A stretch of 64,000 nucleotides of DNA from a virus (taxonomy: Duplodnaviria > Caudoviricetes): IMG/VR virus record IMGVR_UViG_3300033068_001957, positions 96,189 through 160,188 of that record; one strand, 5' to 3'. The notes beneath the pieces are model-generated. The model worked only from the letters and a program-made list of their open reading frames with translations. It did no database searches and was not told the origin of the DNA. The first letter of the stretch is position 1. Every line of letters starts with the position of its first letter. The translations under genes were made by a program, and so were the position numbers. Below, piece after piece: positions 1 to 64,000 of the stretch.

Positions 1-954
1 CGTTTTGCTGCTCGGAAAGAACCGATCTACAACGTGTAGCTCGCGTCCATACCATTCGCATTTGTATTCTAGCATGGTGCGAAAGTCTCGCCAGCCTTGC
101 TCGCTGATACAGCGAGAGAGCTTGCGGTTCTTGACCATGTTTGACACCGCCAAGTCTTCCAACGCAATCGCTTGGTTTTCGCGAACGAGTTGGGTTGACA
201 GTTTGTGAAGGAAATCTTTGCGCACGTCTGCGATGTGCTGGTGAACACGGGCGACTTTCTTGCGAGCGCGTTCGCGGTTTTTAGAACCTTTTACTTTGCG
301 AGAATGTAAGCGTTGAAGGCGGGCTAGTTTTTTACGCAAGCGGCGAATGCGCTTGGGCTGCGAAAACTTGCGGCCATCGCTCAAAGTCGCAAAATGTTCA
401 ATGCCAACGTCGATACCGATTTTGTTTGAAGAAGGTGGGAGCTTGGCGACTTCTTCCTCACAAAGGAACGAAGCAAACCATTGGCCAGCAGCGTTTTGCG
501 ATACGGTAACGGAGTTTGGTGCTCCCGAGAGAGGGCGCGACCATTGAACTTTGATAGGCTCGCTCATTTTAGCGAGGAAAAGATTATCTTCTTTCAATCG
601 AAAAGCGTTATCCATAAACCGTGCAGAACCGCCGTTTTTACGAGCTTTAAACGATGGATAAGCGTTTTTCTTTTTAAAGAAATTATTAAACGCCATATCT
701 AGATTTCTCAATGACTGCTGCAAGCAAACGCTCGATACATCATTGAGCCACTGGCGTTCGGGAGAATCCTTAAGATCGGTCAAACCTCGCGACGTTGCGC
801 CATAAGTGACGCTTTTCTTATTCGTAACCCAAGCTTCGCGTTTTTGTGCGAGCGCCCAATTATATACAAATCTGCACGATCCTATCGTTTTACGCAAGAT
901 TTCCTCTTGACAAATTGTTGGATAGATGCGATACTTGTATGCGCGGTGCGTCAT
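1..954 (-). CDS. tnpB: IS200/IS605-family RNA-guided endonuclease TnpB (3' end runs off the window)
   Basis: Not in the ORF track. Manual translation from ATG at 954 gives MTHRAYKYRIYPTICQEEILRKTIGSCRFVYNWA...IGIDVGIEHFATLSDG...FLHKLSTQLVRENQAIALEDL...DRFFPSSKT (HTH_OrfB N-terminus, RuvC-I D, RuvC-II E). Confidence 0.95.
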   Translation of the reverse strand, partial: MTHRAYKYRIYPTICQEEILRKTIGSCRFVYNWALAQKREAWVTNKKSVTYGATSRGLTDLKDSPERQWLNDVSSVCLQQSLRNLDMAFNNFFKKKNAYPSFKARKNGGSARFMDNAFRLKEDNLFLAKMSEPIKVQWSRPLSGAPNSVTVSQNAAGQWFASFLCEEEVAKLPPSSNKIGIDVGIEHFATLSDGRKFSQPKRIRRLRKKLARLQRLHSRKVKGSKNRERARKKVARVHQHIADVRKDFLHKLSTQLVRENQAIALEDLAVSNMVKNRKLSRCISEQGWRDFRTMLEYKCEWYGRELHVVDRFFPSSKT

Positions 955-1049
955 TCACTAATAGTTACACTTAACTTTACAAACTTTCCTAAAACAATGC
1001 GAAAATTCATCCCCTTCCTAAAGAAAGGGGTCTTCTTTTCGTCAATTTT
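1..1049 (-). mobile_element. tnpB-only (IS1341-like) IS200/IS605 element, left part
   Basis: The left-end hairpin at ~999-1044 aligns with the left end of the element at 60119. The 5' flank on the minus strand is TTAT (1050-1053). There is no tnpA between the left end and tnpB. Confidence 0.85.
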
Positions 1050-1081
1050 ATAAAATTTCAGCAAAAGACTGGCAAAACCGC

Positions 1082-1501
1082 TTGCAAGCCAAAGGATACG
1101 ATGTTATTGTCACTGACAAACTTATGAATAAAAACACAAAAACACCAACAAACACCGAAGCCCTTATTAAACTGAAAAACAAGGGTTATCATTGTCGCAT
1201 CCAGCACCTTCGCAAGGTCAAAGCCCTTGACATTGGAGAAGATGGGTTGTATTGCTATAAGGTTGATCCTGTATTGCATAATGATTCATATGTTCGCAAG
1301 GTCAATAAGGACGTATCAGAAGACGAAATTCCATATTTCAAGTATCTGCCAGAGGGCGGGGCCACAATTTTAACTTTGGAGAACGGCGAAGAAAAAATCA
1401 CTGTTCAGGCTACATGCTACGCGAAAGACCATTTCTCAAGACGAGTAGGAGTCGCTACTGCATTAGCGAAACTTAAGAAGCTTTATAACATTGGTGAATA
1501 A
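1082..1501 (+). CDS. hypothetical phage protein (possibly 5'-truncated by the IS)
   Basis: 139 aa ORF. The frame is open back to the IS junction at ~1050. Alternative ATG at 1124. Confidence 0.6.
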   Translation: MQAKGYDVIVTDKLMNKNTKTPTNTEALIKLKNKGYHCRIQHLRKVKALDIGEDGLYCYKVDPVLHNDSYVRKVNKDVSEDEIPYFKYLPEGGATILTLENGEEKITVQATCYAKDHFSRRVGVATALAKLKKLYNIGE

Positions 1502-1511
1502 TTATTAAAAT

Positions 1512-1976
1512 ATGAAAACAGCAAAACAATTGGGCCTCACCAAAACCCAACACAAGAATCTCGCGAAACTCACAATTTTTGTGCGTGATTCAATCCCGCC
1601 GCCAAAGTTTAATATTCGCTCTTTCCATAGCGAAGAAAATGAATATCCCGCAGATGCAACCTATAACGAATGCTCGACTAGTGCTTGTTTTTGCGGCTAC
1701 GGCCCCCTTGCTGGCATTAAACCCAGAAAAGCAGAAGATTGGAACGATTATGCAGGCAGGGTATTCGGAGCAAAATTAGAATGTTTTGAAGATCATGCGA
1801 TTTTCGAACTTCTTTTCGATGGCACTCATAAAAACAGCAAAGTCGCAGCCATTAAGCGTGGCGCGTATTTCCTTATGAATGGATTGCCAAAGACAAACCT
1901 TTATCTTGGTCATTGGGAAGCGCCTCGATCTTTCAGCCCAAATTGGCCCGAAATTGAGAAAATTGCGAATTCCTAG
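1512..1976 (+). CDS. hypothetical protein
   Basis: 154 aa ORF with CSTSACFCG motif, in the + strand gene run. Confidence 0.7.
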   Translation: MKTAKQLGLTKTQHKNLAKLTIFVRDSIPPPKFNIRSFHSEENEYPADATYNECSTSACFCGYGPLAGIKPRKAEDWNDYAGRVFGAKLECFEDHAIFELLFDGTHKNSKVAAIKRGAYFLMNGLPKTNLYLGHWEAPRSFSPNWPEIEKIANS

Positions 1977-2010
1977 TTGACTTGCGGCCAAAATAACCTA
2001 CAATATCAAC

Positions 2011-2391
2011 ATGTCCTTAAACACTCCATCCCCCGCTGGCCGCAAACTGCCTAACAAAATCTATAGCTATGTAGGCAACAGTCAGCCAGAATTGCGCGGT
2101 CTTCTTTTCCATAGAATCGCCGAATTTGATTCTGGCAAAGACGGCAAACAGAGCAAAAACAAATGGCCAGACTCTACCGACGAGTGGAAGTATGGATTCG
2201 GCCAAGACACAGTATTCCTTATGACCATCCCCCAAGATCATTTGCAGCCGCCACCGCTGAGAAAGATGTTTTGTTCGGTAATTGAAACGCCCGAAGATTA
2301 TACTGTCGGGAACGAAGGTGTAGGTGGGTTTCTATATTGCGCGTCTCAAGAGGATTTCGAGAGGGATTTTAAACAGAAAGGGGCGCAATGA
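2011..2391 (+). CDS. hypothetical protein
   Basis: ATG lies 6 nt after the -10 box; 126 aa. Confidence 0.7.
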   Translation: MSLNTPSPAGRKLPNKIYSYVGNSQPELRGLLFHRIAEFDSGKDGKQSKNKWPDSTDEWKYGFGQDTVFLMTIPQDHLQPPPLRKMFCSVIETPEDYTVGNEGVGGFLYCASQEDFERDFKQKGAQ

Positions 2392-2508
2392 ATTGGACAA
2401 CCATTGGAGTAGCCAGTATAATGATTGGGCTAGTTTGGATTCATCCGAGTTTAGGATTAATTGCCTTTGGACTTCTCTGTTTTATTTGGGCGCAAAAAGA
2501 ATAAAAAT

Positions 2509-2742
2509 ATGCAAGTAATTTATAAATCTGACCCTCGTTTGATTTTCGAGGTTGAATATCATCCCGAGGAACCAGCCACGGGCGAATACAAATATAGCCT
2601 TGGGGAGCCAAAAATTCCAGCCTATAATGAAATTACCGCCGTGGCATGGTCAGATGGTTACGGAGTCACTGACATCACAGAATTTGTCAAAGACCACTGC
2701 GAGAAACTATTCACCGAATGGGAGGAAGCATTGAATGACTAA
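2509..2742 (+). CDS. hypothetical acidic protein
   Basis: In-frame ATG at 2509 of ORF 2461-2742; overlaps the next start. Confidence 0.6.
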   Translation: MQVIYKSDPRLIFEVEYHPEEPATGEYKYSLGEPKIPAYNEITAVAWSDGYGVTDITEFVKDHCEKLFTEWEEALND

Positions 2743-3295
2743 ATTACAAGGCAAAACAGGCAAAGAAAAATACGGAATCAAGTTGACCGCCACGATCAAC
2801 AATTCGCCGCTTCCCGTTCTGGTTGAATATCCAGATGGGCGCGAAAATCCTATTATTAAGGCATATTTTGTGACTGGACGAACGGCAGCGATTAAGATTT
2901 TGATTAATGAGTCGCTAGAAGACGAGATTAAAAAGGGGAAAATCGGCGATTTAGAAGATGAAATTGCTACTTTAAACTCGGATATCGAAGACCTCAGAGG
3001 ATACAAAGACGAACTAGAAGAATGGACAGACGCTTTTGATGGTGACGCCGAAACCACAAAGAATCTTTGGGATGCCATTGAAGACTCCATTAGTCAATTT
3101 GCCGATGTGGCAGGCATGAGTCTGGTTGCGAATGATGCAGATAATATTGATAGACTTTGTAAAAGCTTCGAATTACGACTCGCTGAATTAAAGGATGCCG
3201 ACGAAATTATCGACGAATTAAAACTAGAAAATCTCGCCGCCAAAAGAAAAATCGCCGAATTGGAAGAAATAGCTTGCGGATTGGGCGGAAAGTAA
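2735..3295 (+). CDS. acidic coiled-coil hypothetical protein
   Basis: 186 aa with a D/E-rich heptad pattern. Confidence 0.7.
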   Translation: MTKLQGKTGKEKYGIKLTATINNSPLPVLVEYPDGRENPIIKAYFVTGRTAAIKILINESLEDEIKKGKIGDLEDEIATLNSDIEDLRGYKDELEEWTDAFDGDAETTKNLWDAIEDSISQFADVAGMSLVANDADNIDRLCKSFELRLAELKDADEIIDELKLENLAAKRKIAELEEIACGLGGK

Positions 3296-3543
3296 GTCAT
3301 TAACATATGAATCTCACAGAAAAATTCTCCTATCTCCTGCCCGCATTTCCGCCGCAGGATTTTGATACAGAAACTTTTATTACTCAAGCAATTGAATCAG
3401 AATTTAAAACACTAAAAAGTGTGCGCGAAATTCTAAAAGACTATTTGCACGAAATTCCAAGAGATGTTAAGTTGCTGCCTGAGCGAATCAAATATTTGCT
3501 TGACAATTAAAGATTTCAGAGTAAACTAAAAACCTCAACAAAA

Positions 3544-3618
3544 TCTCTCGTAATTCAACAGTAGAATGCCACTCTTTTAAAGTGGAGGTTGAAGGTGCAA
3601 CTCCTTCCGAGAGAACTA
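3544..3618 (+). tRNA. tRNA-Lys(UUU)
   Basis: Acceptor TCTCTCG/CGAGAGA; D-arm ATTC/GAAT; anticodon arm CCACT-CT TTT AA-AGTGG; T-arm GAAGG-TGCAACT-CCTTC; ends ACTA; own promoter TTGACA at 3500. Confidence 0.9.
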
Positions 3619-3630
3619 ATTTACAACATT

Positions 3631-5610
3631 ATGTTTAAAGACATCAGAACCCAAATGCAAGCCAAGTTCAACGAAATCGTTGCAACTGGAAAACTTTTCA
3701 CTGTGAATGCTAACCGCGATGAAGTCTGGCAAACTTATCTAAACGCTTTCTCAGAAGATAAGAAGCAAGAAAATACCTGCAATTGCTGCAAATCGTTCAT
3801 TCGCCAATATGGGTCTATCGTAGGAATTAATAGCAAGAATGAGAAAATAACACTTTGGGACTTCATAACGACGGACGAAGAATACGCCGAACCGATCAAA
3901 GCTCTTAGCAAGTATATCAAGAGTCTGCCGATTACTGGAATCTTTTTCGCCGAACAAAAGAAATGCGGCGTGGAAAAAAATCCAGATAGCGTGCGGGGAA
4001 TTATTTGGGATCATTATAACATTGAAATGCCCCCGACTTTCGTAAAGAAAGATTTTGGCCCGTTGCAAGCTACCGCTTTGGATAGCAAAAACGTATTAAA
4101 GCGTTCATTCGAAGAAATTACAGATGATGCAGTAGATACTGTTCTTGAACTTATCGCCCAAGGTTCCCTTTATCGCGGCGAAGAACACAAGAAAACCGTT
4201 TCAGATTTTCGCGCCCTAAAAGAAAAATATAAGAAACTTAAAAATACTCAACACAAGGATAATTTCTGCTGGATTGAATCGGCGAAAGTCGGAGGAAATG
4301 TTTCGCACATTCGGAATACTTCTATCGGAACGTTACTTAATGATTTGAGCGACGGGAAAGAACTTGATAAGGCCGTAAGCTCTTTTGAAAAAGTAGTTGC
4401 TCCTACGAACTACAAGCGTCCTACGGCGCTCGTAACCCCGCGAATGATTGAAGATGCTCAAAAGACTTTGGATGAGCTAGGATTGACTAGCGCTCTCTAT
4501 CGCCGCATGCTCTCGACTAACGATTTAAACGTTAATAATAGCTTGTTTGTTTATCGTCCGAAGAAAGTTGAAACGAATATCTTTGATGAATTGAAGAATG
4601 CCGCGCCAGTAAATCCGAAATCTTTCGCTAAGGTAGAAGAGGTTTCGATTAGCGATTTTGTGGAAAAGATTCTACCTACTTGTAAGTTGGTAAAAGTCTT
4701 AGTTGAAAACACCCATTTGGGAAATTTTGTTTCTCTTGTTGGGCCGAAAAATCTCGAAGACACTGAAACACTCTTTAAATGGGGCAATAATTTCTCTTGG
4801 AGCTATTCTGGGAATGTTGCTGACAGTATCAAAGAGCGCGTTAAAGCTGCTGGTGGAAATGTCGATGGGGTAATGAGAATTAGTCTCAGTTGGGATAATA
4901 CTGACGATCTTGATTTGCACCTTCAAGGGCCAAATCGCGAGCATGTTTATTATTCATCTAGACATGGCGCTAGTGGAGCTACTCTGGATGTTGATGCAAA
5001 TGGTCTTGACGGCATCCGAGAAGACCCTGTTGAAAACATTTACTGGAAATCCCTACCAAAGGATGGAAATTATAAAGTCGTCGTTAACAACTACAATAAA
5101 CGCGGCGCATCCAATCAAGGGTACACTCTCGAAATCGAATATGATGGTCAAACTTGCCATTGGTCATCCGAAACAAATAATGCTCCAAATAAAGAAATCG
5201 TTTCTTTTGATTTTTCTAAAAAGACTGGAATTAAATTCTCTACGCCTGTTAGAGCAAGCATTGGAAAATACAATTCAAAAGATAAATGGGGAATTTCTAC
5301 TGGCGTATTTCATAATGTAAAGGCGGTCACTCTTAGCCCTAATTTCTGGAATTCAGCGGTTGGAAACAAGCATTTCTTCTTTATGTTGGATGAATGTAAG
5401 TCCGATGAAAAGACTCGCGGCATTTATAATGAATTCTTGGACGAAAAATTCTCAAAACATCGCAAGGTTTTTGAAATTTTGGGTAGCAAGGTAGCCGTAG
5501 AACCAGTTGTCGATGAACTTTCTGGACTCGGCTTCTCAGATACCATTCGCACCGAATTAGTCGCCGAAATTGAAGGAAAATTTAAAAGAACCATCAAAAT
5601 TAAGTTCTAA
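3631..5610 (+). CDS. conserved large phage protein with a C-terminal YfaP/DUF2135-like domain
   Basis: Motifs ISLSWDNTDDLDLH, LDVDANG, PVENIYW; N-terminal CNCC. The true ATG is at 3631 because the upstream extension overlaps the tRNA. Confidence 0.75.
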   Translation: MFKDIRTQMQAKFNEIVATGKLFTVNANRDEVWQTYLNAFSEDKKQENTCNCCKSFIRQYGSIVGINSKNEKITLWDFITTDEEYAEPIKALSKYIKSLPITGIFFAEQKKCGVEKNPDSVRGIIWDHYNIEMPPTFVKKDFGPLQATALDSKNVLKRSFEEITDDAVDTVLELIAQGSLYRGEEHKKTVSDFRALKEKYKKLKNTQHKDNFCWIESAKVGGNVSHIRNTSIGTLLNDLSDGKELDKAVSSFEKVVAPTNYKRPTALVTPRMIEDAQKTLDELGLTSALYRRMLSTNDLNVNNSLFVYRPKKVETNIFDELKNAAPVNPKSFAKVEEVSISDFVEKILPTCKLVKVLVENTHLGNFVSLVGPKNLEDTETLFKWGNNFSWSYSGNVADSIKERVKAAGGNVDGVMRISLSWDNTDDLDLHLQGPNREHVYYSSRHGASGATLDVDANGLDGIREDPVENIYWKSLPKDGNYKVVVNNYNKRGASNQGYTLEIEYDGQTCHWSSETNNAPNKEIVSFDFSKKTGIKFSTPVRASIGKYNSKDKWGISTGVFHNVKAVTLSPNFWNSAVGNKHFFFMLDECKSDEKTRGIYNEFLDEKFSKHRKVFEILGSKVAVEPVVDELSGLGFSDTIRTELVAEIEGKFKRTIKIKF

Positions 5611-5655
5611 AAACCTATTGACAAACACCTAATTCTTAACTAAAATAACAAACAT

Positions 5656-6048
5656 ATGAGCACTACACCAAACGACCTCTTCATTGAGGCATCTCGCCGC
5701 AAACTCCGCTTTAACTCCAACAAAGGATCGCTCAACGTAGATGATCTTTGGGACGTTCCCCTTGAATTCCTCGATAATCTAGCCGTAGCTCTCGAAGAAC
5801 AGATTCAGAAGGCGGGCAAAAAATCATTCCTTGCCAAGAGAAGCGCATCGACTCTTCAGCTTGACATCTCTTTCGAGATTGCGAAATACGTCCTCGAAAC
5901 CCGCGTGGCAGAAGATGAAGCTCGCAAGGATAAGGCCAGCAAGGAAGCCAAGCGATCACAACTCAAGGCACTTCTCGAAGAAAAGCAAATGGAGAAAATC
6001 AAGGGGCAATCGGTTGAAGAAATCGAAGCTCAACTTGCTTCTCTGTAA
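5656..6048 (+). CDS. conserved phage coiled-coil protein
   Basis: ASRRKLRF-KG-L-VDDLWD-PL motif; own promoter at 5618. Confidence 0.75.
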   Translation: MSTTPNDLFIEASRRKLRFNSNKGSLNVDDLWDVPLEFLDNLAVALEEQIQKAGKKSFLAKRSASTLQLDISFEIAKYVLETRVAEDEARKDKASKEAKRSQLKALLEEKQMEKIKGQSVEEIEAQLASL

Positions 6049-6059
6049 GATTTTTAAAT

Positions 6060-6136
6060 TACGCTTTGTCCGAGTAGTTAGGAGCCTGTCGCTTAAACGG
6101 GTCTAGCCTAGATGCAAATTCTAGGAGGCGTAACCA
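6060..6136 (+). tRNA. atypical tRNA-like gene, anticodon CUU (Lys?)
   Basis: Acceptor (T)ACGCTTT/GAGGCGT(A); anticodon arm CCTGT-CG CTT AA-ACGGG (G33); T-arm CTAGA-TGCAAAT-TCTAG; ends ACCA; one extra nt in the acceptor/T branch. Confidence 0.6.
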
Positions 6137-6139
6137 AAT

Positions 6140-6212
6140 CAGCCGTTAGTTTAAAGTAGAACGCATCCATTTGGCGGATGAAATCCTTTTGCGAGTATTG
6201 GGCGGCTGACTA
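6140..6212 (+). tRNA. degenerate tRNA, anticodon UUG (Gln) on a Pro-like acceptor
   Basis: Acceptor CAGCCGT/GCGGCTG-A; D-arm GTTT/GAAC; CATCC-AT TTG GC-GGATG; T-stem has two U-U mismatches; ends ACTA. Confidence 0.55.
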
Positions 6213-6216
6213 ATTT

Positions 6217-6248
6217 AAGAGCGGCGATTAATTTCGCCGCTCTTTTCT
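6217..6248 (+). terminator. intrinsic terminator
   Basis: AAGAGCGGCGA-ttaatt-TCGCCGCTCTT followed by T-rich sequence. Confidence 0.8.
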
Positions 6249-6281
6249 TGACTAGAAAGAAAATTAAGCTATAATATCGCC

Positions 6282-6662
6282 ATGTACTTCCGAATCTATA
6301 ACAAGCTGGAATCCAAATACGAAGATTCCTCCAAAACCATTGCTCACAATGGGGAAATCGTTGGTTTGAAAAATAAAATCATTGGTGGCTGGACGGTTAC
6401 ATTTTCGCCTGCTGAAAACTTTATTGTCGAACCATGGACAGGCTATTTCGACAAAAATGGCAAAAAAATCTACAACGGCGATATTCTCGAACAGTACAGC
6501 ATATTTGATTTCAAGAGTAAAGTAGTATGGAAAAACGGCGGATTCATGATGGTTCCTATTGATCCAGAAGGGATTGAGAATACCATGGGCTATTCGGGCA
6601 TCCTAAAAGGTTGGACAATCACAGGAAATATCCACGAAGTTGAGTATTCTGAGGGAAAATAG
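6282..6662 (+). CDS. YopX family protein
   Basis: MYFRIY...TGYFDKNGKKIYNGDIL...GNIHE signature. Confidence 0.9.
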   Translation: MYFRIYNKLESKYEDSSKTIAHNGEIVGLKNKIIGGWTVTFSPAENFIVEPWTGYFDKNGKKIYNGDILEQYSIFDFKSKVVWKNGGFMMVPIDPEGIENTMGYSGILKGWTITGNIHEVEYSEGK

Positions 6663-6705
6663 AGAATATTGCGTGTAATATAGGATATAACAATCCTTTA
6701 AATAT

Positions 6706-6891
6706 ATGCAGTTTCTCATTGATCATTCTTCCGACATTCTTACCGCCCTAGCTTCCGTAGTCGCATCGGCTGCCGCTATCGCGACAATTTTCGGCAAATC
6801 CGATAATAAATATATCGAAGGAGCCAGAAAATTTGTTAACTTTTTAGCCCTGAATTTTGGCAAGGCAGAAAATAAAGATGCTCCAAAATAA
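6706..6891 (+). CDS. small membrane protein, holin-like
   Basis: One hydrophobic helix, C-terminal FLALNFGKAEN; preceded by the GTGTAA late motif at 6673. Confidence 0.55.
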   Translation: MQFLIDHSSDILTALASVVASAAAIATIFGKSDNKYIEGARKFVNFLALNFGKAENKDAPK

Positions 6892-6917
6892 TCTTCACTC
6901 TCAACAATTAACCCACG

Positions 6918-6943
6918 AAATCCGCCCATTGGGCGGATTTTTT
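6918..6943 (+). terminator. intrinsic terminator
   Basis: AAATCCGCCC-att-GGGCGGATTT followed by TTT. Confidence 0.8.
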
Positions 6944-6979
6944 GTTGACTTGTTTATGATTTTGGGCTAGAATATACAC

Positions 6980-7297
6980 ATGAAACCGCTAGACCAATTC
7001 ACCCGTGATGAAAAATCGCAACTTCTCTATCTCGAAACTCGCCTTGTAGATTATTCTGGCAGAGTAGATACTAGGAAGATGAACAAAACTGATCACGACA
7101 CCATGGAAAACTGGAAGAAGGAGGGGTTTGTTTCTTATGGTCGTATTTGTCATGCTGATGTCACTGATGGTGGAACCATGTGGTGCCAATTTTCAGATGA
7201 AGCGTGGCAATATGCCCATCAAGCGAGAAAAAATCGAGCCACAGCCTCATGGAATAATCGGACATGGCAAACCACCGAAGAATATCGCAACTCTTAA
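6980..7297 (+). CDS. hypothetical protein
   Basis: Leaderless ATG after the promoter at 6945. Confidence 0.75.
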   Translation: MKPLDQFTRDEKSQLLYLETRLVDYSGRVDTRKMNKTDHDTMENWKKEGFVSYGRICHADVTDGGTMWCQFSDEAWQYAHQARKNRATASWNNRTWQTTEEYRNS

Positions 7298-7742
7298 CAA
7301 CATGGAAACATTTAACAACGCACACTGGTTTATTTTCGCCACTTCTATTTTTATTAGTTTCTGGATTGGAGTAATTCTAACAAATATAGAATATAAAGCG
7401 CCCGAATCTGGATTTCAAATTATAATTGGGTTTATTGGGAATGCGGTGCTTATCATTGCTATGTTCTACAATCTCTTTCGAATCGTTCAGCCGCTTCTTT
7501 AATATGTTTAAAAAATTCTTGCTCCTATTCCCCCATTTTCAGCGACTCGAAAAATACCGCGCTGAACAAAAAGAAGAGGACCGCTTGAGGCGAGAAGAAC
7601 TTATTAAACTTCTTGAAAAAGAAAAATACTGGAACGATCTATATGAAAAACAAGACGCTGAAAACCGCCGCCTTGAAGATATTCGCGAATCTTTGCTCGA
7701 AAACCAAAAATTCTTAAGATTGAGAATATCGCGCCAAACGTT

Positions 7743-8381
7743 TTAACGGAGATATTTGTCAAATGCCATCCTAAGTTTCGGCGGAATCTGTTTGTAGGAT
7801 TTCTGTAAACTGTCTGGCGCGTGTTTGGCGATCTTTCGAATGCAGCAAGAAACAACGGGCCATTTTCCCGTCTCCCCCATATATAAATAAGAATAAAGAT
7901 AAGCCGACGACTGCCTTTGATACTCGGCCAAATCAATATACTTGGTCCAGCGGCGTTTAATTTCGCGAACTGTTTTGCGTTCGCAATCTAATTCGATGGC
8001 CAAAGCGGCGGCGATAGCAGCATGTTTTTTATAAATTCTTTGACCCGACAAATAAGAAAAAAACCTACTATGCCCATGACGGATTCTACCTTTGTACCAG
8101 ATTGATTTAGGATTGAGCCATTGACCCTTGAAGTGGGAAACTTCATGCAGAAGCGTTTGAAAACAAGATGTTAAAGATGAACCAATAGATACGGCCAAAA
8201 TTTTTCTGCAATCATCAAAATAGCCACCTGATCTACCACCACACGAATTAACCTGTTTCCCAGCGCCAACGAAAAATGTTACTCCATGTTGTTTGCATTT
8301 TTCATCCACTTCTAAAAAATAATTTCTTATTTCTTCGGGGAATTTCTTTAGAATTTTTCTTGCCTTTGATGATATTTTCAT
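7743..8381 (-). CDS. putative zinc metallopeptidase-like protein (HExxH)
   Basis: TLLHEVSH and downstream IELDCE; the ATG at 8381 overlaps the HNH stop codon (ATGA). Confidence 0.6.
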   Translation of the reverse strand: MKISSKARKILKKFPEEIRNYFLEVDEKCKQHGVTFFVGAGKQVNSCGGRSGGYFDDCRKILAVSIGSSLTSCFQTLLHEVSHFKGQWLNPKSIWYKGRIRHGHSRFFSYLSGQRIYKKHAAIAAALAIELDCERKTVREIKRRWTKYIDLAEYQRQSSAYLYSYLYMGETGKWPVVSCCIRKIAKHAPDSLQKSYKQIPPKLRMAFDKYLR

Positions 8382-9163
8382 ATATTTAATCCATAACCAA
8401 ACATGTCGCATCCATCCTTTGGCCGCGATTGATTCTCGCTGGCCCAGAGTGGTCTTAAATTTGAATAGTGAAAGCATCTTTCTTGTTCCTTCTCATCGAA
8501 AAGGTTAAAAGTATTGCATGGAATAATATGATCAATATGCCATCCATATTTTCCATAATTGTCCCAAGACATCCCTTCTGTAAATTGCTTTTCAATGTAA
8601 AGATAGAGAAAATCCAGACTGCATCCTGTTAAATTCATCGTTCTTTTTCGCTTTATAGCCTTTCTTTTCGCCAGAGAATAATGAATCACTTTAAGTAGTG
8701 ACTGATAAATATCCCTTTTCCCCCTGACTTTATCTTTGAATTCTTTTACTTCTTCTGAAAATAAATGCGAGCTTTTTGTTCTATAAATGTTTTTTATAGA
8801 AAATTCTCCAGACCGCTCCTTTAAACAAAAAATTCTTCCTCCAATACTAGCTAATTTTTGCCTACCAGACTTCATCTCATAAACGTATTTTCCTTCATTA
8901 TCATTGTATGGAATATTTAAGTGAATGAATATACTTTTATTTTTTAAACACTCGAACTCTTCTTTAGAGTTTATATCAACAAGAGTAAAAATTAATCGCT
9001 CCTTATCTTTTAAAAGGCAGAGTCTATCAATAACTATTTTGTGTTTTTTATCCATTCTCAAATGAGAGATAAGAGATGGATCAATAGAAAAACATTTAGA
9101 TATTTCTTTATTGGTTGCAGTGATGATTTGTTTCGTGATACAGTCGTATATTTCTTTAGCCAT
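8378..9163 (-). CDS. HNH homing endonuclease
   Basis: GMSWDNYG-WHIDHIIP...CFHYSNLRPLWASEN; GTGTAA motif at 9174-9179. Confidence 0.85.
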   Translation of the reverse strand: MAKEIYDCITKQIITATNKEISKCFSIDPSLISHLRMDKKHKIVIDRLCLLKDKERLIFTLVDINSKEEFECLKNKSIFIHLNIPYNDNEGKYVYEMKSGRQKLASIGGRIFCLKERSGEFSIKNIYRTKSSHLFSEEVKEFKDKVRGKRDIYQSLLKVIHYSLAKRKAIKRKRTMNLTGCSLDFLYLYIEKQFTEGMSWDNYGKYGWHIDHIIPCNTFNLFDEKEQERCFHYSNLRPLWASENQSRPKDGCDMFGYGLNI

Positions 9164-9313
9164 ATACATGAAATTACACATTTTCTTAGTCGAAAAGATA
9201 ATTTTTTAAACAAACCTTTCATGCTTTAAATTACAGGAAAACTTTGATTTCTTGCTGGCAAAAGATTATTTTTTTTCTTGACAGGGTGAAAAAGACCGCC
9301 TATAGTTAAAAAC

Positions 9314-10270
9314 ATGAAATATCCTAACGCAAAAATCGCCACCTATAATAATGGCAATTCTTATTATGTCAGTTTCGGAAGTAGCCTATACCTAAACAAC
9401 AAGGGGGATGTCATGGATTGGGGCGACAAAAACCTTTCGACAGAAGAGAAAAATAAGTTGGTAAGTTTCCCCACAAAACAATCCGCCGAACAAGCTCTAG
9501 ATGCCTACAATAACATGAACAAAACCCGAGACTACGCCGCCCTAAAACAAGAAGGAATTGATAAGAAACTGTGCCCACCGACTTATGTTTATGTGGGTAG
9601 GGGCGATCCAGACTATCCATTAGTGTTAGATTGGAAAAGCGATAATGAAATATGTTACACTCGAAATCTTTGCTGTATTAGAGAAAATGGTACCATCGAC
9701 GATACTGGTTGGGAAGGGTCGTTCCCAGAAAGAGATTTTTGCGTCCCCAAAGAAATCTGGAACAAAAAATTTCCAACTAAAAAGAAAGAAATTACTCTTA
9801 ACGAGATTAAATCTCAATACGAAGAGGCCAAAAAGTTACTGGGAAAGAAGATTAAGAGACTAATCGGTTATAATGCTGGATCAATCCATAAAGTAGATGA
9901 GGTAAATCTTCATTTAGAAAATCCTCCGAAGGGAGAACTCCACAATAAGTTTTTCGCCGAAAATGGATACGTTATTTCTCTGCATGAAAGGAATATGCAT
10001 GAGGTTAATTCTGTTTTTATGGATGCAGCTTTTCAAGTGGTTGAAGAAATTACTGTCACCAATCATAGTGGACAATCCTATATCGCTAAAAATGAAGGCG
10101 ACTTTTGGGTTTTTGGTTGCGCCAGAATCGACAAGTCTCTATTGAAGGCGGCATATGACCTACTCAATGATAAAGCCACAACGAAAGGTAATCGTTCAGC
10201 CACAAAAGTAACAATTGGTGCTGCTGATTTCGATCTTGAAACACTGAAAAAACTTGTGGAAACCGCTTAA
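9314..10270 (+). CDS. hypothetical protein
   Basis: 318 aa ORF after the promoter at 9278. Confidence 0.75.
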   Translation: MKYPNAKIATYNNGNSYYVSFGSSLYLNNKGDVMDWGDKNLSTEEKNKLVSFPTKQSAEQALDAYNNMNKTRDYAALKQEGIDKKLCPPTYVYVGRGDPDYPLVLDWKSDNEICYTRNLCCIRENGTIDDTGWEGSFPERDFCVPKEIWNKKFPTKKKEITLNEIKSQYEEAKKLLGKKIKRLIGYNAGSIHKVDEVNLHLENPPKGELHNKFFAENGYVISLHERNMHEVNSVFMDAAFQVVEEITVTNHSGQSYIAKNEGDFWVFGCARIDKSLLKAAYDLLNDKATTKGNRSATKVTIGAADFDLETLKKLVETA

Positions 10271-10449
10271 TATCCTCCGCCATCTCAAATGTAAATTTAA
10301 CTACTACGCAGCAAATTCTACAAATTATTCGGTATCTGCTATGTGTGTGGAAATAAATTAAATTTCACTCGCCACGGATATGCAGTTTGTCCAAACGTAG
10401 ATTGCCGCAAAAGATATTGACACTCAAGGTTTTCGCCTTAATATATCAC

Positions 10450-10614
10450 ATGTCCACACCCACATTCAAAGCCATTGAAGCCGCCCTATTCTCCTTGATT
10501 GACAAGGACGCGACAACACCCTACGAGAAGGCTCTAAACGACCTCCTGCTAGATGCCCGCAATGACGCCCAAAAGCTCATCGCAAATATCGAATTGGAAA
10601 AGCTCAAAAAATAA
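10450..10614 (+). CDS. small hypothetical protein
   Basis: ATG directly after the promoter at 10417. Confidence 0.6.
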   Translation: MSTPTFKAIEAALFSLIDKDATTPYEKALNDLLLDARNDAQKLIANIELEKLKK

Positions 10615-11388
10615 TGCACCATCTCATTTCCCCAACACAAAAATTAGTGCCCCTCGTTAAAAAACACGGCCCATTACTTTTGCCGCATAAAGGAAAAATG
10701 ATCCCCCATAAATATTGCCAAAAAACAAACAAACTTATCCCATATCATGAAACTATTCGCAAATAGATTGTTTTACATACTCTTGTGGATTATTGCGTTG
10801 GCAATTATTATTCCATTGTCGGCAGTGATTTTCCCGATTTGCCTTTTGATTAAGGCACCCGAATCATTTTATTCTGGCTGGCCGCGAAAAATTTTACCGC
10901 CAAAGAAAACGAGAATCCAACAATTCGTTCCAGTTGCTAATAGCATTTTCAGCCAAAATTAAAATATGATTTCCTTAATTCGCGATTGTAGTATTTATGT
11001 TGATAATGGAAGTTTTTGTGGCGATGGTTGCTGCTGGAATGCATGGTGGGAAAGTGAGGAATTTCTCGCGGGCGAAGAGATTGACGAAACTGATCCACAT
11101 ATTGATATTTCTGGCTTGACATATGGCGAGGACTTTACTAGACTTTAAACTTATGAACAAATCCGCACTACTTGACAAAATCTGCCCCTGCCTGACAGGA
11201 AATCCCCGCGCTGACATTGCGCTTTGCGCCGAAAAATCCGCCGACTGGCAATTTAACATGGAATACCTTATTGGAGGACTGATTAAAAAATATGAGCACC
11301 AACCCGACGCCCTGACAAAGATTAAAAATGATTTGCAGTCTTTGGTTTTTGAATTAAATTCTGTTATTAACAACGCACGCTAAAATAT

Positions 11389-11646
11389 ATGAGCAAACCA
11401 GCAGGCACCCAATCCTATCTTTCCCCGACTCTCGCGGAACTAATGAAGCTTTATCAGCCAAACGAGCGAATCGACGTTCGCCGAGTTTCGCTGGAGAAGA
11501 AAATCCTAGAACAGGCAATGACCAACTTTTCCGCGCCACAAACAAAAGAAACGCCGCCAGAACCATCGTTCTCGGTCGAAAACTTTGACGAACCAGAAGA
11601 ATCACTTTTTGCTGTGGAATCATTCGAGGGCGAAAACGATAAATAA
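11389..11646 (+). CDS. hypothetical protein with acidic tail
   Basis: 85 aa ORF in the gene run. Confidence 0.6.
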   Translation: MSKPAGTQSYLSPTLAELMKLYQPNERIDVRRVSLEKKILEQAMTNFSAPQTKETPPEPSFSVENFDEPEESLFAVESFEGENDK

Positions 11647-11681
11647 CTTGATAATCTTCAATCACTAACCTACAATATCCC

Positions 11682-12017
11682 ATGAACAAAGACCAAATCT
11701 CAACCAGAATCAAAGAAATCGAAGCCGAACTCTCAAACCTTCGGGCCGAATTAAACAAGCCAGATCAAATTGTCGATTTTAAAGTCGGCGATGTATTTGC
11801 ATATGGAGGGGGGAAAGGAACGAAAGTTCTTATCTTGAGCGCTGGTTACAATTCGGATAGATATGAACTTGGGAACTGTCCTAACGCCCTGAATATTTGG
11901 TCTGATTTTTGTGGGAATGGAGCCACTAGAAAAGAAATTCTAGAAAAACTCAATAATAATTGCGCCAAATTCATCAAAAACATCAACAACGACCTAAACA
12001 AACTCGTCAATAATTAA
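11682..12017 (+). CDS. hypothetical protein, tandem paralog 1
   Basis: N-terminus MNKDQISTRIKEIEAELSNLRAELNKPD is shared with the next gene. Confidence 0.8.
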   Translation: MNKDQISTRIKEIEAELSNLRAELNKPDQIVDFKVGDVFAYGGGKGTKVLILSAGYNSDRYELGNCPNALNIWSDFCGNGATRKEILEKLNNNCAKFIKNINNDLNKLVNN

Positions 12018-12018
12018 T

Positions 12019-12375
12019 ATGAATAAAGATCAAATCACTGCCCGAATTCAAGAAATTGAAAATGAACTCTCAAACCTGAGAGCCGAACTAAACAAGCCAG
12101 ACAAGCTTACCGACTTTCAAATTGGCGACATTATCACAGCAGAAGGCGGATTATCGCCAGTTCTTATTACGGCCGCTAATTGGACATATGATAAAGACGG
12201 ATATCAAAAATATATGTTGGCGGGCTTGAATGGATTGATTACATTTTCAAATCATCCAGACGGCGCAACGAAAGAAGAAATTCTTAAGCACATTAATGGA
12301 TACAAAAACCCAAAAATCAAAGGAAACATTAATGAAGAAGTGGCCGATTTAATCTTTGCTTATGCAAAAAAATAA
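12019..12375 (+). CDS. hypothetical protein, tandem paralog 2
   Basis: N-terminus MNKDQITARIQEIENELSNLRAELNKPD. Confidence 0.8.
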   Translation: MNKDQITARIQEIENELSNLRAELNKPDKLTDFQIGDIITAEGGLSPVLITAANWTYDKDGYQKYMLAGLNGLITFSNHPDGATKEEILKHINGYKNPKIKGNINEEVADLIFAYAKK

Positions 12376-12391
12376 TCTAATAAACAAACAT

Positions 12392-12652
12392 ATGAGCAAA
12401 TACCTAAACATCGACTCAAAGCAAAACCCTCTTCCAGCGTTGGGGAAAACCAAGGCTCTTGTTGCTGATGGCGCGGAAATCATTTCGCCGCCCTCAAAAT
12501 GGGAAGAAAATCTTGTTTGCGTGGCAGATAATGGATTCTTTGAATGCGCCGCTTATTGTTATAGCGAGCAAGAAATGCAAGATTTCGCCTATCCAGACGG
12601 CAGACCCAAGCAGTGGTTGCGATATAAGCATGCAAAAACTCTTGCAAATTAA
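12392..12652 (+). CDS. hypothetical protein
   Basis: LVCVADNGFFECAAYCY...PDGRPKQWL; ATG at 12392. Confidence 0.7.
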   Translation: MSKYLNIDSKQNPLPALGKTKALVADGAEIISPPSKWEENLVCVADNGFFECAAYCYSEQEMQDFAYPDGRPKQWLRYKHAKTLAN

Positions 12653-12690
12653 TCTTGACAAATACTCACCAACAAAGTAAAATAAATAAT

Positions 12691-12945
12691 ATGAATACCA
12701 CCACACCACCAAACATCAAACATCTAGTCGAACGGGCGAAAGTTCTTTCGGCGGGAAAAATCCGAAACGCAGGAAGGCCAAAAAATTTAATGGCCGAATC
12801 TGAGGCTAAAATTATTTCCGCCATGCGCCAACAGAAGTGCTCCGTCTCCAGCATCTTCAAGGTAATGCGAGAAGAAAAACTTACATCGTATGACAATATG
12901 CAGAAATTCCGATTTGCTTATAATCAATATAAGCTTTACCACTAG
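12691..12945 (+). CDS. small basic putative DNA-binding protein
   Basis: GRPK motif plus HTH-like helices; leaderless after the promoter at 12655. Confidence 0.55.
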   Translation: MNTTTPPNIKHLVERAKVLSAGKIRNAGRPKNLMAESEAKIISAMRQQKCSVSSIFKVMREEKLTSYDNMQKFRFAYNQYKLYH

Positions 12946-13035
12946 GCAAGAAAAACAATTTGGGCTAATGGCGGCAATCCCGCAACAAATCTTCTCCTGA
13001 CCTCGCCCGATAGTCCGCGCAAAGAGAAGGTTTTG

Positions 13036-13104
13036 ACCCGTCAATACGAGAGACGTTCGCGACTCTTAGATTCGCCTAGCGGATCGTGTATTGGCGGGTT
13101 TTTT
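13036..13104 (+). ncRNA. three-way-junction RNA / terminator (C4-antisense-like architecture)
   Basis: CCCGTCAATAC/GTATTGGCGGG encloses hairpins AGAG..CTCT and GATTCGC/GCGGATC, followed by T6. Confidence 0.45.
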
Positions 13105-13106
13105 GT

Positions 13107-13162
13107 TTGACCGCAAATTCATCCCCCACCTAAAGAAAGGGGCTTTCTTTGCGCGTGATTTA
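13107..13162 (-). mobile_element. 56-bp non-autonomous IS200/IS605 end element (PATE-like)
   Basis: The minus strand reads TTAC|TAAATCACGCGCAAAGAAAGCCCCTTTCTTTAGGTGGGGGATGAATTTGCGGTCAA, homologous to both IS left ends. Confidence 0.7.
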
Positions 13163-13208
13163 GTAAAAACAATTTGACGCCGCGCAGTAATTAATATATC
13201 ATATACCC

Positions 13209-14138
13209 ATGTCCGACAACTTCCCAGAAATCCTAGGTCAGAAATCCCTCAAGGCAAAGCTCGACTTTGGCCTTCAAACCTTTGCGGCGAAAGAAGTTTT
13301 GCCATTTTATCTTTTCGCGGGGGCGAAGGGATTGGGCAAATCCATGGTGGCAAAAGCTTTTGGCCGCGCCATTTACAAGAAGGACAAGGAATACAAATGG
13401 ATCGAAATTAATTGCGCCAAATTCAAGAAAGCCGCCGACCTTTTTGATTCGCCCGAGTTTCAGAATGAAATCGTGGGACAGAAACGAGTGGTATTTGCAG
13501 ATGAAACGCATAATTTGCCTTTTGATATTGTTAATTCTTTTCTTACTATCTTTGCGACAGATGGCGGGCCGCAACGAACTATTCCGCATAATGGCTTGAC
13601 CATTGATTTGCGCGACCAAATCTTTCTATTTGGAACCAGTGAACCAGACAAAATTTTCGCCCCTTTGCGCGACAGATTTGAGGTTGTAACCATCGCCAAA
13701 TATTCAAACGCCGATCTAAAAAATATCCTGATTAATCGTTTCCCCGACATTGCAATTAACTCAGATTTGGCGGAAGAAATTGTTGTTCATACCAAGGGAA
13801 CACCCCGCTCTGTAGTTGATATGGCCAAAAAGGTCAATCGCTATTGCTCAATCAAGAAAACAAAAGAGTTTTCCGCCGCTGATTGGAAGGCTCTACTAAA
13901 GATGGATGATATTAAAATTCATGGACTCGACAGTGTTGAGCTAAATATCCTCAAGATTCTCGCAGAACGCGGCCCATGTTCTCTTAACGAGCTTAGGGCG
14001 GTGACGGGATTGTCTCGCATGGCACTCGTTAATAACCACGAAATCAATCTTCTCAAGACAAACTTCATGAAGATCAACCAGAAGAGAGAGATAACTTCTT
14101 TTGGCCGCAAAATTCTCGAAAACTTCAAGAACATTTAA
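13209..14138 (+). CDS. ruvB: RuvB-like AAA+ ATPase (Holliday junction branch migration helicase-like)
   Basis: Walker A GAKGLGKS, Walker B FADETH, PLRDRF arginine finger, GTPR sensor II, GLD-led C-terminal winged helix. Confidence 0.8.
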   Translation: MSDNFPEILGQKSLKAKLDFGLQTFAAKEVLPFYLFAGAKGLGKSMVAKAFGRAIYKKDKEYKWIEINCAKFKKAADLFDSPEFQNEIVGQKRVVFADETHNLPFDIVNSFLTIFATDGGPQRTIPHNGLTIDLRDQIFLFGTSEPDKIFAPLRDRFEVVTIAKYSNADLKNILINRFPDIAINSDLAEEIVVHTKGTPRSVVDMAKKVNRYCSIKKTKEFSAADWKALLKMDDIKIHGLDSVELNILKILAERGPCSLNELRAVTGLSRMALVNNHEINLLKTNFMKINQKREITSFGRKILENFKNI

Positions 14139-14369
14139 TATGCAACTCCAACTAAAAAACATCCGCGCATACGGCAAATGGTGTTATGGCTGCGAAAAAC
14201 ACGGCAAGGACATCATGCTTGCCTTTATGCATGAAGGCGACGAAAATCCCCATGGCGTACACGATCTTTTTCTTACCCAAGAAATGGCCGAATACCTTGT
14301 TTGTGAATTAACAGATGAAGTAAACAGAAACAAAGTTTGACTGATGAATAAACAAAAGTATATTCTCGT

Positions 14370-14798
14370 ATGACCAACCAAATCCCAGACGACCGACAAG
14401 TATTCGTTTCCGAAGTAAATCGGGCGAGCGATTACCTCCTATCCGACAAAGAGCGGCCAAAGAAAATCACTCCATATTTCTGCCTCGGGCGCGGCCACAA
14501 AACAAGAATTTTCATCAAGCAATTGAATTTGCCGCCAATTCCGCTGTTTCGCGACAACATCGAACTTCGTGAATCACTTAAGCCAAGAACAAAATCGCCA
14601 CTTTTCCGAGTCGTGGCCGCTGCCATTGCCAGCAAAACAAATGATTTAAAGGAACGAATCAGAACGGCCCAAAACTTTTCGCCGCGCCAAGATTATTCCG
14701 TTCTTTATCGGCTGGAACCACCAAAAGAGGGGGAAGAATCTTATTCTCCTTTGACGTGGGAAGATTTTCAGATTATGGTTAAAGATGCAAAAGCCTAA
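14370..14798 (+). CDS. hypothetical protein
   Basis: Leaderless after the promoter at 14337. Confidence 0.7.
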   Translation: MTNQIPDDRQVFVSEVNRASDYLLSDKERPKKITPYFCLGRGHKTRIFIKQLNLPPIPLFRDNIELRESLKPRTKSPLFRVVAAAIASKTNDLKERIRTAQNFSPRQDYSVLYRLEPPKEGEESYSPLTWEDFQIMVKDAKA

Positions 14799-14954
14799 GA
14801 ATTTATATGCAGTCTTTGTTTTAAAGGAGGGGCAAACAGAGTGGCTAAAACTTTCTGTTGAAATGTCTTATGGGGAAGCCCGCCGTTTTGGCAAACTTTG
14901 GAAACAAATGAGAAAACCCTCGGTATGGCGCGAAAAATTAAAGATTCAAAAAGT

Positions 14955-15389
14955 ATGAAGCATTTAACAGTTGACCATAATACTGAATTAAAGACTGGCG
15001 ACTTTGTAATTGTTGGTGGCAAATGGGCTGAAATTTACTGTGTCACAGAAGAAGCGGGTATTTTTACATCGCAAGGAAATATCTGCCGCACAAAATTGTA
15101 TAAATGGCAACCTAGTCCCGACATCCAGCCTTGGATTGTTTGCGCCGCCAATAGAAATAAAAATAACGGGCGAATCGTTTGTGGAGCACGACATTTTGAC
15201 CCCATTATGAGAGCGCAAATTGAAGCCTCCGAAGGATTTGTTTCTTGGCGCAATTCGGACCAAGGATTTATCGACCAATTTGGAAGGTTCTACGATAGAT
15301 GGGAAGCTTGGAAAATTGCCGAAAAGAATGGCCAAATCAAGAAAAAAGTCTCAACAGACGGAACCCTCTACTCAGAGAACTGCTGGTAA
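14955..15389 (+). CDS. conserved phage hypothetical protein
   Basis: IVCAA...GARH...QGFIDQFGRFYDR-EA...LYSE motif. Confidence 0.75.
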   Translation: MKHLTVDHNTELKTGDFVIVGGKWAEIYCVTEEAGIFTSQGNICRTKLYKWQPSPDIQPWIVCAANRNKNNGRIVCGARHFDPIMRAQIEASEGFVSWRNSDQGFIDQFGRFYDRWEAWKIAEKNGQIKKKVSTDGTLYSENCW

Positions 15390-15779
15390 TATATGCAAGA
15401 ATTAACCTACAAATTCGGCAGCGGCGGAGATATTTATTCAGTCTCTAAGGATGCAATCAATTTTGCCCGCCAACAAGTTGCGAGAGACAGCCAACCAGTA
15501 AGGGTTAGATTTCTTTTCAACGATCTAGAAGTTATTGCTTATAGCTCCAGCAGCCCATACGACATTGTAGAAAAATATAACTTGCAGCATTCCCTTCGCA
15601 GGGCTAGGTTAGGATATGAGGATTAAATACCACCCCGAGCTCCCCCTCGGCCCAAAAATAGAAAAAGGAACGGCCCAAACGTTTGTATTTCATCTGTTGG
15701 ATAGAAAAGTCAACCTACCCGATACAAAAGAGTGGAAAATTAGAATTGACACGGCCAAAAGTCTAAAGTAATATATCTT

Positions 15780-15981
15780 ATGAACAGAGAAACAACTACC
15801 AAATCTACCTCCCGCCTCTATATTTCCAAAAACGATCTAATCAGAGCCTTCAAAAAGATGGGCTGGCTAGACGAGAATGAAAACCGCCGAAATCTTTCTC
15901 CCTATTCCTGGTGGCGGAGACTATTCCAATATGGATTTTGAAATCGAAGGAGACGAAAAGCTTAAAGTAATTGTAAAATAA
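15780..15981 (+). pseudogene. frameshifted small ORF
   Basis: Removing one A at ~15880 extends the ORF to ETAEIFLPIPGGGDYSNMDFEIE...KVIVK*, abutting the next gene. Confidence 0.5.
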
Positions 15982-15982
15982 C

Positions 15983-16270
15983 ATGGAAATCATCGACCAC
16001 ACTCAACCACCAAAAGAGCCTCAGCCAATCAAACTAATCGGCTGTTTGCAAGCCACCCTAAAAAACGGCCAATTTTCCTTCGGCACAGAAGCAAACAAAG
16101 CAACAGGAATGTTCCCTAAATGGCCTACTCCATATGGATCGAATAAAATTGAGCGAATTTTCCGCCAGAATATTGACGGCGAATTATACGATGTAATGAT
16201 TATCAGCCGAAAAGATCAATTGCCATGTTTGTTTATCGGCCAATGGAATGATGGAGTTTGGGTTGATTAA
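15983..16270 (+). CDS. hypothetical protein
   Basis: 95 aa ORF in the gene run. Confidence 0.65.
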   Translation: MEIIDHTQPPKEPQPIKLIGCLQATLKNGQFSFGTEANKATGMFPKWPTPYGSNKIERIFRQNIDGELYDVMIISRKDQLPCLFIGQWNDGVWVD

Positions 16271-16632
16271 CAATATGCGCCCCCATAAACAACGCATCTA
16301 TCGCGAATGGATCAAACCATCCTGTTTGCACGACTATGGTATTTATAAGGACGAATACCAAAAATTGACTTGCTTTCAAAAACTTGTGTTCTATATTTTT
16401 GGCAACTAAAAAATAATATGTCAACTATTAATCTAAATAATCCCTCCCACATTGTTGTTGTCCTTTTTATTTATTTTTGCCTTACTGGATTGAATTATCT
16501 TTGGACAAGAGCGCCATGGGATACTTGCAAACTGCGCCTTATAGATGTTGTTTCCATTACTACTGCGGTTCTTAATTTATGCCTTGTATTAACGTTTTTA
16601 GGATGCATTGTTCGCATTATCTATAAAACAAT

Positions 16633-17109
16633 ATGACCCCACAACAAATCGCCCAATCTCTCGCCGTTCGTAAGGCGGGCTGTTTCTTTACTGTCAAAAT
16701 CCGCCGCCCATGCAAAACCCGCAAAGGCGTTGACTCAATCATTGAAAAAGAATCAATCTATCAGGGCCAGCTCTGCGACTATAGCGCCAAGTCTGCCGTC
16801 AAACAAGGAATCGAATCGGGCGAACGCGATGCGCCCGAACTTCCCAAAGGCATGAAGGAATCGTTTAAAGACGGAAACGCCAAATTCTACAGAGGATTTA
16901 ATGACCAAAAATACTTTGGTGTAGTCGTAGATGGGAACAAGCCCAAAAGCAAATATTATAAAAACGGCCAAATCGTTGAAAAAGATCAAATCATAGGAGA
17001 CCTGTTGGCTTCTGAACTTTCGCGACCCAAAACGAAACAAGAATTGGCCGAAAAGCGTCAGTCTCCGTTTGTTCTAATCAAGTGTGAGAATGTGTTGGAA
17101 ATTACTTGA
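16633..17109 (+). CDS. hypothetical protein
   Basis: 158 aa; the stop TGA overlaps the next -35 box. Confidence 0.75.
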   Translation: MTPQQIAQSLAVRKAGCFFTVKIRRPCKTRKGVDSIIEKESIYQGQLCDYSAKSAVKQGIESGERDAPELPKGMKESFKDGNAKFYRGFNDQKYFGVVVDGNKPKSKYYKNGQIVEKDQIIGDLLASELSRPKTKQELAEKRQSPFVLIKCENVLEIT

Positions 17110-17140
17110 TTATGGGATAAAGTTGGTATATCTTCCGAAC

Positions 17141-17716
17141 ATGAACTACCGCAAATATCTCTACCGCAATCTCCACGGCCTTGTTGACAAGGCTAAGGAC
17201 CATCTAAAGAACACGGGCGAAAACCTCACGATTGGATTTTCCGCCGCTCTTAAAAAGCACGACGTTCTTATGGCAAAAGTTGAAAAGCTTTATGCCGATG
17301 CTCGAAAGGGGGGTTATGATATTGCCAATACCCCACGATGGTCAGAAACGGTTAATAAGGCTGAAAACTTTCGTAGAGAAGCCGAAAAGCTCCTTACCGA
17401 TAATGTCCGTCCTTACTCTGGCAAGCAATCTGTAAGCGTTCACGTATTGGTAGGTTATTGTCCGCAAACAATTCCCTACTATCAAAAAATGGTTGAAGAG
17501 CTTCAAAAAACTTTCCCAGAAGCAGAAACGCGGGACATTGAATTGGGCAAAGTCAGCAAATCAAGCTGCGTTCAAGGATTTACGGCGATTATGTGGTGGG
17601 CAGGCGAAGTAGAGCTAGAACAAGATTGTTGTGATGAAGAACGATTCGTTTTGCCAAAAAGCAGAATCGGCGGCAAAGACTTTTATATCAGCGAACAGCA
17701 GGATTATTATCTTTGA
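17141..17716 (+). CDS. hypothetical protein
   Basis: ATG at 17141 after the promoter at ~17106. Confidence 0.7.
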   Translation: MNYRKYLYRNLHGLVDKAKDHLKNTGENLTIGFSAALKKHDVLMAKVEKLYADARKGGYDIANTPRWSETVNKAENFRREAEKLLTDNVRPYSGKQSVSVHVLVGYCPQTIPYYQKMVEELQKTFPEAETRDIELGKVSKSSCVQGFTAIMWWAGEVELEQDCCDEERFVLPKSRIGGKDFYISEQQDYYL

Positions 17717-18202
17717 ACTTGACGGTTTGAGATAAGCATTATATATTGAAGTCATGAAACTCTATAACCTGATTTGCTTGTTTGTCGGATTAATCCCCCT
17801 GTTGGCAATGATTGAACAGTGGATTATCAACTAATATGCAAACAACAACCTATTGTCTCCAGCATAAATGGCCAAGCTACCAAACGCAATGGCGCTGGGT
17901 TCCAGAACATGAGGGCTTGACAGAAGAACGCGCCTTTGAATTATTTAATAAATGTAAAATTTGGCATAAAAAGGGAAAAACAGGCTTGAAACAAAGAATT
18001 ATTAAGACTACAGTAACTAACGAAGTTGTTAAACGAACGAAATAATATGAGACTAATTTCTGGACTAATTCTTGGTTGGGGCGTTGGCGAGCTTTTCAAA
18101 GAGCATCCGAACGAGCGTGTTATGATGATTACGATGATGATTTCGCTGGCGATTACACAGATTCAACTTGCAATACTTGAAGCGAAAGAGTAAAGTAATA
18201 AT

Positions 18203-18691
18203 ATGGAAATGACCTTCCTATCGGCGCTGCCCGAATCTCATTATTGCCATTATTCTAATCCGCAGAGTCAGGGATCATTGATTCGCGAATCTAAAGATTG
18301 GCCCAAAGAAAAGAATTGCGGCAAACAAAAGGAATTTACTAACCCATGGGGCGAATATGCTGTATATAAGGGCAGAAGCTCGTTTAGATTCGGCGAAAAA
18401 AGCTATTCCGCCGAAGTCACAGACGGCGCGAAACAAGCCAGCGCATACTCTGATAGAATCAGCAGTTGGGATTACAAGAGATACCAAGCAGCAAACGAAA
18501 TCGCTGGCACTGGTTGTCAGGGATGGAGCCGAAATCTAAAAAACTTATCAGAAAAAGAGTTCTTGTGTTTCGCTGCCGTGGCTTTAAACCTAGAAGATAA
18601 GAAAATTCTTGCCGCAAGGGCAATTCATCACTACAATGTAGGTAATGGCTATTCTTGTCCGACAATTGAAGCGATTTATCTTGAACCATGA
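18203..18691 (+). CDS. hypothetical protein
   Basis: 162 aa; ATGA overlap with the next gene. Confidence 0.7.
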   Translation: MEMTFLSALPESHYCHYSNPQSQGSLIRESKDWPKEKNCGKQKEFTNPWGEYAVYKGRSSFRFGEKSYSAEVTDGAKQASAYSDRISSWDYKRYQAANEIAGTGCQGWSRNLKNLSEKEFLCFAAVALNLEDKKILAARAIHHYNVGNGYSCPTIEAIYLEP

Positions 18692-19338
18692 AATATTTTT
18701 ACCTAATCATCCTCGCGTGTCTCGGATTGACAATTCATCTTTCCTACGCCGAAACTGTTAAAGCAAAGGCCGAACAAAAGAAATTTAAGCTAATCGACGC
18801 TTTCAAGCACATGGCTGGCGAAGTAAAGAAAGTCTTCGCACCAAAAGCCAAATCCATTAAGCAAACCAAGGCCGTAAAAGTCTCTAGCTCTTACGATGTT
18901 CGCCAACATTCAATCATTACAAGCCACAGACTAAATGATGTTTTGGGCGGGGTTCTAAAGGGAAAGGGTCAAAAGTTCATCGACGAAGCTAGAAAAAACA
19001 ATCTCTGCCCGATTTTCTTTGCGGCCATTTGCATGCACGAATCAGCTAATGGAAATAGCAAGTTTTCGCGGGAAAAGAATAATATATTTGGTATCTTTAA
19101 GAACGGCAAATACCATAGTTTTGATAGTGTGGACGAATGTATTGAATTTACAGCTAAGCTCTTGGGGCGTAGTAAGTTATATGCAGGCGGCAAGGCCGTG
19201 ACTGTTGGAGCAATTCAGAAAGTATATTGTCCAGTCGGCGCTAAAAATGATCCAAAAGGATTGAATGGTTATTGGCTTGAGGGCGTACAAGACAAGATGA
19301 TTAAGATATGGGGTAAAGAAATTATGGTTACGCTTTGA
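18688..19338 (+). CDS. secreted glucosaminidase/lysozyme-fold protein (GH73-like)
   Basis: Signal peptide; AAICMHESANGNS, KNNIFG, FDSVDECI, IQKVYCP. Confidence 0.75.
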   Translation: MKYFYLIILACLGLTIHLSYAETVKAKAEQKKFKLIDAFKHMAGEVKKVFAPKAKSIKQTKAVKVSSSYDVRQHSIITSHRLNDVLGGVLKGKGQKFIDEARKNNLCPIFFAAICMHESANGNSKFSREKNNIFGIFKNGKYHSFDSVDECIEFTAKLLGRSKLYAGGKAVTVGAIQKVYCPVGAKNDPKGLNGYWLEGVQDKMIKIWGKEIMVTL

Positions 19339-19369
19339 CAGATTAAAAATTTGCCATTATAATAAACAC

Positions 19370-19798
19370 ATGAACATTCTCAAAACACAAGACCTAGAAG
19401 ATAGAATTGTCGAATTGGAGGCTGAACGCCTAACGTGGCTAGATAGCTTGACGCAAGAGGATAAAGAGACCCTCGCAAGAAGCCTTCTTGTCACCAATGA
19501 AGAATTAACTGATCAAGACTTTCAAGAAGAATGGGAAAGCTCCATTGACGGCAATGAACTGAAAAACCTTCTTGAACTACGGGAAGATATTGGCCGATCA
19601 TGGGCAGAAAATGTTTCCCTAGTTCCAGATAGCGAATTTGAGGAATTTGCACAACAAGAGGCAGACAGCCTTGGATTGATTAGCGACAAAAATAGTTGGC
19701 CCACATGCTATATTAATTGGGAATTTGCGGCGGAAAGCTTAAAACAGGACTATTCTACTGTTGACTATGACGGCGAAACATATTATTATCGTGAATAA
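19370..19798 (+). CDS. highly acidic ArdA-like antirestriction/DNA-mimic candidate
   Basis: FEEFAQQEA...YINWEFAAESLKQDYSTVDYDGETYYYR resembles the ArdA C-terminal motif. Confidence 0.55.
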   Translation: MNILKTQDLEDRIVELEAERLTWLDSLTQEDKETLARSLLVTNEELTDQDFQEEWESSIDGNELKNLLELREDIGRSWAENVSLVPDSEFEEFAQQEADSLGLISDKNSWPTCYINWEFAAESLKQDYSTVDYDGETYYYRE

Positions 19799-19836
19799 TC
19801 CTTGACTGGCAAATAAAACGCATATACAATATACCC

Positions 19837-20169
19837 ATGAAATTCAAAGACCACTATATCGGAGACTCAAGAGGCGGATATGATATTTTTACTTTTGTCG
19901 ATAGGAGGGAGACAATGGCTAAATATTCATCATTGCGCGAAATAAAATTTGATTCTGTCTTTGAACTAATGGCAGAAATCGCTATCAGCGATAAACCCAA
20001 AGAAAAGCTTCCCCAACTTCTTCATTGGATTCAATCAATCAAAAGAACCATTGAGGGCGGCAAAAATGATATAGAGGAATTTGAGAAATCGTTCGTCACC
20101 ATTAAGAACGTTCTCGAAAAGCTTGACGCCAAGTGTCAAGAACTGACTGAACCAAAACCATCTGAATAA
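19837..20169 (+). CDS. hypothetical protein
   Basis: Leaderless after the promoter at 19802. Confidence 0.7.
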   Translation: MKFKDHYIGDSRGGYDIFTFVDRRETMAKYSSLREIKFDSVFELMAEIAISDKPKEKLPQLLHWIQSIKRTIEGGKNDIEEFEKSFVTIKNVLEKLDAKCQELTEPKPSE

Positions 20170-20170
20170 T

Positions 20171-20704
20171 ATGCCCGACCCACTTAGAGACTGGAGTGAC
20201 ATGCCCAAATGGGTTCAAGAAGCTTATTGTAAAGACCTTGCCGCCCATAAAATTATCAAAGATTGGCGCATGACCAATCAACCAATTGCGATTCTTTATG
20301 AAAAGCTGGCAATCAAAATGTATGAACTGAAAAACTTCTGGCAAGCAACGGCGGAAAATAAAATTGAAGAAGAAAAATCAACAAAAGAATCTATTCTTGA
20401 TAAAGCGCGACAAATCATTAATTCAGATATAAGCTGGGATGATAAGTACGATAGAATTTTTTCTCCCGAAATTGCCGTAGCCTTTAGAAATCAATATCCA
20501 GAATTTGGTTACTATGATCCAGATACAACACAAGAAGAAGATGTAACGGCGTGGTTTAATGCTGCTGAACGTTATATTAAATGCCTTAATCCTAAAGGTG
20601 ATTGGGTTTTTCAGCGTTCATCTGGATTCGCTGGATACCGATGCAGAAAATGCGCTGTATGGGTTTATGCCGATAATATAAAGGTTTGCAATTGCGATAG
20701 TTAA
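20171..20704 (+). CDS. hypothetical protein with C-terminal Zn ribbon
   Basis: YYDPDT motif; CRKC...CNC. Confidence 0.65.
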   Translation: MPDPLRDWSDMPKWVQEAYCKDLAAHKIIKDWRMTNQPIAILYEKLAIKMYELKNFWQATAENKIEEEKSTKESILDKARQIINSDISWDDKYDRIFSPEIAVAFRNQYPEFGYYDPDTTQEEDVTAWFNAAERYIKCLNPKGDWVFQRSSGFAGYRCRKCAVWVYADNIKVCNCDS

Positions 20705-21778
20705 TATGAAAACTATCCTAATCCTCGGCACTTTGGGCGGTTTGTTTTTAGGTTTGATTCCTGAGATTTGTTTTTTCTTTCGGCCCAAAATAATTGATGC
20801 GCCAGACCTTGACTTTATTCGGGCGAATGGTATGGTAGAAAGATCAGACGGCGAAAAGTTTGAAGTATTTTGGCCACCACTATGAAAGAAAAGATTCAAG
20901 TTTTAATTGCAAATTTTGAAAAAGATATTGATAATATCGAAAAAGATAAGCAAACAGAAGATTTTTGCTCAGGATTTCACGAAGGGCTTATTGCCGCTCT
21001 AAAGAAATCAATTGAAGAATTAAATAAAATCCTTGGCGCGGTAGAATAATAGTCATATCATCCACGGGCGCAAGGCGAAATCTCTTATTCGCGAATTATC
21101 GCTATATTGTTGATAGCAAATATAATCAATTCTGTTTTGGATTCGCAGAAATAGGCGAAATTCTCGAAATACATGGAATAAACTACAAATTTGTAGGCAA
21201 TTTTGGGCGGAAAAAAGATGCGGACGCTCTAAAGTCAGAAACTTGTTATGTTAAACCTTATTTATACGGCAAACTAAAAATTGGCTGGGTAGTGTGGGAA
21301 AGGATTTGACTCTAATTGTTTAGTGAGTATATTAAGAGTATGAACAAATTCATTCTCAACCAGCAAATCTTTGCCTCAGAACATTCTACGATTATAAAGG
21401 GAACGGCTGGAAGAATTACTGACGTATTTCAAGATGGAGCGTTCTGGAAATACCAGATCGAATGGTGCGGAGATAAAGATTTTGTTACAATCACACGCGA
21501 AACAGATTTAATTGCCGCTTAAATAATAATATCGGGATGAAAATACAAAAAGTTAAATCGTTAATTTCTGACGCTCGATATTTAAGCATCATTAAGATTT
21601 TGCTTAAACATGATAATTTATTGGCTATTTACTTTATTCGGTTGACGATGGGATTTGGCCTGACAGTCTCGAAAAAATTGATTCGCAAAATTGATAAATT
21701 TTGGGCTAAGGTTAGCAATCCATTGCAAAAATCTTGATATGTGATTGACGACTAGGAATTAACGAGTATGTTAAACTC

Positions 21779-22456
21779 ATGAACAAATTTGCTTTCTTTT
21801 TCGCCGCCAAGATTGTTTTCGCAGAACGAAATATTGAGCTTGAGCCGCTAGTTTTTCGCGGTCAGACTTTTTATCTTGGGCCGATTGGTAAAAACATTTA
21901 CTTTTCAACTGACACGGGCAAGATTGTTGTCAGTTCAGATAACAGCGATGAAAATACTCGCTGGATTCTCGTTAAGATTGGCGAATATTTTTGCCAGATG
22001 AAGAATTGTTTGATTGCAAATATTGAAGAGTTTTTGGATAAACACTTTGATTTCATTCAAGAAACTCTCCCCAAATGGCAAGGTTATATTGATAATCCTT
22101 CGACCTATGAACAGGAACAGGCAGAACGGCGCGAAAAGATCAAATCCGAACGAGCAATTCAAGACGCCGAAATTGAAAAACGCAATCAAGAACGACGCGA
22201 AAAAGCAGAACAGCTTTATCAAAATAGTCTAAAGGAGTTTTCTGAGGGCAAAATGATCGTTTGGGAATATTTTGAACGGGCCGCAAAACAGTTTGCCGTT
22301 TCTATTCCTATTAAAACTTTAGGTTTCGGGCGGAAAAACGTTGCTAAAATTGGTCATACGGGTTATTCTGTATTTGGCAGCAATCACAACTCGCCTATCT
22401 TATGGCAGGCAATCAGAGAATTGCAATCAAAGATGTTGACGCAAAAGATGATGTGA
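21779..22456 (+). CDS. hypothetical protein
   Basis: 225 aa; leaderless after the promoter at 21745. Confidence 0.75.
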   Translation: MNKFAFFFAAKIVFAERNIELEPLVFRGQTFYLGPIGKNIYFSTDTGKIVVSSDNSDENTRWILVKIGEYFCQMKNCLIANIEEFLDKHFDFIQETLPKWQGYIDNPSTYEQEQAERREKIKSERAIQDAEIEKRNQERREKAEQLYQNSLKEFSEGKMIVWEYFERAAKQFAVSIPIKTLGFGRKNVAKIGHTGYSVFGSNHNSPILWQAIRELQSKMLTQKMM

Positions 22457-22470
22457 GGTATATTATATTC

Positions 22471-22878
22471 ATGAATAAGCCCAAGCATTCCGACCTTTTC
22501 CAGCTTCTCTGTAAATCTAGCAATTCTCGCGGTGAAAAGAAAGACTGTTCAGTAAAAGCTCTTGCTGTAGTGGCGGATTTGACTTATGATGCCGCACACT
22601 TGTTAATGGCAAAAATGGGTAGAAAAAATGGTGACGGAGCACATACGGGACAAAGCCTCGCCGCTCTTAAAGAATTAGGCAAAACATATGATGATGTGAC
22701 TGATAGAGCTATGTTTGCTGAAATTAAAACGATTAAATCCTTGCAAAAGCTTGGACTCAATGGTAAATATCTAATCACAGTGTCGGGTCATATCCTAGCC
22801 ATGAAGGGCGGCGAAATACATGACTGGACAAACGACCGCCAACATAGGATTAAGAAGATTTATAGAGTTAATGATTGA
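22471..22878 (+). CDS. conserved phage protein with Cys-His-Asp pattern (papain/C39-like?)
   Basis: KDCSVKAL...GHILA...IHDW; ATG at 22471 after the promoter at 22436. Confidence 0.6.
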   Translation: MNKPKHSDLFQLLCKSSNSRGEKKDCSVKALAVVADLTYDAAHLLMAKMGRKNGDGAHTGQSLAALKELGKTYDDVTDRAMFAEIKTIKSLQKLGLNGKYLITVSGHILAMKGGEIHDWTNDRQHRIKKIYRVND

Positions 22879-24336
22879 CGCGGCCTGACACTTGAGTTAA
22901 ATTAATCCCATGAACAAAAAATACTCGCTCGAAATTTATTACCCTAGCGGCCAAATCGCCATCATGAGCCACCGCGATAAAACAAAATTCTGCAAAAAGA
23001 CCGCCCAAAAATACCTCAACGAATGGGTTCACCCTGCATGGGCATAGCGTGCGGATTATTGAGGCTGATTAAACACTTTCACCCAAAAACTCCACGACTC
23101 GAAAGACCTAAATAGTCAGGTTTCAATTATTTGTTTCGGCCCGTCTAGCTGAATCTCTCTACTAAATAGTTGACAACCAGTGGATAGTTCCCCGATAATG
23201 GGGTTTACTTTATGAATAGAAAACCCATCCAAGAAATGTCAGAAGACGAAAAAGACCAAGCAATTTATAGCGCCCGCTATATCCTTGAGGATTATTTTGA
23301 GGAGGGGAAAAGCGGCGTAGAAGCTCTAAGCGAACGCATTGGAGTAATCCCAGGCGTAGTGCATTCAGCACTAGAAGCGATTTTCGGCAAAGAAATCTAG
23401 TTGACTCATGGCGTAACTCGTCTATCTTATCCCATGATCACGACACAAAAATCCCTCCGCGAATACTTCTGGGAAACAGACGGCAAACAATTCTCCCTTG
23501 ACTATCGCAAATCTTATCGTCAAAACGATTATTCCGCCACTGTGCGCTGTGCATGGGTGGATTTCGTAGATGGAATGCGAAGGGCTGGACGAATCAGCGA
23601 AACACTGGCTCAACGCGCAACATTGTAAATATGCAACTTTTCACCCTCGAAACAATCCTAATCGAAAACGAGGCCGAAGAACCCGAAGCGGCCAAAATCT
23701 TTTGTTCGCGGGCCAAAGAGAAAGGCTTCTCCGAGGCCGAAATTCAAGAAGGATTGAAAGCTAGGATTTTAGAGTGGCGGAATTACAAACTTATATTGAT
23801 TGATTCTTAAGGATGGAACTATTTATTGTAATTATTGTTTTAATTTTGGGGTGGATAACATACAAATGATTTGACGCATGAACAAATATCGTATCTATTA
23901 TTGGGGCGCTGGATTGGAAAAATGGATTGAATTTTTCTCAACTGACGATATTGACTCAACAATAAAGAGATTCCAAGACGAAAGGCGACAAAATCCTCAC
24001 TTGATACTAAAAGTGACAGAAGAAAAAGAACTTCATATTGACATGGAAGATTAATCCAATATATTGATTTATGACATCTCTCCAAATATACCGCAAGCTT
24101 AATCCTCGCGCTCGCCGCACAAAATCAACGGCAATTATCCATTCGGGAGGAAAACAAACAATCTTTTCTTGCGTTTGTGGCGCTCGTCATACTTGCGCGA
24201 CAGATTACCGTCAAGCAAAACATGTGAGCGAGTGGAAAAACAATCACAAAGGCTGTTTAGATAATTGGGTTACAGAAAATTGCATTTGAAAGAGTTTGTT
24301 CTTGACCCCTACCCATAATTAACCTATAATATTCCC

Positions 24337-24737
24337 ATGAACGCAAAACTTCTCGCCCTAATCGAATCAGACCTTAAAGAAATCGACGTTGACCAAGCAT
24401 ACGATAATATGCTAGACGATTGTTATCCAGATTGCACCGTTGCAGGCATGAGCTTTTGCACAAGTCGGCGCTTAAAGAACTGGATGAAGTCGCCTACCGT
24501 TGCGGCAAAAATGACTGGCTTGACAGCGAAAACTATATTGAAGTAAATGGAGTATATTACGACGGTGACGAATTGGACAATCTGAAAGACCAGCTTGTTT
24601 CTGATCTTGAGTCAGAAATTGAAGATTTGGAAGAAGAGCGGGACGAAGAACCAGGCGGCGAACAAATCGCCAGCCTGAACGCTCAAATTGACGCTCTCAA
24701 TAAAGAAATCGACGAACTCGACAAATATTCATTTTAA
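24337..24737 (+). pseudogene. acidic phage protein split by a 1-nt frameshift
   Basis: YDNMLDDCYP...FCTS in one frame continues as ALKELDEVAYRCGKNDWLD in another at ~24466. Confidence 0.7.
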
Positions 24738-24774
24738 TGGTTGACGGCGGAAATAAATAAGCTATATTCTTTCT

Positions 24775-25179
24775 ATGAACTACCAAACACAAGCTCTCGA
24801 TTTCCTCGCCAAGCATGGAATTAAGTTTTCCTTCAAGCTGGCGAATACCAAAACCGCTGCATGGGGTGAAGATGAAAGGCGTAATCACTTTGTCGTTAAC
24901 TTTCGGAAGGGTCGAAAGAGTTTTTCGGCGGATTTCTTTGGTTCTGTCAACGATTACAAGGCGGGAAAGACTGAAATAGAAGCGTACGACGTACTTGCCT
25001 GCTTCTCGTATGACATCTATTGTCCTGATACGTTCGGGGATTTTTGCAGCGAATACGGCTATGACGAAGATTCCCGCACGGCTGAAAAGACCTTCCGCGC
25101 ATGTAAGAAGCTGGCCGAAAAGCTTAACAAGTTTTTTAATACAGAACAAATGAAAAAAGATTTGGCGGAAATTGCTTGA
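24775..25179 (+). CDS. conserved phage hypothetical protein
   Basis: AYDVLAC...TFGDFCSEYGYDEDSR motif; leaderless after the promoter at 24741. Confidence 0.8.
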   Translation: MNYQTQALDFLAKHGIKFSFKLANTKTAAWGEDERRNHFVVNFRKGRKSFSADFFGSVNDYKAGKTEIEAYDVLACFSYDIYCPDTFGDFCSEYGYDEDSRTAEKTFRACKKLAEKLNKFFNTEQMKKDLAEIA

Positions 25180-25210
25180 CTCAATCATTAAACCGTTATA
25201 GATTGCATCT

Positions 25211-25486
25211 ATGAATACGACATTTGAACCTCGCAGCCCAATCAAGGCACAATCCATTTGGAATTCCGCCCGCGTGAAATCCACTAAAAAGATGTGGAAC
25301 TTTCTTAGCAAGAAAGAAAGAGGAAATCTGCCCGAACTGCCCGACACGATCAAACCAATCGCTTTTCGCAGCAAAATCTTTGTTTGGGGGCCATATCAGG
25401 GAACTCTGGAAGATTTGAAGCATTTTGCCAAGCTTAAAGGTATCGCGAGTTTGAAGAGTGGCGCGATTACTTACAAGGTGGCTTGA
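25211..25486 (+). CDS. hypothetical protein
   Basis: Leaderless after the promoter at 25176. Confidence 0.7.
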   Translation: MNTTFEPRSPIKAQSIWNSARVKSTKKMWNFLSKKERGNLPELPDTIKPIAFRSKIFVWGPYQGTLEDLKHFAKLKGIASLKSGAITYKVA

Positions 25487-25541
25487 TTGGTTAAATAAAC
25501 AAATAACTTGCGGGGTTGAAATTCCCCGCTTATAATAACCC

Positions 25542-25778
25542 ATGAAACTCTTTCAATTAGCTGCCGAAAATTGGCCAGAAGATGAAGCTTGTGGCGTGTT
25601 TGACGGCTTCAAGCATCTTTGCACAGATGAATCGCCAGAATACGCTGAGGGCGAACTAAAGCGTGATTGCGAGCATTTTAAGAAAGTGTTCGGGCGGGAA
25701 CTGGATGGCGAGGAATTGTATGCCCGATTCATAGCAAAAATTGAAGAATTAAAGAAACAATTTGATTCGGCGGAGTAA
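25542..25778 (+). CDS. small acidic protein
   Basis: Leaderless; TATAAT ends 5 nt before the ATG. Confidence 0.7.
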   Translation: MKLFQLAAENWPEDEACGVFDGFKHLCTDESPEYAEGELKRDCEHFKKVFGRELDGEELYARFIAKIEELKKQFDSAE

Positions 25779-27012
25779 GTAAGTTATATTTAAGACATGA
25801 AAACCCAAACACAACATTTCTGGTCTAGCCACGCCAACCAAGCGGCCAAAAATGAAACCCTCGACTGGATTCAAAAAACAAATCCAATCACGCCCGCCGA
25901 ATTGGAAAAACTGAAACAAAAAAACCCAAAACTTTGGGGCGGATTTAAATTGACGAGCAAGGATTAATAAATTATAATTAAGTCATGAACAAAATCAAAT
26001 ACGACCCGTCAATTAATACCCTCTCCTCTGACCGCCACCTTTGGAGCTTGTGCCAAGAGGGTATTTCTGGCGTGATTCGCGAGGGTGTAGCGCCGACTCT
26101 TAACAAGGCTATGAAAGAGATTCGCGCCGCTAAAAAATGGCATAAGAATCAATTGGCCGCCCCGCCTGCTGAAATTGTGATTTGAGGTTGACGGGTTATA
26201 ATAATTGAAGCATAATAGCTGTATGAATGTTCCACCGTGTATTATAAACCAATTGAAAGATTGGCGAGCCTTGAAGGAAAAAGGGAACTCCATTTGTTAT
26301 GCTATTAAGTCGTACGAGGCATTAATTCGTTTCTATCGTTGTAAAAACAAAAATAGAAAAAAATCTCATTATAAAGACTACGCCAGATTTAATTGCAAAT
26401 CATTTGACGCGGCAGAATAATTAAACTATAAAATCACATGAATAAAGAACTTGCTTTAAAACTGGCCGCTGTCTTACATTCCATTCGCAATAAAGATTCA
26501 TATGGAATGACTTTAGATGCGATTTCACAAATCGGAGATTTCGTAAAAGAAGAATGCACTGATCCTTCTCTTTCAGAAAAAGAGTTTTACGATACGGTTT
26601 TTATCATGAAAGTATTTGAGTGCCAGTATAATTAAAGTATAATAAAGATATGAATAAATTTTACCGCCACAAGGATCAATTCTTTTTTGGTTGGCCTCGC
26701 TCTGGACTATGTTATTTAATCGAGCTTGACGATAAATTCAATGCCCGCTATCTTTTCGAGGATGGTTCAGAATCAAAATGGGAAAAGGTCGAGCCATATT
26801 ATCAAAACATGATAAAAAAGGGTATTTGGTTAGAAATAGCCGAATTGCCAGAAAAGCCGTGGGAGATTAAAACCAATTGAATTTACCCGTCATGTTAAAC
26901 AATCAAACCAAAACCTTTCGGCGGAAAATAAAGAAACAAAATAACTTTCGGCGGAAATAAAAAGACTTGGAAAAGAGCTTGACCGAGAAAACTTTAGGGA
27001 GTATATTGCTTT

Positions 27013-27327
27013 ATGAAACACAAACTGATTCTTGAAATTGAAGCGCCCGATCATCTTAAGGCTCTCCCTGATGTGGGAGAAATCAAGAGCGCCATTACAA
27101 GGGGATTTTACGAATACTTTGGAAATTGGGTGGCGCAAAATATTGAAATCAATCTTTCCAGCGCGGAAGATAAACCGTTGAATTACAACAATCTAGAACG
27201 CGCAATTAGGCGTGACGTAGTAGTCGATTACAATGAGAAACAAGGCTATACTGTCACCGAAAAACCCTCAGAAGATACTGAGGGTGATTGGTCTAGCGAA
27301 CTATGGGAGCAAAGACTAAGTAGATAA
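27013..27327 (+). CDS. hypothetical protein
   Basis: Leaderless after the promoter at 26979. Confidence 0.7.
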   Translation: MKHKLILEIEAPDHLKALPDVGEIKSAITRGFYEYFGNWVAQNIEINLSSAEDKPLNYNNLERAIRRDVVVDYNEKQGYTVTEKPSEDTEGDWSSELWEQRLSR

Positions 27328-27703
27328 GATACATATAGGAATAACACAAGGGATATACTCTTACTAGGACATAAACAACGCAATTACTTTTTGAGGGGAG
27401 TTGATAACATTTGGTAATGATCTACTTGCCTTCTAAATCTCCCAAATAACTCCAAACACTTGCAAAATACAAGTAATTCTCCGATAATACTTGACAATCT
27501 CTCAAACACGCGCTAAAGTTAATCAACTGAAAATCAACAAACTAACACATGACTACGCCATATATCATCTATCTTATCGTTTGCCTCGTCTATGGATTCA
27601 CTACGGAATACAAATTAAATCAATTTAGATTCTGGCTTGGCATTGTCCTTATTATTACTGCTTTTAAGTGCGGAATGCTGAATAAATAAACGCATAATAG
27701 TAA

Positions 27704-28204
27704 TCAGAGCTTAATTAATCCGCCATGGACTTCCCTATGGCAATTAGAACAAAGCAAAACACATTTAGAAAGCTCTTCTAGAATTTCATTTAAATTTTTT
27801 CCCGCTGCGTTACTCCCTATGGAAAAAGACTTGGTAGACGGGTCTAGATGATGAAACTCTAATGCTCCCATATATCGGTTATAACCGCAATTAGAACAAC
27901 CCGCCTTTTTCTTTTCCAGAATCAAATCTTTTGCCCGCTCTGTCGAAATATCTCGTTTAATTTTTCTCAGCTTTTTTGGTTTAGCTTTTTTTAAAGCTGA
28001 AAAATCGAAATCATTTTCTGTTATCTCGTCTCTTTCGATAAAATCGTCTATTTTTAAAGAGTTATCTAAAACTGAAAAAGTTATTTCAGTTTTCGGCTCT
28101 ATCTTTAATGATTTATCTTTCGATTTCATTGGGTATGGGAATGGAATCCCATATTTTGCTTCCGCCACAATTGCATCGTGAATATCCTTAAATGAAATTT
28201 CCAT
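27704..28204 (-). CDS. HNH endonuclease
   Basis: CSNCGY...LEFHHLDP...ELSKCVLLCSNCHREVH. Confidence 0.85.
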   Translation of the reverse strand: MEISFKDIHDAIVAEAKYGIPFPYPMKSKDKSLKIEPKTEITFSVLDNSLKIDDFIERDEITENDFDFSALKKAKPKKLRKIKRDISTERAKDLILEKKKAGCSNCGYNRYMGALEFHHLDPSTKSFSIGSNAAGKNLNEILEELSKCVLLCSNCHREVHGGLIKL

Positions 28205-28625
28205 GTTAAATAATAACAAAACAATTTGACAATCTCTCAAATATACTCTAATATATCTCATGAACGAAAACCTCAAACATGCTCTAGACCTAATCGAATG
28301 GATTGAAAAATACTCTTTCGACTTTGGCGCTCAGACTCGCGCTCATCACGCCAAGGGTTTTATTGATGCGTTTATTCTTGAAACGAACGACAAAGAAGAT
28401 TTGCAGGCTGAATACGATTTAGATCATAAAGGCGCTTGACTCTCACGACAATCTGTTATATATTAATCACATGAACGAAGCAAAATACAAAGTCGTCAAA
28501 ATTGGCCGCAAATCCAACCGCCGCACAATTCTCGAAAAGAACTTAACAGAATCTGAAGCTCAGCGAGTAGTCGCACGTTATCCTGATTCGTCGCGGTCTA
28601 TGATTTGCTACTTTCGGCAGTAGTG

Positions 28626-28659
28626 CTCGCCGCAGGGCATCCCTTACGGGATAAAGAAT
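28626..28659 (+). repeat. copy 1 of a hairpin motif repeated at 29457-29489
   Basis: CTCGCCGCAGGGCATCCCTTACGGGATAAAGAAT versus CTCGCCGTAGGGCATCCCTGCGGGATAAAGAAT. Confidence 0.85.
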
Positions 28660-28677
28660 AAAACAAATTTCAAAAAC

Positions 28678-28753
28678 GCCCCTTTACTCCAATGCAGAGA
28701 GCGGAATCTTAAAAATTCTGAATGTCCGAGGTCGTGTCTCGGAAGGGGTACCA
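28678..28753 (+). tRNA. tRNA-Leu(UAA), short variable arm
   Basis: Acceptor GCCCCTT/AAGGGGT-A-CCA; GGAAT-CT TAA AA-ATTCT; T-arm CCGAG-GTCGTGT-CTCGG. Confidence 0.8.
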
Positions 28754-28762
28754 ATTTCAAAT

Positions 28763-28842
28763 GCTCCTGTATTCCCTCCCGCTTCTAACGGGTAGAAAGG
28801 ATAATTGGATACATGTAGGATCATACCCTATCAGGAGCGCCA
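28763..28842 (+). tRNA. structurally rearranged tRNA-Arg(UCU)-like gene
   Basis: Perfect acceptor GCTCCTG/CAGGAGC-G-CCA; CCCG-CT TCT AA-CGGG; T-arm GTAGG-ATCATAC-CCTAT; no 5' D-arm, but D-loop-like AATTGGATA 3' of the anticodon arm. Confidence 0.7.
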
Positions 28843-28867
28843 AATTTCAACCAAATATTTCTAAAAT

Positions 28868-29184
28868 GTATCGGTAGCTTAATAGTCAAAGCAGCGAACT
28901 CAAAATGGGTCGGTAGTAAGGAAACTTACTATTTGTAAGGTGTAAATTCGGTGAACGGTTAATTTATTGATCCACCTATAGAGAGGGTAATTATATCTCG
29001 AATCAATAAACTCCCAACGCCGAGCGAAATCCAGAAATGGAGACGTGTAGAGACTATAATCACCAGCCTTTAAAATGGCTAAGGCATAGTCCAGACTACA
29101 AACAATTCTTAGGAATTGGCGGTGAAAACCGTAGTGGTAGGCATAATTCGTTGATTGAGGGTGCGAATCCCTCCCGATACACTA
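28868..29184 (+). tRNA. tRNA(CAU) (elongator Met or Ile2), intron-containing; exons 28868-28900 and 29142-29181
   Basis: Spliced form: GTATCGG/CCGATAC acceptor, GCTT/AAGC D-arm, GCGAA-CT CAT AA-TTCGT, GAGGG-TGCGAAT-CCCTC; ends ACTA. Confidence 0.9.
28901..29141 (+). ncRNA. group I self-splicing intron (241 nt, no ORF)
   Basis: The 5' exon ends in U, paired to G in P1 (ACT|C-AAAAT-GGGT). P7 elements GTAGAGACTA (29047) and CATAGTCC (29085). Terminal omega-G at 29141. Confidence 0.9.
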
Positions 29185-29236
29185 ATTTAAACAAAATAAA
29201 CCTTGCGGCGGAAATAAAAACCGCTATATTGGTTAT

Positions 29237-29422
29237 ATGAAAACATCAAAAGACATCCAAACTCAATTCAACGCCAAAACAATCACAAAAGGCGCGGGAA
29301 ATGTTTTCTCTTGCGGGGTGTTCATTGACGGCGAAAAGCTTTGTGATGGCTTGGGTTCTACGTTGGAAAATGCGGAAGATACAGCCTATTATGCTGCAAA
29401 AATCTCTCTTCGAGACAAATAA
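29237..29422 (+). CDS. small protein, dsRNA-binding-domain-like pattern
   Basis: FSCGVFIDGEKLCDGLGSTLENAEDTAYYAA resembles the dsRBD C-terminal consensus; leaderless. Confidence 0.5.
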   Translation: MKTSKDIQTQFNAKTITKGAGNVFSCGVFIDGEKLCDGLGSTLENAEDTAYYAAKISLRDK

Positions 29423-29456
29423 ACCTTGACCCGCCCAAATAAATAACCTATAATTA

Positions 29457-29620
29457 CTCGCCGTAGGGCATCCCTGCGGGATAAAGAATCGAATAAACCC
29501 CTTTTATTCTCGTTTTGGCGCGTCGTAATTTTGGCCGCTGTCCTGATACTCGCGACAAATTTAAACGATTCGATTTTTCGGCCCAAAATAGAAGATTATT
29601 CTCAAATTTGAGAAAACAAT
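29457..29620 (+). ncRNA. candidate small structured RNA
   Basis: Consensus promoter TTGACC-17-TATAAT (29426-29454) with no ATG following; starts with the repeated hairpin motif. Confidence 0.55.
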
Positions 29621-31084
29621 TGGCCGCAAATAGTTCTTGTATCATAGAATAATCTAGTTTATATTATACCCATGACCGCGACATATCACCCCACGCATTT
29701 CAAAGTGTCAGAGTTCCCGCTTTCCATAAGAGGCGAGTTTTCGACGTTCCAAGTAAATAGCCATGATAAGATGATTATGCACAATGGCCGCCCCGATGTG
29801 GTTTTTCTCATCATGAAGATTCTGGCGCGAAATGGTTATAATTTCTAGAATATACTGGTTATGCACGATAAACTCGTTTCTGATAGTGTGCAAAGCTAGT
29901 GTATCGTGGATTAAATAAGCAAATAATCCTTGCGCCGATAATAAAATAGCATTATACTCTCGAATCATGAAAAATAAAATCTACAAACGAGCTTCAACGG
30001 CATGGCGTGCGGGTACTTGGCTTGCCTTGGGTAGTCGCCTCCCTTGGGATTCTGTCAGAGAAGATACGAGAATCTATTGCTACAAGGGTGAAAACTATCT
30101 TGTTTATAAAGCGTAAAACAATTTGCGCCGCCCCAAATAACAGACTATATTGAATCCTCGCCAAGATAAACAATTCAATCACAAGTAAATATGAGCAAAA
30201 AGAATTACATCGCTATCGCCGCCCGTATCAAATCCCGCCTTGAAAGCGAAACGTCGGAAGATGTCAAAGGAGGCGTACGCCTTGTCGCTCTCGACTTGGC
30301 TAATCAATTCTCTAGCGAGAATGCACGTTTTAACAAACAGATTTTTCTTTCCGCCTGCGGGTGGAATAAATAAACAACTTGCGCCGATTAAATAGATAGT
30401 ATATTGTACTCCCATGAAACAAGACTCTCCAAAAAAATCAATTCCTCCGACTGTCCCCTGTGAGTGTGGAAACAAATGGGCGAAATGGTGGGGTGATCCC
30501 CATGGACATAGGCAATACATGTGCTCTACATGCTGGACGAATCAGAAAAGGGCCGCGTCACATGATTTTGATGAATTCGGCGCAAAATAATGCTTGACCA
30601 ATCATTTCAACTCTTGTATTGTAACGGCATGAAAGAATCATTCACATTTGAGTACGCCTTGAAGTTCCCAAACGGAAAATATTATACGGGTCGCGTGAAT
30701 TCCGACAAGCTGCCGAATTACTGGCAGGGAGAGAAACACGAAGCTTACACCTATACGGAAAAGGGAGCATACGCTAAAAAAGATTCTGGATTTTGCTTCT
30801 CATCTTGTGTGGTGGAAAAGGTGATTTAATCCTTGACGGGCCGAAATAAATAGATTATACTCTTGTCATGATTCTCTCCTATCCGCCCAAGCCAGATACC
30901 AATCTTTTCCAGCGTAATTATGGGTATTATCCCGTGCAAGAGGTGGTGAAATGGGAATTCTCCACTACCTTTAACCAATGGGGCGCAACTGTTATTTTCC
31001 CCGATGGCAAGAGGGTATTCACATGGCCAAAGAAATAAGAGAATAAATCTTGCACGGCCAATAATAATGTGATATATTGAATCC

Positions 31085-31318
31085 ATGAAAGCTACTCTTC
31101 ATTTTTCCAACCAGCAAACCGTTACCGTCGAAGGAATTGATTCTATTGGCCATGCCGAAGCAGTCGCGAATATCATTGCGTCCCGCTTCTCTGCCAGTTA
31201 TGGCAAGGCCATTTTCCCTACGTGCGTTCAAATAGATCCCAAGAATTTTACTACTATGATGGGTGAGAATGCTATCATGGAAGGTGTAACGGTGATTTCT
31301 TCCGTAGGTGGCAAATAA
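31085..31318 (+). CDS. hypothetical protein
   Basis: Leaderless after the promoter at 31049. Confidence 0.7.
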   Translation: MKATLHFSNQQTVTVEGIDSIGHAEAVANIIASRFSASYGKAIFPTCVQIDPKNFTTMMGENAIMEGVTVISSVGGK

Positions 31319-31576
31319 TACTTGCGCCTTTGATTAATTCGCTATATACTCTTATTATGAATAAATCATTCCAGCCGATCAATGCCCAAGGATTTCCAAC
31401 CGAAGAATTTCTTTATTCTGAATCTGAGGCGCGAGAAATCGCAAATAGTGGGGAAATCCTGCTAGAAGTCTCGAATGAGAAGTTTTTCAACCGCCCTCAC
31501 AAAAAGGGAGTTTGCATTTTGAATACGTGGATGAAATCCGAAAAAGTCGGAAAAGGCGAATTGCTTTTTAAGTACA

Positions 31577-31755
31577 ACTAGACCAATCGGTCTAGTATGC
31601 TGGCAAATAAACCGAATTAAAAATAAAACGAGCGGCGGTCATTAATTTGATCGCCGTTTTTTTATGCGCGGCCAAATAAAAACTAATTCATTTTGCTGCA
31701 AATAATATAGAACGCAAATAAAGCAATCAATTTGTTACTAGACTGACCAGTCTAG
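31577..31755. promoter_or_regulatory. two CTAGAC-N6-GTCTAG palindromes (operator-like)
   Basis: CTAGACcaatcgGTCTAG (31578) and CTAGACtgaccaGTCTAG (31738). Confidence 0.55.
31632..31663 (+). terminator. intrinsic terminator ending the small-gene run
   Basis: GCGGCGGTCA-ttaatt-TGATCGCCGT followed by a T run. Confidence 0.85.
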
Positions 31756-32531
31756 CGGCGTAAAACATTCTAGGTCAACGACCTACGATGAGTAGGCAAA
31801 CCATCTACGTTAATCACTTAGGTAACTTAAGCGGCGCTCTTAGGTTAGCATCTTAGTATTCTTAAGCAGTAGTATTAGAGAGCTATCTTACGTGGCGCAT
31901 AAAAAATTGCTCTAGGCAAGAATCGGATGGCGGCAAATTTTTCGTCCATGAAAACTATACGATAGATTGCCACATTGTCAACATACGAAATTCACCTAGG
32001 CTAGTATAGGAGTATGATCTAGTTTATTTTTTGCCGCCGAAAGAAAGAATCTGATTTATTATTTTGCTACTACTACATGTTCACATGAACAGCGCTCCAT
32101 AAGATATTCCCCATAGTCAAAGTTACTAGCCGCTAGATTGCGTTTTAAAGGGGGTTTTGCGTGCCGATACCCTTGTACGCTATGGAGATACTCGAAAACA
32201 TTTTAAACGATTTCGCATTTTTGAGTTGTTCGGGCGAACAGTAGATATATACTCTCTTATATAGGGAGGGGAAAATTGATTTATTTTTGCCCAAAGATGA
32301 AAAACTATTTGATTCTGTTTCTATATGTGGCATTATACATAACTGAACGGCGCGAAGGACGCGACCGAAGGGCAGAATCCCTTAAACACGCGGATAATCT
32401 CACTGTGGCCAGTCGCGTTCCACCCATGCACAAAGGATAGAGTGCAAGATATAGATCATAACCATTTAGATTTTATTTTCGCGCCCCTCCAAACTTAGGA
32501 CGCGAAAAGTAAACCTAAAAACAAAAACATT

Positions 32532-33599
32532 ATGTCTCACGGAATCGTCAAACCAGTTGATTGCATTTTTTCCACGCAGGGAAGTGAATGGCACAAGCTT
32601 GCCACCCTGCGCGAATCCATCGGAGAGAACGAATTTTTCGCCCTTTCCCCCCGCATCATTGAAGGACAATGCTCCTTTGTGGTGGATGAAAAACCCTATA
32701 TCATGCCGAATCACAAGATTCTCGCGGCTGATTATAGGCTCTGCCGTCCTGATCTTGTTGGTACCTCTAACGAGATTGTCCCCCTTCACATCCCGAAAAA
32801 TTCGTATCGTCCTATCGAAAATGCTGAACTTTTCGCCTTGCTCCGTGATTCGCTGGCGGATGTTCTCGACAACGGCGCGACTGTTACTTGTGCTGGCACC
32901 TTGGAAGCGGGAAAAAAATGTTTCGCGAGTGTGTCAATCGGGGAAGATTTGCGGGTGAAAACGAAAACGGGAGACGAAACGATTAAAACCTCGCTTAACT
33001 TTGTGACTTCGCATGATGGCACGCTTGGCTTGCGAGCCTATGATTCCATGATTCGCATCGTGTGTATGAATACTCTTCGTTGGAGTCTTGAGGCGCAAGG
33101 GGAAGTCGGTTTTTCCGTGTATCACACGCAGAATGCAAGTCTCAAGATCAATCATGTGTCTGAAATGATTCAGGCCATCATGGCGGGGCGGGGCGAATTC
33201 GTGCGTTGCATGGAAGAACTTGCTCAGATTGATGCAGACACTCGCCAGCTTGCAAACATCCCCCTTGGCTACTTTGCCAGCATGCAAGATAAGCAAGATG
33301 AGCTTGCTACGCGCTCCCTTAATGCGGCGGAGGAAATCACCCGCCTTGCCTATCGTGGCAAAGGCAATTCGGGCAGGACTCTTTATGACCTTGCAAACGG
33401 TGGTACTGAATACTGGACTAGTGGCGAGGGGACGGGGAAGAAAAGCGATACTGCGGAGCGTATGTACAAAGCAGAATTCGCTGGCGCTGCGGATCATAAA
33501 ACGCGCTTCGTGCAAGGCTTGCTTGATACTGACACTCGTAACGAGTGGAACAAGCTTGGCGCATCTATGAGCAAGGTGGCAGTGGGATACGCTGGTTAA
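32532..33599 (+). CDS. DUF932 family phage/plasmid-like protein
   Basis: YRPIEN, AGTLEAGKK, TSHDGT, IRIVCMNTL, HTQNA motifs. Confidence 0.9.
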   Translation: MSHGIVKPVDCIFSTQGSEWHKLATLRESIGENEFFALSPRIIEGQCSFVVDEKPYIMPNHKILAADYRLCRPDLVGTSNEIVPLHIPKNSYRPIENAELFALLRDSLADVLDNGATVTCAGTLEAGKKCFASVSIGEDLRVKTKTGDETIKTSLNFVTSHDGTLGLRAYDSMIRIVCMNTLRWSLEAQGEVGFSVYHTQNASLKINHVSEMIQAIMAGRGEFVRCMEELAQIDADTRQLANIPLGYFASMQDKQDELATRSLNAAEEITRLAYRGKGNSGRTLYDLANGGTEYWTSGEGTGKKSDTAERMYKAEFAGAADHKTRFVQGLLDTDTRNEWNKLGASMSKVAVGYAG

Positions 33600-33685
33600 T
33601 CGTTAGGTAATCTCCTAGCATGCATCCTGCGGGGTGCATGCAATGGAGCGTACAAACGCTTCTTAACAAACTAAACTAAAATGAT

Positions 33686-34060
33686 ATGAATACAACTATT
33701 GCTCCCTATCTTTCCCAAACTGAACGCCTTGCTTTGTGCGATGGCCGCACGTCTCTCACCATGGAGGAAATCGGCCCCGATCTACGCACTGTGTCCGCCC
33801 CGCCTAATGGGTTCAAGATGCCCGATATGTCCCGTGTTCGTGAGCATGATGCGCGGCTTAGCGCCTACGGCTCTGATTGCAACGTGAGTGATGAAGATCA
33901 GGACGATGAAGAGCAGGACGAAGAAAACACCCTTCGCGAGCATGCCTATGCCAAGCGCACAGACTCTATGCGCGAGCATTCGTTCAGACTGCCTTCCCAG
34001 CGTTCCCGCCGTGATGTGTCTGACACCCTCGCCAGCATGGGCATGGGTTATAACGATTAA
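33686..34060 (+). CDS. hypothetical protein with acidic stretch
   Basis: 124 aa ORF after an A-rich leader. Confidence 0.65.
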   Translation: MNTTIAPYLSQTERLALCDGRTSLTMEEIGPDLRTVSAPPNGFKMPDMSRVREHDARLSAYGSDCNVSDEDQDDEEQDEENTLREHAYAKRTDSMREHSFRLPSQRSRRDVSDTLASMGMGYND

Positions 34061-34641
34061 CCCCTAACCCCTCACCCATGGAGCTACTAATCGTTATCCT
34101 CGCGTTATGTGCTGGCATACTCGCCTACGCTAAGCGTTAACCCTTGCCCTTATATAGACTAGACATCTATCGGGCTCATTTTTCACCTACTATGTATCTC
34201 CCATCCCATCCCTTGCTTCTCACATGGCGGCAGCTTGTCGCCTTCCCCACTACGCGCCGCGCCTGTGTCGCGTTCATTCTCGGAGCTAACACCCCTAAGA
34301 GAAAGGCTAAACTGCCATGACTTACATGCTTGCAGGCTATTACGTCGCCTCTCTTAATGGTCGCTCATGGGTGATTGATACAGGCGATCATCGTCCTAGG
34401 GCTCCTATCTATGACGCCAACAAACGAGCCACTAAGAAGCGCCTGCTTCAATCCCTACGTGATCGCAAGCTGATAGACTAGTCTTATCATCTATGCTGTT
34501 CTAAGCCTGCTTTGCTTGCCATGGGATAGCCACCTATGCCAAGCGACTAGGGGCGGGACGTTCCATGTGGAGCTTTTTTCTTTTCATTTATTTCATTTTA
34601 TCACTTGCACGAGTAGCTGATATAGTCCATTATATAGTCTT

Positions 34642-34857
34642 ATGAATCGCCTTGCCTCCCTCTCCCTCTACTCTATCGCTGCTGGCCTTATGATCGGAAT
34701 GCTCGTTAGCCTTATCTGCTCAGCCGCTAACCTGCTCACGTATCCCGCCACTCCTAGCATCGTGTTCTATGGCCTGTCTGCCAGCGTATTCTATGGCGTG
34801 TGCATCATGACTACGTGCTCTGTCACTCATGCCGTTGCCGAGTCATTAGAGGGGTGA
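34642..34857 (+). CDS. small two-TM membrane protein
   Basis: Two hydrophobic helices; promoter-like TTGCAC at 34605. Confidence 0.6.
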   Translation: MNRLASLSLYSIAAGLMIGMLVSLICSAANLLTYPATPSIVFYGLSASVFYGVCIMTTCSVTHAVAESLEG

Positions 34858-35189
34858 TTCGCGCCTAGGTGAGCGCTCTACGAGGGCGCGAGGAACAGTA
34901 GTAGGGAGAACACCATGGGAATGATGCCTACCATTGTTTGAAAAGTTCTTACGAAGAATTTTTAAGAAAAAGCCCTAGGGGTACTCTACTTCTTTAAGTA
35001 AGGTTAATAATTCAGAACCTTTATCCAAAGATTGGTCTCTCACCCGCATTCTATACATACTACCCCTATGGAATAACCCGTGTCTTTTCCAGAAAATTTT
35101 GATACTTACTCTATGCATTTACCTATTAAATTCTAAAAAAATGTGCCGACCTTTATTTTCTGGAACCTTCCCGATAACATAACGGGTTA

Positions 35190-35699
35190 TTAAATAGAAT
35201 AAATTTCTTCAACAATTTCAAAAGACCCCTCATCAATTCCACTCTCCCAATCTACGCTAGGACTCCATTCGAGCCTCAATAAACAACTCAAGTATTGTTC
35301 CCTAGACAAATCGCCGAATTCTTTTGTGGCAGATAATAGAACGTCTGTCCATTCAATATAAGATTCTTCTTCGCCCAACCATCTAGACCAATCGAGGGTT
35401 GAAGATTTTTCCGTCTTCATCCATTTGCCCAATCCAAGAACGCCCGTTGATTCTACATAAGCTACTGGATAATCTTCGCCGCGCTCAAACATAGCCTCGA
35501 ATAGGGCGTCTTTTAAGGCATCGACCCATTGGCCATCTTTGAAGACGATGATCCCTTTCGAATCAAAAATCTCATGATGGCTTGAGGGCCGAAAAATTAT
35601 TGTATTCTCAGATTTGAGAATCATCGCCGCCTCATGCTCTCGCACTTCCGCAAAAGATGGTAATACTCGGTAGTTTGCTTGGAGGAAAAACTGGCTCAT
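35190..35699 (-). CDS. hypothetical protein
   Basis: Last gene of the minus-strand block; 169 aa. Confidence 0.7.
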   Translation of the reverse strand: MSQFFLQANYRVLPSFAEVREHEAAMILKSENTIIFRPSSHHEIFDSKGIIVFKDGQWVDALKDALFEAMFERGEDYPVAYVESTGVLGLGKWMKTEKSSTLDWSRWLGEEESYIEWTDVLLSATKEFGDLSREQYLSCLLRLEWSPSVDWESGIDEGSFEIVEEIYSI

Positions 35700-36395
35700 A
35701 AATTACTGTTTCTTAATAAAATTAACAAGCTCCCAAAAATAAGGCTCTCCTAGCGAGCAATTAATATCATGGTTTTTGTAGTAAATGTATCTATCTTGAA
35801 TTTCTTGCGGCGAAAGATAAAAGCCTTCTGATTGAGCATTGTTGCAGGCTTTGGCGATTTCTTCTTTTGCGGCGGGAAAATTTATTTGCGCGGCATCACA
35901 GAAGATTTTTAGGCGGGCGAGTCTATTTTCTTCGGCGGAAATGAATTGTAGAAATTTATTCATGGGATTTATTCAGCGCCATCAAACAATTCAACTCACA
36001 CTGATACATTCTCATAGTATTTCTCAGGCGAAATAAAATCTCCTCCCTGAAACACTCTGGTATTTGCGCCGAAAATCTTTCCCACGCCAAGACGAGGGAT
36101 TGAAGGTCTTTAATTCGTTGATGATTGTCTAATTTGGCTATTTGAGCCATAGATTGTTCGAGTTCCGTCATTTGAATAGTCTATTGTATTCTGCGTATTG
36201 CAAATCTACCCTGTTTAATGGGTGATCATTGTCCCATTCGCCAATATCGGCTTCGGCTATACCCATGACCTGTGGATTGATGCAGCGATTAGTGAATCTA
36301 CTGCTCTCAAGTTCCGATACAATTTCGTCGGCGGTTAATTCGTCGTGGTTTACTATTAGGATTTCCAGTTTGTAGGCTTTCATGCGTTAAAAAAT

Positions 36396-36481
36396 TGGCG
36401 GATACAGTAAGAATTGCACCCGCACTTGAGAAGGCTATTTCTAGCCCGACATACTGTTTCACCTTTATTCTCCATGTGTCC
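36396..36481 (-). ncRNA. tRNA-like element with acceptor, T-arm and CCA but no anticodon loop
   Basis: Minus strand: GGACACA...GCGGG-TGCAATT-CTTAC-TGTATCC-G-CCA; internal GAGAA/TTCTC and GGCTA-GAAA-TAGCC. Confidence 0.5.
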
Positions 36482-36492
36482 AGTTATCATTT

Positions 36493-37200
36493 TCATTTTA
36501 ATGGTTTTCTTCTTGAGCCTAATTCTTCGTTCATTCTATTTAATGTTTTTATATGTTTCCAACCTTTATGAGAAGCGACTTTTTTAGAGCACACTTTCGT
36601 CATCATTTGAAGAGATAAATTGTTTTCTCTGCAAAATGCCCTCATATTAATTATTATAATTTCTTCCCCATCTGGAGAAATCATCAAATATTTTTTTGAG
36701 CTTTTTTGGCTAGCAGCTCTAACTGTATTTTCATGTGGTTTTTTACCCTTATTTATTATTGATAATTTTTCTCTAGTTTCTTGCGACGGCTTAAAGCCTT
36801 TGTGAGATAAAGAAGATTTTTTCCTTGTCTCTTTGGAGATTATTTTACCTTTATTACTTTTTGAAATTTTATCTTTGGTTTCCTGCGCCATTTTAGCATA
36901 TTTGCGACCGCCTAATTTTAAATTATATCCATTTGGAGATAAAGAGTTATAAAATAATCCCCAATAAACTTCTTTTCGATTTGCCTCTTCTAAAGAATCT
37001 GCGTAATCAATCTCAAATATTTGAAAGCTCTCTTTCCCATATTTGGCGATAGCCTCTGTTATAGCCTGTCTTTTTGCTTGCAAAGTGCATGTCCAACAAT
37101 GTCGTTGCCACCTCTTTTTTAAAGATACTATTGTTTGTCCAATATACTTTTTGTTATTGATTTTGTTTGTTACTAGATAAATGATGAATAGATGAGTCAT
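36493..37200 (-). CDS. GIY-YIG homing endonuclease with NUMOD3 repeats
   Basis: IIYLVTNKINNKKYIGQT...PNGYNL; ETKDKISKS/ETREKLS repeats; GTGTAA at 37210-37215. Confidence 0.9.
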   Translation of the reverse strand: MTHLFIIYLVTNKINNKKYIGQTIVSLKKRWQRHCWTCTLQAKRQAITEAIAKYGKESFQIFEIDYADSLEEANRKEVYWGLFYNSLSPNGYNLKLGGRKYAKMAQETKDKISKSNKGKIISKETRKKSSLSHKGFKPSQETREKLSIINKGKKPHENTVRAASQKSSKKYLMISPDGEEIIIINMRAFCRENNLSLQMMTKVCSKKVASHKGWKHIKTLNRMNEELGSRRKPLK

Positions 37201-37678
37201 TATTATTTATTACACTTAATCTCTCCAAGTATAATAACTCATCTCTAATCTTCATCAGAAGCTTTCCGAGATTATTTTCTCCGACACCAGTACGAATATC
37301 TTTTCCATAAAAACGATCATTCCAATTATTCCATTCTACAATTTCCTCATTGCCTGTAGCCAAAAGCTTTGCGGCCCAAGAAGTTCCTTTGGCGAATTTA
37401 ATCCTCAGAATATATTCCATCACAGCCAACTTATCAGACTCCCAATCCTCGCGCCAAAGGTATTTTTTCCTGTCTCGAATAGCTGTTTTAGCTTTATAGG
37501 GATTCATGGCGGCGATTTCAGTCCGCAAATCTATTCTATCCTTTGGCAGTTTCATTGCCTGATAGAAATTTTCAGATGTCCTGTATAGAATACCCTGATA
37601 TTCATAAGGCTCATCCATGGGCAACATATTGGAGAACCAGTTTTTGATTCGCCCTTTTTCGTCGTAGGTAATATTCAT
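37154..37678 (-). CDS. NADAR (YbiA-like) family hydrolase
   Basis: WFSN...YRTSENFYQAMK...KF...LLATG-EEIVE...GENNLGKLLMKIR. Confidence 0.9.
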   Translation of the reverse strand: MNITYDEKGRIKNWFSNMLPMDEPYEYQGILYRTSENFYQAMKLPKDRIDLRTEIAAMNPYKAKTAIRDRKKYLWREDWESDKLAVMEYILRIKFAKGTSWAAKLLATGNEEIVEWNNWNDRFYGKDIRTGVGENNLGKLLMKIRDELLYLERLSVINNNDSSIHHLSSNKQNQ

Positions 37679-38127
37679 ATCAATTTCTCCAACTGTTTCC
37701 TATTCACATCCGCCAACACAGCAATGCAATTTTCTTCTGACTTAAATTGATGGGGTAAATGAAAATCAAAGGTAATCGCTTCACCCGCTTGGACTTTTTT
37801 ATTCATTGTTATAAATTGGTTTCTTTTATTAGGAATTTTAAGGGTATAAAATAATTCGCCGCTTCCTCTTAGAAATATTGCTATTGATCCACACGACGAG
37901 GAAGATAGGTTATCCACATGCATATCCACGCTAGAGAATTCCGCCAGCATAACCTCTTCAATCCTTGGTTTAAGAATGCCCCTGCGCTCTAGAAAACCCT
38001 TGACAAAATTACGAGGGCTGAACCCCTTGATATTAAACGGTTCTACATTGTCAAGCTCTCCATGGCTACAAAGGTCTTTTTTATCGGGGAAAAAACAAAG
38101 GTCTTGATTTGTTAGTTTTAGAATCAT
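37675..38127 (-). CDS. putative 2OG-Fe(II) oxygenase/cupin-fold protein
   Basis: HxD (MHVDN) and distal H (FDFHLPH). Confidence 0.55.
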   Translation of the reverse strand: MILKLTNQDLCFFPDKKDLCSHGELDNVEPFNIKGFSPRNFVKGFLERRGILKPRIEEVMLAEFSSVDMHVDNLSSSSCGSIAIFLRGSGELFYTLKIPNKRNQFITMNKKVQAGEAITFDFHLPHQFKSEENCIAVLADVNRKQLEKLI

Positions 38128-38988
38128 ACTTTTGGATCATGTATTTCTACCACTGGTGTTCCTCGGCATAACGGATGGGGACGGCCTCTTGTTTCAGAAT
38201 TATGTTGGAACCAGCGCTCCGCCATCACTACGTCTAAAAACCAGAGTTCGTGTCGCCCTCCTAACTTTTGTCTTTTCTTTTGGGCGCGGCGAAAAAAGAA
38301 GTTTTTGATTGTTTTAATCATTCTAAATAAATGGTTGCCCAAATTACTTGTTCATAAGGGTCGTTCATTAAAATAGACAAAACGCTTTCGTAGCCAAAAC
38401 AAGAGTAACCGCTTTCATTTCTTACAACATAACATGTCCCCTCTTTTAAAAGAATGCCCGAAATAATAAAAATCTTATGCGCTCCCGAATAGTGGATTCG
38501 GATGTTTTTATTAAGTAAAGATTTTAGGGTTTCTTCATTGTTATTCATACTTCGCGTTTATCTTTTATGTATTTATAATGAGGCTTCTTGCAGGTCGGGC
38601 AATCAATCCATGTGCCAAAGTCAATATGTCTCAATGCGTCGTCTATTGAATTATAGTAGTTTGAACTAGTGAGCCGCTTTGCTTCTTTCCGAGGTTCCTG
38701 CCGCCAAGCGTGATAATCGCTTTTCAATGATCCATACTCATCTTCGAAAGAATCGTTGGTGATAAAGTATTTTACCAATTTGCCGTCTTCTTTGCGGGTT
38801 TTAGTGTGTATTTTTAGGATATTTGATTTGTCCATTGATTATTTCCTCTATTTGTTTTTCTCTTTTATGTTCGGCCAAAACCTTTGCTGTAGAAGCTCCT
38901 TCTCCCATGTTACCGAGACTAATTACATCCCAAGCAACAGAAAACGGCAATTTCAGGGCAGTCTTTGAGCAACGTTTGATGAGATTAA

Positions 38989-39483
38989 TCATACTTGCGG
39001 GAAAAATGTTTTGCCATCATTATTCCAAAGAAGTTTGGCCTGATAGACTTCGGGGGAGTTTTGGCCGTGTCTTTCTGCAATCTCTCTGAACCAGCCTAAT
39101 TGATAATCATGCTTTTTCATCCGAAACTTTGGACGGTCAAGGTCATCACGCTTAATATTTTGCTCCTTATCGCGCTGAACGAGGATATGGTGCAATTCGT
39201 GGTCACAAACTGCCTCGCGCTGTTCGGTTGACATAGCTTCATAACCATCGCCATCAATAATGATTTCTGCATCTCCCTGACCCTTAAAACGAGCTTTGAG
39301 AGAGTTAATCTTGACTACAGCCAAGGCTGGATACCCGCCGCATTTTACAGCAAAAGTTTTATCATTGAATGCAAAGAGCACATCAATTTTAACTGCTGCC
39401 TCTTTTAAATCAGGATAATGATCGTCGATTAATTTGTTGATAATTTCGTGGACTTCTTCTGGTGGCTGATCGTAGTGTGTCAT
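38989..39483 (-). CDS. putative phage metallopeptidase
   Basis: REAVCDHELHH...KHD...F-EIAERHG. Confidence 0.8.
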   Translation of the reverse strand: MTHYDQPPEEVHEIINKLIDDHYPDLKEAAVKIDVLFAFNDKTFAVKCGGYPALAVVKINSLKARFKGQGDAEIIIDGDGYEAMSTEQREAVCDHELHHILVQRDKEQNIKRDDLDRPKFRMKKHDYQLGWFREIAERHGQNSPEVYQAKLLWNNDGKTFFPQV

Positions 39484-39846
39484 GTGTTTTTGGTATTTGA
39501 ATTATTTTGTTGGGATTTTAATTGTTGCGATTATTTCTTTGAGATTTGTGCCTCGGGCAATTTTGAGGTAGTAAGGCATTAGCTTCGTCTCTATAAGATA
39601 TTCGTGAGAAAGAAATAGTTGTCGAGCAAAAAAGAATTCCTCTCTTTTTTTCACCTTAGACTTATTTAAATCTTTTAAGTCTTCGTAAACACTGAATCCT
39701 TCGTTTAGCCTTTCTGATTTTATAGTAAAGCATTTTTCCAAGTTGCCATTATGATAATTTTTATAACCACTATCTTCGATAGTAAAACCTAATTTTGGTG
39801 AGTTCCTTTTCTGTCATTTTGTATTATAGGTTAGATTTTTAGATTG

Positions 39847-40221
39847 TCAAGCAAGAAGTTCTTTATTCTCATAAATATTACCAACGACAAGATAATCTTC
39901 TAGAATGTCTGGCGTCAGACTATGCGTATGATCGTATAGCGGCCCATCGCCATCAATCATAAAAGTTCCAGCGGCGAAATAAATTTGACCACAAAATCCA
40001 ACGCCATCAATTAACTGCTCTTGAACGATGTCTCCAGAATAAACGTCTTTACCATTTCTATCCTTCAATCCGCTCCACTGATTGATTATAAGAAGCTTGT
40101 CTTCCCCGTTGAAGATTTCTGATGGAATAACGCTTGGGTTTTTAAACAGTTCGTCCATGTCATAGTAGAATTTTTCAAACCCCACGGCGCTTTCCCAGAC
40201 TCTAAATTTTAGGTTGTTCAT
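39847..40221 (-). CDS. YopX family protein
   Basis: LKFRVW...QWSGLKDRNGKDVYSGDIV...VGNIYEN. Confidence 0.9.
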   Translation of the reverse strand: MNNLKFRVWESAVGFEKFYYDMDELFKNPSVIPSEIFNGEDKLLIINQWSGLKDRNGKDVYSGDIVQEQLIDGVGFCGQIYFAAGTFMIDGDGPLYDHTHSLTPDILEDYLVVGNIYENKELLA

Positions 40222-41018
40222 ATTGGACTTCCATCATAAACCTTAATAGTTGTTCGTCAAGCCAAATTTTAGCATTTTCTTGGGCCTCTTCGACAGTTTC
40301 GCCGCCAGCTATTCCTTCCATTTCGTTTCCCTCCCTGTCGTACATTTCGACATTGTAGTAATTTTCTCCGTTGTTAATTACGGCGAGAGTTTGATCGCTC
40401 CAAATACGGCAGTAGGTTTCGGCATTATAATAATGGCAATCGTCGGGTTCCCAGTTTAGGTTTAGTTTGTAGGTTTTCATATTATCTCCAGTCAATAATT
40501 TCGCAATCTTCTTGATCAAATGTGGCCAAATATTCGTGGCCGTCCAAATTCTTTACCCATCCTTGGTAAAAGGCCATGAGACTATACTCTCCGTCATCGA
40601 AATTGTCAACGGTAAATTCATATCCCTCTGGTAGATTATATACGGGGCGGGGTTGTTTTAATTTGACGGTCATATTATTTAAAAGCTTTAGTGCATTGTT
40701 TTTCTGTGATTCCCAACTTGAAGAAGAAATCTTTTAGTGGAATTGACCCGCCAGAAATCCCAACCATAGAATCAAACCAGCCGCCGATTCTTAGTTCGTT
40801 TCTGGATTTGATATAAGTGATGTCAATACCCGCGTGCGTGGCATTTTCGGGGAGGTAAATGGTTTTGGGTTTGTTATTTTTCATGTTACTCTCTCCATGA
40901 ATAGGGCTTGGAGTAAGTATCGCATCTAAAAGATGGTGCGGGCGGTTGATCGTTTTTATTCATCTTTTTCGATTTAGGCTTTTTAGCTCGGCGCTTCTTT
41001 TCGAGAATTGGCATGTAA

Positions 41019-41840
41019 TTATTTTGCATTTTTGTATAGTTTTAAATCCGTCAGGCAAAGGTGATACCCAAATTTACCCTGTTTTAGCATGTTATCAACA
41101 GTATGTTTCGTGCCGCCGTCTTTTACTTCGTTTTTGTGGCCGAAAGTCATGGCTAAAAACAAATCCGCCTCATTAGCTACGAGAATGTTTCTATCTAAGA
41201 ATCCGCCGCTAGAGATAATCTCGGCATTTTTAACATCATCGAAATCTGTGCAATCTGGAACTTTTTCAAAAAACCTTTGGTGATAATATTTCGCCGTTTC
41301 TACGTCCTTTTCTTTGGCGGGCAGAAATATCTTCTTGGGTAAATCGCTTTCGTGCATCGAAAAATCTGCCCAAGCTGCGCCGCCAGAGACAAGGTGAGTG
41401 ACGCGCTCTAATTCGATAACCTTTTTTGCGGCCAAGATCATTTGTTGGTAATGATTGGCTGTTAATTTATTATAGTCCTCGCCACGGCCAGCAGTTCCTA
41501 TGATTGCGAGCGTTATTTTTTTATCAACGCTTTTGTTCGCCCGCTCAATTAGTATTCTTCCGTGGCAATCTTCTTTTGGATAATTGCACCAGCAACCAAT
41601 AGTTTCAGCCTCTCGAATAAGATGAATATTGTCGAGAATCCATTGTCGGCGTTCGGGAGTGGCGTCTTTATTGCCGAAAGATTTGCGCGATTCTAGCCAG
41701 TTGTCCATCTTTTGGATAACAGTTTGTCTATCTCCGTCTTTACCTATAACAAATGGATTTCCAAATCTCCATTCTTGGCCAGCTTTGGGCCTGCCGACGT
41801 AAAGACTGTGCGGATTTTTACAATGGACGATTTTAGGCAT
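41019..41840 (-). CDS. DUF4326 domain fused to a SLOG-superfamily domain
   Basis: N-terminal YVGRP..FGNPF..GCWC..CHG; C-terminal AIIGTAGR, VSGGAAWAD, RNILVA, GGTKHT. Confidence 0.8.
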   Translation of the reverse strand: MPKIVHCKNPHSLYVGRPKAGQEWRFGNPFVIGKDGDRQTVIQKMDNWLESRKSFGNKDATPERRQWILDNIHLIREAETIGCWCNYPKEDCHGRILIERANKSVDKKITLAIIGTAGRGEDYNKLTANHYQQMILAAKKVIELERVTHLVSGGAAWADFSMHESDLPKKIFLPAKEKDVETAKYYHQRFFEKVPDCTDFDDVKNAEIISSGGFLDRNILVANEADLFLAMTFGHKNEVKDGGTKHTVDNMLKQGKFGYHLCLTDLKLYKNAK

Positions 41841-43128
41841 GTAATTCTTTGTTCTTTTCTCTAATTGCTAATTCAATACAGTGATTCTCGAAGTCTGCGG
41901 CAACCATATTATCGCACTCGCGAACGCTTTTGTCAATCTCTAAAGGCCAGTCACGCAAAATATTTTCAGCAATGAATCGCCGCCCCTCTTCGCATAATGG
42001 GCCGACTTCTATTTTTGCATCCAAACGTCCAGAGCGCGTTAAAGCCTCGTCTAACTTTTCTGGATGATTGGTGGTCAATACCACAAATGCTCCAGACGCA
42101 CTTTTCACCCCGCCGATAGCATTAATGAAGGTGTCGAAACACAATAATTGCTTCGTATGAGTTCCCGCCGCAAGCAAATTGGTTCGGCCCTCCATCACAC
42201 TTTCGACATCCTCTATCAGAATAATATGTCCATCCCCCGATTCTCGCTCGAAAGCTTTTGAGAACTCGGAATTGCTCATGTTGGAAATATTTAATCTAAA
42301 CACTGGCAACCCATGCTTTTCGGCGCATTTGACAACAAGTTTGGACTTCCCGCTTCCAGCCTTGCCCCATAATAATGCGCCGCGCCTCCAGCTTAAACCG
42401 CGCTCTCTATACCACGTTCTGTTTGAGAGCCAGAAATTTATTTCGCCGTCTAATTGGAGGGCTTCTTTGGACCAAAAATAGTCTTTTTCTTTCTTTTCTT
42501 CTTGTTTATCGGCCTCCACGCCAGAATAATCAACGCCAAAATATACCGCCTTTTGTTTTAAGGAGTATGTGCGCGAAAATATTCCTCGATTATTAGACGA
42601 TGGGTTTTCGACGGCTACTCCAGACGATGTTGGTTGACTTGATTGAGACTTATTGCCAACTTCATCGCTTCCTGAAATGTCGCAAACATAAAAGTTATTT
42701 ACTTTGGCCGAGTAAATTTCGATGTTTTTGTTGAATTCTTTTTTGTTTATTTTCTCAAGAATCTCCTTCATGGGGAAAGTTCCTACTATATAGGTAACGG
42801 TTAGTCCATATTCTCCACTTTCCGCCAAGATAATTGGCCGCTTCTTATAGAGCGCGGGATAGCTTTTGAAATAGCAAAACAACAGATTCGCCCAAAGTTT
42901 ATGGCGCGGGAAGAATTTGTTTTCTGATAAGTAAGTGTTGTTTCCCCACTTGATTAATTTTGTGTCGGGCAAAATCTCCTGCAAGAATGCCTCTGCCACA
43001 TTTGAGTGCGGAATTGTATCGCATCTGACGACTAATGAAAATACTCTAACAAGAAAGCCCTTAATTTGCTGCCAGAATGCTACGAGTGAGCCAGCAGCGG
43101 CGAATAGTGTGAAATTTTGGAGGTCCAT
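41833..43128 (-). CDS. membrane-anchored AAA+ ATPase (BCS1-like)
   Basis: WRRGALLWGKAGSGKS, ILIEDVE, TTNHPEKLDEALTRSGRLD. Confidence 0.85.
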   Translation of the reverse strand: MDLQNFTLFAAAGSLVAFWQQIKGFLVRVFSLVVRCDTIPHSNVAEAFLQEILPDTKLIKWGNNTYLSENKFFPRHKLWANLLFCYFKSYPALYKKRPIILAESGEYGLTVTYIVGTFPMKEILEKINKKEFNKNIEIYSAKVNNFYVCDISGSDEVGNKSQSSQPTSSGVAVENPSSNNRGIFSRTYSLKQKAVYFGVDYSGVEADKQEEKKEKDYFWSKEALQLDGEINFWLSNRTWYRERGLSWRRGALLWGKAGSGKSKLVVKCAEKHGLPVFRLNISNMSNSEFSKAFERESGDGHIILIEDVESVMEGRTNLLAAGTHTKQLLCFDTFINAIGGVKSASGAFVVLTTNHPEKLDEALTRSGRLDAKIEVGPLCEEGRRFIAENILRDWPLEIDKSVRECDNMVAADFENHCIELAIREKNKELHA

Positions 43129-43645
43129 TAATTGTCGAAGGGGTTTTTTGCGATTGGAATGTTGTTTCTTTTAAGCCATGTTAGCCATGACATTTTTGTT
43201 TTCTTTTCTAGGCGAAAATAGGCGTGAGTCATTACTGTAATGGCTTCTTGCTCTGGCATCGCCCGCAAACTAGCGATTGCCGAGGTTACATAGCCTAGCG
43301 TGTTGTTTTTATATGCCCACCATTGATAGAGTTCGTCGGTGAATCTAGTGTTGCCATGTTTTTGGCAGATGGCGCGGTAGAGTTCCCAAGCGGAGATATG
43401 ATTGGTGGAGATTTTTCTACTCATGCGTTTGAAATATACTTTGCACCTTCAAGCCTTTCTCGTCAAGCGAAATCGTATATGCTTCATCGTTAAAGATAAA
43501 ATCCCACAACTTGGACATCTCGTTTGCCTTTAAAGGCGGCAATAACTGCACGACTTCATTATAAGCCCTTAACTGGCGGTCTTGTAATTCTTGGATTGTT
43601 TTCTGGCAATCTTCGATTAGTTGAATTTGTTCGGGGGAGAATTTG

Positions 43646-44047
43646 TTATTTAATGATTCCGTGAGCATGTTCATTTATTGAGAATATGATTTTTTTGGGG
43701 TTTAATTTTCGCAAAACAGCAAGACAGTTTTTGCATGGTTGTGCCATCGCTACATTTCCTTGATTGTCTATCCTAACATTCACCATTGTAAAATTCTTAG
43801 GGATTTTCTTAAGGCGATTTAAACTTTCAGTTTCACTGTGCCTACAGGGTTTGTAATTTTTGCCGCCGCGTGTCGGAGGATATTCGCCGAATTTATGCGC
43901 AAGATGTTCGTGCTTATAGGTATTAAATCCAATAGAAAGAAGTCTCGGCCCATCATAGAGAAAACTCGCATGGAAATTTTTGCCGTCTTGCATCTTGGGT
44001 TTAAGAGAGCGGGTAATTTCTATGCACCTTTTGAGTTTCTTCGACAT
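43646..44047 (-). CDS. zinc-dependent cytidine/deoxycytidylate deaminase-like protein
   Basis: HSE...AQPCKNC motif. Confidence 0.8.
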   Translation of the reverse strand: MSKKLKRCIEITRSLKPKMQDGKNFHASFLYDGPRLLSIGFNTYKHEHLAHKFGEYPPTRGGKNYKPCRHSETESLNRLKKIPKNFTMVNVRIDNQGNVAMAQPCKNCLAVLRKLNPKKIIFSINEHAHGIIK

Positions 44048-44620
44048 TTGCTAATCTAGCATAAGAATTATTGGTTGTCAACATTTGATGCCTAAGTTTT
44101 TCGGCCATGACTGGATGACAGATGATTTGATTATTTAGAAGGTAATATTGAGGATCGGGTTTGGTTTTCCAGTTGGTTTGGTCTTTTTCCCACTTTTTCC
44201 TTATGCGGCGGCGTTTGCTTTTGGGGAAGCGGTATTGGTAGCGAATGATAAGGGTTTTGGATTCGATGATTTTGAAGCCGCAGAGATTGTTCATTTGTAT
44301 TCTGCGGTTATTTTCCACCAACGGTCAGGCACTCTCTTGGTATCATAATAGCTTTTCATACTACCCTTTAAAAGGCCAAAGATTTCGCCGCCATCCGTTA
44401 GTCCAAAAAACAAATATTCTGGGTCGTTTGATGGGCAAATTTGGATGAATTTTGGTGGTTCTTTCATTTTTTGTATGCAGCGAGCGCGAGAAAAATATTA
44501 GCAAGGCTATAAGAAAACCACATTCCACACCACGCCCATTCCTTTTGGCGGGCGAAATCTATTGCCGTAATTAAATAAAGCAGAGATACAATGGGCGGAA
44601 GATAGTCTTTAATAGTCATT

Positions 44621-45244
44621 TTATGATTTTAATTCTGAGAATTTACAATCGCCCGCTTCCTTAGATAAATGAATCGCCGCATATGAAAATCCGCTGCTGG
44701 GCCACTCAACGGGCTTTTCCACCCATACGACTTCGCGGAAATGAAATCCCGCCTGTAAGATGTCTCGCTTTCTTGCTTTTAGTCCCAACAGATGGTTTGA
44801 GGGACAAAGGAAAACAATATTGTTTGCTACTTGCATTGATTTAATTAGAAATTTGCGAATCTTGGAGAACGGCGGATTTGTAATGAGCCACGAATAATTG
44901 TAGCTCGTTAAATCGGCTAAAAGAAAATCTTTACCCTTCGAAATTTCAAACTCGTCTGGCAATGGTTCTCCATCTGGAATAACAGAACGCATTGCATCCC
45001 AAAACGCTCCATCCCCCGAACATGGTTCGAGCATCAAGCCGCTTGGGTTAAAATATCTGACGATATCTAGCGCCAATTTCGGCGGCGTCATAATATTATC
45101 GTTCCCGCCTTTAGGGATTAATGATCGCTTTTTTAATGGGTTCGTTTCAAGAAAATCTATGAATAATTCAATAATCGGAGCATTTTCGTCTGGCGAGAAT
45201 AGACGGTTTACCTTGCGGATGTCTTTTGTTGAGTATTTAATCAT
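44621..45244 (-). CDS. orphan amino (N6-adenine) DNA methyltransferase
   Basis: Motif I LEPCSGDGAF, motif IV TNPPF. Confidence 0.85.
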   Translation of the reverse strand: MIKYSTKDIRKVNRLFSPDENAPIIELFIDFLETNPLKKRSLIPKGGNDNIMTPPKLALDIVRYFNPSGLMLEPCSGDGAFWDAMRSVIPDGEPLPDEFEISKGKDFLLADLTSYNYSWLITNPPFSKIRKFLIKSMQVANNIVFLCPSNHLLGLKARKRDILQAGFHFREVVWVEKPVEWPSSGFSYAAIHLSKEAGDCKFSELKS

Positions 45245-45285
45245 TTGGTAATCGTGTAATCTACCTTAAGGAATACGTTTGTCAA

Positions 45286-46173
45286 ATGATTTTTATAAAA
45301 AGCCAAAATTGTCCCATTTTTCTTAATCTTTTGGCCGAAAATACCGCGCCAAATACGGGAAGTCATTTTTTTGCGGCGAAAACGGTTTCTTTTTCTACCG
45401 ACGCCCAATTAGAGGCGTCGAAAACCTTTGGTTCTCCTCGGGTATCCAATGATTACGGCATTGCTGGAGCACAACAGGGGAAGTTGAGTTTCGAGGCGTA
45501 TTTATTGATTGGCGACAATTCTTTCTTGGACGCAAATAATCAGATGGCGCTGATTACTGGCATGACTGGAGATTTTGTTTCGGGTCACCAGTGCAGGCTT
45601 GGCAATTTCCTCTTGAAACAATGTTATCTTTCTAGTTTAAGCTTGCAGATTTCGCCGCAAGAACCTGCAACCGTGAAGGCTGGGTTCGATTGCTTTGATT
45701 TATCCAGCATAACGGGCCAAACTTTTACGGGCGCGAATATTCAGAATTTCCTGACAACAAACGGGTCTGGCGCTTATTTGGATTCAATTCATGCATTAGC
45801 AATGGGCGTTTCTGGGTCGGGAACATCTCTGCCGCAAAGCAAGTTGGAGATTAACATCAACTATTCATGCACGCGAGAGGCTGTTTACGGATTGGGCGCG
45901 AGTGTTCCATCGACGGTTATACTCACTAATCTCACTAGAGAAACTTCGATCAAAGGAGAATCCGTGGGGGAGATAATTACACATTCGGGCAACAATGCTG
46001 CGCTGAATTTGTCGTTTTCTCCGTTTAGTTCTTTTATTGCGGATAATAATTTTGCCGCGCAGAGTGGATTGTTTGATATTAATATCAATGGTAAGGTGAC
46101 ATCTCAGGCGATGGAAGTTAATCCAGATAACGGTGTCGGTGGGGTCGTAGTTATTCAAGAGTCCTTATATTAG
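45286..46173 (+). CDS. putative virion structural protein (tail tube/hub-like)
   Basis: Beta-rich S/T/G composition, two similar halves, GTGTAA late motif at 45254. Confidence 0.5.
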   Translation: MIFIKSQNCPIFLNLLAENTAPNTGSHFFAAKTVSFSTDAQLEASKTFGSPRVSNDYGIAGAQQGKLSFEAYLLIGDNSFLDANNQMALITGMTGDFVSGHQCRLGNFLLKQCYLSSLSLQISPQEPATVKAGFDCFDLSSITGQTFTGANIQNFLTTNGSGAYLDSIHALAMGVSGSGTSLPQSKLEININYSCTREAVYGLGASVPSTVILTNLTRETSIKGESVGEIITHSGNNAALNLSFSPFSSFIADNNFAAQSGLFDININGKVTSQAMEVNPDNGVGGVVVIQESLY

Positions 46174-46215
46174 AAGTTTTATAGTTATTTTGGGTTTTTG
46201 GTTGTAATATAGTAT

Positions 46216-46967
46216 ATGCCACTCAAAAAACGCGCTAAGCTGGCCAAGGTAGAGACTCAATCGTTCATCGGGGGTAGAATTGATTTCAAACAAAAGGAGT
46301 TTAATTTTACCGAAAAACAACAAGAAATTTTAAAATGTCTATTAGATGAAGATACAAAAATGGTATTTTTGTCTGGGTGCTCTGGAACAAGCAAGAGCTA
46401 TTTGGCAATCTATGCGGCCCTTCATCTTCTCGAAAGAGACTGGACTAAAGATATCTTATACGTTCGCACTATCCAAGAATCTGGCTCCAAGAATCTGGCT
46501 CTAAGAGTTTGGGAAGCCTTCCTGGTGAAGTTGGATCAAAATTTGGCCCCTTTCAGATTCCATTGGAAGAAAAGTGTCAAGAAATTCTCAGCGACTCCTC
46601 AACGAAAGAACTTTTCTCGAAAGGAAAGCTTCAAGCAATTCCCGTTAACTATCTTCGCGGGTTGAGTTGGAATAATAAAGTTGTAATTTTTGACGAGTGC
46701 CAGAACGCAGTACTCAAGGAAATAATCACATGCGTCACAAGAGCGGGTAAAAACACCAAGATTATTTTCGCTGGAGACAATGCGCAGATTGATTTAGCCG
46801 CAGACAAGTCTGGATTCGCCGATTTTATCAAAGCTTTTTCAGACCAAGAGGCTAGAGACAGGGGTATTTTTCATTTTCATTTTACCAAGGACGATATTCT
46901 GAGATCAGAAATCCTCAAGTTTATTATAGAAAGAATCGAGTCAATTCCTCGCCCAACCCATAAATAA
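46216..46967 (+). pseudogene. phoH: PhoH-like ATPase frameshifted by a 14-bp tandem duplication
   Basis: GCSGTSKS in ORF1; LRGLSW, FDECQN, TRAG, GD-AQID in ORF2. TCCAAGAATCTGGC is duplicated at 46472-46499. Confidence 0.9.
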
Positions 46968-47005
46968 TCTAGGAAATTTTCCTAATCTTCCTGTAACTTA
47001 TTAAT

Positions 47006-47677
47006 ATGGTTGCGGATCAAGAACTTATTACCCTAATTACTCAGCTAGTTATTGGGATTTCTACTGTTTTATTGACGATTTTTAAGTACAGGGAGTTCTT
47101 GGGATTCCTTTGGAAGGCGGCGAAAATCTTGTGGAAACCCATCCAAGAAGTAATCGACTGGATTAAACTCGCCCATAAAATCGAAGCCGCACAATCTAGA
47201 AATGACGGCGAAATCCTTGGATTAAAGAGCACGCTCGATGATTTAAACAAATTTGTGCGCGAAAAGTTGAGTTATAATGGCGGAAGTTCGCCCGTAGATG
47301 CTATTCGCCGCATAGAAAACCGCCAAATCGCCACTGAGAGTCGTCAAATAGCCTTATTAAATGATTCTAAACTTGGTTTTTTCTTCTGCGATACGCATTC
47401 GCGCATTTCTTGGGCAAATAGAACATTTGCCCGTTTCTTGGACTGTGGAACTAACGAACTCATTGGTTTTGCATGGCGCAAGTTTATCAAAACAGAAGAA
47501 TTGGCGCGATATTCTAGAATCTTAGAGGCCGCGTTTAAAGATGGTTGTGAGTTTGAAGAAACGGTAGAGTTCGTCAATGCTCATGGGAATAGAGTGTCTT
47601 TGCATATTAGTTTTTCCGCCGTATTGAACGAAAAGAACGAAACGATCAGCTATATTGGTCAAGTCATAGCGTTATAA
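47006..47677 (+). CDS. membrane protein with coiled coil and C-terminal PAS domain
   Basis: N-terminal TM helix; FFCD-HSRISWANRTFARFLD...ELIGFAW...YIGQV PAS pattern. Confidence 0.8.
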   Translation: MVADQELITLITQLVIGISTVLLTIFKYREFLGFLWKAAKILWKPIQEVIDWIKLAHKIEAAQSRNDGEILGLKSTLDDLNKFVREKLSYNGGSSPVDAIRRIENRQIATESRQIALLNDSKLGFFFCDTHSRISWANRTFARFLDCGTNELIGFAWRKFIKTEELARYSRILEAAFKDGCEFEETVEFVNAHGNRVSLHISFSAVLNEKNETISYIGQVIAL

Positions 47678-47712
47678 TTGTAACAAGTGTAATTAGCTTG
47701 TTATTATTAATT

Positions 47713-48000
47713 ATGGCTAAATACTGTCCTAACTGTGGAACGCCCTCGGCTTCCGCCACCTCCAAGTTTTGTGGTTCTTGCGGACATCCGCTGGACGCCA
47801 TGACTAAACCAGCAAAAGCATCTAAAGCTTCTGTCGAAGATGACCCCGATGGCAGCGATATTACAGAACTACCAGATATTACTGCTTTATCCGTAGTCGC
47901 GGCGATGGATGAAACAGAAGACCGTTTCGGCAAAACCTTTTCTTTTGGTGGCGCGGGTTTTGGGCCGTCTAAATTTAAACCACGCAGTCTATCATTCTAA
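47713..48000 (+). CDS. zinc-ribbon protein
   Basis: YCPNCG...KFCGSCG. Confidence 0.8.
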   Translation: MAKYCPNCGTPSASATSKFCGSCGHPLDAMTKPAKASKASVEDDPDGSDITELPDITALSVVAAMDETEDRFGKTFSFGGAGFGPSKFKPRSLSF

Positions 48001-48683
48001 TGTTGACCTACGAAGAATGCAGCGATTCAATCGAAAAAGAAATTGCCAAGCGGCGCGGTAAATGGACTCTTACCATTCTTCGATGGATGGATTTCGAAGA
48101 TGTAGCTCAAATTCTTCGCGCCCATATCTTTAAGAAGTGGCACCTTTGGGACCAAGAAAGAAAGCTCGCCCCATGGATTCAGCGCATCATGAGCAGGCAG
48201 ATTTACAACCTCTTGCGTAATAACTATACAAATTACGCCCGCCCGTGCATTCAATGCAAGTTTTCGATGGGCGAAGAAGGGTGCGAAAAAACCCCAAGCC
48301 GTGAACAGTGCGCGGAATGCCCCTTATACAAGAAATGGACAGAGAACAAACAGGCAGGCTATCATATCAAAATGCCCTTGGAGCTTGAGAATCACACTCA
48401 GGAAGTCTTCAACAAAATCGACGACACAATCAATTTCAAGGAAACAATGCGCCGCGTTTCTGAGGAGTTGGAAAAGCGTATGAGTAAAAAGAGATTCGCC
48501 GCCTTCAATATCTTGTTTATAGACGGAACCTCAGACGAAGAAGCCATTAAAATCTTAAACATAAAAGAAAACACAAAAAACAAATACGGTCAGAAAAAAC
48601 TACTCACGGCCTTTAAGGACAGCCTCCAAAAAGAGGCCAAGGAAATAATCAAAAACAGCGACATCGCAGAATTTTGGCCCTAA
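48000..48683 (+). CDS. phage RNA polymerase sigma factor (sigma70/ECF-like) with Cys-rich insertion
   Basis: Region 2-like DFEDVAQ...KKWHLWD...LAPWIQRI...NLLR; region 4-like C-terminal HTH. Confidence 0.7.
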   Translation: MLTYEECSDSIEKEIAKRRGKWTLTILRWMDFEDVAQILRAHIFKKWHLWDQERKLAPWIQRIMSRQIYNLLRNNYTNYARPCIQCKFSMGEEGCEKTPSREQCAECPLYKKWTENKQAGYHIKMPLELENHTQEVFNKIDDTINFKETMRRVSEELEKRMSKKRFAAFNILFIDGTSDEEAIKILNIKENTKNKYGQKKLLTAFKDSLQKEAKEIIKNSDIAEFWP

Positions 48684-48686
48684 CAC

Positions 48687-49760
48687 ATGGCTACTCCCCG
48701 CAAAAAAGAATACGTCCTAGACGAAAACCAGAAGCAGCTAATCCTTGATAACTTCAACAAGGGTGTAACCGACGTTAACCTTTTAACAAAAGTTGTCTGC
48801 GGTAATGATAAAAAAGACGGGCGCGATATCGAAGGTATTGCCGTGCGCAAGTTTTTGGTGGCCAGCAAGTTAAATTACAAGACCAAACACAATGCTCCTC
48901 CTGGGCCAGACGTTTCTTTGACGGAAGAAAATAAGCAGCTTATTCGAGACGGGATGACCCAAAATAAGACAACCATTTCCATGGCCCGTGAGATTTTTGG
49001 GCAGGGCGTGAATAATTTGTCGAAAGAATGGCGTGCGGTTTTGTCTTTCATGCGCGAGGAAAATCCCGACTATCGGCCCGACGCGCCTAATGATGCGGGG
49101 AAATATTATGCGCCGAGTGATATTGCTAGAGTGGTTAAGAAGATTAATGAGTCTGTCGGCATTGACTTGAATCCAGAAAAGATTTCGGGAAAGTATAAGC
49201 AGTATGTGGATAAGGTAAAGCAGAACTTAAATTCTTTGCGATTTATTCGAGTTTGTGACTCTTATATTTCTCAAAAGGATAGAGACCTCTTCGAACAACA
49301 ATTCATCGCGTCTACTTGGGATAAGCCAGATTTGAGTGCCGATGAAATTATCCTCTACATTAATCTTTGCAAAGACGTAGTTACGGCAGAGTGTTTGTCG
49401 TTCCATATTTCTACTCTAAACTCATTCTTCGAGGGAATGGAAGACGCTGGAGAATTAACACAGCGCTTTTCGGATACTTTACGCGCAAAAACTGCGGAAT
49501 ATAATGATTGCCAAAATCGCATCGACAAGAGAATCCAAAAGCTCCAAGGAGATAGGTCTAAACGGCTTGAAAGCCAGGGTAAAGACGAAACTAGTTTTAT
49601 AAGCATCGTTCAATTGGCTCAGGATGAACAGGAGCGAAAAAATATGCTTCGCTTGGCAGAACTTCAACGCGCCGCTATCTCAGAAGAGGCAAATCGCCTC
49701 GAAAATATGGAAGAATTTAGATGCCGCATTATGGGGGTTTCCAAGGAAGATGTCATTTAA
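48687..49760 (+). CDS. hypothetical protein (HTH plus coiled coil; terminase small subunit candidate)
   Basis: 357 aa ORF upstream of terL; function inferred from position only. Confidence 0.5.
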   Translation: MATPRKKEYVLDENQKQLILDNFNKGVTDVNLLTKVVCGNDKKDGRDIEGIAVRKFLVASKLNYKTKHNAPPGPDVSLTEENKQLIRDGMTQNKTTISMAREIFGQGVNNLSKEWRAVLSFMREENPDYRPDAPNDAGKYYAPSDIARVVKKINESVGIDLNPEKISGKYKQYVDKVKQNLNSLRFIRVCDSYISQKDRDLFEQQFIASTWDKPDLSADEIILYINLCKDVVTAECLSFHISTLNSFFEGMEDAGELTQRFSDTLRAKTAEYNDCQNRIDKRIQKLQGDRSKRLESQGKDETSFISIVQLAQDEQERKNMLRLAELQRAAISEEANRLENMEEFRCRIMGVSKEDVI

Positions 49761-50664
49761 ATGTAAAGAGTGTGGTCAAGACTTTCCCGCCGAAAGAAGC
49801 CTTCACACCCATCTAAAGGCGCATGGTATTTATATCGCCGACTACTATTGCAAACATTACCCTCGCAAGGATAGGCTTACTGGAGAATCTATTCAATTCA
49901 AGGACAAAGAACAATACTTTTCTAGCTATTTCTCTTGCCGCAAAAATATGTTGGAATGGTTTGAAGTGGCCGATCCAAACGAAGCCAAGGATTTAGCCTT
50001 AACTATGCTTAAGGATAGAGTAAAAAGTAAAAAACTATCCATTGCTCCTAATGAAATAGAACTATTCTTTGCAAATTTGCCGCCACTAAAAGTTTACAAG
50101 AATCTATTTGGATCATACACTGAGATTTGTGAAGTCGCTGGTGTTAAACCCCCGTTTACAAACAAACTTCCAGATTCATGGGCGCAGGATTATTCTAAAA
50201 GGAGAGTATGGATCGACACGCGAGAGCAAAATCCGTTGGTATTCGCGAATAGCGAATCTATGAAATTAGATACGGGTGATTATTCAACGAGCGGAGACGA
50301 CTTTAAAAATACATTTGTTGACCGTAAGAGCTTCGATGATTGGTGCGGCACATTAGTTGGGAATAACCTCGAAAGATTTCGCCGCGAAATTACAAGATGC
50401 AAAACTCAGGGTTGTTATCTATGGGTTGTCATAGAATGCCCGCTAGAAGATGTTTACAGCCTTTCTAGAGCGTCGTATCACAAGCCGAACATCTCTTATG
50501 TGGCGCATAATATGAGACTGCTACAAGCTGAGTTCGCGGGGTCTTTGCAGTTTTTATTTTCTGGGAGCAGGGAAAATAGTCAAGCAATAATTCCCAAGCT
50601 ATTATGTTTGGGTGATAAACTTTTTAATGTGGATATACAATATTTTATAGGAGGACAAACATAA
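49750..50664 (+). CDS. C2H2 zinc finger plus ERCC4/XPF-type nuclease
   Basis: FKCKECGQDF...LHTHLKAH; IDTREQ...LDTGDY...VDRKSFDD; ATG at 49750. Confidence 0.85.
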   Translation: MSFKCKECGQDFPAERSLHTHLKAHGIYIADYYCKHYPRKDRLTGESIQFKDKEQYFSSYFSCRKNMLEWFEVADPNEAKDLALTMLKDRVKSKKLSIAPNEIELFFANLPPLKVYKNLFGSYTEICEVAGVKPPFTNKLPDSWAQDYSKRRVWIDTREQNPLVFANSESMKLDTGDYSTSGDDFKNTFVDRKSFDDWCGTLVGNNLERFRREITRCKTQGCYLWVVIECPLEDVYSLSRASYHKPNISYVAHNMRLLQAEFAGSLQFLFSGSRENSQAIIPKLLCLGDKLFNVDIQYFIGGQT

Positions 50665-51434
50665 TGGCCGAAAAGCGAAGAAAAAAATGGACTAAAGATG
50701 AAGTTTTGGCGGATTCTAAAAAATTTAAATATAAAAATCTTTGGAGGGTTAAGTCTAAGGGCGCTCATGCTGCGGCAATCCGATTTGGCATTTTAGAGGA
50801 ATGCTATTCCCACATGACTGAGATGAGAAATCCATATAAAAGCGGTGGAGTTGTTTATGTTTTTGAGTTCGATGATAATTCTTGTTACGTTGGTCTTTCT
50901 GGGAATGTCAGCAAGAGATTCTCGGCACATATGGAAGATGGTCCAGTATATAAACAAATTTCGATGGGCTTTACTTTTAAATTTAAAATCCTTGAACATA
51001 AAACTAACTACCCAACCGAAACAAAGGAAAAGGAAAAGTTTTGGGCCGCATTTTATGAATTAAATGGTTGGAATCTATTGAATGATAAAAAAAGTTTGGG
51101 CGCTTTGGGTGGTAGCATTATTAAATGGAGCGAACAAAAGGTAAGAGAGTCTTCTCTTAAATTTTCTTCTATTAAGGAGTGGAGGAAAAGTGAGGAAGGG
51201 TCTTATCGTGCTGCTATAAAATATGGTATTTTAGACGAGTTGTCTATTGGAAAGAAGAAGGGACGTTTGGGTGGAAATGATGGGTATAAAACAAAACTTA
51301 CCCCAGAAAATGTGGAAGAAATAAAACATCTAAGCAAGAAAGGATTAACTCAGAAAACAATAGCTATTAAATTCAAGGTTAATCAAAGTACAATTTCAGA
51401 TATTTTAAAAGGCGAATCTTGGAGGGCATTTTAA
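50664..51434 (+). CDS. GIY-YIG homing endonuclease with C-terminal HTH
   Basis: GVVYVFEF..CYVGLS..RFSAH; TQKTIAIKFKVNQSTISDI. Confidence 0.8.
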   Translation: MAEKRRKKWTKDEVLADSKKFKYKNLWRVKSKGAHAAAIRFGILEECYSHMTEMRNPYKSGGVVYVFEFDDNSCYVGLSGNVSKRFSAHMEDGPVYKQISMGFTFKFKILEHKTNYPTETKEKEKFWAAFYELNGWNLLNDKKSLGALGGSIIKWSEQKVRESSLKFSSIKEWRKSEEGSYRAAIKYGILDELSIGKKKGRLGGNDGYKTKLTPENVEEIKHLSKKGLTQKTIAIKFKVNQSTISDILKGESWRAF

Positions 51435-51435
51435 T

Positions 51436-53280
51436 ATGAGCTGGATTAATGGCGCACAACCCCCCCTTCCAAAGGAAGACGTAAATGGCAGACTGGCTAA
51501 GGCTGATGGTTATCTAGAGGAGAAAGATGCTAAGCTTTGGTTGTACGATTTCTTTAAGGAAAACACTCAGTTTGCCGTGGACGTTTTGATGGGAGTGGAG
51601 CTGTTTCCATTCCAATCTATGATGGTAAAAACGATGATGAAAAGCGATTATTTTCTAGGCATACTAGGGCGCGGATCATCGAAAACTTTTTCCAGCGGTA
51701 TTTTCTTAGCTTTATATGCTGCATTAAATCAGGGCGTCCATATTGGAGTGCTCAGCGCTTCTTTTCGTCAAAGCAAGGGGATAATGAAAAAGATTCTAGA
51801 TATTCGTAAGTCACCTAAAGCCAGATTGCTAGATCAGTGTATAACCAAGGTGTCCCTGCAAAATGATGAGTGGAATATTGAGTTAGGTCAAAGTAAGATA
51901 ACGGCTCTACCGCTTGGACAAGGCGAAAAACTTCGCGGCTTTCGCTTCCAAGTGATGGTAATGGACGAACTTCTTTTGATGCCCGCAAAAATTGTGAACG
52001 AAGTAATTTTGCCCTTCCTCGCTGTAGTTACCAATCCTACGGAGAGGAAAAAGGTTTATGATGCTGAAACCAATTTAATTAGTCAAGGCAAGATGTTAGA
52101 ATCGGAAAGAAAAGTTTGGCCAAGCAATAAGATTATTGGCCTATCTTCTGCATCTTACCAGTTTGAGCATCTTTATACGATGTATAAAAACTATGAGAAG
52201 CTAATTCTTTCTGGAGAAAGCAAGAACGCACATTATAGTATTTTTCATATGTCTTACGATGCTGTTCCAGACGCCCTATATGATCCATCTCTACTTGAAA
52301 AAGCCAAAGAGGAAATGTCAGAAGCGCAGATGGACCGCGAGTTTCGAAGTACGTTCACTTCTGATTCATCTGGATTCTTCAAAATATCGAAAATGTTAGC
52401 TTGTACTTTTGCAGATGGAGAAGGTCAATCAGTTGAACTATTTGGCAATAAGACAGATGAATATATCTGCTCCATAGATTCTAGTTGGTCGGAGAGCGAT
52501 TCTTCCGACTACTTCGCAATGCACGTCTTAAAGATCGACAAGGAAGGCGAGTCTGCTATTTGTGTCCATCCTTATGCTATTGCTGGTGGCGCTCCAAAGG
52601 ATCATATTGCTTACTTTTATTATCTCTTGACTAATTTTAATATTCAATTTATTACAATGGACTTTATGGGCGGCGCTCAATTTCTTTCTTCATGTAATGA
52701 AAGCGAATTATTCAAATCCGCAAAAATAGAAATCAAAACAATCGACGTAGAGGTCGAAAATCCAGAGGAATACCAGCAAAACATCCAAGAAATCCGCCAA
52801 CAGTATAACTTGAGTGGCAAAAAGATTTGTTTCTTGAGAAAGCCTTCTACAGGATGGATTCGTTCTGCAAATGAATTGCTACAAAGATCATTTGATACGA
52901 AGGATATTATGTTCGCGGGTGGCGCAATGGATTCTGAATTTGTCAGACAAACATCTAACCCTGAAAAAGTTAGTGGATTAAAATTTCTTAGAGAAGAAAA
53001 GGGCGAAACGCATACTGTGGTTGATTTTGTCGAAAATCTTAAAGATTTAATGACTCTTACTAGAACTCAATGCGCAATGATTGAGGTTTCATCAACGCCT
53101 ACTGGACACCAGAGTTTTGATTTGCCAAAAAATTTAAAACAACAGAGGGGCGCGAATCGCGCTAGAAAAGATTTATATTCCGCGTTAGTTCTTGCCAACT
53201 GGGGAAGAAAAATCTTCTACGATATGAAAAAGATGCCCGTAGAAGAGATTCAATCGACATTTACTCCATTTTTTGCGTAG
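51436..53280 (+). CDS. terL: terminase large subunit
   Basis: LFPFQ Q-motif, Walker A GRGSSKT, LRGFR..VMDE Walker B, C-terminal RNase H-like (SIDSS..SD, RKDLYSA). Confidence 0.9.
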   Translation: MSWINGAQPPLPKEDVNGRLAKADGYLEEKDAKLWLYDFFKENTQFAVDVLMGVELFPFQSMMVKTMMKSDYFLGILGRGSSKTFSSGIFLALYAALNQGVHIGVLSASFRQSKGIMKKILDIRKSPKARLLDQCITKVSLQNDEWNIELGQSKITALPLGQGEKLRGFRFQVMVMDELLLMPAKIVNEVILPFLAVVTNPTERKKVYDAETNLISQGKMLESERKVWPSNKIIGLSSASYQFEHLYTMYKNYEKLILSGESKNAHYSIFHMSYDAVPDALYDPSLLEKAKEEMSEAQMDREFRSTFTSDSSGFFKISKMLACTFADGEGQSVELFGNKTDEYICSIDSSWSESDSSDYFAMHVLKIDKEGESAICVHPYAIAGGAPKDHIAYFYYLLTNFNIQFITMDFMGGAQFLSSCNESELFKSAKIEIKTIDVEVENPEEYQQNIQEIRQQYNLSGKKICFLRKPSTGWIRSANELLQRSFDTKDIMFAGGAMDSEFVRQTSNPEKVSGLKFLREEKGETHTVVDFVENLKDLMTLTRTQCAMIEVSSTPTGHQSFDLPKNLKQQRGANRARKDLYSALVLANWGRKIFYDMKKMPVEEIQSTFTPFFA

Positions 53281-53317
53281 CATCCGTTTTTTAGAGATTT
53301 TCTGGGTAGTATATTTC

Positions 53318-53995
53318 ATGATTGAAATCTCTACGCGGCTGGAAATGCCTAAATCTTCTGGTATTTATAAAATGACTAACAAGGCGAATGGAAAAGTTTA
53401 TATCGGCAAAAGTGTCGATATGCACCAACGATTTATTGATTACGTAGGAGATATCAGAAAGGGTAAAAAGCGTTTCATTCTCGATGCAATTCGTAAATAC
53501 GGCTGGGATGGGTTTAAGCTGGAAATCATAGAAATTTACCCAACCAGAGTCGATAACAATTATCTTTTAGACAGGGAGGCGTTTTGGATTAAAATTTATC
53601 GCGCAACGCAACGTGGAATTGGATATAATCTTTGCGAATATAGCCGTGATAGGGGCGGGATTCCTTTGTCTGAGGAGCACAAAAGAAGAATCGGCAGTTC
53701 TAATAAGAAAATTAAAAGAATCATTAATCCAGAGGCGCGAAAGAAATTGGTGGATGGTCTTCGCAAGGTGTGTAAAACCAGAGAGTTTAAGCTGAATATG
53801 GTTAATAAGAAAAGGTTCAAAACAATTTTGCATCAAATTGATCCAGTCACGCTAGAGAGGGTAAAAACTTGGGATTTACTAAGCGAAGCCGCCGATAGTT
53901 TAAAAATGTCCCTTCAAGGACTTTTATATTATACCGAAACTGGTAAAGTTCACAAGGGATTCCTGTGGGAAAGAGAGAAAGTCAACAATTTCTGA
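53318..53995 (+). CDS. GIY-YIG homing endonuclease (NUMOD3/NUMOD1)
   Basis: SGIYKMTNKANGKVYIGKS...GYNL...LSEEHKRRIG. Confidence 0.9.
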   Translation: MIEISTRLEMPKSSGIYKMTNKANGKVYIGKSVDMHQRFIDYVGDIRKGKKRFILDAIRKYGWDGFKLEIIEIYPTRVDNNYLLDREAFWIKIYRATQRGIGYNLCEYSRDRGGIPLSEEHKRRIGSSNKKIKRIINPEARKKLVDGLRKVCKTREFKLNMVNKKRFKTILHQIDPVTLERVKTWDLLSEAADSLKMSLQGLLYYTETGKVHKGFLWEREKVNNF

Positions 53996-54023
53996 CTTTT
54001 AGACTTATTGTGTAATCAATTAT

Positions 54024-56063
54024 ATGCCCCGCCCCTACGTAAAGAAAAAACAGGAATATTGGAACCAGTTCGAGCAGGTTAATGCAGCACTTCCCAATGT
54101 AGCAGTTCAATCTTGGAAGCCAGAAACGGCGGGCGATCCATTTTACATGTCCTCATCTAGTCTCCTAGCCCATACGGCCAAAGCTTCCATTGGAGCGCGT
54201 CTAAGCCAGACTACAACCGATTCTACAGGCCAGCGAGTAAATGCCGCCGCACTTATTGGCAACCCCGAGAGATTTGCCTGTATCCGCCAAGGACTTTTGC
54301 CTTATAGATACTCGAAAGATTGTGTAGATATTCGTGATGCTATTCACCTTTGCCAGCTTGCACATGCTAACGTGGCAGTTTTCCGCAACGCCATCTCACT
54401 CATGGCTGAAATGGCCAACTCTCCCATCTATTTCGATGGCGGCACAAAAAAATCCCGCGATTTCTTCGCCGCATGGACTAAGAAAGTTAAAATCGGCAAG
54501 GTGGCGGAACAATTTTTCTTGGAATTTTATCGTTCGAGTAATGTGTTTGTTTATCGTATCGAAGCGCCATTTGAGGCGGAAGATTTTATCAAACTAACTC
54601 AGGTTTACGGTTCGGACGGAGAAGTTGCGGGGTCAAATAAGATTCCAGTGTCCTATATCTTTCTCAACCCTTATGATATTGTGTCCAGAGCAGCAACAGC
54701 TTTTTCGAGCGGCCAATATGAAAAAGTTCTTTCACGCTTTGAACTAGAGCGTTTGAAGAATCCTCAGACAGATGAAGACCGCCAAATACTCGCAAATCTT
54801 CCTCAAGAAGCTCAGGATGCAATTAAGAATAAAGCATGGGTAACTGATGGCGTGAGAGTAAAGTTGGATGCGAAGATGCTAATTACTAGCTTCCTCTCAA
54901 AAATGGCATACGAACCCTTCGCCGTTCCATTTGGTTATCCAGTATTAGACGACATCAACGCCAAGCTCGAACTCAAGAAAATGGATCAAGCAATTCTACG
55001 CACGGTAGAAAATGCCATCCTTCTTATTACAATGGGTGCAAAGCCAGATGAAGGTGGTATCAACCCTGCTAATCTTACGGCCATGCAAAACCTTTTTAAA
55101 AATGAAAGTGTTGGCCGCGTATTGGTTTCCGATTGGACTACAAAAGCTGAATTCATCATTCCAGACCTTAAGAAAGTTCTCGGCCCCGAAAAATACGAAA
55201 TCCTCAACCAAGACATCCAAGAAGGTCTCCAAAATGTTCTAGTCGGCGAGGAAAAGTATGGCAACACACAAACTAAGGTAAAAATCTTCCTTGAGAAATT
55301 AAATGTGGCGCGAAATGCTTTCTTGAATGATTTGCTCCAACCAGAAGTCCAGCGCATTGCCAAATCTCTCGGAATGCGTAAATTTCCCACGGCGAAATTC
55401 AAAACAATCAGCGCCGACGATCAAACTCAAACGTGGAGAGTTATCACGCGCATGATGGAATTAGGAATTCTAACTCCAGAACAAACTTTAACAGCTATTC
55501 GCACGGGCGAATTCACTAATCCAGAGAGCGAAGAATTTATGTCTTCTCAGCAACAGTATGTTTCAGAGCGCAAGAAAGGAATGTGGAATCCGCTATCTCC
55601 TGTTCCGACTATGCCACAGGCCGCTCCTCCAATGGACCCTAATGTTAAATACCAAGTAGATAACGCTCCCGCTCCTGCCACGCCAACAAAATCTGGTGGT
55701 GCAAAAAAGAAATCAAAACCAATGAAATCATCGGGTCGTCCAAGTGGTTCAAAGGCCAGTCTTTCTACTATTCAGGAAACCATTTATGCCACCGAAGAAT
55801 TGTTATCTCATATTCGCGGCGAAATAAAATCTCTTCATAGTCTTGAATCTCTTTCAGAGCAACAAGAACAGATTTCTCAACAGTTAATGCAATCAGTCGT
55901 TTGCGCGGCAGAAAAAAATAACTGGCACAAATTAGCAACTGCTTGTGTGAATGATAATTCTAAAATGTTGGATTTAAATGTTCGGCCCGAAGTTCTAGAT
56001 TTGGCGGTGGAATTTGAATTGCCAGATTATGATGCGGCTATTTTGTTTGAGTCCCAGAATTAA
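54024..56063 (+). CDS. portal protein
   Basis: 679 aa after terL; VFRNAISLMAE, EFYRSSNVF, YEPFAVPF portal-like segments; GTGTAA at 54010. Confidence 0.75.
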   Translation: MPRPYVKKKQEYWNQFEQVNAALPNVAVQSWKPETAGDPFYMSSSSLLAHTAKASIGARLSQTTTDSTGQRVNAAALIGNPERFACIRQGLLPYRYSKDCVDIRDAIHLCQLAHANVAVFRNAISLMAEMANSPIYFDGGTKKSRDFFAAWTKKVKIGKVAEQFFLEFYRSSNVFVYRIEAPFEAEDFIKLTQVYGSDGEVAGSNKIPVSYIFLNPYDIVSRAATAFSSGQYEKVLSRFELERLKNPQTDEDRQILANLPQEAQDAIKNKAWVTDGVRVKLDAKMLITSFLSKMAYEPFAVPFGYPVLDDINAKLELKKMDQAILRTVENAILLITMGAKPDEGGINPANLTAMQNLFKNESVGRVLVSDWTTKAEFIIPDLKKVLGPEKYEILNQDIQEGLQNVLVGEEKYGNTQTKVKIFLEKLNVARNAFLNDLLQPEVQRIAKSLGMRKFPTAKFKTISADDQTQTWRVITRMMELGILTPEQTLTAIRTGEFTNPESEEFMSSQQQYVSERKKGMWNPLSPVPTMPQAAPPMDPNVKYQVDNAPAPATPTKSGGAKKKSKPMKSSGRPSGSKASLSTIQETIYATEELLSHIRGEIKSLHSLESLSEQQEQISQQLMQSVVCAAEKNNWHKLATACVNDNSKMLDLNVRPEVLDLAVEFELPDYDAAILFESQN

Positions 56064-57253
56064 GAAACCTTCCAATTAGGAATCTTCAAGGTATTCTTAA
56101 AGAAATCTTCCAAGCAAATCCTACAACTTAATCCAATGTGTGGGTGCCAGTATGAGGCGCTAATTCCACATTTGCATTTTGAATTATTAGGTATATATTC
56201 TGGTCTTTTGTCGCTCATAATTAATCTTCTAGTTCATACTCCCAAACATCTATCCATTGACCATCGTATTCAAATGGAGACTTGTACCTATGCGGGCGAT
56301 TATCGCTATCATAGCTATAATTTAAGATTTCTAGGATGCTGGATTTTTCGTTCTCGCTATATCTGGCGAGCAAAAGCTTTTGAGTGAGACGCAGGTTATT
56401 CTCAATGCCTCCAAAATTTATTGCGTCTTCCAATTCATTCTGGAGATTGATTTCGCGCCGTAATTTTGTGTATTCTTTTCTATATTTGGTTTTGCCGTTA
56501 TCTGTGGAATGCGGCCTCTTAACTTCTTGTTCGAATGATTGGTAGAGTTTCATGTTATTCTTGTGGTAAAATTGCGTTAATCAATTCAATCTGGCGGGTA
56601 GTACAGCTAGTATAGTGATAGATGTGGGAGAGACACTCTTCTAGCTGTTGGATTCTCATCCAAAATTCGTATTCGCAATTATTCGGCATACCGATGTGCT
56701 CTCCATAACGCATCAATTTATTTTGAAAATGCGGAGCGCCCGATTCTTGGATTGAGTATTTCATATTAATATGGCCATGTAGGCCCAAAGTGTTGCTTTG
56801 CTTTTTCTCTAATTTCTTCTAGGCGGGCGATAAAAACATCTAGATCGCAAACATGAATTTTATCAACTTCTCCATCAGCGACAAGAGTAAGCTCCAAACA
56901 ACCGTCCCATTTAACAAAAGTCGAATCATCGTCAAACCCAGAATTATCTGCGCCCGCTAGTTGCAACCAATGATCTTTTGTATTGGTGGGGTCGATTTGC
57001 CAGTATTTCATGTTAATTTTGGCCGAAGTAAGAGATTTCTTCTAGGATATCCTTGTGTTGTTGTTCTTCTCGTTCGGCGTCTCGTTGTTCGAATTTTTCG
57101 GCCATCTTTAAGATATTAGATAAATATCCCAACGTCAATGGGGTAGATGGGCTGTTGTTTTTAATGGCAATATCTAGGACTGCCAAAATGTTTTTGGAGT
57201 TAATCATGTTTACAATCTAGTCCATGTTCTTTGAATGGTCAAGACTTCTTTTG

Positions 57254-58276
57254 TTAAAGATTGTTCAGTCGGTTAAAATACCACTTCTTGGCTGGACCTG
57301 CCAACAATTTGCCGAGGTCTTTTTCCTTGATTTCCGATTTTTCCATTTCGAGCGAGCATTCTTTGATAACGTCGTTGAATATCCAGCGAATGAAATCGCC
57401 CGTGCTAGATTGGTCTTGGGGCTTATTGTTTTCTTTTAGCCAGCCAAAGCCTTGCTCTAGTCGGCCTTCATCTAAGACAGAATTAATAAATGCTTGTTCT
57501 GACTCAAATTTTTCAATATCGACGGTGGCGAGTTTTCGGACTTTAGAATTGCTGTGAAGTTGTCCTTTGCATTTGAACCAGTAGCGAGAACTTTCATAAC
57601 CCTCTGTGACTGAGCGCATTACGAGCCCTTCTCCAATTCCAGATACGCCGAAAGCTTTTCCTACGGGACATTCTGCCTCAACCTCCAATACCCACTTGTT
57701 GATTTGATCAATAGCATATTCAGGCGATTCAAAATTAATATCAATCTTGAAGGTCGGGAAGTTATAAATATTATAAACGCCCGCTGGCATAATCCAGTTT
57801 CTTGTGTCCAACCATTCTTCGATTTCGCCGCTTTCTGAAATAAGACGGGCCGCAAAGATATAGAACGCCTTTGGCAGGGTTGAGATTGCTACATTCTTTT
57901 GGATTCCTTGGCCAGCCCATTCACCATAAACGGCGACTTTCTGCCAATCGGCGGGAAAATTAGACCTCAGAATATCCCAATCTTCTACTGATACAGAATT
58001 AGCCCATGCGGCAGAACCAGCGTTATCACTTGTTGGAGAAATGATTCTCTCGCGAGACTGGCAATAAAAACCATTATTTTTCTCAAAGATGACTCCATTG
58101 CAAGTTCCGTGCAATTTTATCGTTCCCTCATAAGAAAGAGTCGGCATTAATGCTGTACGATCCATGATTGGTTCGTCATTTGCGTCTTGACCGCGATATT
58201 GAGATTTCCATTGCACGTTGCGGCGTACATGGGAGAATTGGTCGATAGAGGGGAATGCGTGGTGTGTTGTGCTCAT
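57254..58276 (-). CDS. RNA ligase 2 (Rnl2) family protein
   Basis: Motif I KLHGT, QSRER, YGEWAG, GEGLV, FKCK. Confidence 0.85.
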   Translation of the reverse strand: MSTTHHAFPSIDQFSHVRRNVQWKSQYRGQDANDEPIMDRTALMPTLSYEGTIKLHGTCNGVIFEKNNGFYCQSRERIISPTSDNAGSAAWANSVSVEDWDILRSNFPADWQKVAVYGEWAGQGIQKNVAISTLPKAFYIFAARLISESGEIEEWLDTRNWIMPAGVYNIYNFPTFKIDINFESPEYAIDQINKWVLEVEAECPVGKAFGVSGIGEGLVMRSVTEGYESSRYWFKCKGQLHSNSKVRKLATVDIEKFESEQAFINSVLDEGRLEQGFGWLKENNKPQDQSSTGDFIRWIFNDVIKECSLEMEKSEIKEKDLGKLLAGPAKKWYFNRLNNL

Positions 58277-58279
58277 GTA

Positions 58280-58999
58280 TTATACGGTAGGATTGTTTAC
58301 AAAAAAGTCAAGGGGATTTACGAATTTTGGCATAAAATTTCCCTGTGTCGCGCCGCAAACTGGGATCATTCCATTTGCATCAGCGCTGACATCAGCCAAT
58401 TCTGTCAATTTTTTATACCACATTTTTTCAGAGAAACCAGCTTTAGCGTCTTTGCTCCTAACCATAATATGAAAACCTCCTCTAGTTTCAAGGAGTTCGC
58501 ATTTATTATCGACAAGAGCTAGGGCAGTCTTAATTATCTCGGGGTCTTTGGAATCAATATCGAAATCAATAAATACTTTATTACCGCAAGTACGATGGAT
58601 TTCTGAAATAACTTCTTGGTGAGGATTGCTGTTCTTCCCCTGACATTCAATAACCGTGGCCAAGGCTTTAATGCTTCGAATGGTGGCCTTCCACATATCC
58701 CGAGGGTTTGGCGTGATATACAAAGCTAGACAATCTTGCGGGGCGTGATTTCCATCAAAATTATACGCTCCAATAGGGACTTCCAGTTGGGCGATTTTAT
58801 CATACATTCGCTTCTTGTCACTAAGAAATCTCTTAAGTTGAGCCTTGTCGGTTTTAATCCATGGTACATCCTTGTTGTATTTTTTTCTTGCAAATAATGC
58901 TAGGTAGTATTTTTCATGTTCAGCCAATTCTGGCAACCATTCGATAAAGTTTCGAAGGGCGGTTTTGTCTTTAATGATTTCGTAGTAGTCTCTAGTCAT
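58280..58999 (-). CDS. AEP (primase-polymerase)-like protein
   Basis: FIDFDID (DxD) and ETRGGFH motifs. Confidence 0.5.
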   Translation of the reverse strand: MTRDYYEIIKDKTALRNFIEWLPELAEHEKYYLALFARKKYNKDVPWIKTDKAQLKRFLSDKKRMYDKIAQLEVPIGAYNFDGNHAPQDCLALYITPNPRDMWKATIRSIKALATVIECQGKNSNPHQEVISEIHRTCGNKVFIDFDIDSKDPEIIKTALALVDNKCELLETRGGFHIMVRSKDAKAGFSEKMWYKKLTELADVSADANGMIPVCGATQGNFMPKFVNPLDFFVNNPTV

Positions 59000-60118
59000 A
59001 TCAATCTATAATCTCGCACTGGTTCATGAACAAGCAAGCACTATTTTCTCCATTCAGCGTTTCAACGTGGAAAACTGTTTGGTTGGATTTGGGCGTCACG
59101 GTCACTTCTACGATTTTTGCAATGGTTCCGTCGCAGCATTTGACGAGTTTGTTGATTAGGGGATTGTTCATATTTTATGCCCTCACATAGACCCCCAGTT
59201 TTCCATTATTATTGGATGCTTCGATTGTGAATTTGTTTTTGCCGCCCTGTTTTAGAATAATGGCTTCGTCCATTAGCGCCTCCAAGTAACTTTTGGCGGT
59301 GACGTGTTTGGAGATTCGATTGGTGGTTAGGGTGTAGGGTTTCATAATTATTGAAGAGTTAAATTTGTGGCGGTTTCAAGAAGGTCGATTAGCCCACTTA
59401 CGGTATTGTCTGCCGAATATGGGCTATGAGGGTCAAACGATTCGAGAAGTTTTTCCACCTGCTCCTTGATATAAATTTGTTCTGGCGTCATAAAGACAAT
59501 CTACCAGAGGCTGCAAAAGATGTCAAGAACTTTTTGGCCTTTTTCTCATGGGCTGCGTAAGGGCACGCTCAATTGTCCAGCCACGAATGATTCTTTTTCT
59601 TATTTCGTTTGCGCTTATTTTTGTTTCATTTTCCCATTCTGCAACGGATAAGGTTCTTCCATTGAAGGATATTTCTTTAATCGCAGCATGAGTTTTCTTC
59701 ACTAAGGGTTCTTTAAATATCTTTTCGTCGGGCCAATTTTTATGGAATCGGCTTCTTACATTTTTCCAGCTTATTTTATATTTTTCGCATAAAACTTCTA
59801 CTGGCAGCGTTTCGCCATCGACGGTAAACTCTTTTGGGCAAAAGTTTACTCTCGCCCTCATTTCTCTAGTAAGCGCTTCTTCTACAGACAAGCCGTATTT
59901 AAATATACGGCACCTAAGAGCGCCCGCAGAAACATTCAGGAAATCAGCCCATTCTGACACGGTTCTTGTTTCTCCATTATATTCAATGCGAACATTTTTG
60001 GTGGTGTTATTACCCTGTTCCTTCATTGTTGCCCATCTACAATTCGATGGCTCATAGTTTCCGTCGTTATTAATCCTATCTAAAGAGTGCTTAGCGGATG
60101 GTCTTGGCCCCATATCAT

Positions 60119-61422
60119 TAGATCGACGAAAAGGAAACCCCTTCCTTTAGGTAGGGGAGGAATTTTCGCCTCCGAGTTGGGAAAGTTAAGCGTTGCATAC
60201 GTGTAACGTTATTATAACGTAAGCAATGCACAAAGTCAAGCGCAGATTTCGCTTTTATCCGTCAAAAGCTCAACAAGTTGAGCTTTCTAAGGTATTCGGA
60301 TGCACACGTTTTGTCTATAACGCTGCTCTCGCTTGGCGCAAGGCGGAGTTCGAGGCTGGACACAAGCCATCGTATAACAAAAGCTCTGCGTGGCTCACAT
60401 CTTTCAAACGCGAGCATGAATTTCTGAACGACGTTAGCTGCGTGCCATTGCAGCAGAGCTTGCGCTATTTGCAAGGCGCTTACCAACGCTTTTTCAAGCG
60501 TCAATCAGGCTTTCCAACGTTCAAGGCTCGCGATAACCGCCAGTCTTGCGAGTTCACAGAGCGGGCGTTTACCTATAAAAATAGCAAGCTTTCGCTTGCG
60601 AAGATTGGCGTCGTTGACGTTGTTTGGACGCTTGCGCTTCAATCAAAACCTACGACTGTTACTGTTATCAAAGAAGCAAGCGGCAAATACTTCGTGACGC
60701 TAACGCTGCTCGAAGCTGGCAACCAATTGCCAGCGTCAACCGCAAGCGTTGGCATTGACTTGGGCATTGAAACTTTCGCTACTCTTAGTGATGGCCGCAA
60801 GTTTAAAGCGCCCGCAAAGATTCGTAAGTTACGCAAAAAGCTCGCCGCCTTGCAGCGCAAACATTCGCGCCGAGTTAAGGGCTCCAAGCGTCGCGAGAAG
60901 GCTCGCGTCAAAGTCGCACGTCTGCACGAACACATCGCCAACGTGCGCAATGATTTTCTCCAAAAACTCTCAACTTCCATCGCTCGCGAGAACCAAACGA
61001 TTGCGCTGGAAGATTTGCATACGAAAGGCATGATGCGAAATCGCAAGTTAGCCCGCGCCATTGGCGAGCAAGGCTGGCGGCAATTCCGCGACATGCTCGC
61101 TTACAAATGCGAATGGGGTAATCGTCAACTGGAAATCGTGAGCCGCTGGCTTCCGAGTTCCAAGACGTGCTCTTGTTGCGGAGAAAAAACGATGCTGACG
61201 TTAAAAGACCGTTCTTGGAGTTGCGCTTGCGGCGCAACACATGATCGTGACGTTAACGCTGCGAAAAACATTTTGGCCGCTGGACTAGCGGCTTCTGCCC
61301 GTCGAGGCTCTGTAAGACCTGCGAGAACTTACGTTCTCAAGGCTAGGCCAGTGAAGCGGGAACCGCTTAGTTGCTAACGCAATTAGGAATCCCCGTCTCT
61401 TTTAGGGCGGGGAGGATGTCAA
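60119..61422 (+). mobile_element. complete tnpB-only IS200/IS605 element
   Basis: Left-end hairpin ~60125-60168; right-end hairpin CCCCGTC/GGCGGGG ending GATGTCAA; no target duplication; 5' flank TCAT. Confidence 0.9.
60226..61377 (+). CDS. tnpB: RNA-guided endonuclease TnpB
   Basis: FRFYP..FGCTRFVYN, GIDLG, ALEDL, SSKTCSCCG, HDRDVNAAKNI; D-E-D triad intact. Confidence 0.97.
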   Translation: MHKVKRRFRFYPSKAQQVELSKVFGCTRFVYNAALAWRKAEFEAGHKPSYNKSSAWLTSFKREHEFLNDVSCVPLQQSLRYLQGAYQRFFKRQSGFPTFKARDNRQSCEFTERAFTYKNSKLSLAKIGVVDVVWTLALQSKPTTVTVIKEASGKYFVTLTLLEAGNQLPASTASVGIDLGIETFATLSDGRKFKAPAKIRKLRKKLAALQRKHSRRVKGSKRREKARVKVARLHEHIANVRNDFLQKLSTSIARENQTIALEDLHTKGMMRNRKLARAIGEQGWRQFRDMLAYKCEWGNRQLEIVSRWLPSSKTCSCCGEKTMLTLKDRSWSCACGATHDRDVNAAKNILAAGLAASARRGSVRPARTYVLKARPVKREPLSC

Positions 61423-61826
61423 TGTAAAAATTGGCGAAAGATTCTAGCCACGACTTGCAAACGGTTATTCCCCGCCTGGAGTAAGATTCGTCTCTTTTAT
61501 TCTTTGAATTGCCAGAGCAACGCCTTTTCATATGGCACCAAACGTTATATTCTGGAATATCGTTGCTACTTTGGCCAGTTAAGTTGATACATGTGTTTCT
61601 ATAGCACCCGCATGATTTTGAAAGTCCTCGAAGAATTGGCCTGATAGCGCATAGTTTTTTCGTGCCGCATTTACACAGGCATTCGTAAAGATACGATTCA
61701 TTTTTAACTTCGTTTGTTTTTCTTAAAATTGTCCAATTGTTAACGGTAATAGGGAGTTCCATATGCTGCTGGAAACGAATCTATTTCGGAAATCTTTCAA
61801 AGAATGTGTAATTATTTTTATCGCGC

Positions 61827-63383
61827 ATGGATAAAATTTTCCCCTACACCTCTGTTTTTGAATCAGATGTCTCTTATGGAGGGCTATTTTCAGAAAGTCC
61901 ATTTTATTCCAAAGCAAGTCTGGAGGGACTCCGACCCCTAATTCCAAATTGGGAAGCTAATACGGAGCAAAATATTGATCTTCTGGCCTTTGCCGCGAAT
62001 GCCTGTTGTGCGGGTATCGCCAACAAAAATGATGATCTATATGAACCAGACGCAGCGATAGAAACTCTTTCTCTGTGGCGGCAAAAAATGATTAATGATA
62101 ACCATGATAGAAAAAAGATCATCGGCCACTTATTGACTTCTAGCCTTAGCTCGGAAAATGATTCTATTATTATTTCGCCGCAAGATGCCATTGCTTCGAG
62201 ACAGCCCTTTAATGTAAGTGTCGGTGGCGTTGTCTATAGACTAGCAGATAAGGAATTGGCGAACGATCTTGAACAATCGTCCGATCCAGAAAGTCCTTCT
62301 TATAAGAGCATCTCCCTATCGTTCGAGTTGGGATTCCCCGAATTTGGAATTGCTCTTGGAAGCGAAAACTTTTTTGAGGCAGAAATTGTTAGAAATCAAA
62401 GGCAAGTAGATGAGCTAAAGAAAAACCTTCGAATCTACGGCGGTAGCGGAAAGACAAAAGATGGTCAAGACATTTACCGCTTAATTGGGAAAAATCATTT
62501 ACCACTGGCTGTAGCGCTCACCAAACGACCAGCTGCAAGAATGAAGTATGGAGCAATTACAAATGAAACTCCACGCATCACTTCTACAGCAAATACAACA
62601 ATTTCTTTATTTGCCGAAAATATTTCAGATAAAACCAAAACCCCGCGTGTAACAACTTACAATAAACCTACTATGGACAAGCTCGAACAAATTCTAGAAG
62701 AAATCAAAGCCTCAATGCTCGCTGGCAAAATTAAGGAAGAAGCGGCTGCTTCCCTAACTAAAGAGTTTGCCGACAAAATTCAAGCTTTTAGTAAAGAACA
62801 CGCTACTCAGTTGGCCGAAAAAGAAGCCGCAAAAGCTTCCGCCGAAAAAGAAGCCGCCGAACTTAAGCTCTCTGTTGCCAATCAAGCCAAGGAACTCGCC
62901 GACACCAAAGCTGCCCTCGAAAAGATTCAGGCCCAAGCTACTGAAAAAGAAGCCGCCGAACTCTTTTCCGCCCGCATGGATGAATTTAACAACGAATTTG
63001 AACTCGACGACGAAGATCGCGCCGCTCTTGCTGGTGAAATCAAAAATCTCGATGCTACTCCAGAATCTTTCGCCGCTTTCAAGAAAAAGATGGGAAAACT
63101 TATGGATTCCAAGATGAAAACCTCTAAAGAGGCAAAAGACAAAGAAGCCAAGGCCGCTCTTGATATTGCTGTTGCCGCCAAGCTTACCGAACTCGCCAAA
63201 GCTTCCAGCAAAAACAAGCTTTCTGACAAGGAACTCGCCGAAAAACTTCTCGAACAAGTTCAGGCCAAAGCCTCCACACAAACTCCCCTTCCTAATGGCA
63301 GCGAAAACACCAGCACCACCCAAACGCTGAAAGAAAAATTCGCCGCTGCCTTCGATAAGAAAAATATCACTGTCACCCTCTAA
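61827..63383 (+). CDS. prohead protease-scaffold fusion
   Basis: N-terminal ANKNDD, NDNHDR..IIGH, SLSFE (herpes/HK97-like protease pattern); C-terminal A/K/E-rich coiled coil; GTGTAA at 61806. Confidence 0.7.
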   Translation: MDKIFPYTSVFESDVSYGGLFSESPFYSKASLEGLRPLIPNWEANTEQNIDLLAFAANACCAGIANKNDDLYEPDAAIETLSLWRQKMINDNHDRKKIIGHLLTSSLSSENDSIIISPQDAIASRQPFNVSVGGVVYRLADKELANDLEQSSDPESPSYKSISLSFELGFPEFGIALGSENFFEAEIVRNQRQVDELKKNLRIYGGSGKTKDGQDIYRLIGKNHLPLAVALTKRPAARMKYGAITNETPRITSTANTTISLFAENISDKTKTPRVTTYNKPTMDKLEQILEEIKASMLAGKIKEEAAASLTKEFADKIQAFSKEHATQLAEKEAAKASAEKEAAELKLSVANQAKELADTKAALEKIQAQATEKEAAELFSARMDEFNNEFELDDEDRAALAGEIKNLDATPESFAAFKKKMGKLMDSKMKTSKEAKDKEAKAALDIAVAAKLTELAKASSKNKLSDKELAEKLLEQVQAKASTQTPLPNGSENTSTTQTLKEKFAAAFDKKNITVTL

Positions 63384-63401
63384 TTTAACTAAAAAAATAA
63401 T

Positions 63402-64000
63402 ATGGCCAAACGCCTTCTACCCTACCGTGTAATTAATCCCTATGATGTCGTCAACGGCTTTGCCCTTGAAGACGCCTATGTCAACAACAATCTCTCTGGC
63501 ACTGGTTTCGGTGACGAAGGCGTGTTGGTGGCAATTTCCGCCGCAAATCTTTCTCTTGATCCAGTTAGCTTCTCCACTGATAGCTATCTTGGTAAGACGA
63601 ACTACAATGCTGTAGGCTGGAATCAACGTCCTTCTACGACTCGTAAAGTAGCTCCCGCCGCTTCTGGTACTCTTCCTCTTGGCGTTACTCTTCTTGAGAC
63701 TGCGCTATATGATGAAAACGGCCAATATCTCAGCCGCTACGCTCAGAAGGCCGATGAAAATTCCGCCCTTCTAAAAGGTCAGGCCGTCCCGATTCTTACT
63801 CGCGGCGAACTCTTCCTCGCTCCTGGCGCTATCGACGGCACTCTTACTCCTGGCCTCGGTATCAAGCCTTCCACCACTTCTGGTAAGTTTACTGGTTGTG
63901 CCGCTACCGACGCTCAACGCTTCGGCCAAGTAATGGGCACTGGTTTCCGTGGTAATCGCGGCACCTATGCAGACGGTTTCTCTGGCGTGTATGCCCACAT
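63402..64000 (+). CDS. head decoration/cement-like structural protein (3' partial)
   Basis: Not in the ORF track. Manual translation gives MAKRLLPYRVINPYDVVNGFAL...PLGVTL...GQAVPILTRG, open to the window end, directly after the scaffold gene. Confidence 0.65.
   Translation, partial: MAKRLLPYRVINPYDVVNGFALEDAYVNNNLSGTGFGDEGVLVAISAANLSLDPVSFSTDSYLGKTNYNAVGWNQRPSTTRKVAPAASGTLPLGVTLLETALYDENGQYLSRYAQKADENSALLKGQAVPILTRGELFLAPGAIDGTLTPGLGIKPSTTSGKFTGCAATDAQRFGQVMGTGFRGNRGTYADGFSGVYAH

Follow-up and report, generated by a model that had tools for sequence, protein, structure and literature searches.

The question raised by this locus is whether the hexamer GTGTAA, which precedes both the tnpB genes of insertion elements and several structural genes of the same phage, ties these elements into phage transcription, and whether their nuclease could spread them as a homing endonuclease would. 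For TnpB, the ancestor of Cas12, a role as a homing nuclease retaining its transposon has been proposed, a view that rests on few bacterial model elements. The record is a single virus of 160,188 bp (40% G+C) that CheckV rates complete, and the window, i.e. the whole 64,000-nucleotide stretch analyzed here, comprises its bases 96189-160188. The phage encodes a terminase, a tape measure, tail proteins, and numerous homing-endonuclease-like genes. Gene starts were assigned with a simple greedy ORF caller written for this analysis, which called 273 genes. Searches among cultured phages returned no near relative (terminase identity at most 27%), and a conserved 673-aa protein checked for hints of the host yielded none. 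A cyanobacterial host is suspected, solely since the sister clade of the TnpBs is cyanobacterial. The main relative used for comparison, G001, is an independent genome of 165 kb with 66-72% DNA identity to the phage.

GTGTAAY as a gene-start signal

The sequence-only reading of the window had named, as a way in which it could fail, a motif no more frequent than background. As a total this is what is found, with 20 GTGTAA copies in the window as compared with 17 ± 4 in shuffles. The placement of the copies is nevertheless far from random, and the excess is thus a positional one: genome-wide, 25 out of 58 copies precede a called start of their own strand by 0-40 nt, as compared with 4% of all positions (P=4e-20), and 24 out of 36 are start-proximal when the seventh position is a Y. 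When all 4096 hexamers are ranked for start proximity without prior choice, GTGTAA is first, and start-proximal enrichment was looked for among its one-letter variants and found for none. G001 gives the same picture (24 of 61 copies start-proximal, P=2e-18), with GTGTAA again as the top hexamer. Among 97 reciprocal-best gene pairs between the phage and G001, the motif is present on both sides in 18, on one side only in 4 and 2, and on neither in 73. Of the 22 motif-bearing genes that have an orthologue, 18 keep the motif, at a near-equal offset and at 39-66% protein identity.

Across 28 sites, the information is confined to GTGTAAY and to an A/T-rich stretch just upstream. A -35 partner was sought across the same sites and none was found, leaving a single conserved element. 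The distance from motif to start codon has its mode at 8-10 nt and ranges from 5 to 40 nt, the longer spacers often harboring AAGGA-like (Shine-Dalgarno-like) ribosome sites between motif and ATG. With a motif that is mostly found 8-10 nt before the start codon and has no -35 element, the mRNAs are probably leaderless. The sites noted earlier at 9174, 37210, 45254, 54010, and 61806 proved to be real, and together with one further site they are as follows:

9174-9179, minus strand: GTGTAAT before the HNH/EndoVII-like gene (8378-9169)
37210-37215, minus strand: GTGTAAT 9 nt before the GIY-YIG homing-endonuclease gene (36493-37200)
45254-45259, plus strand: GTGTAAT 26 nt before a gene of unknown function (45286-46173); motif kept at the G001 orthologue
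47687-47692, plus strand: GTGTAAT before the small gene directly 5' of the sigma-like gene
54010-54015, plus strand: GTGTAAT 8 nt before the portal-like gene (54024-56063); kept in G001
61806-61811, plus strand: GTGTAAT 15 nt before the prohead-protease/YonD-like gene (61827-63383; lead only); kept in G001 and G002

The gene at 45286-46173 opens the plus-strand block that contains the sigma, terminase, and portal genes, and at 47687 a sigma70-type -10 box comes after the motif. GTGTAAY precedes the tape measure, tail, minor tail, portal-like (adjoining the terminase), and protease-like genes as well as the gene of the ribonucleotide reductase (RNR) large subunit, the portal-like and protease-like assignments being feature-based leads only. 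Among selfish nuclease genes the motif is enriched (9/16 vs 18/256 other genes, P=1.7e-6); it is found in 6 of 13 homing-endonuclease-like genes and in all three tnpB genes. For the three tnpB genes, a motif within 30 nt of every start would arise by chance with a probability of ~1.6e-7.

A second class of upstream signal is sigma70-like (TTGACA-N16-18-TAnnnT). It serves the Lon-like protease, a polymerase fragment, the RNA ligase, a methyltransferase, and runs of small ORFs, and no gene has both signals. The -10 box of this class mostly ends 5-7 nt before the ATG, which implies leaderless mRNAs. If the hexamer is read as TAAYNN preceded by GTG, its end also falls 5-7 nt from the start codon, so that the two classes share their geometry and differ in sequence. 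These patterns support GTGTAAY as a genuine phage gene-start signal of a non-early class. A late timing of this class is plausible from the identity of the genes that carry it. The RNR large subunit is usually encoded by an early or middle gene; as it also has the motif, "late" may here mean "middle and late". A literature search for GTGTAA(Y) as a promoter, or for tnpB under a phage promoter, found no paper, and GTGTAAY would be a hitherto undescribed promoter word of an uncultured phage group.

A candidate reader of the motif

The plus-strand block of the window encodes one candidate for the factor that would read the motif:

48000-48683, plus strand: Sigma-70-family-like protein, candidate motif reader (Pfam Sigma70_r2, E = 1e-5)

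Comparison with the TIGR02937 ECF superfamily returns E = 5e-7, below the cut-off, and overall the protein has the look of a divergent ECF-type sigma. Recognition by ECF-like sigmas usually requires a -35 element, and a motif devoid of one counts against such a reader. Moreover, the only upstream signals found for the sigma-like gene within its block are GTGTAA sites, and its own position behind them is awkward for a sole reader. That this candidate reads GTGTAAY is possible, if rather doubtful.

The tnpB elements of the phage

Two tnpB elements, IS_A and IS_B, lie in the window, IS_B within a gene that it splits:

1-954, minus strand: tnpB of IS_A, first 318 codons (Pfam OrfB_IS605 and partner domains)
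965-970, minus strand: GTGTAA(C) of IS_A, 10 nt before the tnpB ATG at 954; column conserved in all A/C-type copies
1000-1041, minus strand: left-end imperfect hairpin of IS_A (DNA fold z = -4.1; kept in 9 of 15 related copies)
59523-60120, minus strand: C-terminal part of the HNH homing-endonuclease gene split by IS_B (PHROG HNH endonuclease, E = 1e-42)
60121-61424, plus strand: IS_B, a TnpB-only IS200/IS605-type element of ~1.3 kb, bounded by comparison with the uninterrupted G002 allele
60127-60168, plus strand: left-end imperfect hairpin of IS_B, which aligns with the IS_A left end
60190-60229, plus strand: hairpin; its 5' arm overlaps the motif and its 3' arm contains the AUG (RNA fold -16.2 kcal/mol, z = -3.3)
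60201-60206, plus strand: GTGTAA(C) of IS_B, 19 nt before the ATG at 60226
60211-60239, minus strand: antisense sigma70-like promoter TTGACT-17-TATAAT (11/12 match) over the tnpB start of IS_B, pointing out of the left end
60226-61377, plus strand: tnpB of IS_B, 383 aa
61391-61422, plus strand: right-end hairpin and terminal TCAA of IS_B (...ATGTCAA at 61416-61422)
61423-61444, plus strand: flank that would template the IS_B omega-RNA guide (assigned by its position only, as known from characterised TnpB systems)
61425-61762, minus strand: N-terminal part of the split HNH gene (continuous frame in G002)

The full tnpB of IS_A, read in the genome, encodes 395 aa and extends 233 nt beyond the left window edge, and the outer boundary of the element is located at about 1043-1050. 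Both window TnpBs match Pfam HTH_OrfB_IS605, OrfB_IS605, and Cas12f1-like_TNB (E = 1e-9 to 1e-31), i.e. each possesses the HTH, RuvC (OrfB_IS605), and zinc-ribbon/TNB domains. A third element, IS_C, is located outside the window (tnpB at genome positions 72742-73908), with the motif 10 nt before a GTG start. The RuvC D-E-D triad (D178, E262, and D342 in IS_B numbering) is invariant in the three copies. The two window proteins are divergent, as had been stated from the letters of the window, with IS_A and IS_B TnpB 53% identical; likewise, the earlier placement of GTGTAA between left-end hairpin and start in both elements, 10 nt (954, minus strand) and 19 nt (60226, plus strand) before tnpB, holds. 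The motifs of IS_A and IS_C fall in one alignment column and thus share descent. In IS_B the motif is part of a 17-nt insertion not present in IS_A, which speaks rather for a separate gain, and a B-type relative, L083, has it at 20 nt from the start.

The start region of IS_B comprises further signals. According to the RNA fold, the hairpin at 60190-60229 would hide the AUG on read-through transcripts, and transcripts begun after the motif would escape it because they lack its 5' arm. L083 folds into a like hairpin from a different sequence, the comparison comprising these two sequences only, and it also shows the antisense promoter arrangement of IS_B. A TATTAT box 10 nt before the ATG, 3' of the motif, is present in IS_B as well; given this box and the strong antisense sigma70-like promoter, expression may not depend on GTGTAA alone. 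At the other end, the segment 61391-61422 is presumed to be the 3' part of the omega-RNA scaffold; an Rfam search matched only a tRNA and no omega-RNA family.

Phage-borne and chromosomal relatives

In scans covering species genomes and viral contigs, 147 TnpB loci were collected, for which identity was measured to IS_A TnpB. All 20 loci at 53% identity or above are on viral contigs and have GTGTAA at 9-11 nt (A/C type) or 19-20 nt (B type) from the start, while the hexamer occurs within 60 nt of the start in none of the 127 other loci. There, the upstream signals are those typical of the respective hosts. Cyanobacterial chromosomal copies exhibit TAnAAT 5-7 nt before the ATG, the sister clade showing TATAAT at this place; Bacteroidota copies have TAnnTTTG, Bacillota copies GGAGG-type sites, and those of Methanosarcina TATA-like boxes. 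Flanking genes in several of the related contigs also carry GTGTAAY, whereas in cyanobacterial flanks it is found at chance level only (2 of 14 near a start).

Maximum-likelihood analysis groups the motif-bearing proteins into two clades (11 and 2 distinct rows), both with strong support, which make an unresolved three-way split with the cyanobacterial chromosomal clade. One or two gains of the motif are possible on this tree, with a support of 76 for a single origin. When 5.8 billion proteins were searched, ~100 clusters fell into the TnpB clade, many of them on contigs of 100-210 kb, and eleven further clade members were sampled from this wider set. The motif is found in four copies (63-76% identity); in two others (69-70%) the exact motif column reads CGGTACA, and a further one (67%) is a cassette without a promoter that overlaps the gene upstream of it, these last three being the close phage-borne relatives devoid of the motif. 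The remaining four, at 53-59%, are also without it, and two of them are named MAG records (Planctomycetota and Pseudanabaenaceae). Altogether the motif is present in 19 of 22 close phage-borne copies vs none of ~131 chromosomal or distant ones, counts that are not independent because they may reflect only one or two gains. This comparison had been set beforehand as the one by which the proposal of a phage-adapted IS lineage could be refuted, and it came out in its favor: a phage-borne tnpB clade has the motif and its chromosomal relatives do not. The tnpB elements appear to form an old, diversified, and phage-restricted clade.

Element ends, empty sites, and the route of spread

In 13 copies, the right end is conserved up to ...ATGTCAA, beyond which similarity stops and the flanks are unrelated, so that the 13 copies occupy 13 different sites. 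Compensatory base pairs support the right-end hairpin region. The left-end hairpin is lost in IS_C and in about four other copies: IS_C, L092, and L094 keep the motif, an intact ORF, and the right end, and L096 and L097 keep the motif in truncated copies. Outside the conserved left-end core, TTAN, a possible target-adjacent motif, recurs at 4-9 nt in 8 copies. The junction of IS_B, as compared with G002, is compatible with insertion next to such a motif without target duplication, although the two alleles are only ~80% identical. A Y1 TnpA was searched for in the 160-kb genome with PF01797 and gave no match, while the controls matched; the elements are non-autonomous at best.

Two elements show presence/absence polymorphism at syntenic sites. 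The close relative G002 has the HNH gene that hosts IS_B without interruption, and in G001 both the gene and the element are lacking, while IS_C is absent at the syntenic site in G001 and G005. IS_B broke its HNH gene without rescue, and its guide region matches the G002 allele at 13 of 20 positions, which makes present-day cutting of this nearest available empty allele unlikely. The organization of IS_C is different: the target gene runs on into a recoded 29-residue tail, after which the motif, tnpB, and the right end precede the old tail. The two tails align with a score of 129, as compared with at most 37 for shuffled sequences, and are identical at 22/29 residues and 60/90 bases. Of the 20 bases that directly follow the right end of IS_C and are presumed to be the guide template, 18 agree with the G001 allele and 12 with the new tail that the element itself carries. 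Such an order is what would be expected of a cut-and-rescue arrangement. A similar tail duplication was sought in 12 other copies with a locatable right end, and none was found. Empty sites, the lack of TnpA, left-end loss in several copies, and the one recoded rescue tail together favor a homing-endonuclease lifestyle; this structural evidence is suggestive and not a proof.

The same elements may be viewed as ordinary passengers, moved in trans by a host TnpA and merely needing a promoter active in the phage, without any role in homing or competition. Several observations fit such a view: most copies keep canonical end hairpins that a Y1 transposase could use, the near-identical TnpBs L089 and L093 are found at different sites, as transposition would give, and IS_B is a case of disruption without rescue whose guide matches the closest empty allele poorly. 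However, the phage has no TnpA, about a third of the copies have lost the left-end hairpin and retain the putative promoter, the ORF, and the right end, and the recoded tail of IS_C makes sense only if the old target is cut. The conservation of ORFs and catalytic triad over a large clade on phage-sized contigs points in the same direction. We therefore regard the passenger explanation as unlikely, although it is the alternative that survives best.

A probable phage-wired tnpB lineage

The explanation that we favor is a tnpB lineage wired into the phage by a GTGTAAY promoter and spreading by homing. GTGTAAY would be a compact -10-type promoter element without a -35 box, used for the non-early genes of this phage group; as TAAYNN after GTG ends 5-7 nt before the start, about half of the mRNAs would be leaderless. 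The TnpB-only IS200/IS605-type lineage lives in these phages, with its nearest chromosomal relatives in cyanobacteria, and the GTGTAAY element of the phage copies stands at the place of the TATAAT box of the chromosomal copies. With the phage element in this place, TnpB and its omega-RNA would follow the phage's own schedule and would be made alongside the free-standing homing endonucleases that have the same signal. The most likely route to persistence and spread would then be cleavage by TnpB of element-free alleles in co-infecting relatives, followed by recombinational copying. As a whole, this explanation is probably correct. Its first part, that the lineage is tied into the non-early transcription of the phage, finds good support in the statistics, the conservation, and the contrast between phage and chromosomal copies; the promoter role itself, its timing, the sigma that reads it, cleavage, and homing are the steps that we infer.

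If GTGTAAY were instead a regulator site, an RNA-processing signal, or a translation signal, tnpB would share the regulation of the phage genes and not their transcription start. The position of the motif 8-10 nt before many starts, the zone of ribosome-binding signals, is compatible with this, as are the sigma70-type -10 boxes found after the motif at 47687 and in IS_B. A translation signal is difficult to reconcile with a spacing that varies from 5 to 40 nt and with AAGGA between motif and ATG in the longer spacers, and GTGTAAY is not known to be complementary to the 16S 3' end. Furthermore, the geometry of TAAYNN equals that of the genome's sigma70-like -10 boxes, and the two classes never occur on one gene. 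We consider the non-promoter readings improbable. Finally, chance or simple inheritance of left-end sequence unrelated to phage expression, to which the shared column of IS_A and IS_C and the ordinary total count of the hexamer would be agreeable, is largely refuted and very improbable, given a sister chromosomal clade entirely devoid of the motif, a separate insertion bearing it in IS_B, a GTGTAA that stays unchanged in copies with as little as 63% protein identity while its flanks vary, its top rank upstream of unrelated genes in two genomes, and the chance probability of ~1.6e-7 given above.

Returning to the phage-wired lineage, a fuller version of it would combine TnpA-independent RNA-guided homing, mostly leaderless non-early phage transcription, IS_C as a natural cleave-and-rescue element, and promoter words swapped in related sublineages. 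This combination is tentative, and we would put it somewhat short of an even chance. What the analysis adds is a diversified natural TnpB lineage, with ~100 protein clusters on phage-sized contigs, for which homing upon co-infection is the obvious route of spread. The elements show three signs of adaptation, namely a promoter apparently taken from the phage, the loss of the end that a transposase would bind, and one rescue copy of the target. They suggest a transposon lineage adapted to life, and probably to self-copying, inside phage genomes. The idea of RNA-guided homing becomes testable by a phage cross, and an uncultured phage group gains a putative promoter word and a presumably largely leaderless style of expression.

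Comparison with known systems

The elements resemble the TnpB/omega-RNA (OMEGA) systems of the IS200/IS605 family, e.g. ISDra2 and IS608-type elements (PMC8612924; bioRxiv 10.1101/2023.03.14.532601), in the three-domain TnpB with an intact RuvC triad, the imperfect hairpins near both ends, and the TCAA right end. The guide would presumably derive from the flank, and a proposed role in cutting element-free alleles for element retention is a further likeness. In contrast to these systems, the elements described here reside in phage genomes without TnpA and have a phage motif instead of a host -10 box; several copies lack the left end, and one has a recoded target-gene tail.

A second parallel is found in the homing endonuclease genes of T4-like phages (seg, mob, and I-TevI), where promoters specific to the endonucleases belong to the middle or late class and never to the early one (PMC2988022). 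In both cases selfish nucleases are preceded by a motif of a non-early phage class, here a putative promoter, and their presence varies among related phages at syntenic sites. As in I-TevI (PMC2988022), the B-type hairpin, present in two sequences, could hide the start codon on read-through transcripts. The nuclease families are unrelated, however, target recognition would be by RNA and not by protein, and the promoter sequences have nothing in common, the T4 late promoter being TATAAATA as compared with GTGTAAY. GTGTAAY is similar to the T4 late promoters read by gp55 (PMC2988020) in being a single short element of the -10 region, without a -35 box, that precedes virion genes. Apart from this sequence difference, the sigma-like protein of the phage, a candidate reader only, looks ECF-like, unlike gp55.

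A further comparable setting is that of the cyanophage A-1(L), the genome of which also harbors a tnpB gene that is induced during infection (bioRxiv 10.64898/2026.02.14.705889). The A-1(L) copy is identical to chromosomal copies of its host (bioRxiv 10.64898/2026.02.14.705889), which points to a recent pick-up, whereas the elements described here appear to belong to an old, diversified clade that is restricted to phages and equipped with a phage motif as its putative promoter.

Host genes and neighbouring promoters of the tnpB insertions

IS_B and IS_C, two of the three IS200/IS605-type tnpB elements of this phage, lie within or at the end of recognizable genes, and the start of the IS_B tnpB (tnpB_B) is crossed by a second type of promoter.

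Window 59523-61762: HNH homing-endonuclease gene split by IS_B
Window 60211-60239, minus strand: near-consensus sigma70-like promoter, TTGACT-17-TATAAT, antisense across the tnpB_B start
Genome 72594-74038 (L179:2595-4039), outside the window: IS_C, a tnpB cassette

The HNH gene is found unsplit in the related phage G002 (L168), and its interruption by IS_B is a case of one selfish nuclease gene broken by another. The antisense promoter faces outward at the left end, in the direction of the C-terminal HNH fragment, and the same arrangement is displayed by a B-type TnpB relative (L083). In the IS_C cassette, which is devoid of the left-end hairpin, a glycosyltransferase-like gene runs into a recoded 29-aa version of its tail; the GTGTAA motif, tnpB and the right end come next, and the old tail follows. 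The glycosyltransferase-like gene is plain in the related phages G001 and G005, in contrast with the IS_C-bearing copy.

Across the whole genome, at least 25 genes are preceded by TTGACA-N16-18-TAnnnT (window examples at 2011, 5656, 6282, 9314, 19370, and 19837), with a -10 box that is frequently GTTAnTAT and ends 5-7 nt before the ATG. This spacing suggests that the phage generally transcribes its early-type genes into leaderless mRNAs.

The start-proximal motif in homing-endonuclease genes and TnpB relatives

Window 6673-6678, plus strand: GTGTAAT site, ATG ~27 nt downstream
Window 53273-53995: GIY-YIG homing-endonuclease gene between the terminase and a portal-like gene
L206:2169-3010: LAGLIDADG-like homing-endonuclease gene, GTGTAAT 12 nt before its start
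L209:2440-2500 and L212:1440-1500 (contigs of 119 and 38 kb): CGGTACA variants

The ATG downstream of the GTGTAAT site at 6673-6678 opens no ORF of at least 45 codons; what follows the site may be an RNA or a very small gene. The GIY-YIG gene and the terminase stop overlap, and the gene lacks its own upstream motif; it thus appears to be a promoter-less cassette. In the L206 contig, the tnpB (58% identity) directly adjoins its upstream gene, without a promoter. Two phage-borne loci, L096 and L097, look like decaying elements, their tnpB reading frames being truncated (128 and 64 codons) despite a conserved GTGTAAT motif. Lastly, two TnpB relatives of 69-70% identity carry CGGTACA in the exact position of GTGTAA, which may represent a promoter swap to the signal of another phage group.

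What the first reader, a model, noticed from the sequence alone, without database searches (positions are those of the whole stretch)
28763..28842. tRNA-Arg(UCU)-like RNA with the D-loop relocated 3' of the anticodon arm
Seen: perfect 7-bp acceptor, G73-CCA, a canonical anticodon loop CT-TCT-AA and a T-arm. Only 8 nt (TATTCCCT) lie where the ~19-nt D-arm belongs, while 22 nt (TAGAAAGGATAATTGGATACAT) occupy the variable position. CCT can pair with AGG and GTAT(T)CC with GGATAC, so the D-stem equivalent would form between the 5' linker and the 3' insert, presenting AATTGGA. Known: AAUUGGAUA is a typical Arg D-loop containing G18G19 and the ArgRS identity base A20. Inference: a topologically rewired tRNA that could keep the L-shape and identity elements while escaping tRNA-targeting defences and standard tRNA finders. 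It sits between two normal-topology tRNAs, which suggests co-processing. Best candidate for an undescribed system in this window.
Basis: partly seen in the sequence, partly recalled or inferred. Interest (0 to 1): 0.85.

Follow-up and report, generated by a model that had tools for sequence, protein, structure and literature searches.

The report
Phage arginine tRNA with rewired D-arm
This 80-base phage gene is very probably a working arginine tRNA in which half of the D-arm lies after the anticodon arm instead of before it; well over a hundred phages share this non-cloverleaf layout, tRNA finders miss it, and I found no paper describing it.

Summary
Window 28763-28842 has a perfect 7-bp acceptor stem, G73-CCA, the loop CUUCUAA, a T-arm, 8 nt where the D-arm belongs and 22 nt in the variable position. 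ARAGORN and Rfam's tRNA model do not call it.

It is not a wreck. A pattern scan found at least 118 viral contigs with the same layout, about 2 expected by chance, plus cultured Streptomyces and Microbacterium phages. All stems covary, including a 3-bp helix (11-13 with 37-39) that spans the anticodon arm.

A model built only from other phages scores this gene at 81 bits, against 23.5 for the window's canonical tRNA-Lys. Pattern-selected members carry only arginine anticodons. In copies found without the pattern, the relocated GGA (A20) is kept with Arg anticodons and becomes GGU in two UAU copies.

Rewired genes almost never duplicate the anticodon of a canonical tRNA-Arg in the same cluster: 1 case observed, 13.2 expected. 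Here it is the phage's only tRNA-Arg, and AGA is its commonest Arg codon.

Best reading: a functional, host-charged tRNA-Arg(UCU) with a permuted core. Defence evasion is untested. This scan has met the family before on other DNA, and I found no publication on it.

The parts
28763..28842 (+). Whole gene: rewired tRNA-Arg(UCU), 77 nt plus encoded CCA
   Evidence: Family models R1 and R2 match 28763-28839 end to end at 83.7 and 81.2 bits. CCA read directly.
28763..28769 (+). Acceptor stem, 5' strand (positions 1-7)
   Evidence: 7 of 7 Watson-Crick pairs with 28832-28838. In the family, about 99% of cells are paired and 6 or 7 of the 7 pairs change on both sides.
28770..28772 (+). U8-A9-U10 connector. 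U8 and A9 are invariant in the family.
   Evidence: Alignment A3, where GUAU was fixed by the pattern. Copies found without the pattern keep U8 and A9. Equivalence to canonical U8 and A9 is inferred.
28773..28775 (+). D-stem-equivalent helix, 5' strand (U11 C12 C13). Topologically it corresponds to canonical 23-25.
   Evidence: Pairs with 28799-28801. More than 13 different complementary combinations occur across the family. 95.5% of cells are paired and all 3 pairs change on both sides.
28776..28777 (+). C14 (equivalent of position 26) and U15 (U.U with U31, equivalent of 27.43)
   Evidence: C14 was fixed by the pattern. Columns 15/31 are U.U in 44 of 103 rows and a standard pair in about 40.
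28778..28792 (+). Anticodon arm: 4-bp stem and loop CUUCUAA, anticodon UCU at 28784-28786
   Evidence: Read directly. The stem is 98.8-98.9% paired and all 4 pairs change on both sides.
28793..28798 (+). Linker UAGAAA from the anticodon stem to the helix 3' strand (equivalent of 43-45 plus 3 extra A)
   Evidence: NNGAAA is the commonest form. UAGAAA occurs in 11 of 103 and UUGAAA in 28 of 103.
28799..28801 (+). D-stem-equivalent helix, 3' strand (G37 G38 A39). Topologically it corresponds to canonical 10/11-13.
   Evidence: Covaries with 28773-28775.
28802..28814 (+). Relocated D-loop plus short variable segment, UAAUUGGAUACAU. Proposed equivalents: A14, A15, G18, G19, A20, A21 and U48.
   Evidence: UAA was not fixed by the pattern yet is invariant in 103 of 103. 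GGA is kept in 9 of 9 Arg copies found without the pattern. The motif matches the D-loops of canonical tRNA-Arg genes in the same loci. The residue-by-residue mapping is inferred.
28815..28831 (+). T-arm: 5-bp stem and loop AUCAUAC, with A54/U58 in place of the family's U54/A58
   Evidence: The stem is 99.4% paired in the family. Position 54 is U in 102 of 103 and position 58 is A in 102 of 103; this gene is the exception at both. The same AUCAU loop recurs in two diverged members, L160 and L161, at about 72 bits.
28832..28839 (+). Acceptor stem 3' strand and discriminator G73
   Evidence: Read directly. In the family the discriminator is G in 54, A in 38 and U in 11.
28678..28753 (+). Upstream neighbour: tRNA-Leu(UAA) with encoded CCA, 9 nt before the rewired gene
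   Evidence: ARAGORN; Rfam tRNA 29.7 bits.
28868..29181 (+). Downstream neighbour: tRNA(CAU), exons 28868-28900 and 29142-29181, split by a 241-nt group I intron
   Evidence: Rfam Intron_gpI 45 bits, E 5e-10, below its gathering score of 50. ARAGORN calls the joined exons a 73-nt tRNA-Met(cat).

Best explanation
The gene encodes a functional arginine tRNA that reads AGA. It is transcribed with its two tRNA neighbours. It is probably processed by the host's RNase P and 3' nucleases, charged by the host's ArgRS and used on the ribosome.

Its core is wired in a different order from the cloverleaf. The segment 'D-stem 5' strand plus D-loop' has swapped places with the segment 'D-stem 3' strand plus anticodon arm'. 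As a result, a 3-bp D-stem equivalent (11-13 with 37-39) encloses the anticodon arm. The D-loop motif UAA-N-GGA-Y-A then follows and can still reach the T-loop.

Shown here: the gene belongs to a large conserved phage family; the helices covary; anticodons are restricted to Arg; A20 tracks the Arg anticodon; the genes fill the isoacceptor slot that the cluster's canonical tRNA-Arg genes leave open.

Inferred: the L-shape is kept through U8.A14, A15.U48, G18.U55 and G19.C56 equivalents; the tRNA is charged through A20, C35 and U36; it decodes AGA. The layout could have arisen from a tandem duplication of the 10-43 region followed by loss of the outer copies, which is also inference.
For: 1. Family. 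Its non-C35 control gave 7 hits, 6 of them not family members, which implies about 2 chance hits. Of 103 distinct sequences, 98 have 7 of 7 acceptor pairs and 100 have 5 of 5 T-stem pairs.

2. Covariation. On a MAFFT alignment, 97.1% of cells are paired against 63.6% in shuffles and 47% or less when partners are slid; the covariation score is 0.838 against 0.207. On the model-fitted alignment the spanning helix is 95.5% paired and all 3 pairs change on both sides.

3. Leave-out test. Model R2, built without this gene, scores it at 81.2 bits. The window's canonical tRNA-Lys scores 23.5.

4. Identity. Anticodons are UCU 54, ACG 34, CCU 9 and UCG 6, although the pattern allowed any NCN. Copies found without the pattern keep GGA in 9 of 9 Arg cases and have GGU in 2 of 2 UAU cases. 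Canonical tRNA-Arg genes in the same loci have the same D-loop motif, with GGA in 49 of 51.

5. Decoding role. In 96 loci holding 803 ARAGORN tRNAs, a canonical tRNA-Arg with the same anticodon shares the locus in 1 case. Shuffling the anticodons gives 13.2 +/- 2.5, and none of 5000 shuffles was as low as 1.

6. This phage. The gene is its only tRNA-Arg. AGA is its commonest Arg codon at 31%. Two of the other tRNAs, Lys-UUU and Leu-UAA, also read A-ending codons.

7. This copy. All 19 pairs are intact and CCA is encoded. Its odd A54/U58 T-loop recurs in two diverged members whose stems are also intact. The phage encodes no ArgRS and no CCA-adding enzyme, so it must rely on the host for charging.
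Against: - There is no expression, processing or charging evidence.
- There is no 3D model, so the L-shape is inferred.
- RNAalifold run de novo on the MAFFT alignment predicts the acceptor, anticodon and T stems but not the 3-bp spanning helix. About a third of rows, from sub-types with other linker lengths, are misaligned there.
- The pattern fixed GUAU, C14, CU.C.AA, GGA and AUG..GG.UC, so conservation of those bases in the main set is circular. Only the 13 copies found without the pattern test it.
- Many loci are related, so the shuffle statistics overstate independence.
- This copy departs from the family consensus at three T-loop positions.
- The closest relative phage lacks the gene, so it is dispensable for that lineage.
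Confidence: 0.8

Rival explanations
1. It is a functional tRNA-Arg as above, and the rewiring is adaptive. It removes the D-arm hairpin that some host tRNA-targeting nuclease, modification enzyme or quality-control factor reads. The phage's Arg decoding then survives when host tRNA-Arg is attacked. This extends the best explanation rather than excluding it.
For: The layout is overwhelmingly viral. At least 116 true copies lie in viral contigs. Only 15 lie in 596 Gb of prokaryotic assemblies, and the two inspected, L142 and L149, sit in dense tRNA arrays. It persists across very different phages. Phage tRNAs that counter host tRNA nucleases are documented (PARIS, PMC11464382, listed).
Against: No nuclease or defence system is linked to it here. 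Canonical tRNA-Arg genes coexist with rewired ones in 35 of 97 cases, so the canonical form is not generally untenable in these phages. A single origin spread by gene transfer, with no selective advantage, fits the data equally well.
Confidence: 0.25
2. It is a tRNA-like decoy or regulator that is not used in translation, for example a sponge for an anticodon nuclease or for ArgRS.
For: The core is non-canonical and nothing shows charging. This copy's T-loop is unusual.
Against: A decoy need not keep the full acceptor and T minihelix, an encoded CCA, U33 and A37, and four different Arg anticodons. Nor need it avoid the anticodons of canonical tRNA-Arg genes in the same cluster, yet 1 case is seen against 13.2 expected. 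The anticodon here matches the phage's commonest Arg codon.
Confidence: 0.08
3. It is a decayed or rearranged tRNA pseudogene with no function.
For: Gene finders reject it. The closest relative phage lacks it.
Against: All 19 pairs are intact. It scores 81 bits against a model trained on other phages. Family-wide compensatory changes are seen. The nearest family members are only about 75% identical, and their stem differences are compensated.
Confidence: 0.02

Closest known systems
Canonical bacterial and phage tRNA-Arg (class I cloverleaf, Rfam RF00005), for example the ARAGORN-called tRNA-Arg genes in the same viral loci
   Same: 7-bp acceptor stem, discriminator A or G, often an encoded CCA, and a 5-bp T-stem with a UUCGA-type loop. 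The anticodon loop is CU-NCN-AA with Arg anticodons. The D-loop motif is A-A-Y-U-G-G-A-Y-A with A20. Overall length is 74-80 nt, and the genes lie in phage tRNA clusters.
   Different: There is no D hairpin 5' of the anticodon arm. The D-stem equivalent is 3 bp and encloses the anticodon arm. The D-loop motif lies 3' of the anticodon arm. The anticodon stem is usually 4 bp plus a U.U. RF00005 and ARAGORN do not detect the gene.
Metazoan mitochondrial D-armless tRNAs, such as mt-tRNA-Ser(AGY/UCU) (from my own knowledge; review PMC4394434, listed)
   Same: No D hairpin between the acceptor and anticodon stems. The anticodon branch is a longer continuous helix. Anticodon UCU occurs in some.
   Different: The mitochondrial forms are shortened, lack the G18-G19 elbow contacts, and serve reduced mitochondrial translation systems. 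This family keeps full length and a complete D-loop motif at a new position, and must work with bacterial machinery. ARAGORN's mitochondrial modes do not call it.
Permuted tRNA genes of Cyanidioschyzon merolae (from my own knowledge)
   Same: The order of tRNA segments along the gene differs from the cloverleaf order.
   Different: Those genes are circular permutations. The 3' half precedes the 5' half, and processing through a circular intermediate restores a normal cloverleaf. Here both acceptor strands are at the gene ends. The swap is internal, and at 77 nt nothing is left over for a processing step to rearrange.
Non-canonical bacterial and phage tRNAs with 8/4 or 9/3 acceptor/T branches (allo-tRNAs; PMC5389517)
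   Same: Natural departures from the standard cloverleaf found by mining genomes and metagenomes, some of them in phage tRNA clusters.
   Different: Those change helix lengths but keep the order of the four arms. That paper does not mention tRNA-Arg (0 occurrences of tRNAArg). Here the connectivity of the core is changed.

Membership tests
Canonical cloverleaf tRNA (Rfam RF00005) | 7-bp acceptor stem, discriminator, 3' CCA | tested here: met
   7 of 7 Watson-Crick pairs, G73 and encoded CCA.
Canonical cloverleaf tRNA (Rfam RF00005) | Anticodon arm with a 7-nt loop, U33 and a purine at 37 | tested here: met
   Loop CUUCUAA; the stem is 4 bp plus a U.U.
Canonical cloverleaf tRNA (Rfam RF00005) | T-arm: 5-bp stem and 7-nt loop with U54-U55-C56 and A58 | tested here: inconclusive
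   The stem is 5 of 5 and U55-C56 are present, but 54 is A and 58 is U. The same variant recurs in L160 and L161.
Canonical cloverleaf tRNA (Rfam RF00005) | D-arm hairpin (10-25) between the acceptor and anticodon stems | tested here: not met
   Only 8 nt lie there and no hairpin is possible.
Canonical cloverleaf tRNA (Rfam RF00005) | Score at or above the Rfam gathering score (29 bits), or a call by ARAGORN | tested here: not met
   No RF00005 match at E <= 10. ARAGORN finds nothing in any mode tried.
   81.2 bits with R2, which excludes this gene. Canonical tRNAs score 32 bits or less.
   UCC pairs with GGA here. The helix covaries in the family.
   UAAUUGGAUACAU, an exact variant shared by 7 of 103 members.
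   UCU, the commonest in the family at 54 of 103.
Arginine-accepting tRNA (ArgRS substrate) | Identity elements A20, C35, U or G at 36 and A or G at 73 (established for bacterial ArgRS; from my own knowledge and review PMC9976931, listed) | tested here: inconclusive
   C35, U36 and G73 are present. An A follows the GG of the relocated loop. Whether ArgRS reads it as A20 was not tested, but it covaries with anticodon type in copies found without the pattern.
Arginine-accepting tRNA (ArgRS substrate) | Aminoacylation with arginine | not testable with these tools
   Needs an in vitro charging assay or tRNA sequencing of charged species.
Mitochondrial-type D-armless tRNA | Shortened tRNA with a D-replacement loop and no G18-G19 elbow motif, detectable by mitochondrial tRNA models | tested here: not met
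   Full length (77 nt), a GG motif is present, and ARAGORN -mt and -mtx find nothing.
Permuted tRNA gene (Cyanidioschyzon type) | The 3' half is encoded upstream of the 5' half, so the acceptor termini lie inside the gene | tested here: not met
   The acceptor 5' and 3' strands are at the two ends of the gene.
Class II tRNA with a long variable arm | The long variable region forms its own stem-loop, and a normal D-arm is present | tested here: not met
   In the family the 22-nt insert pairs with the 5' linker (covariation), not with itself. There is no D-arm.

The most novel reading that the evidence does not exclude
A whole lineage of bacterial-type tRNAs has left the universal cloverleaf topology, through an internal segment swap in the core, and still works with unmodified host ArgRS, EF-Tu, RNase P and ribosomes. 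Phages maintain the rewiring because it hides their tRNA-Arg from host factors that read the D-arm, such as tRNA-targeting immune nucleases or other enzymes.
Probability: 0.25. Interest if true: 0.9.

Novelty: new variant of a known kind. Interest (0 to 1): 0.8.

Why it matters
The cloverleaf order of arms is treated as universal for tRNAs that serve bacterial ribosomes. If these RNAs are charged and used in decoding, four things would follow.

1. The L-shaped core can be built with a different strand connectivity.
2. ArgRS can read A20 from a loop attached elsewhere in the chain.
3. Phage tRNA repertoires and codon-supply analyses are systematically incomplete, because ARAGORN called 2 of 97 such genes and most isolate genomes leave them unannotated or mislabel them.
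4. A natural scaffold may exist for engineering tRNAs that escape enzymes recognising the D-arm.

It also gives a concrete, testable candidate in the contest between phage tRNAs and host defences that target tRNA. Cultured carriers, the Streptomyces and Microbacterium phages, are available for that test.

Tried and rejected
- Exact 30-mer of the gene in viral contigs: no match, possibly because the window's own record is left out.
- blastn of the 651-bp cluster against cultured phages: no match. The 96-bp query then found the Samistivirus copies.
- Synteny through the DUF932 gene: one relative, G001. It has no tRNA cluster at that place and no family member anywhere, so there is no close orthologue to compare.
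- Minimum-free-energy fold of the single sequence: it gives a register U8-C12 with G37-A41 and a z-score of only -1.7. I rejected this register in favour of 11-13 with 37-39 because of covariation.
- RNAalifold de novo: it did not recover the 3-bp helix on the MAFFT alignment.
- ARAGORN in mitochondrial and low-threshold modes: nothing.
- tblastn of a 679-aa phage protein against cultured phages: no match, so the host and taxon remain unknown. PHROGs names only a large terminase subunit.
- Phage-encoded ArgRS or CCA-adding enzyme: none.
- Non-Arg members: a scan with position 35 not C gave one true member, with anticodon UAU.
- Literature: seven searches and four papers inspected, none describing this layout.

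Full report
**The observation.** It has a 7-bp Watson-Crick acceptor stem, G73 and an encoded CCA. The anticodon stem is 4 bp plus a U.U, with the loop CUUCUAA, and the T-stem is 5 bp. Only 8 nt lie between the acceptor and anticodon stems, and 22 nt between the anticodon and T stems. ARAGORN finds only tRNA-Lys(UUU) and tRNA-Leu(UAA) in the window. Its mitochondrial and relaxed modes also miss the gene. Rfam's tRNA model reports nothing there even at E <= 10. The single-sequence fold is unremarkable, with a z-score of -1.7.

**Context.** The window is the last 64 kb of a 160-kb IMG/VR virus record. It has 40% G+C and a large terminase subunit, but no close cultured relative.

The gene sits 9 nt after tRNA-Leu(UAA) at 28678-28753. 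It is 25 nt before a tRNA(CAU) whose exons (28868-28900 and 29142-29181) are split by a 241-nt group I intron. That intron scores 45 bits on Rfam Intron_gpI, below the gathering score of 50, and ARAGORN calls the joined exons tRNA-Met(cat). A sigma-70-like promoter match lies upstream at 28436-28464. The only relative found through a neighbouring gene, G001, lacks the cluster and has no family member.

**Homologues.** blastn of 96 nt hit seven Samistivirus records, five distinct Streptomyces phages. In Mildred21 the matching 76-nt gene is annotated tRNA-Phe(gaa); the other four distinct phages carry no tRNA annotation there. Further copies lie unannotated in TunaTartare, Sollertia, MulchMansion and Microbacterium phage A3Wally.

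The alignment shows the same layout throughout. Compensatory changes occur in the acceptor and anticodon stems and in a 3-bp helix between positions 11-13 and 37-39. That helix reads UCC/GGA here, CCG/CGG in Mildred21, CGC/GCG in Sollertia and ACC/GGU in A3Wally.

I then scanned viral contigs with a pattern that fixes only junction and loop bases. The same pattern with position 35 not C gave 7 hits, of which 6 are not family members, so about 2 chance hits are expected. In 596 Gb of prokaryotic assemblies the pattern hit 22 places, and 15 of those are true members by the covariance model. Most are on MAG contigs. The two inspected, L142 (Achromobacter anxifer) and L149, sit in dense tRNA arrays.

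**Structure.** Among 103 distinct sequences, 98 have 7 of 7 acceptor pairs and 100 have 5 of 5 T-stem pairs. In 83, all 3 pairs of the spanning helix form, using more than 13 different complementary triplets.

| Measure | Observed | Control |
|---|---|---|
| Cells paired, MAFFT alignment | 97.1% | 63.6% shuffled; 47% or less with partners slid |
| Covariation score, MAFFT alignment | 0.838 | 0.207 shuffled |
| Spanning helix paired, model-fitted alignment of 111 matches from other loci | 95.5% | - |

In that second alignment all three pairs of the spanning helix change on both sides. RNAalifold run de novo recovers the three long stems but not this short helix. Sub-types with other linker lengths are misaligned there.

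**This copy.** Model R2, built without it, matches it end to end at 81.2 bits (E 1e-18). The window's canonical tRNA-Lys scores 23.5. Across all loci, family members score 49-93 bits and canonical tRNAs 32 or less. Its nearest relatives in the set are only 74-77% identical, and their stem differences are compensated.

Its T-loop AUCAUAC is unusual. Position 54 is U and position 58 is A in 102 of 103 members, and this gene has A54 and U58. These are the two partners of the canonical U54.A58 pair, exchanged. A scan for that loop found two more full members in other viral contigs of about 190 kb, L160 and L161. Both score about 72 bits, carry anticodon CCU, and have different stems that are all intact. 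The variant is therefore a maintained sub-lineage trait, not decay.

**Identity and function.** Pattern-selected members carry UCU (54), ACG (34), CCU (9) or UCG (6), although any NCN was allowed. The pattern itself fixed GGA, so I looked at 13 further copies that the model found without the pattern, or through the non-C35 control scan. All 9 distinct copies with Arg anticodons keep GGA. The two UAU copies found without any pattern have GGU. The third UAU copy, L158, came from the control pattern that fixes GGA. Canonical tRNA-Arg genes in the same loci have the D-loop A-A-Y-U-G-G-A-Y-A, with GGA in 49 of 51. The relocated motif is therefore an Arg-type D-loop.

The 96 loci hold 803 ARAGORN tRNAs in 834 kb. 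ARAGORN calls only 2 of the 97 rewired genes, with wrong ends. A canonical tRNA-Arg with the same anticodon shares the locus in 1 case. Shuffling anticodons among loci gives 13.2 +/- 2.5, and none of 5000 shuffles was as low. The rewired gene thus fills an isoacceptor slot, as a decoding tRNA would.

In this phage it is the only tRNA-Arg. AGA is the commonest Arg codon (31%). The other tRNAs include Lys-UUU for AAA (67% of Lys codons) and Leu-UAA for UUA. The phage encodes no ArgRS and no CCA-adding enzyme.

**Proposed mechanism (inferred).** The layout maps onto the cloverleaf as follows.

| Rewired positions | Canonical equivalent |
|---|---|
| 10-13 | 22-25 |
| C14 | 26 |
| 15-31 | 27-43 |
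| 32-36 | 44-45 plus three A |
| 37-40 | 10-13 |
| A41, A42 | A14, A15 |
| G45, G46, A47 | G18, G19, A20 |
| A49 | A21 |
| U52 | U48 |

This preserves every invariant residue of the canonical core: U8, A9, A14, the R15.Y48 pair, G18, G19 and A21. It changes only which strands are joined. The acceptor and T minihelix, read by RNase P, EF-Tu and CCA enzymes, is untouched, as is the anticodon stem-loop. The host ArgRS would read A20, C35, U36 and G73. A tandem duplication of the 10-43 region followed by loss of the outer copies could produce such a swap.

**Novelty.** Seven searches of the open-access and bioRxiv library and four papers inspected turned up no description of this layout. Subscription journals were not covered.

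This scan has met the same family before on other genomes: e1-282655, e1-238319, e1-295098, e1-1890502, e1-1907949, e1-5341740, e1-5345453 and e1-5669152. I reached my reading before looking these up, and I re-tested it here.

- the anticodon-complementarity test;
- the link between A20 and the anticodon in copies found without the pattern;
- the A54/U58 sub-lineage.

**Verdict.** The gene is most likely a functional tRNA-Arg(UCU) with a permuted core (0.8). Defence evasion remains a hypothesis (about 0.25).

Noticed in passing
window 28868-29181: A tRNA(CAU) is split after U33 by a 241-nt group I intron (28901-29141) that has no ORF. Rfam Intron_gpI scores 45 bits, below its gathering score of 50. 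ARAGORN calls the joined exons tRNA-Met(cat). Its T-loop UGCGAAU has G at position 55 and its D-loop has a single G. Another first-stage note (e1-5689683) also flags it.
   Followed up: partly
window 28678-28753: The tRNA-Leu(UAA) is only 76 nt including CCA, so it lacks the long variable arm of class II tRNA-Leu. Its T-loop GUCGUGU has G54 and U58. It only just reaches the Rfam tRNA threshold (29.7 against 29 bits). Two of the three clustered tRNAs therefore have U58.
   Followed up: no
L160:4242-4318 (-) and L161:1951-2027 (-): Two rewired tRNA-Arg(CCU) genes in other viral contigs of about 190 kb share the A54/U58 T-loop (AUCAU..) of the window's gene. In L160 the gene sits beside canonical tRNA-Arg(UCU) and tRNA-Arg(ACG).
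   Followed up: partly
L158:1726-1802; L019:5506-5582; L107:2892-2967 (-): Three members of the rewired family carry anticodon UAU (Ile-type, one base from UCU). The two found without any pattern have GGU instead of GGA in the relocated D-loop and have A73, which suggests a switch of identity.
   Followed up: partly
L008 (Mildred21), L009 (TunaTartare), L011 (A3Wally): An HNH endonuclease or endonuclease VII gene lies directly upstream of the rewired tRNA gene in several actinophages. Homing endonucleases may help spread it. There is none beside the window's copy.
   Followed up: no
L058, L076, L102, L067 (ARAGORN tRNA-Arg calls): Another odd class of tRNA-Arg calls has CC or AC at positions 8-9 and a very short 3-bp D-arm that starts right after the acceptor stem.
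   Followed up: no
window 60226-61377: A 383-aa ORF has HTH_OrfB_IS605, OrfB_IS605 and Cas12f1-like TNB domains. This is a TnpB-like transposon-associated nuclease inside the phage genome.
   Followed up: no
L142 (Achromobacter anxifer LMG 26857, NZ_CAHLAR010000005): An isolate genome carries a rewired tRNA-Arg inside an 8-kb array of 15 ARAGORN tRNAs plus a tmRNA-like call. This is presumably a prophage or phage-derived island.
   Followed up: partly
MF155946.1 91367-91442: Mildred21's rewired gene, with loop CUUCGAA (anticodon UCG), is deposited as tRNA-Phe(gaa), probably a mislabel. The same locus has no tRNA annotation in the four other distinct Samistivirus phages hit.
   Followed up: partly
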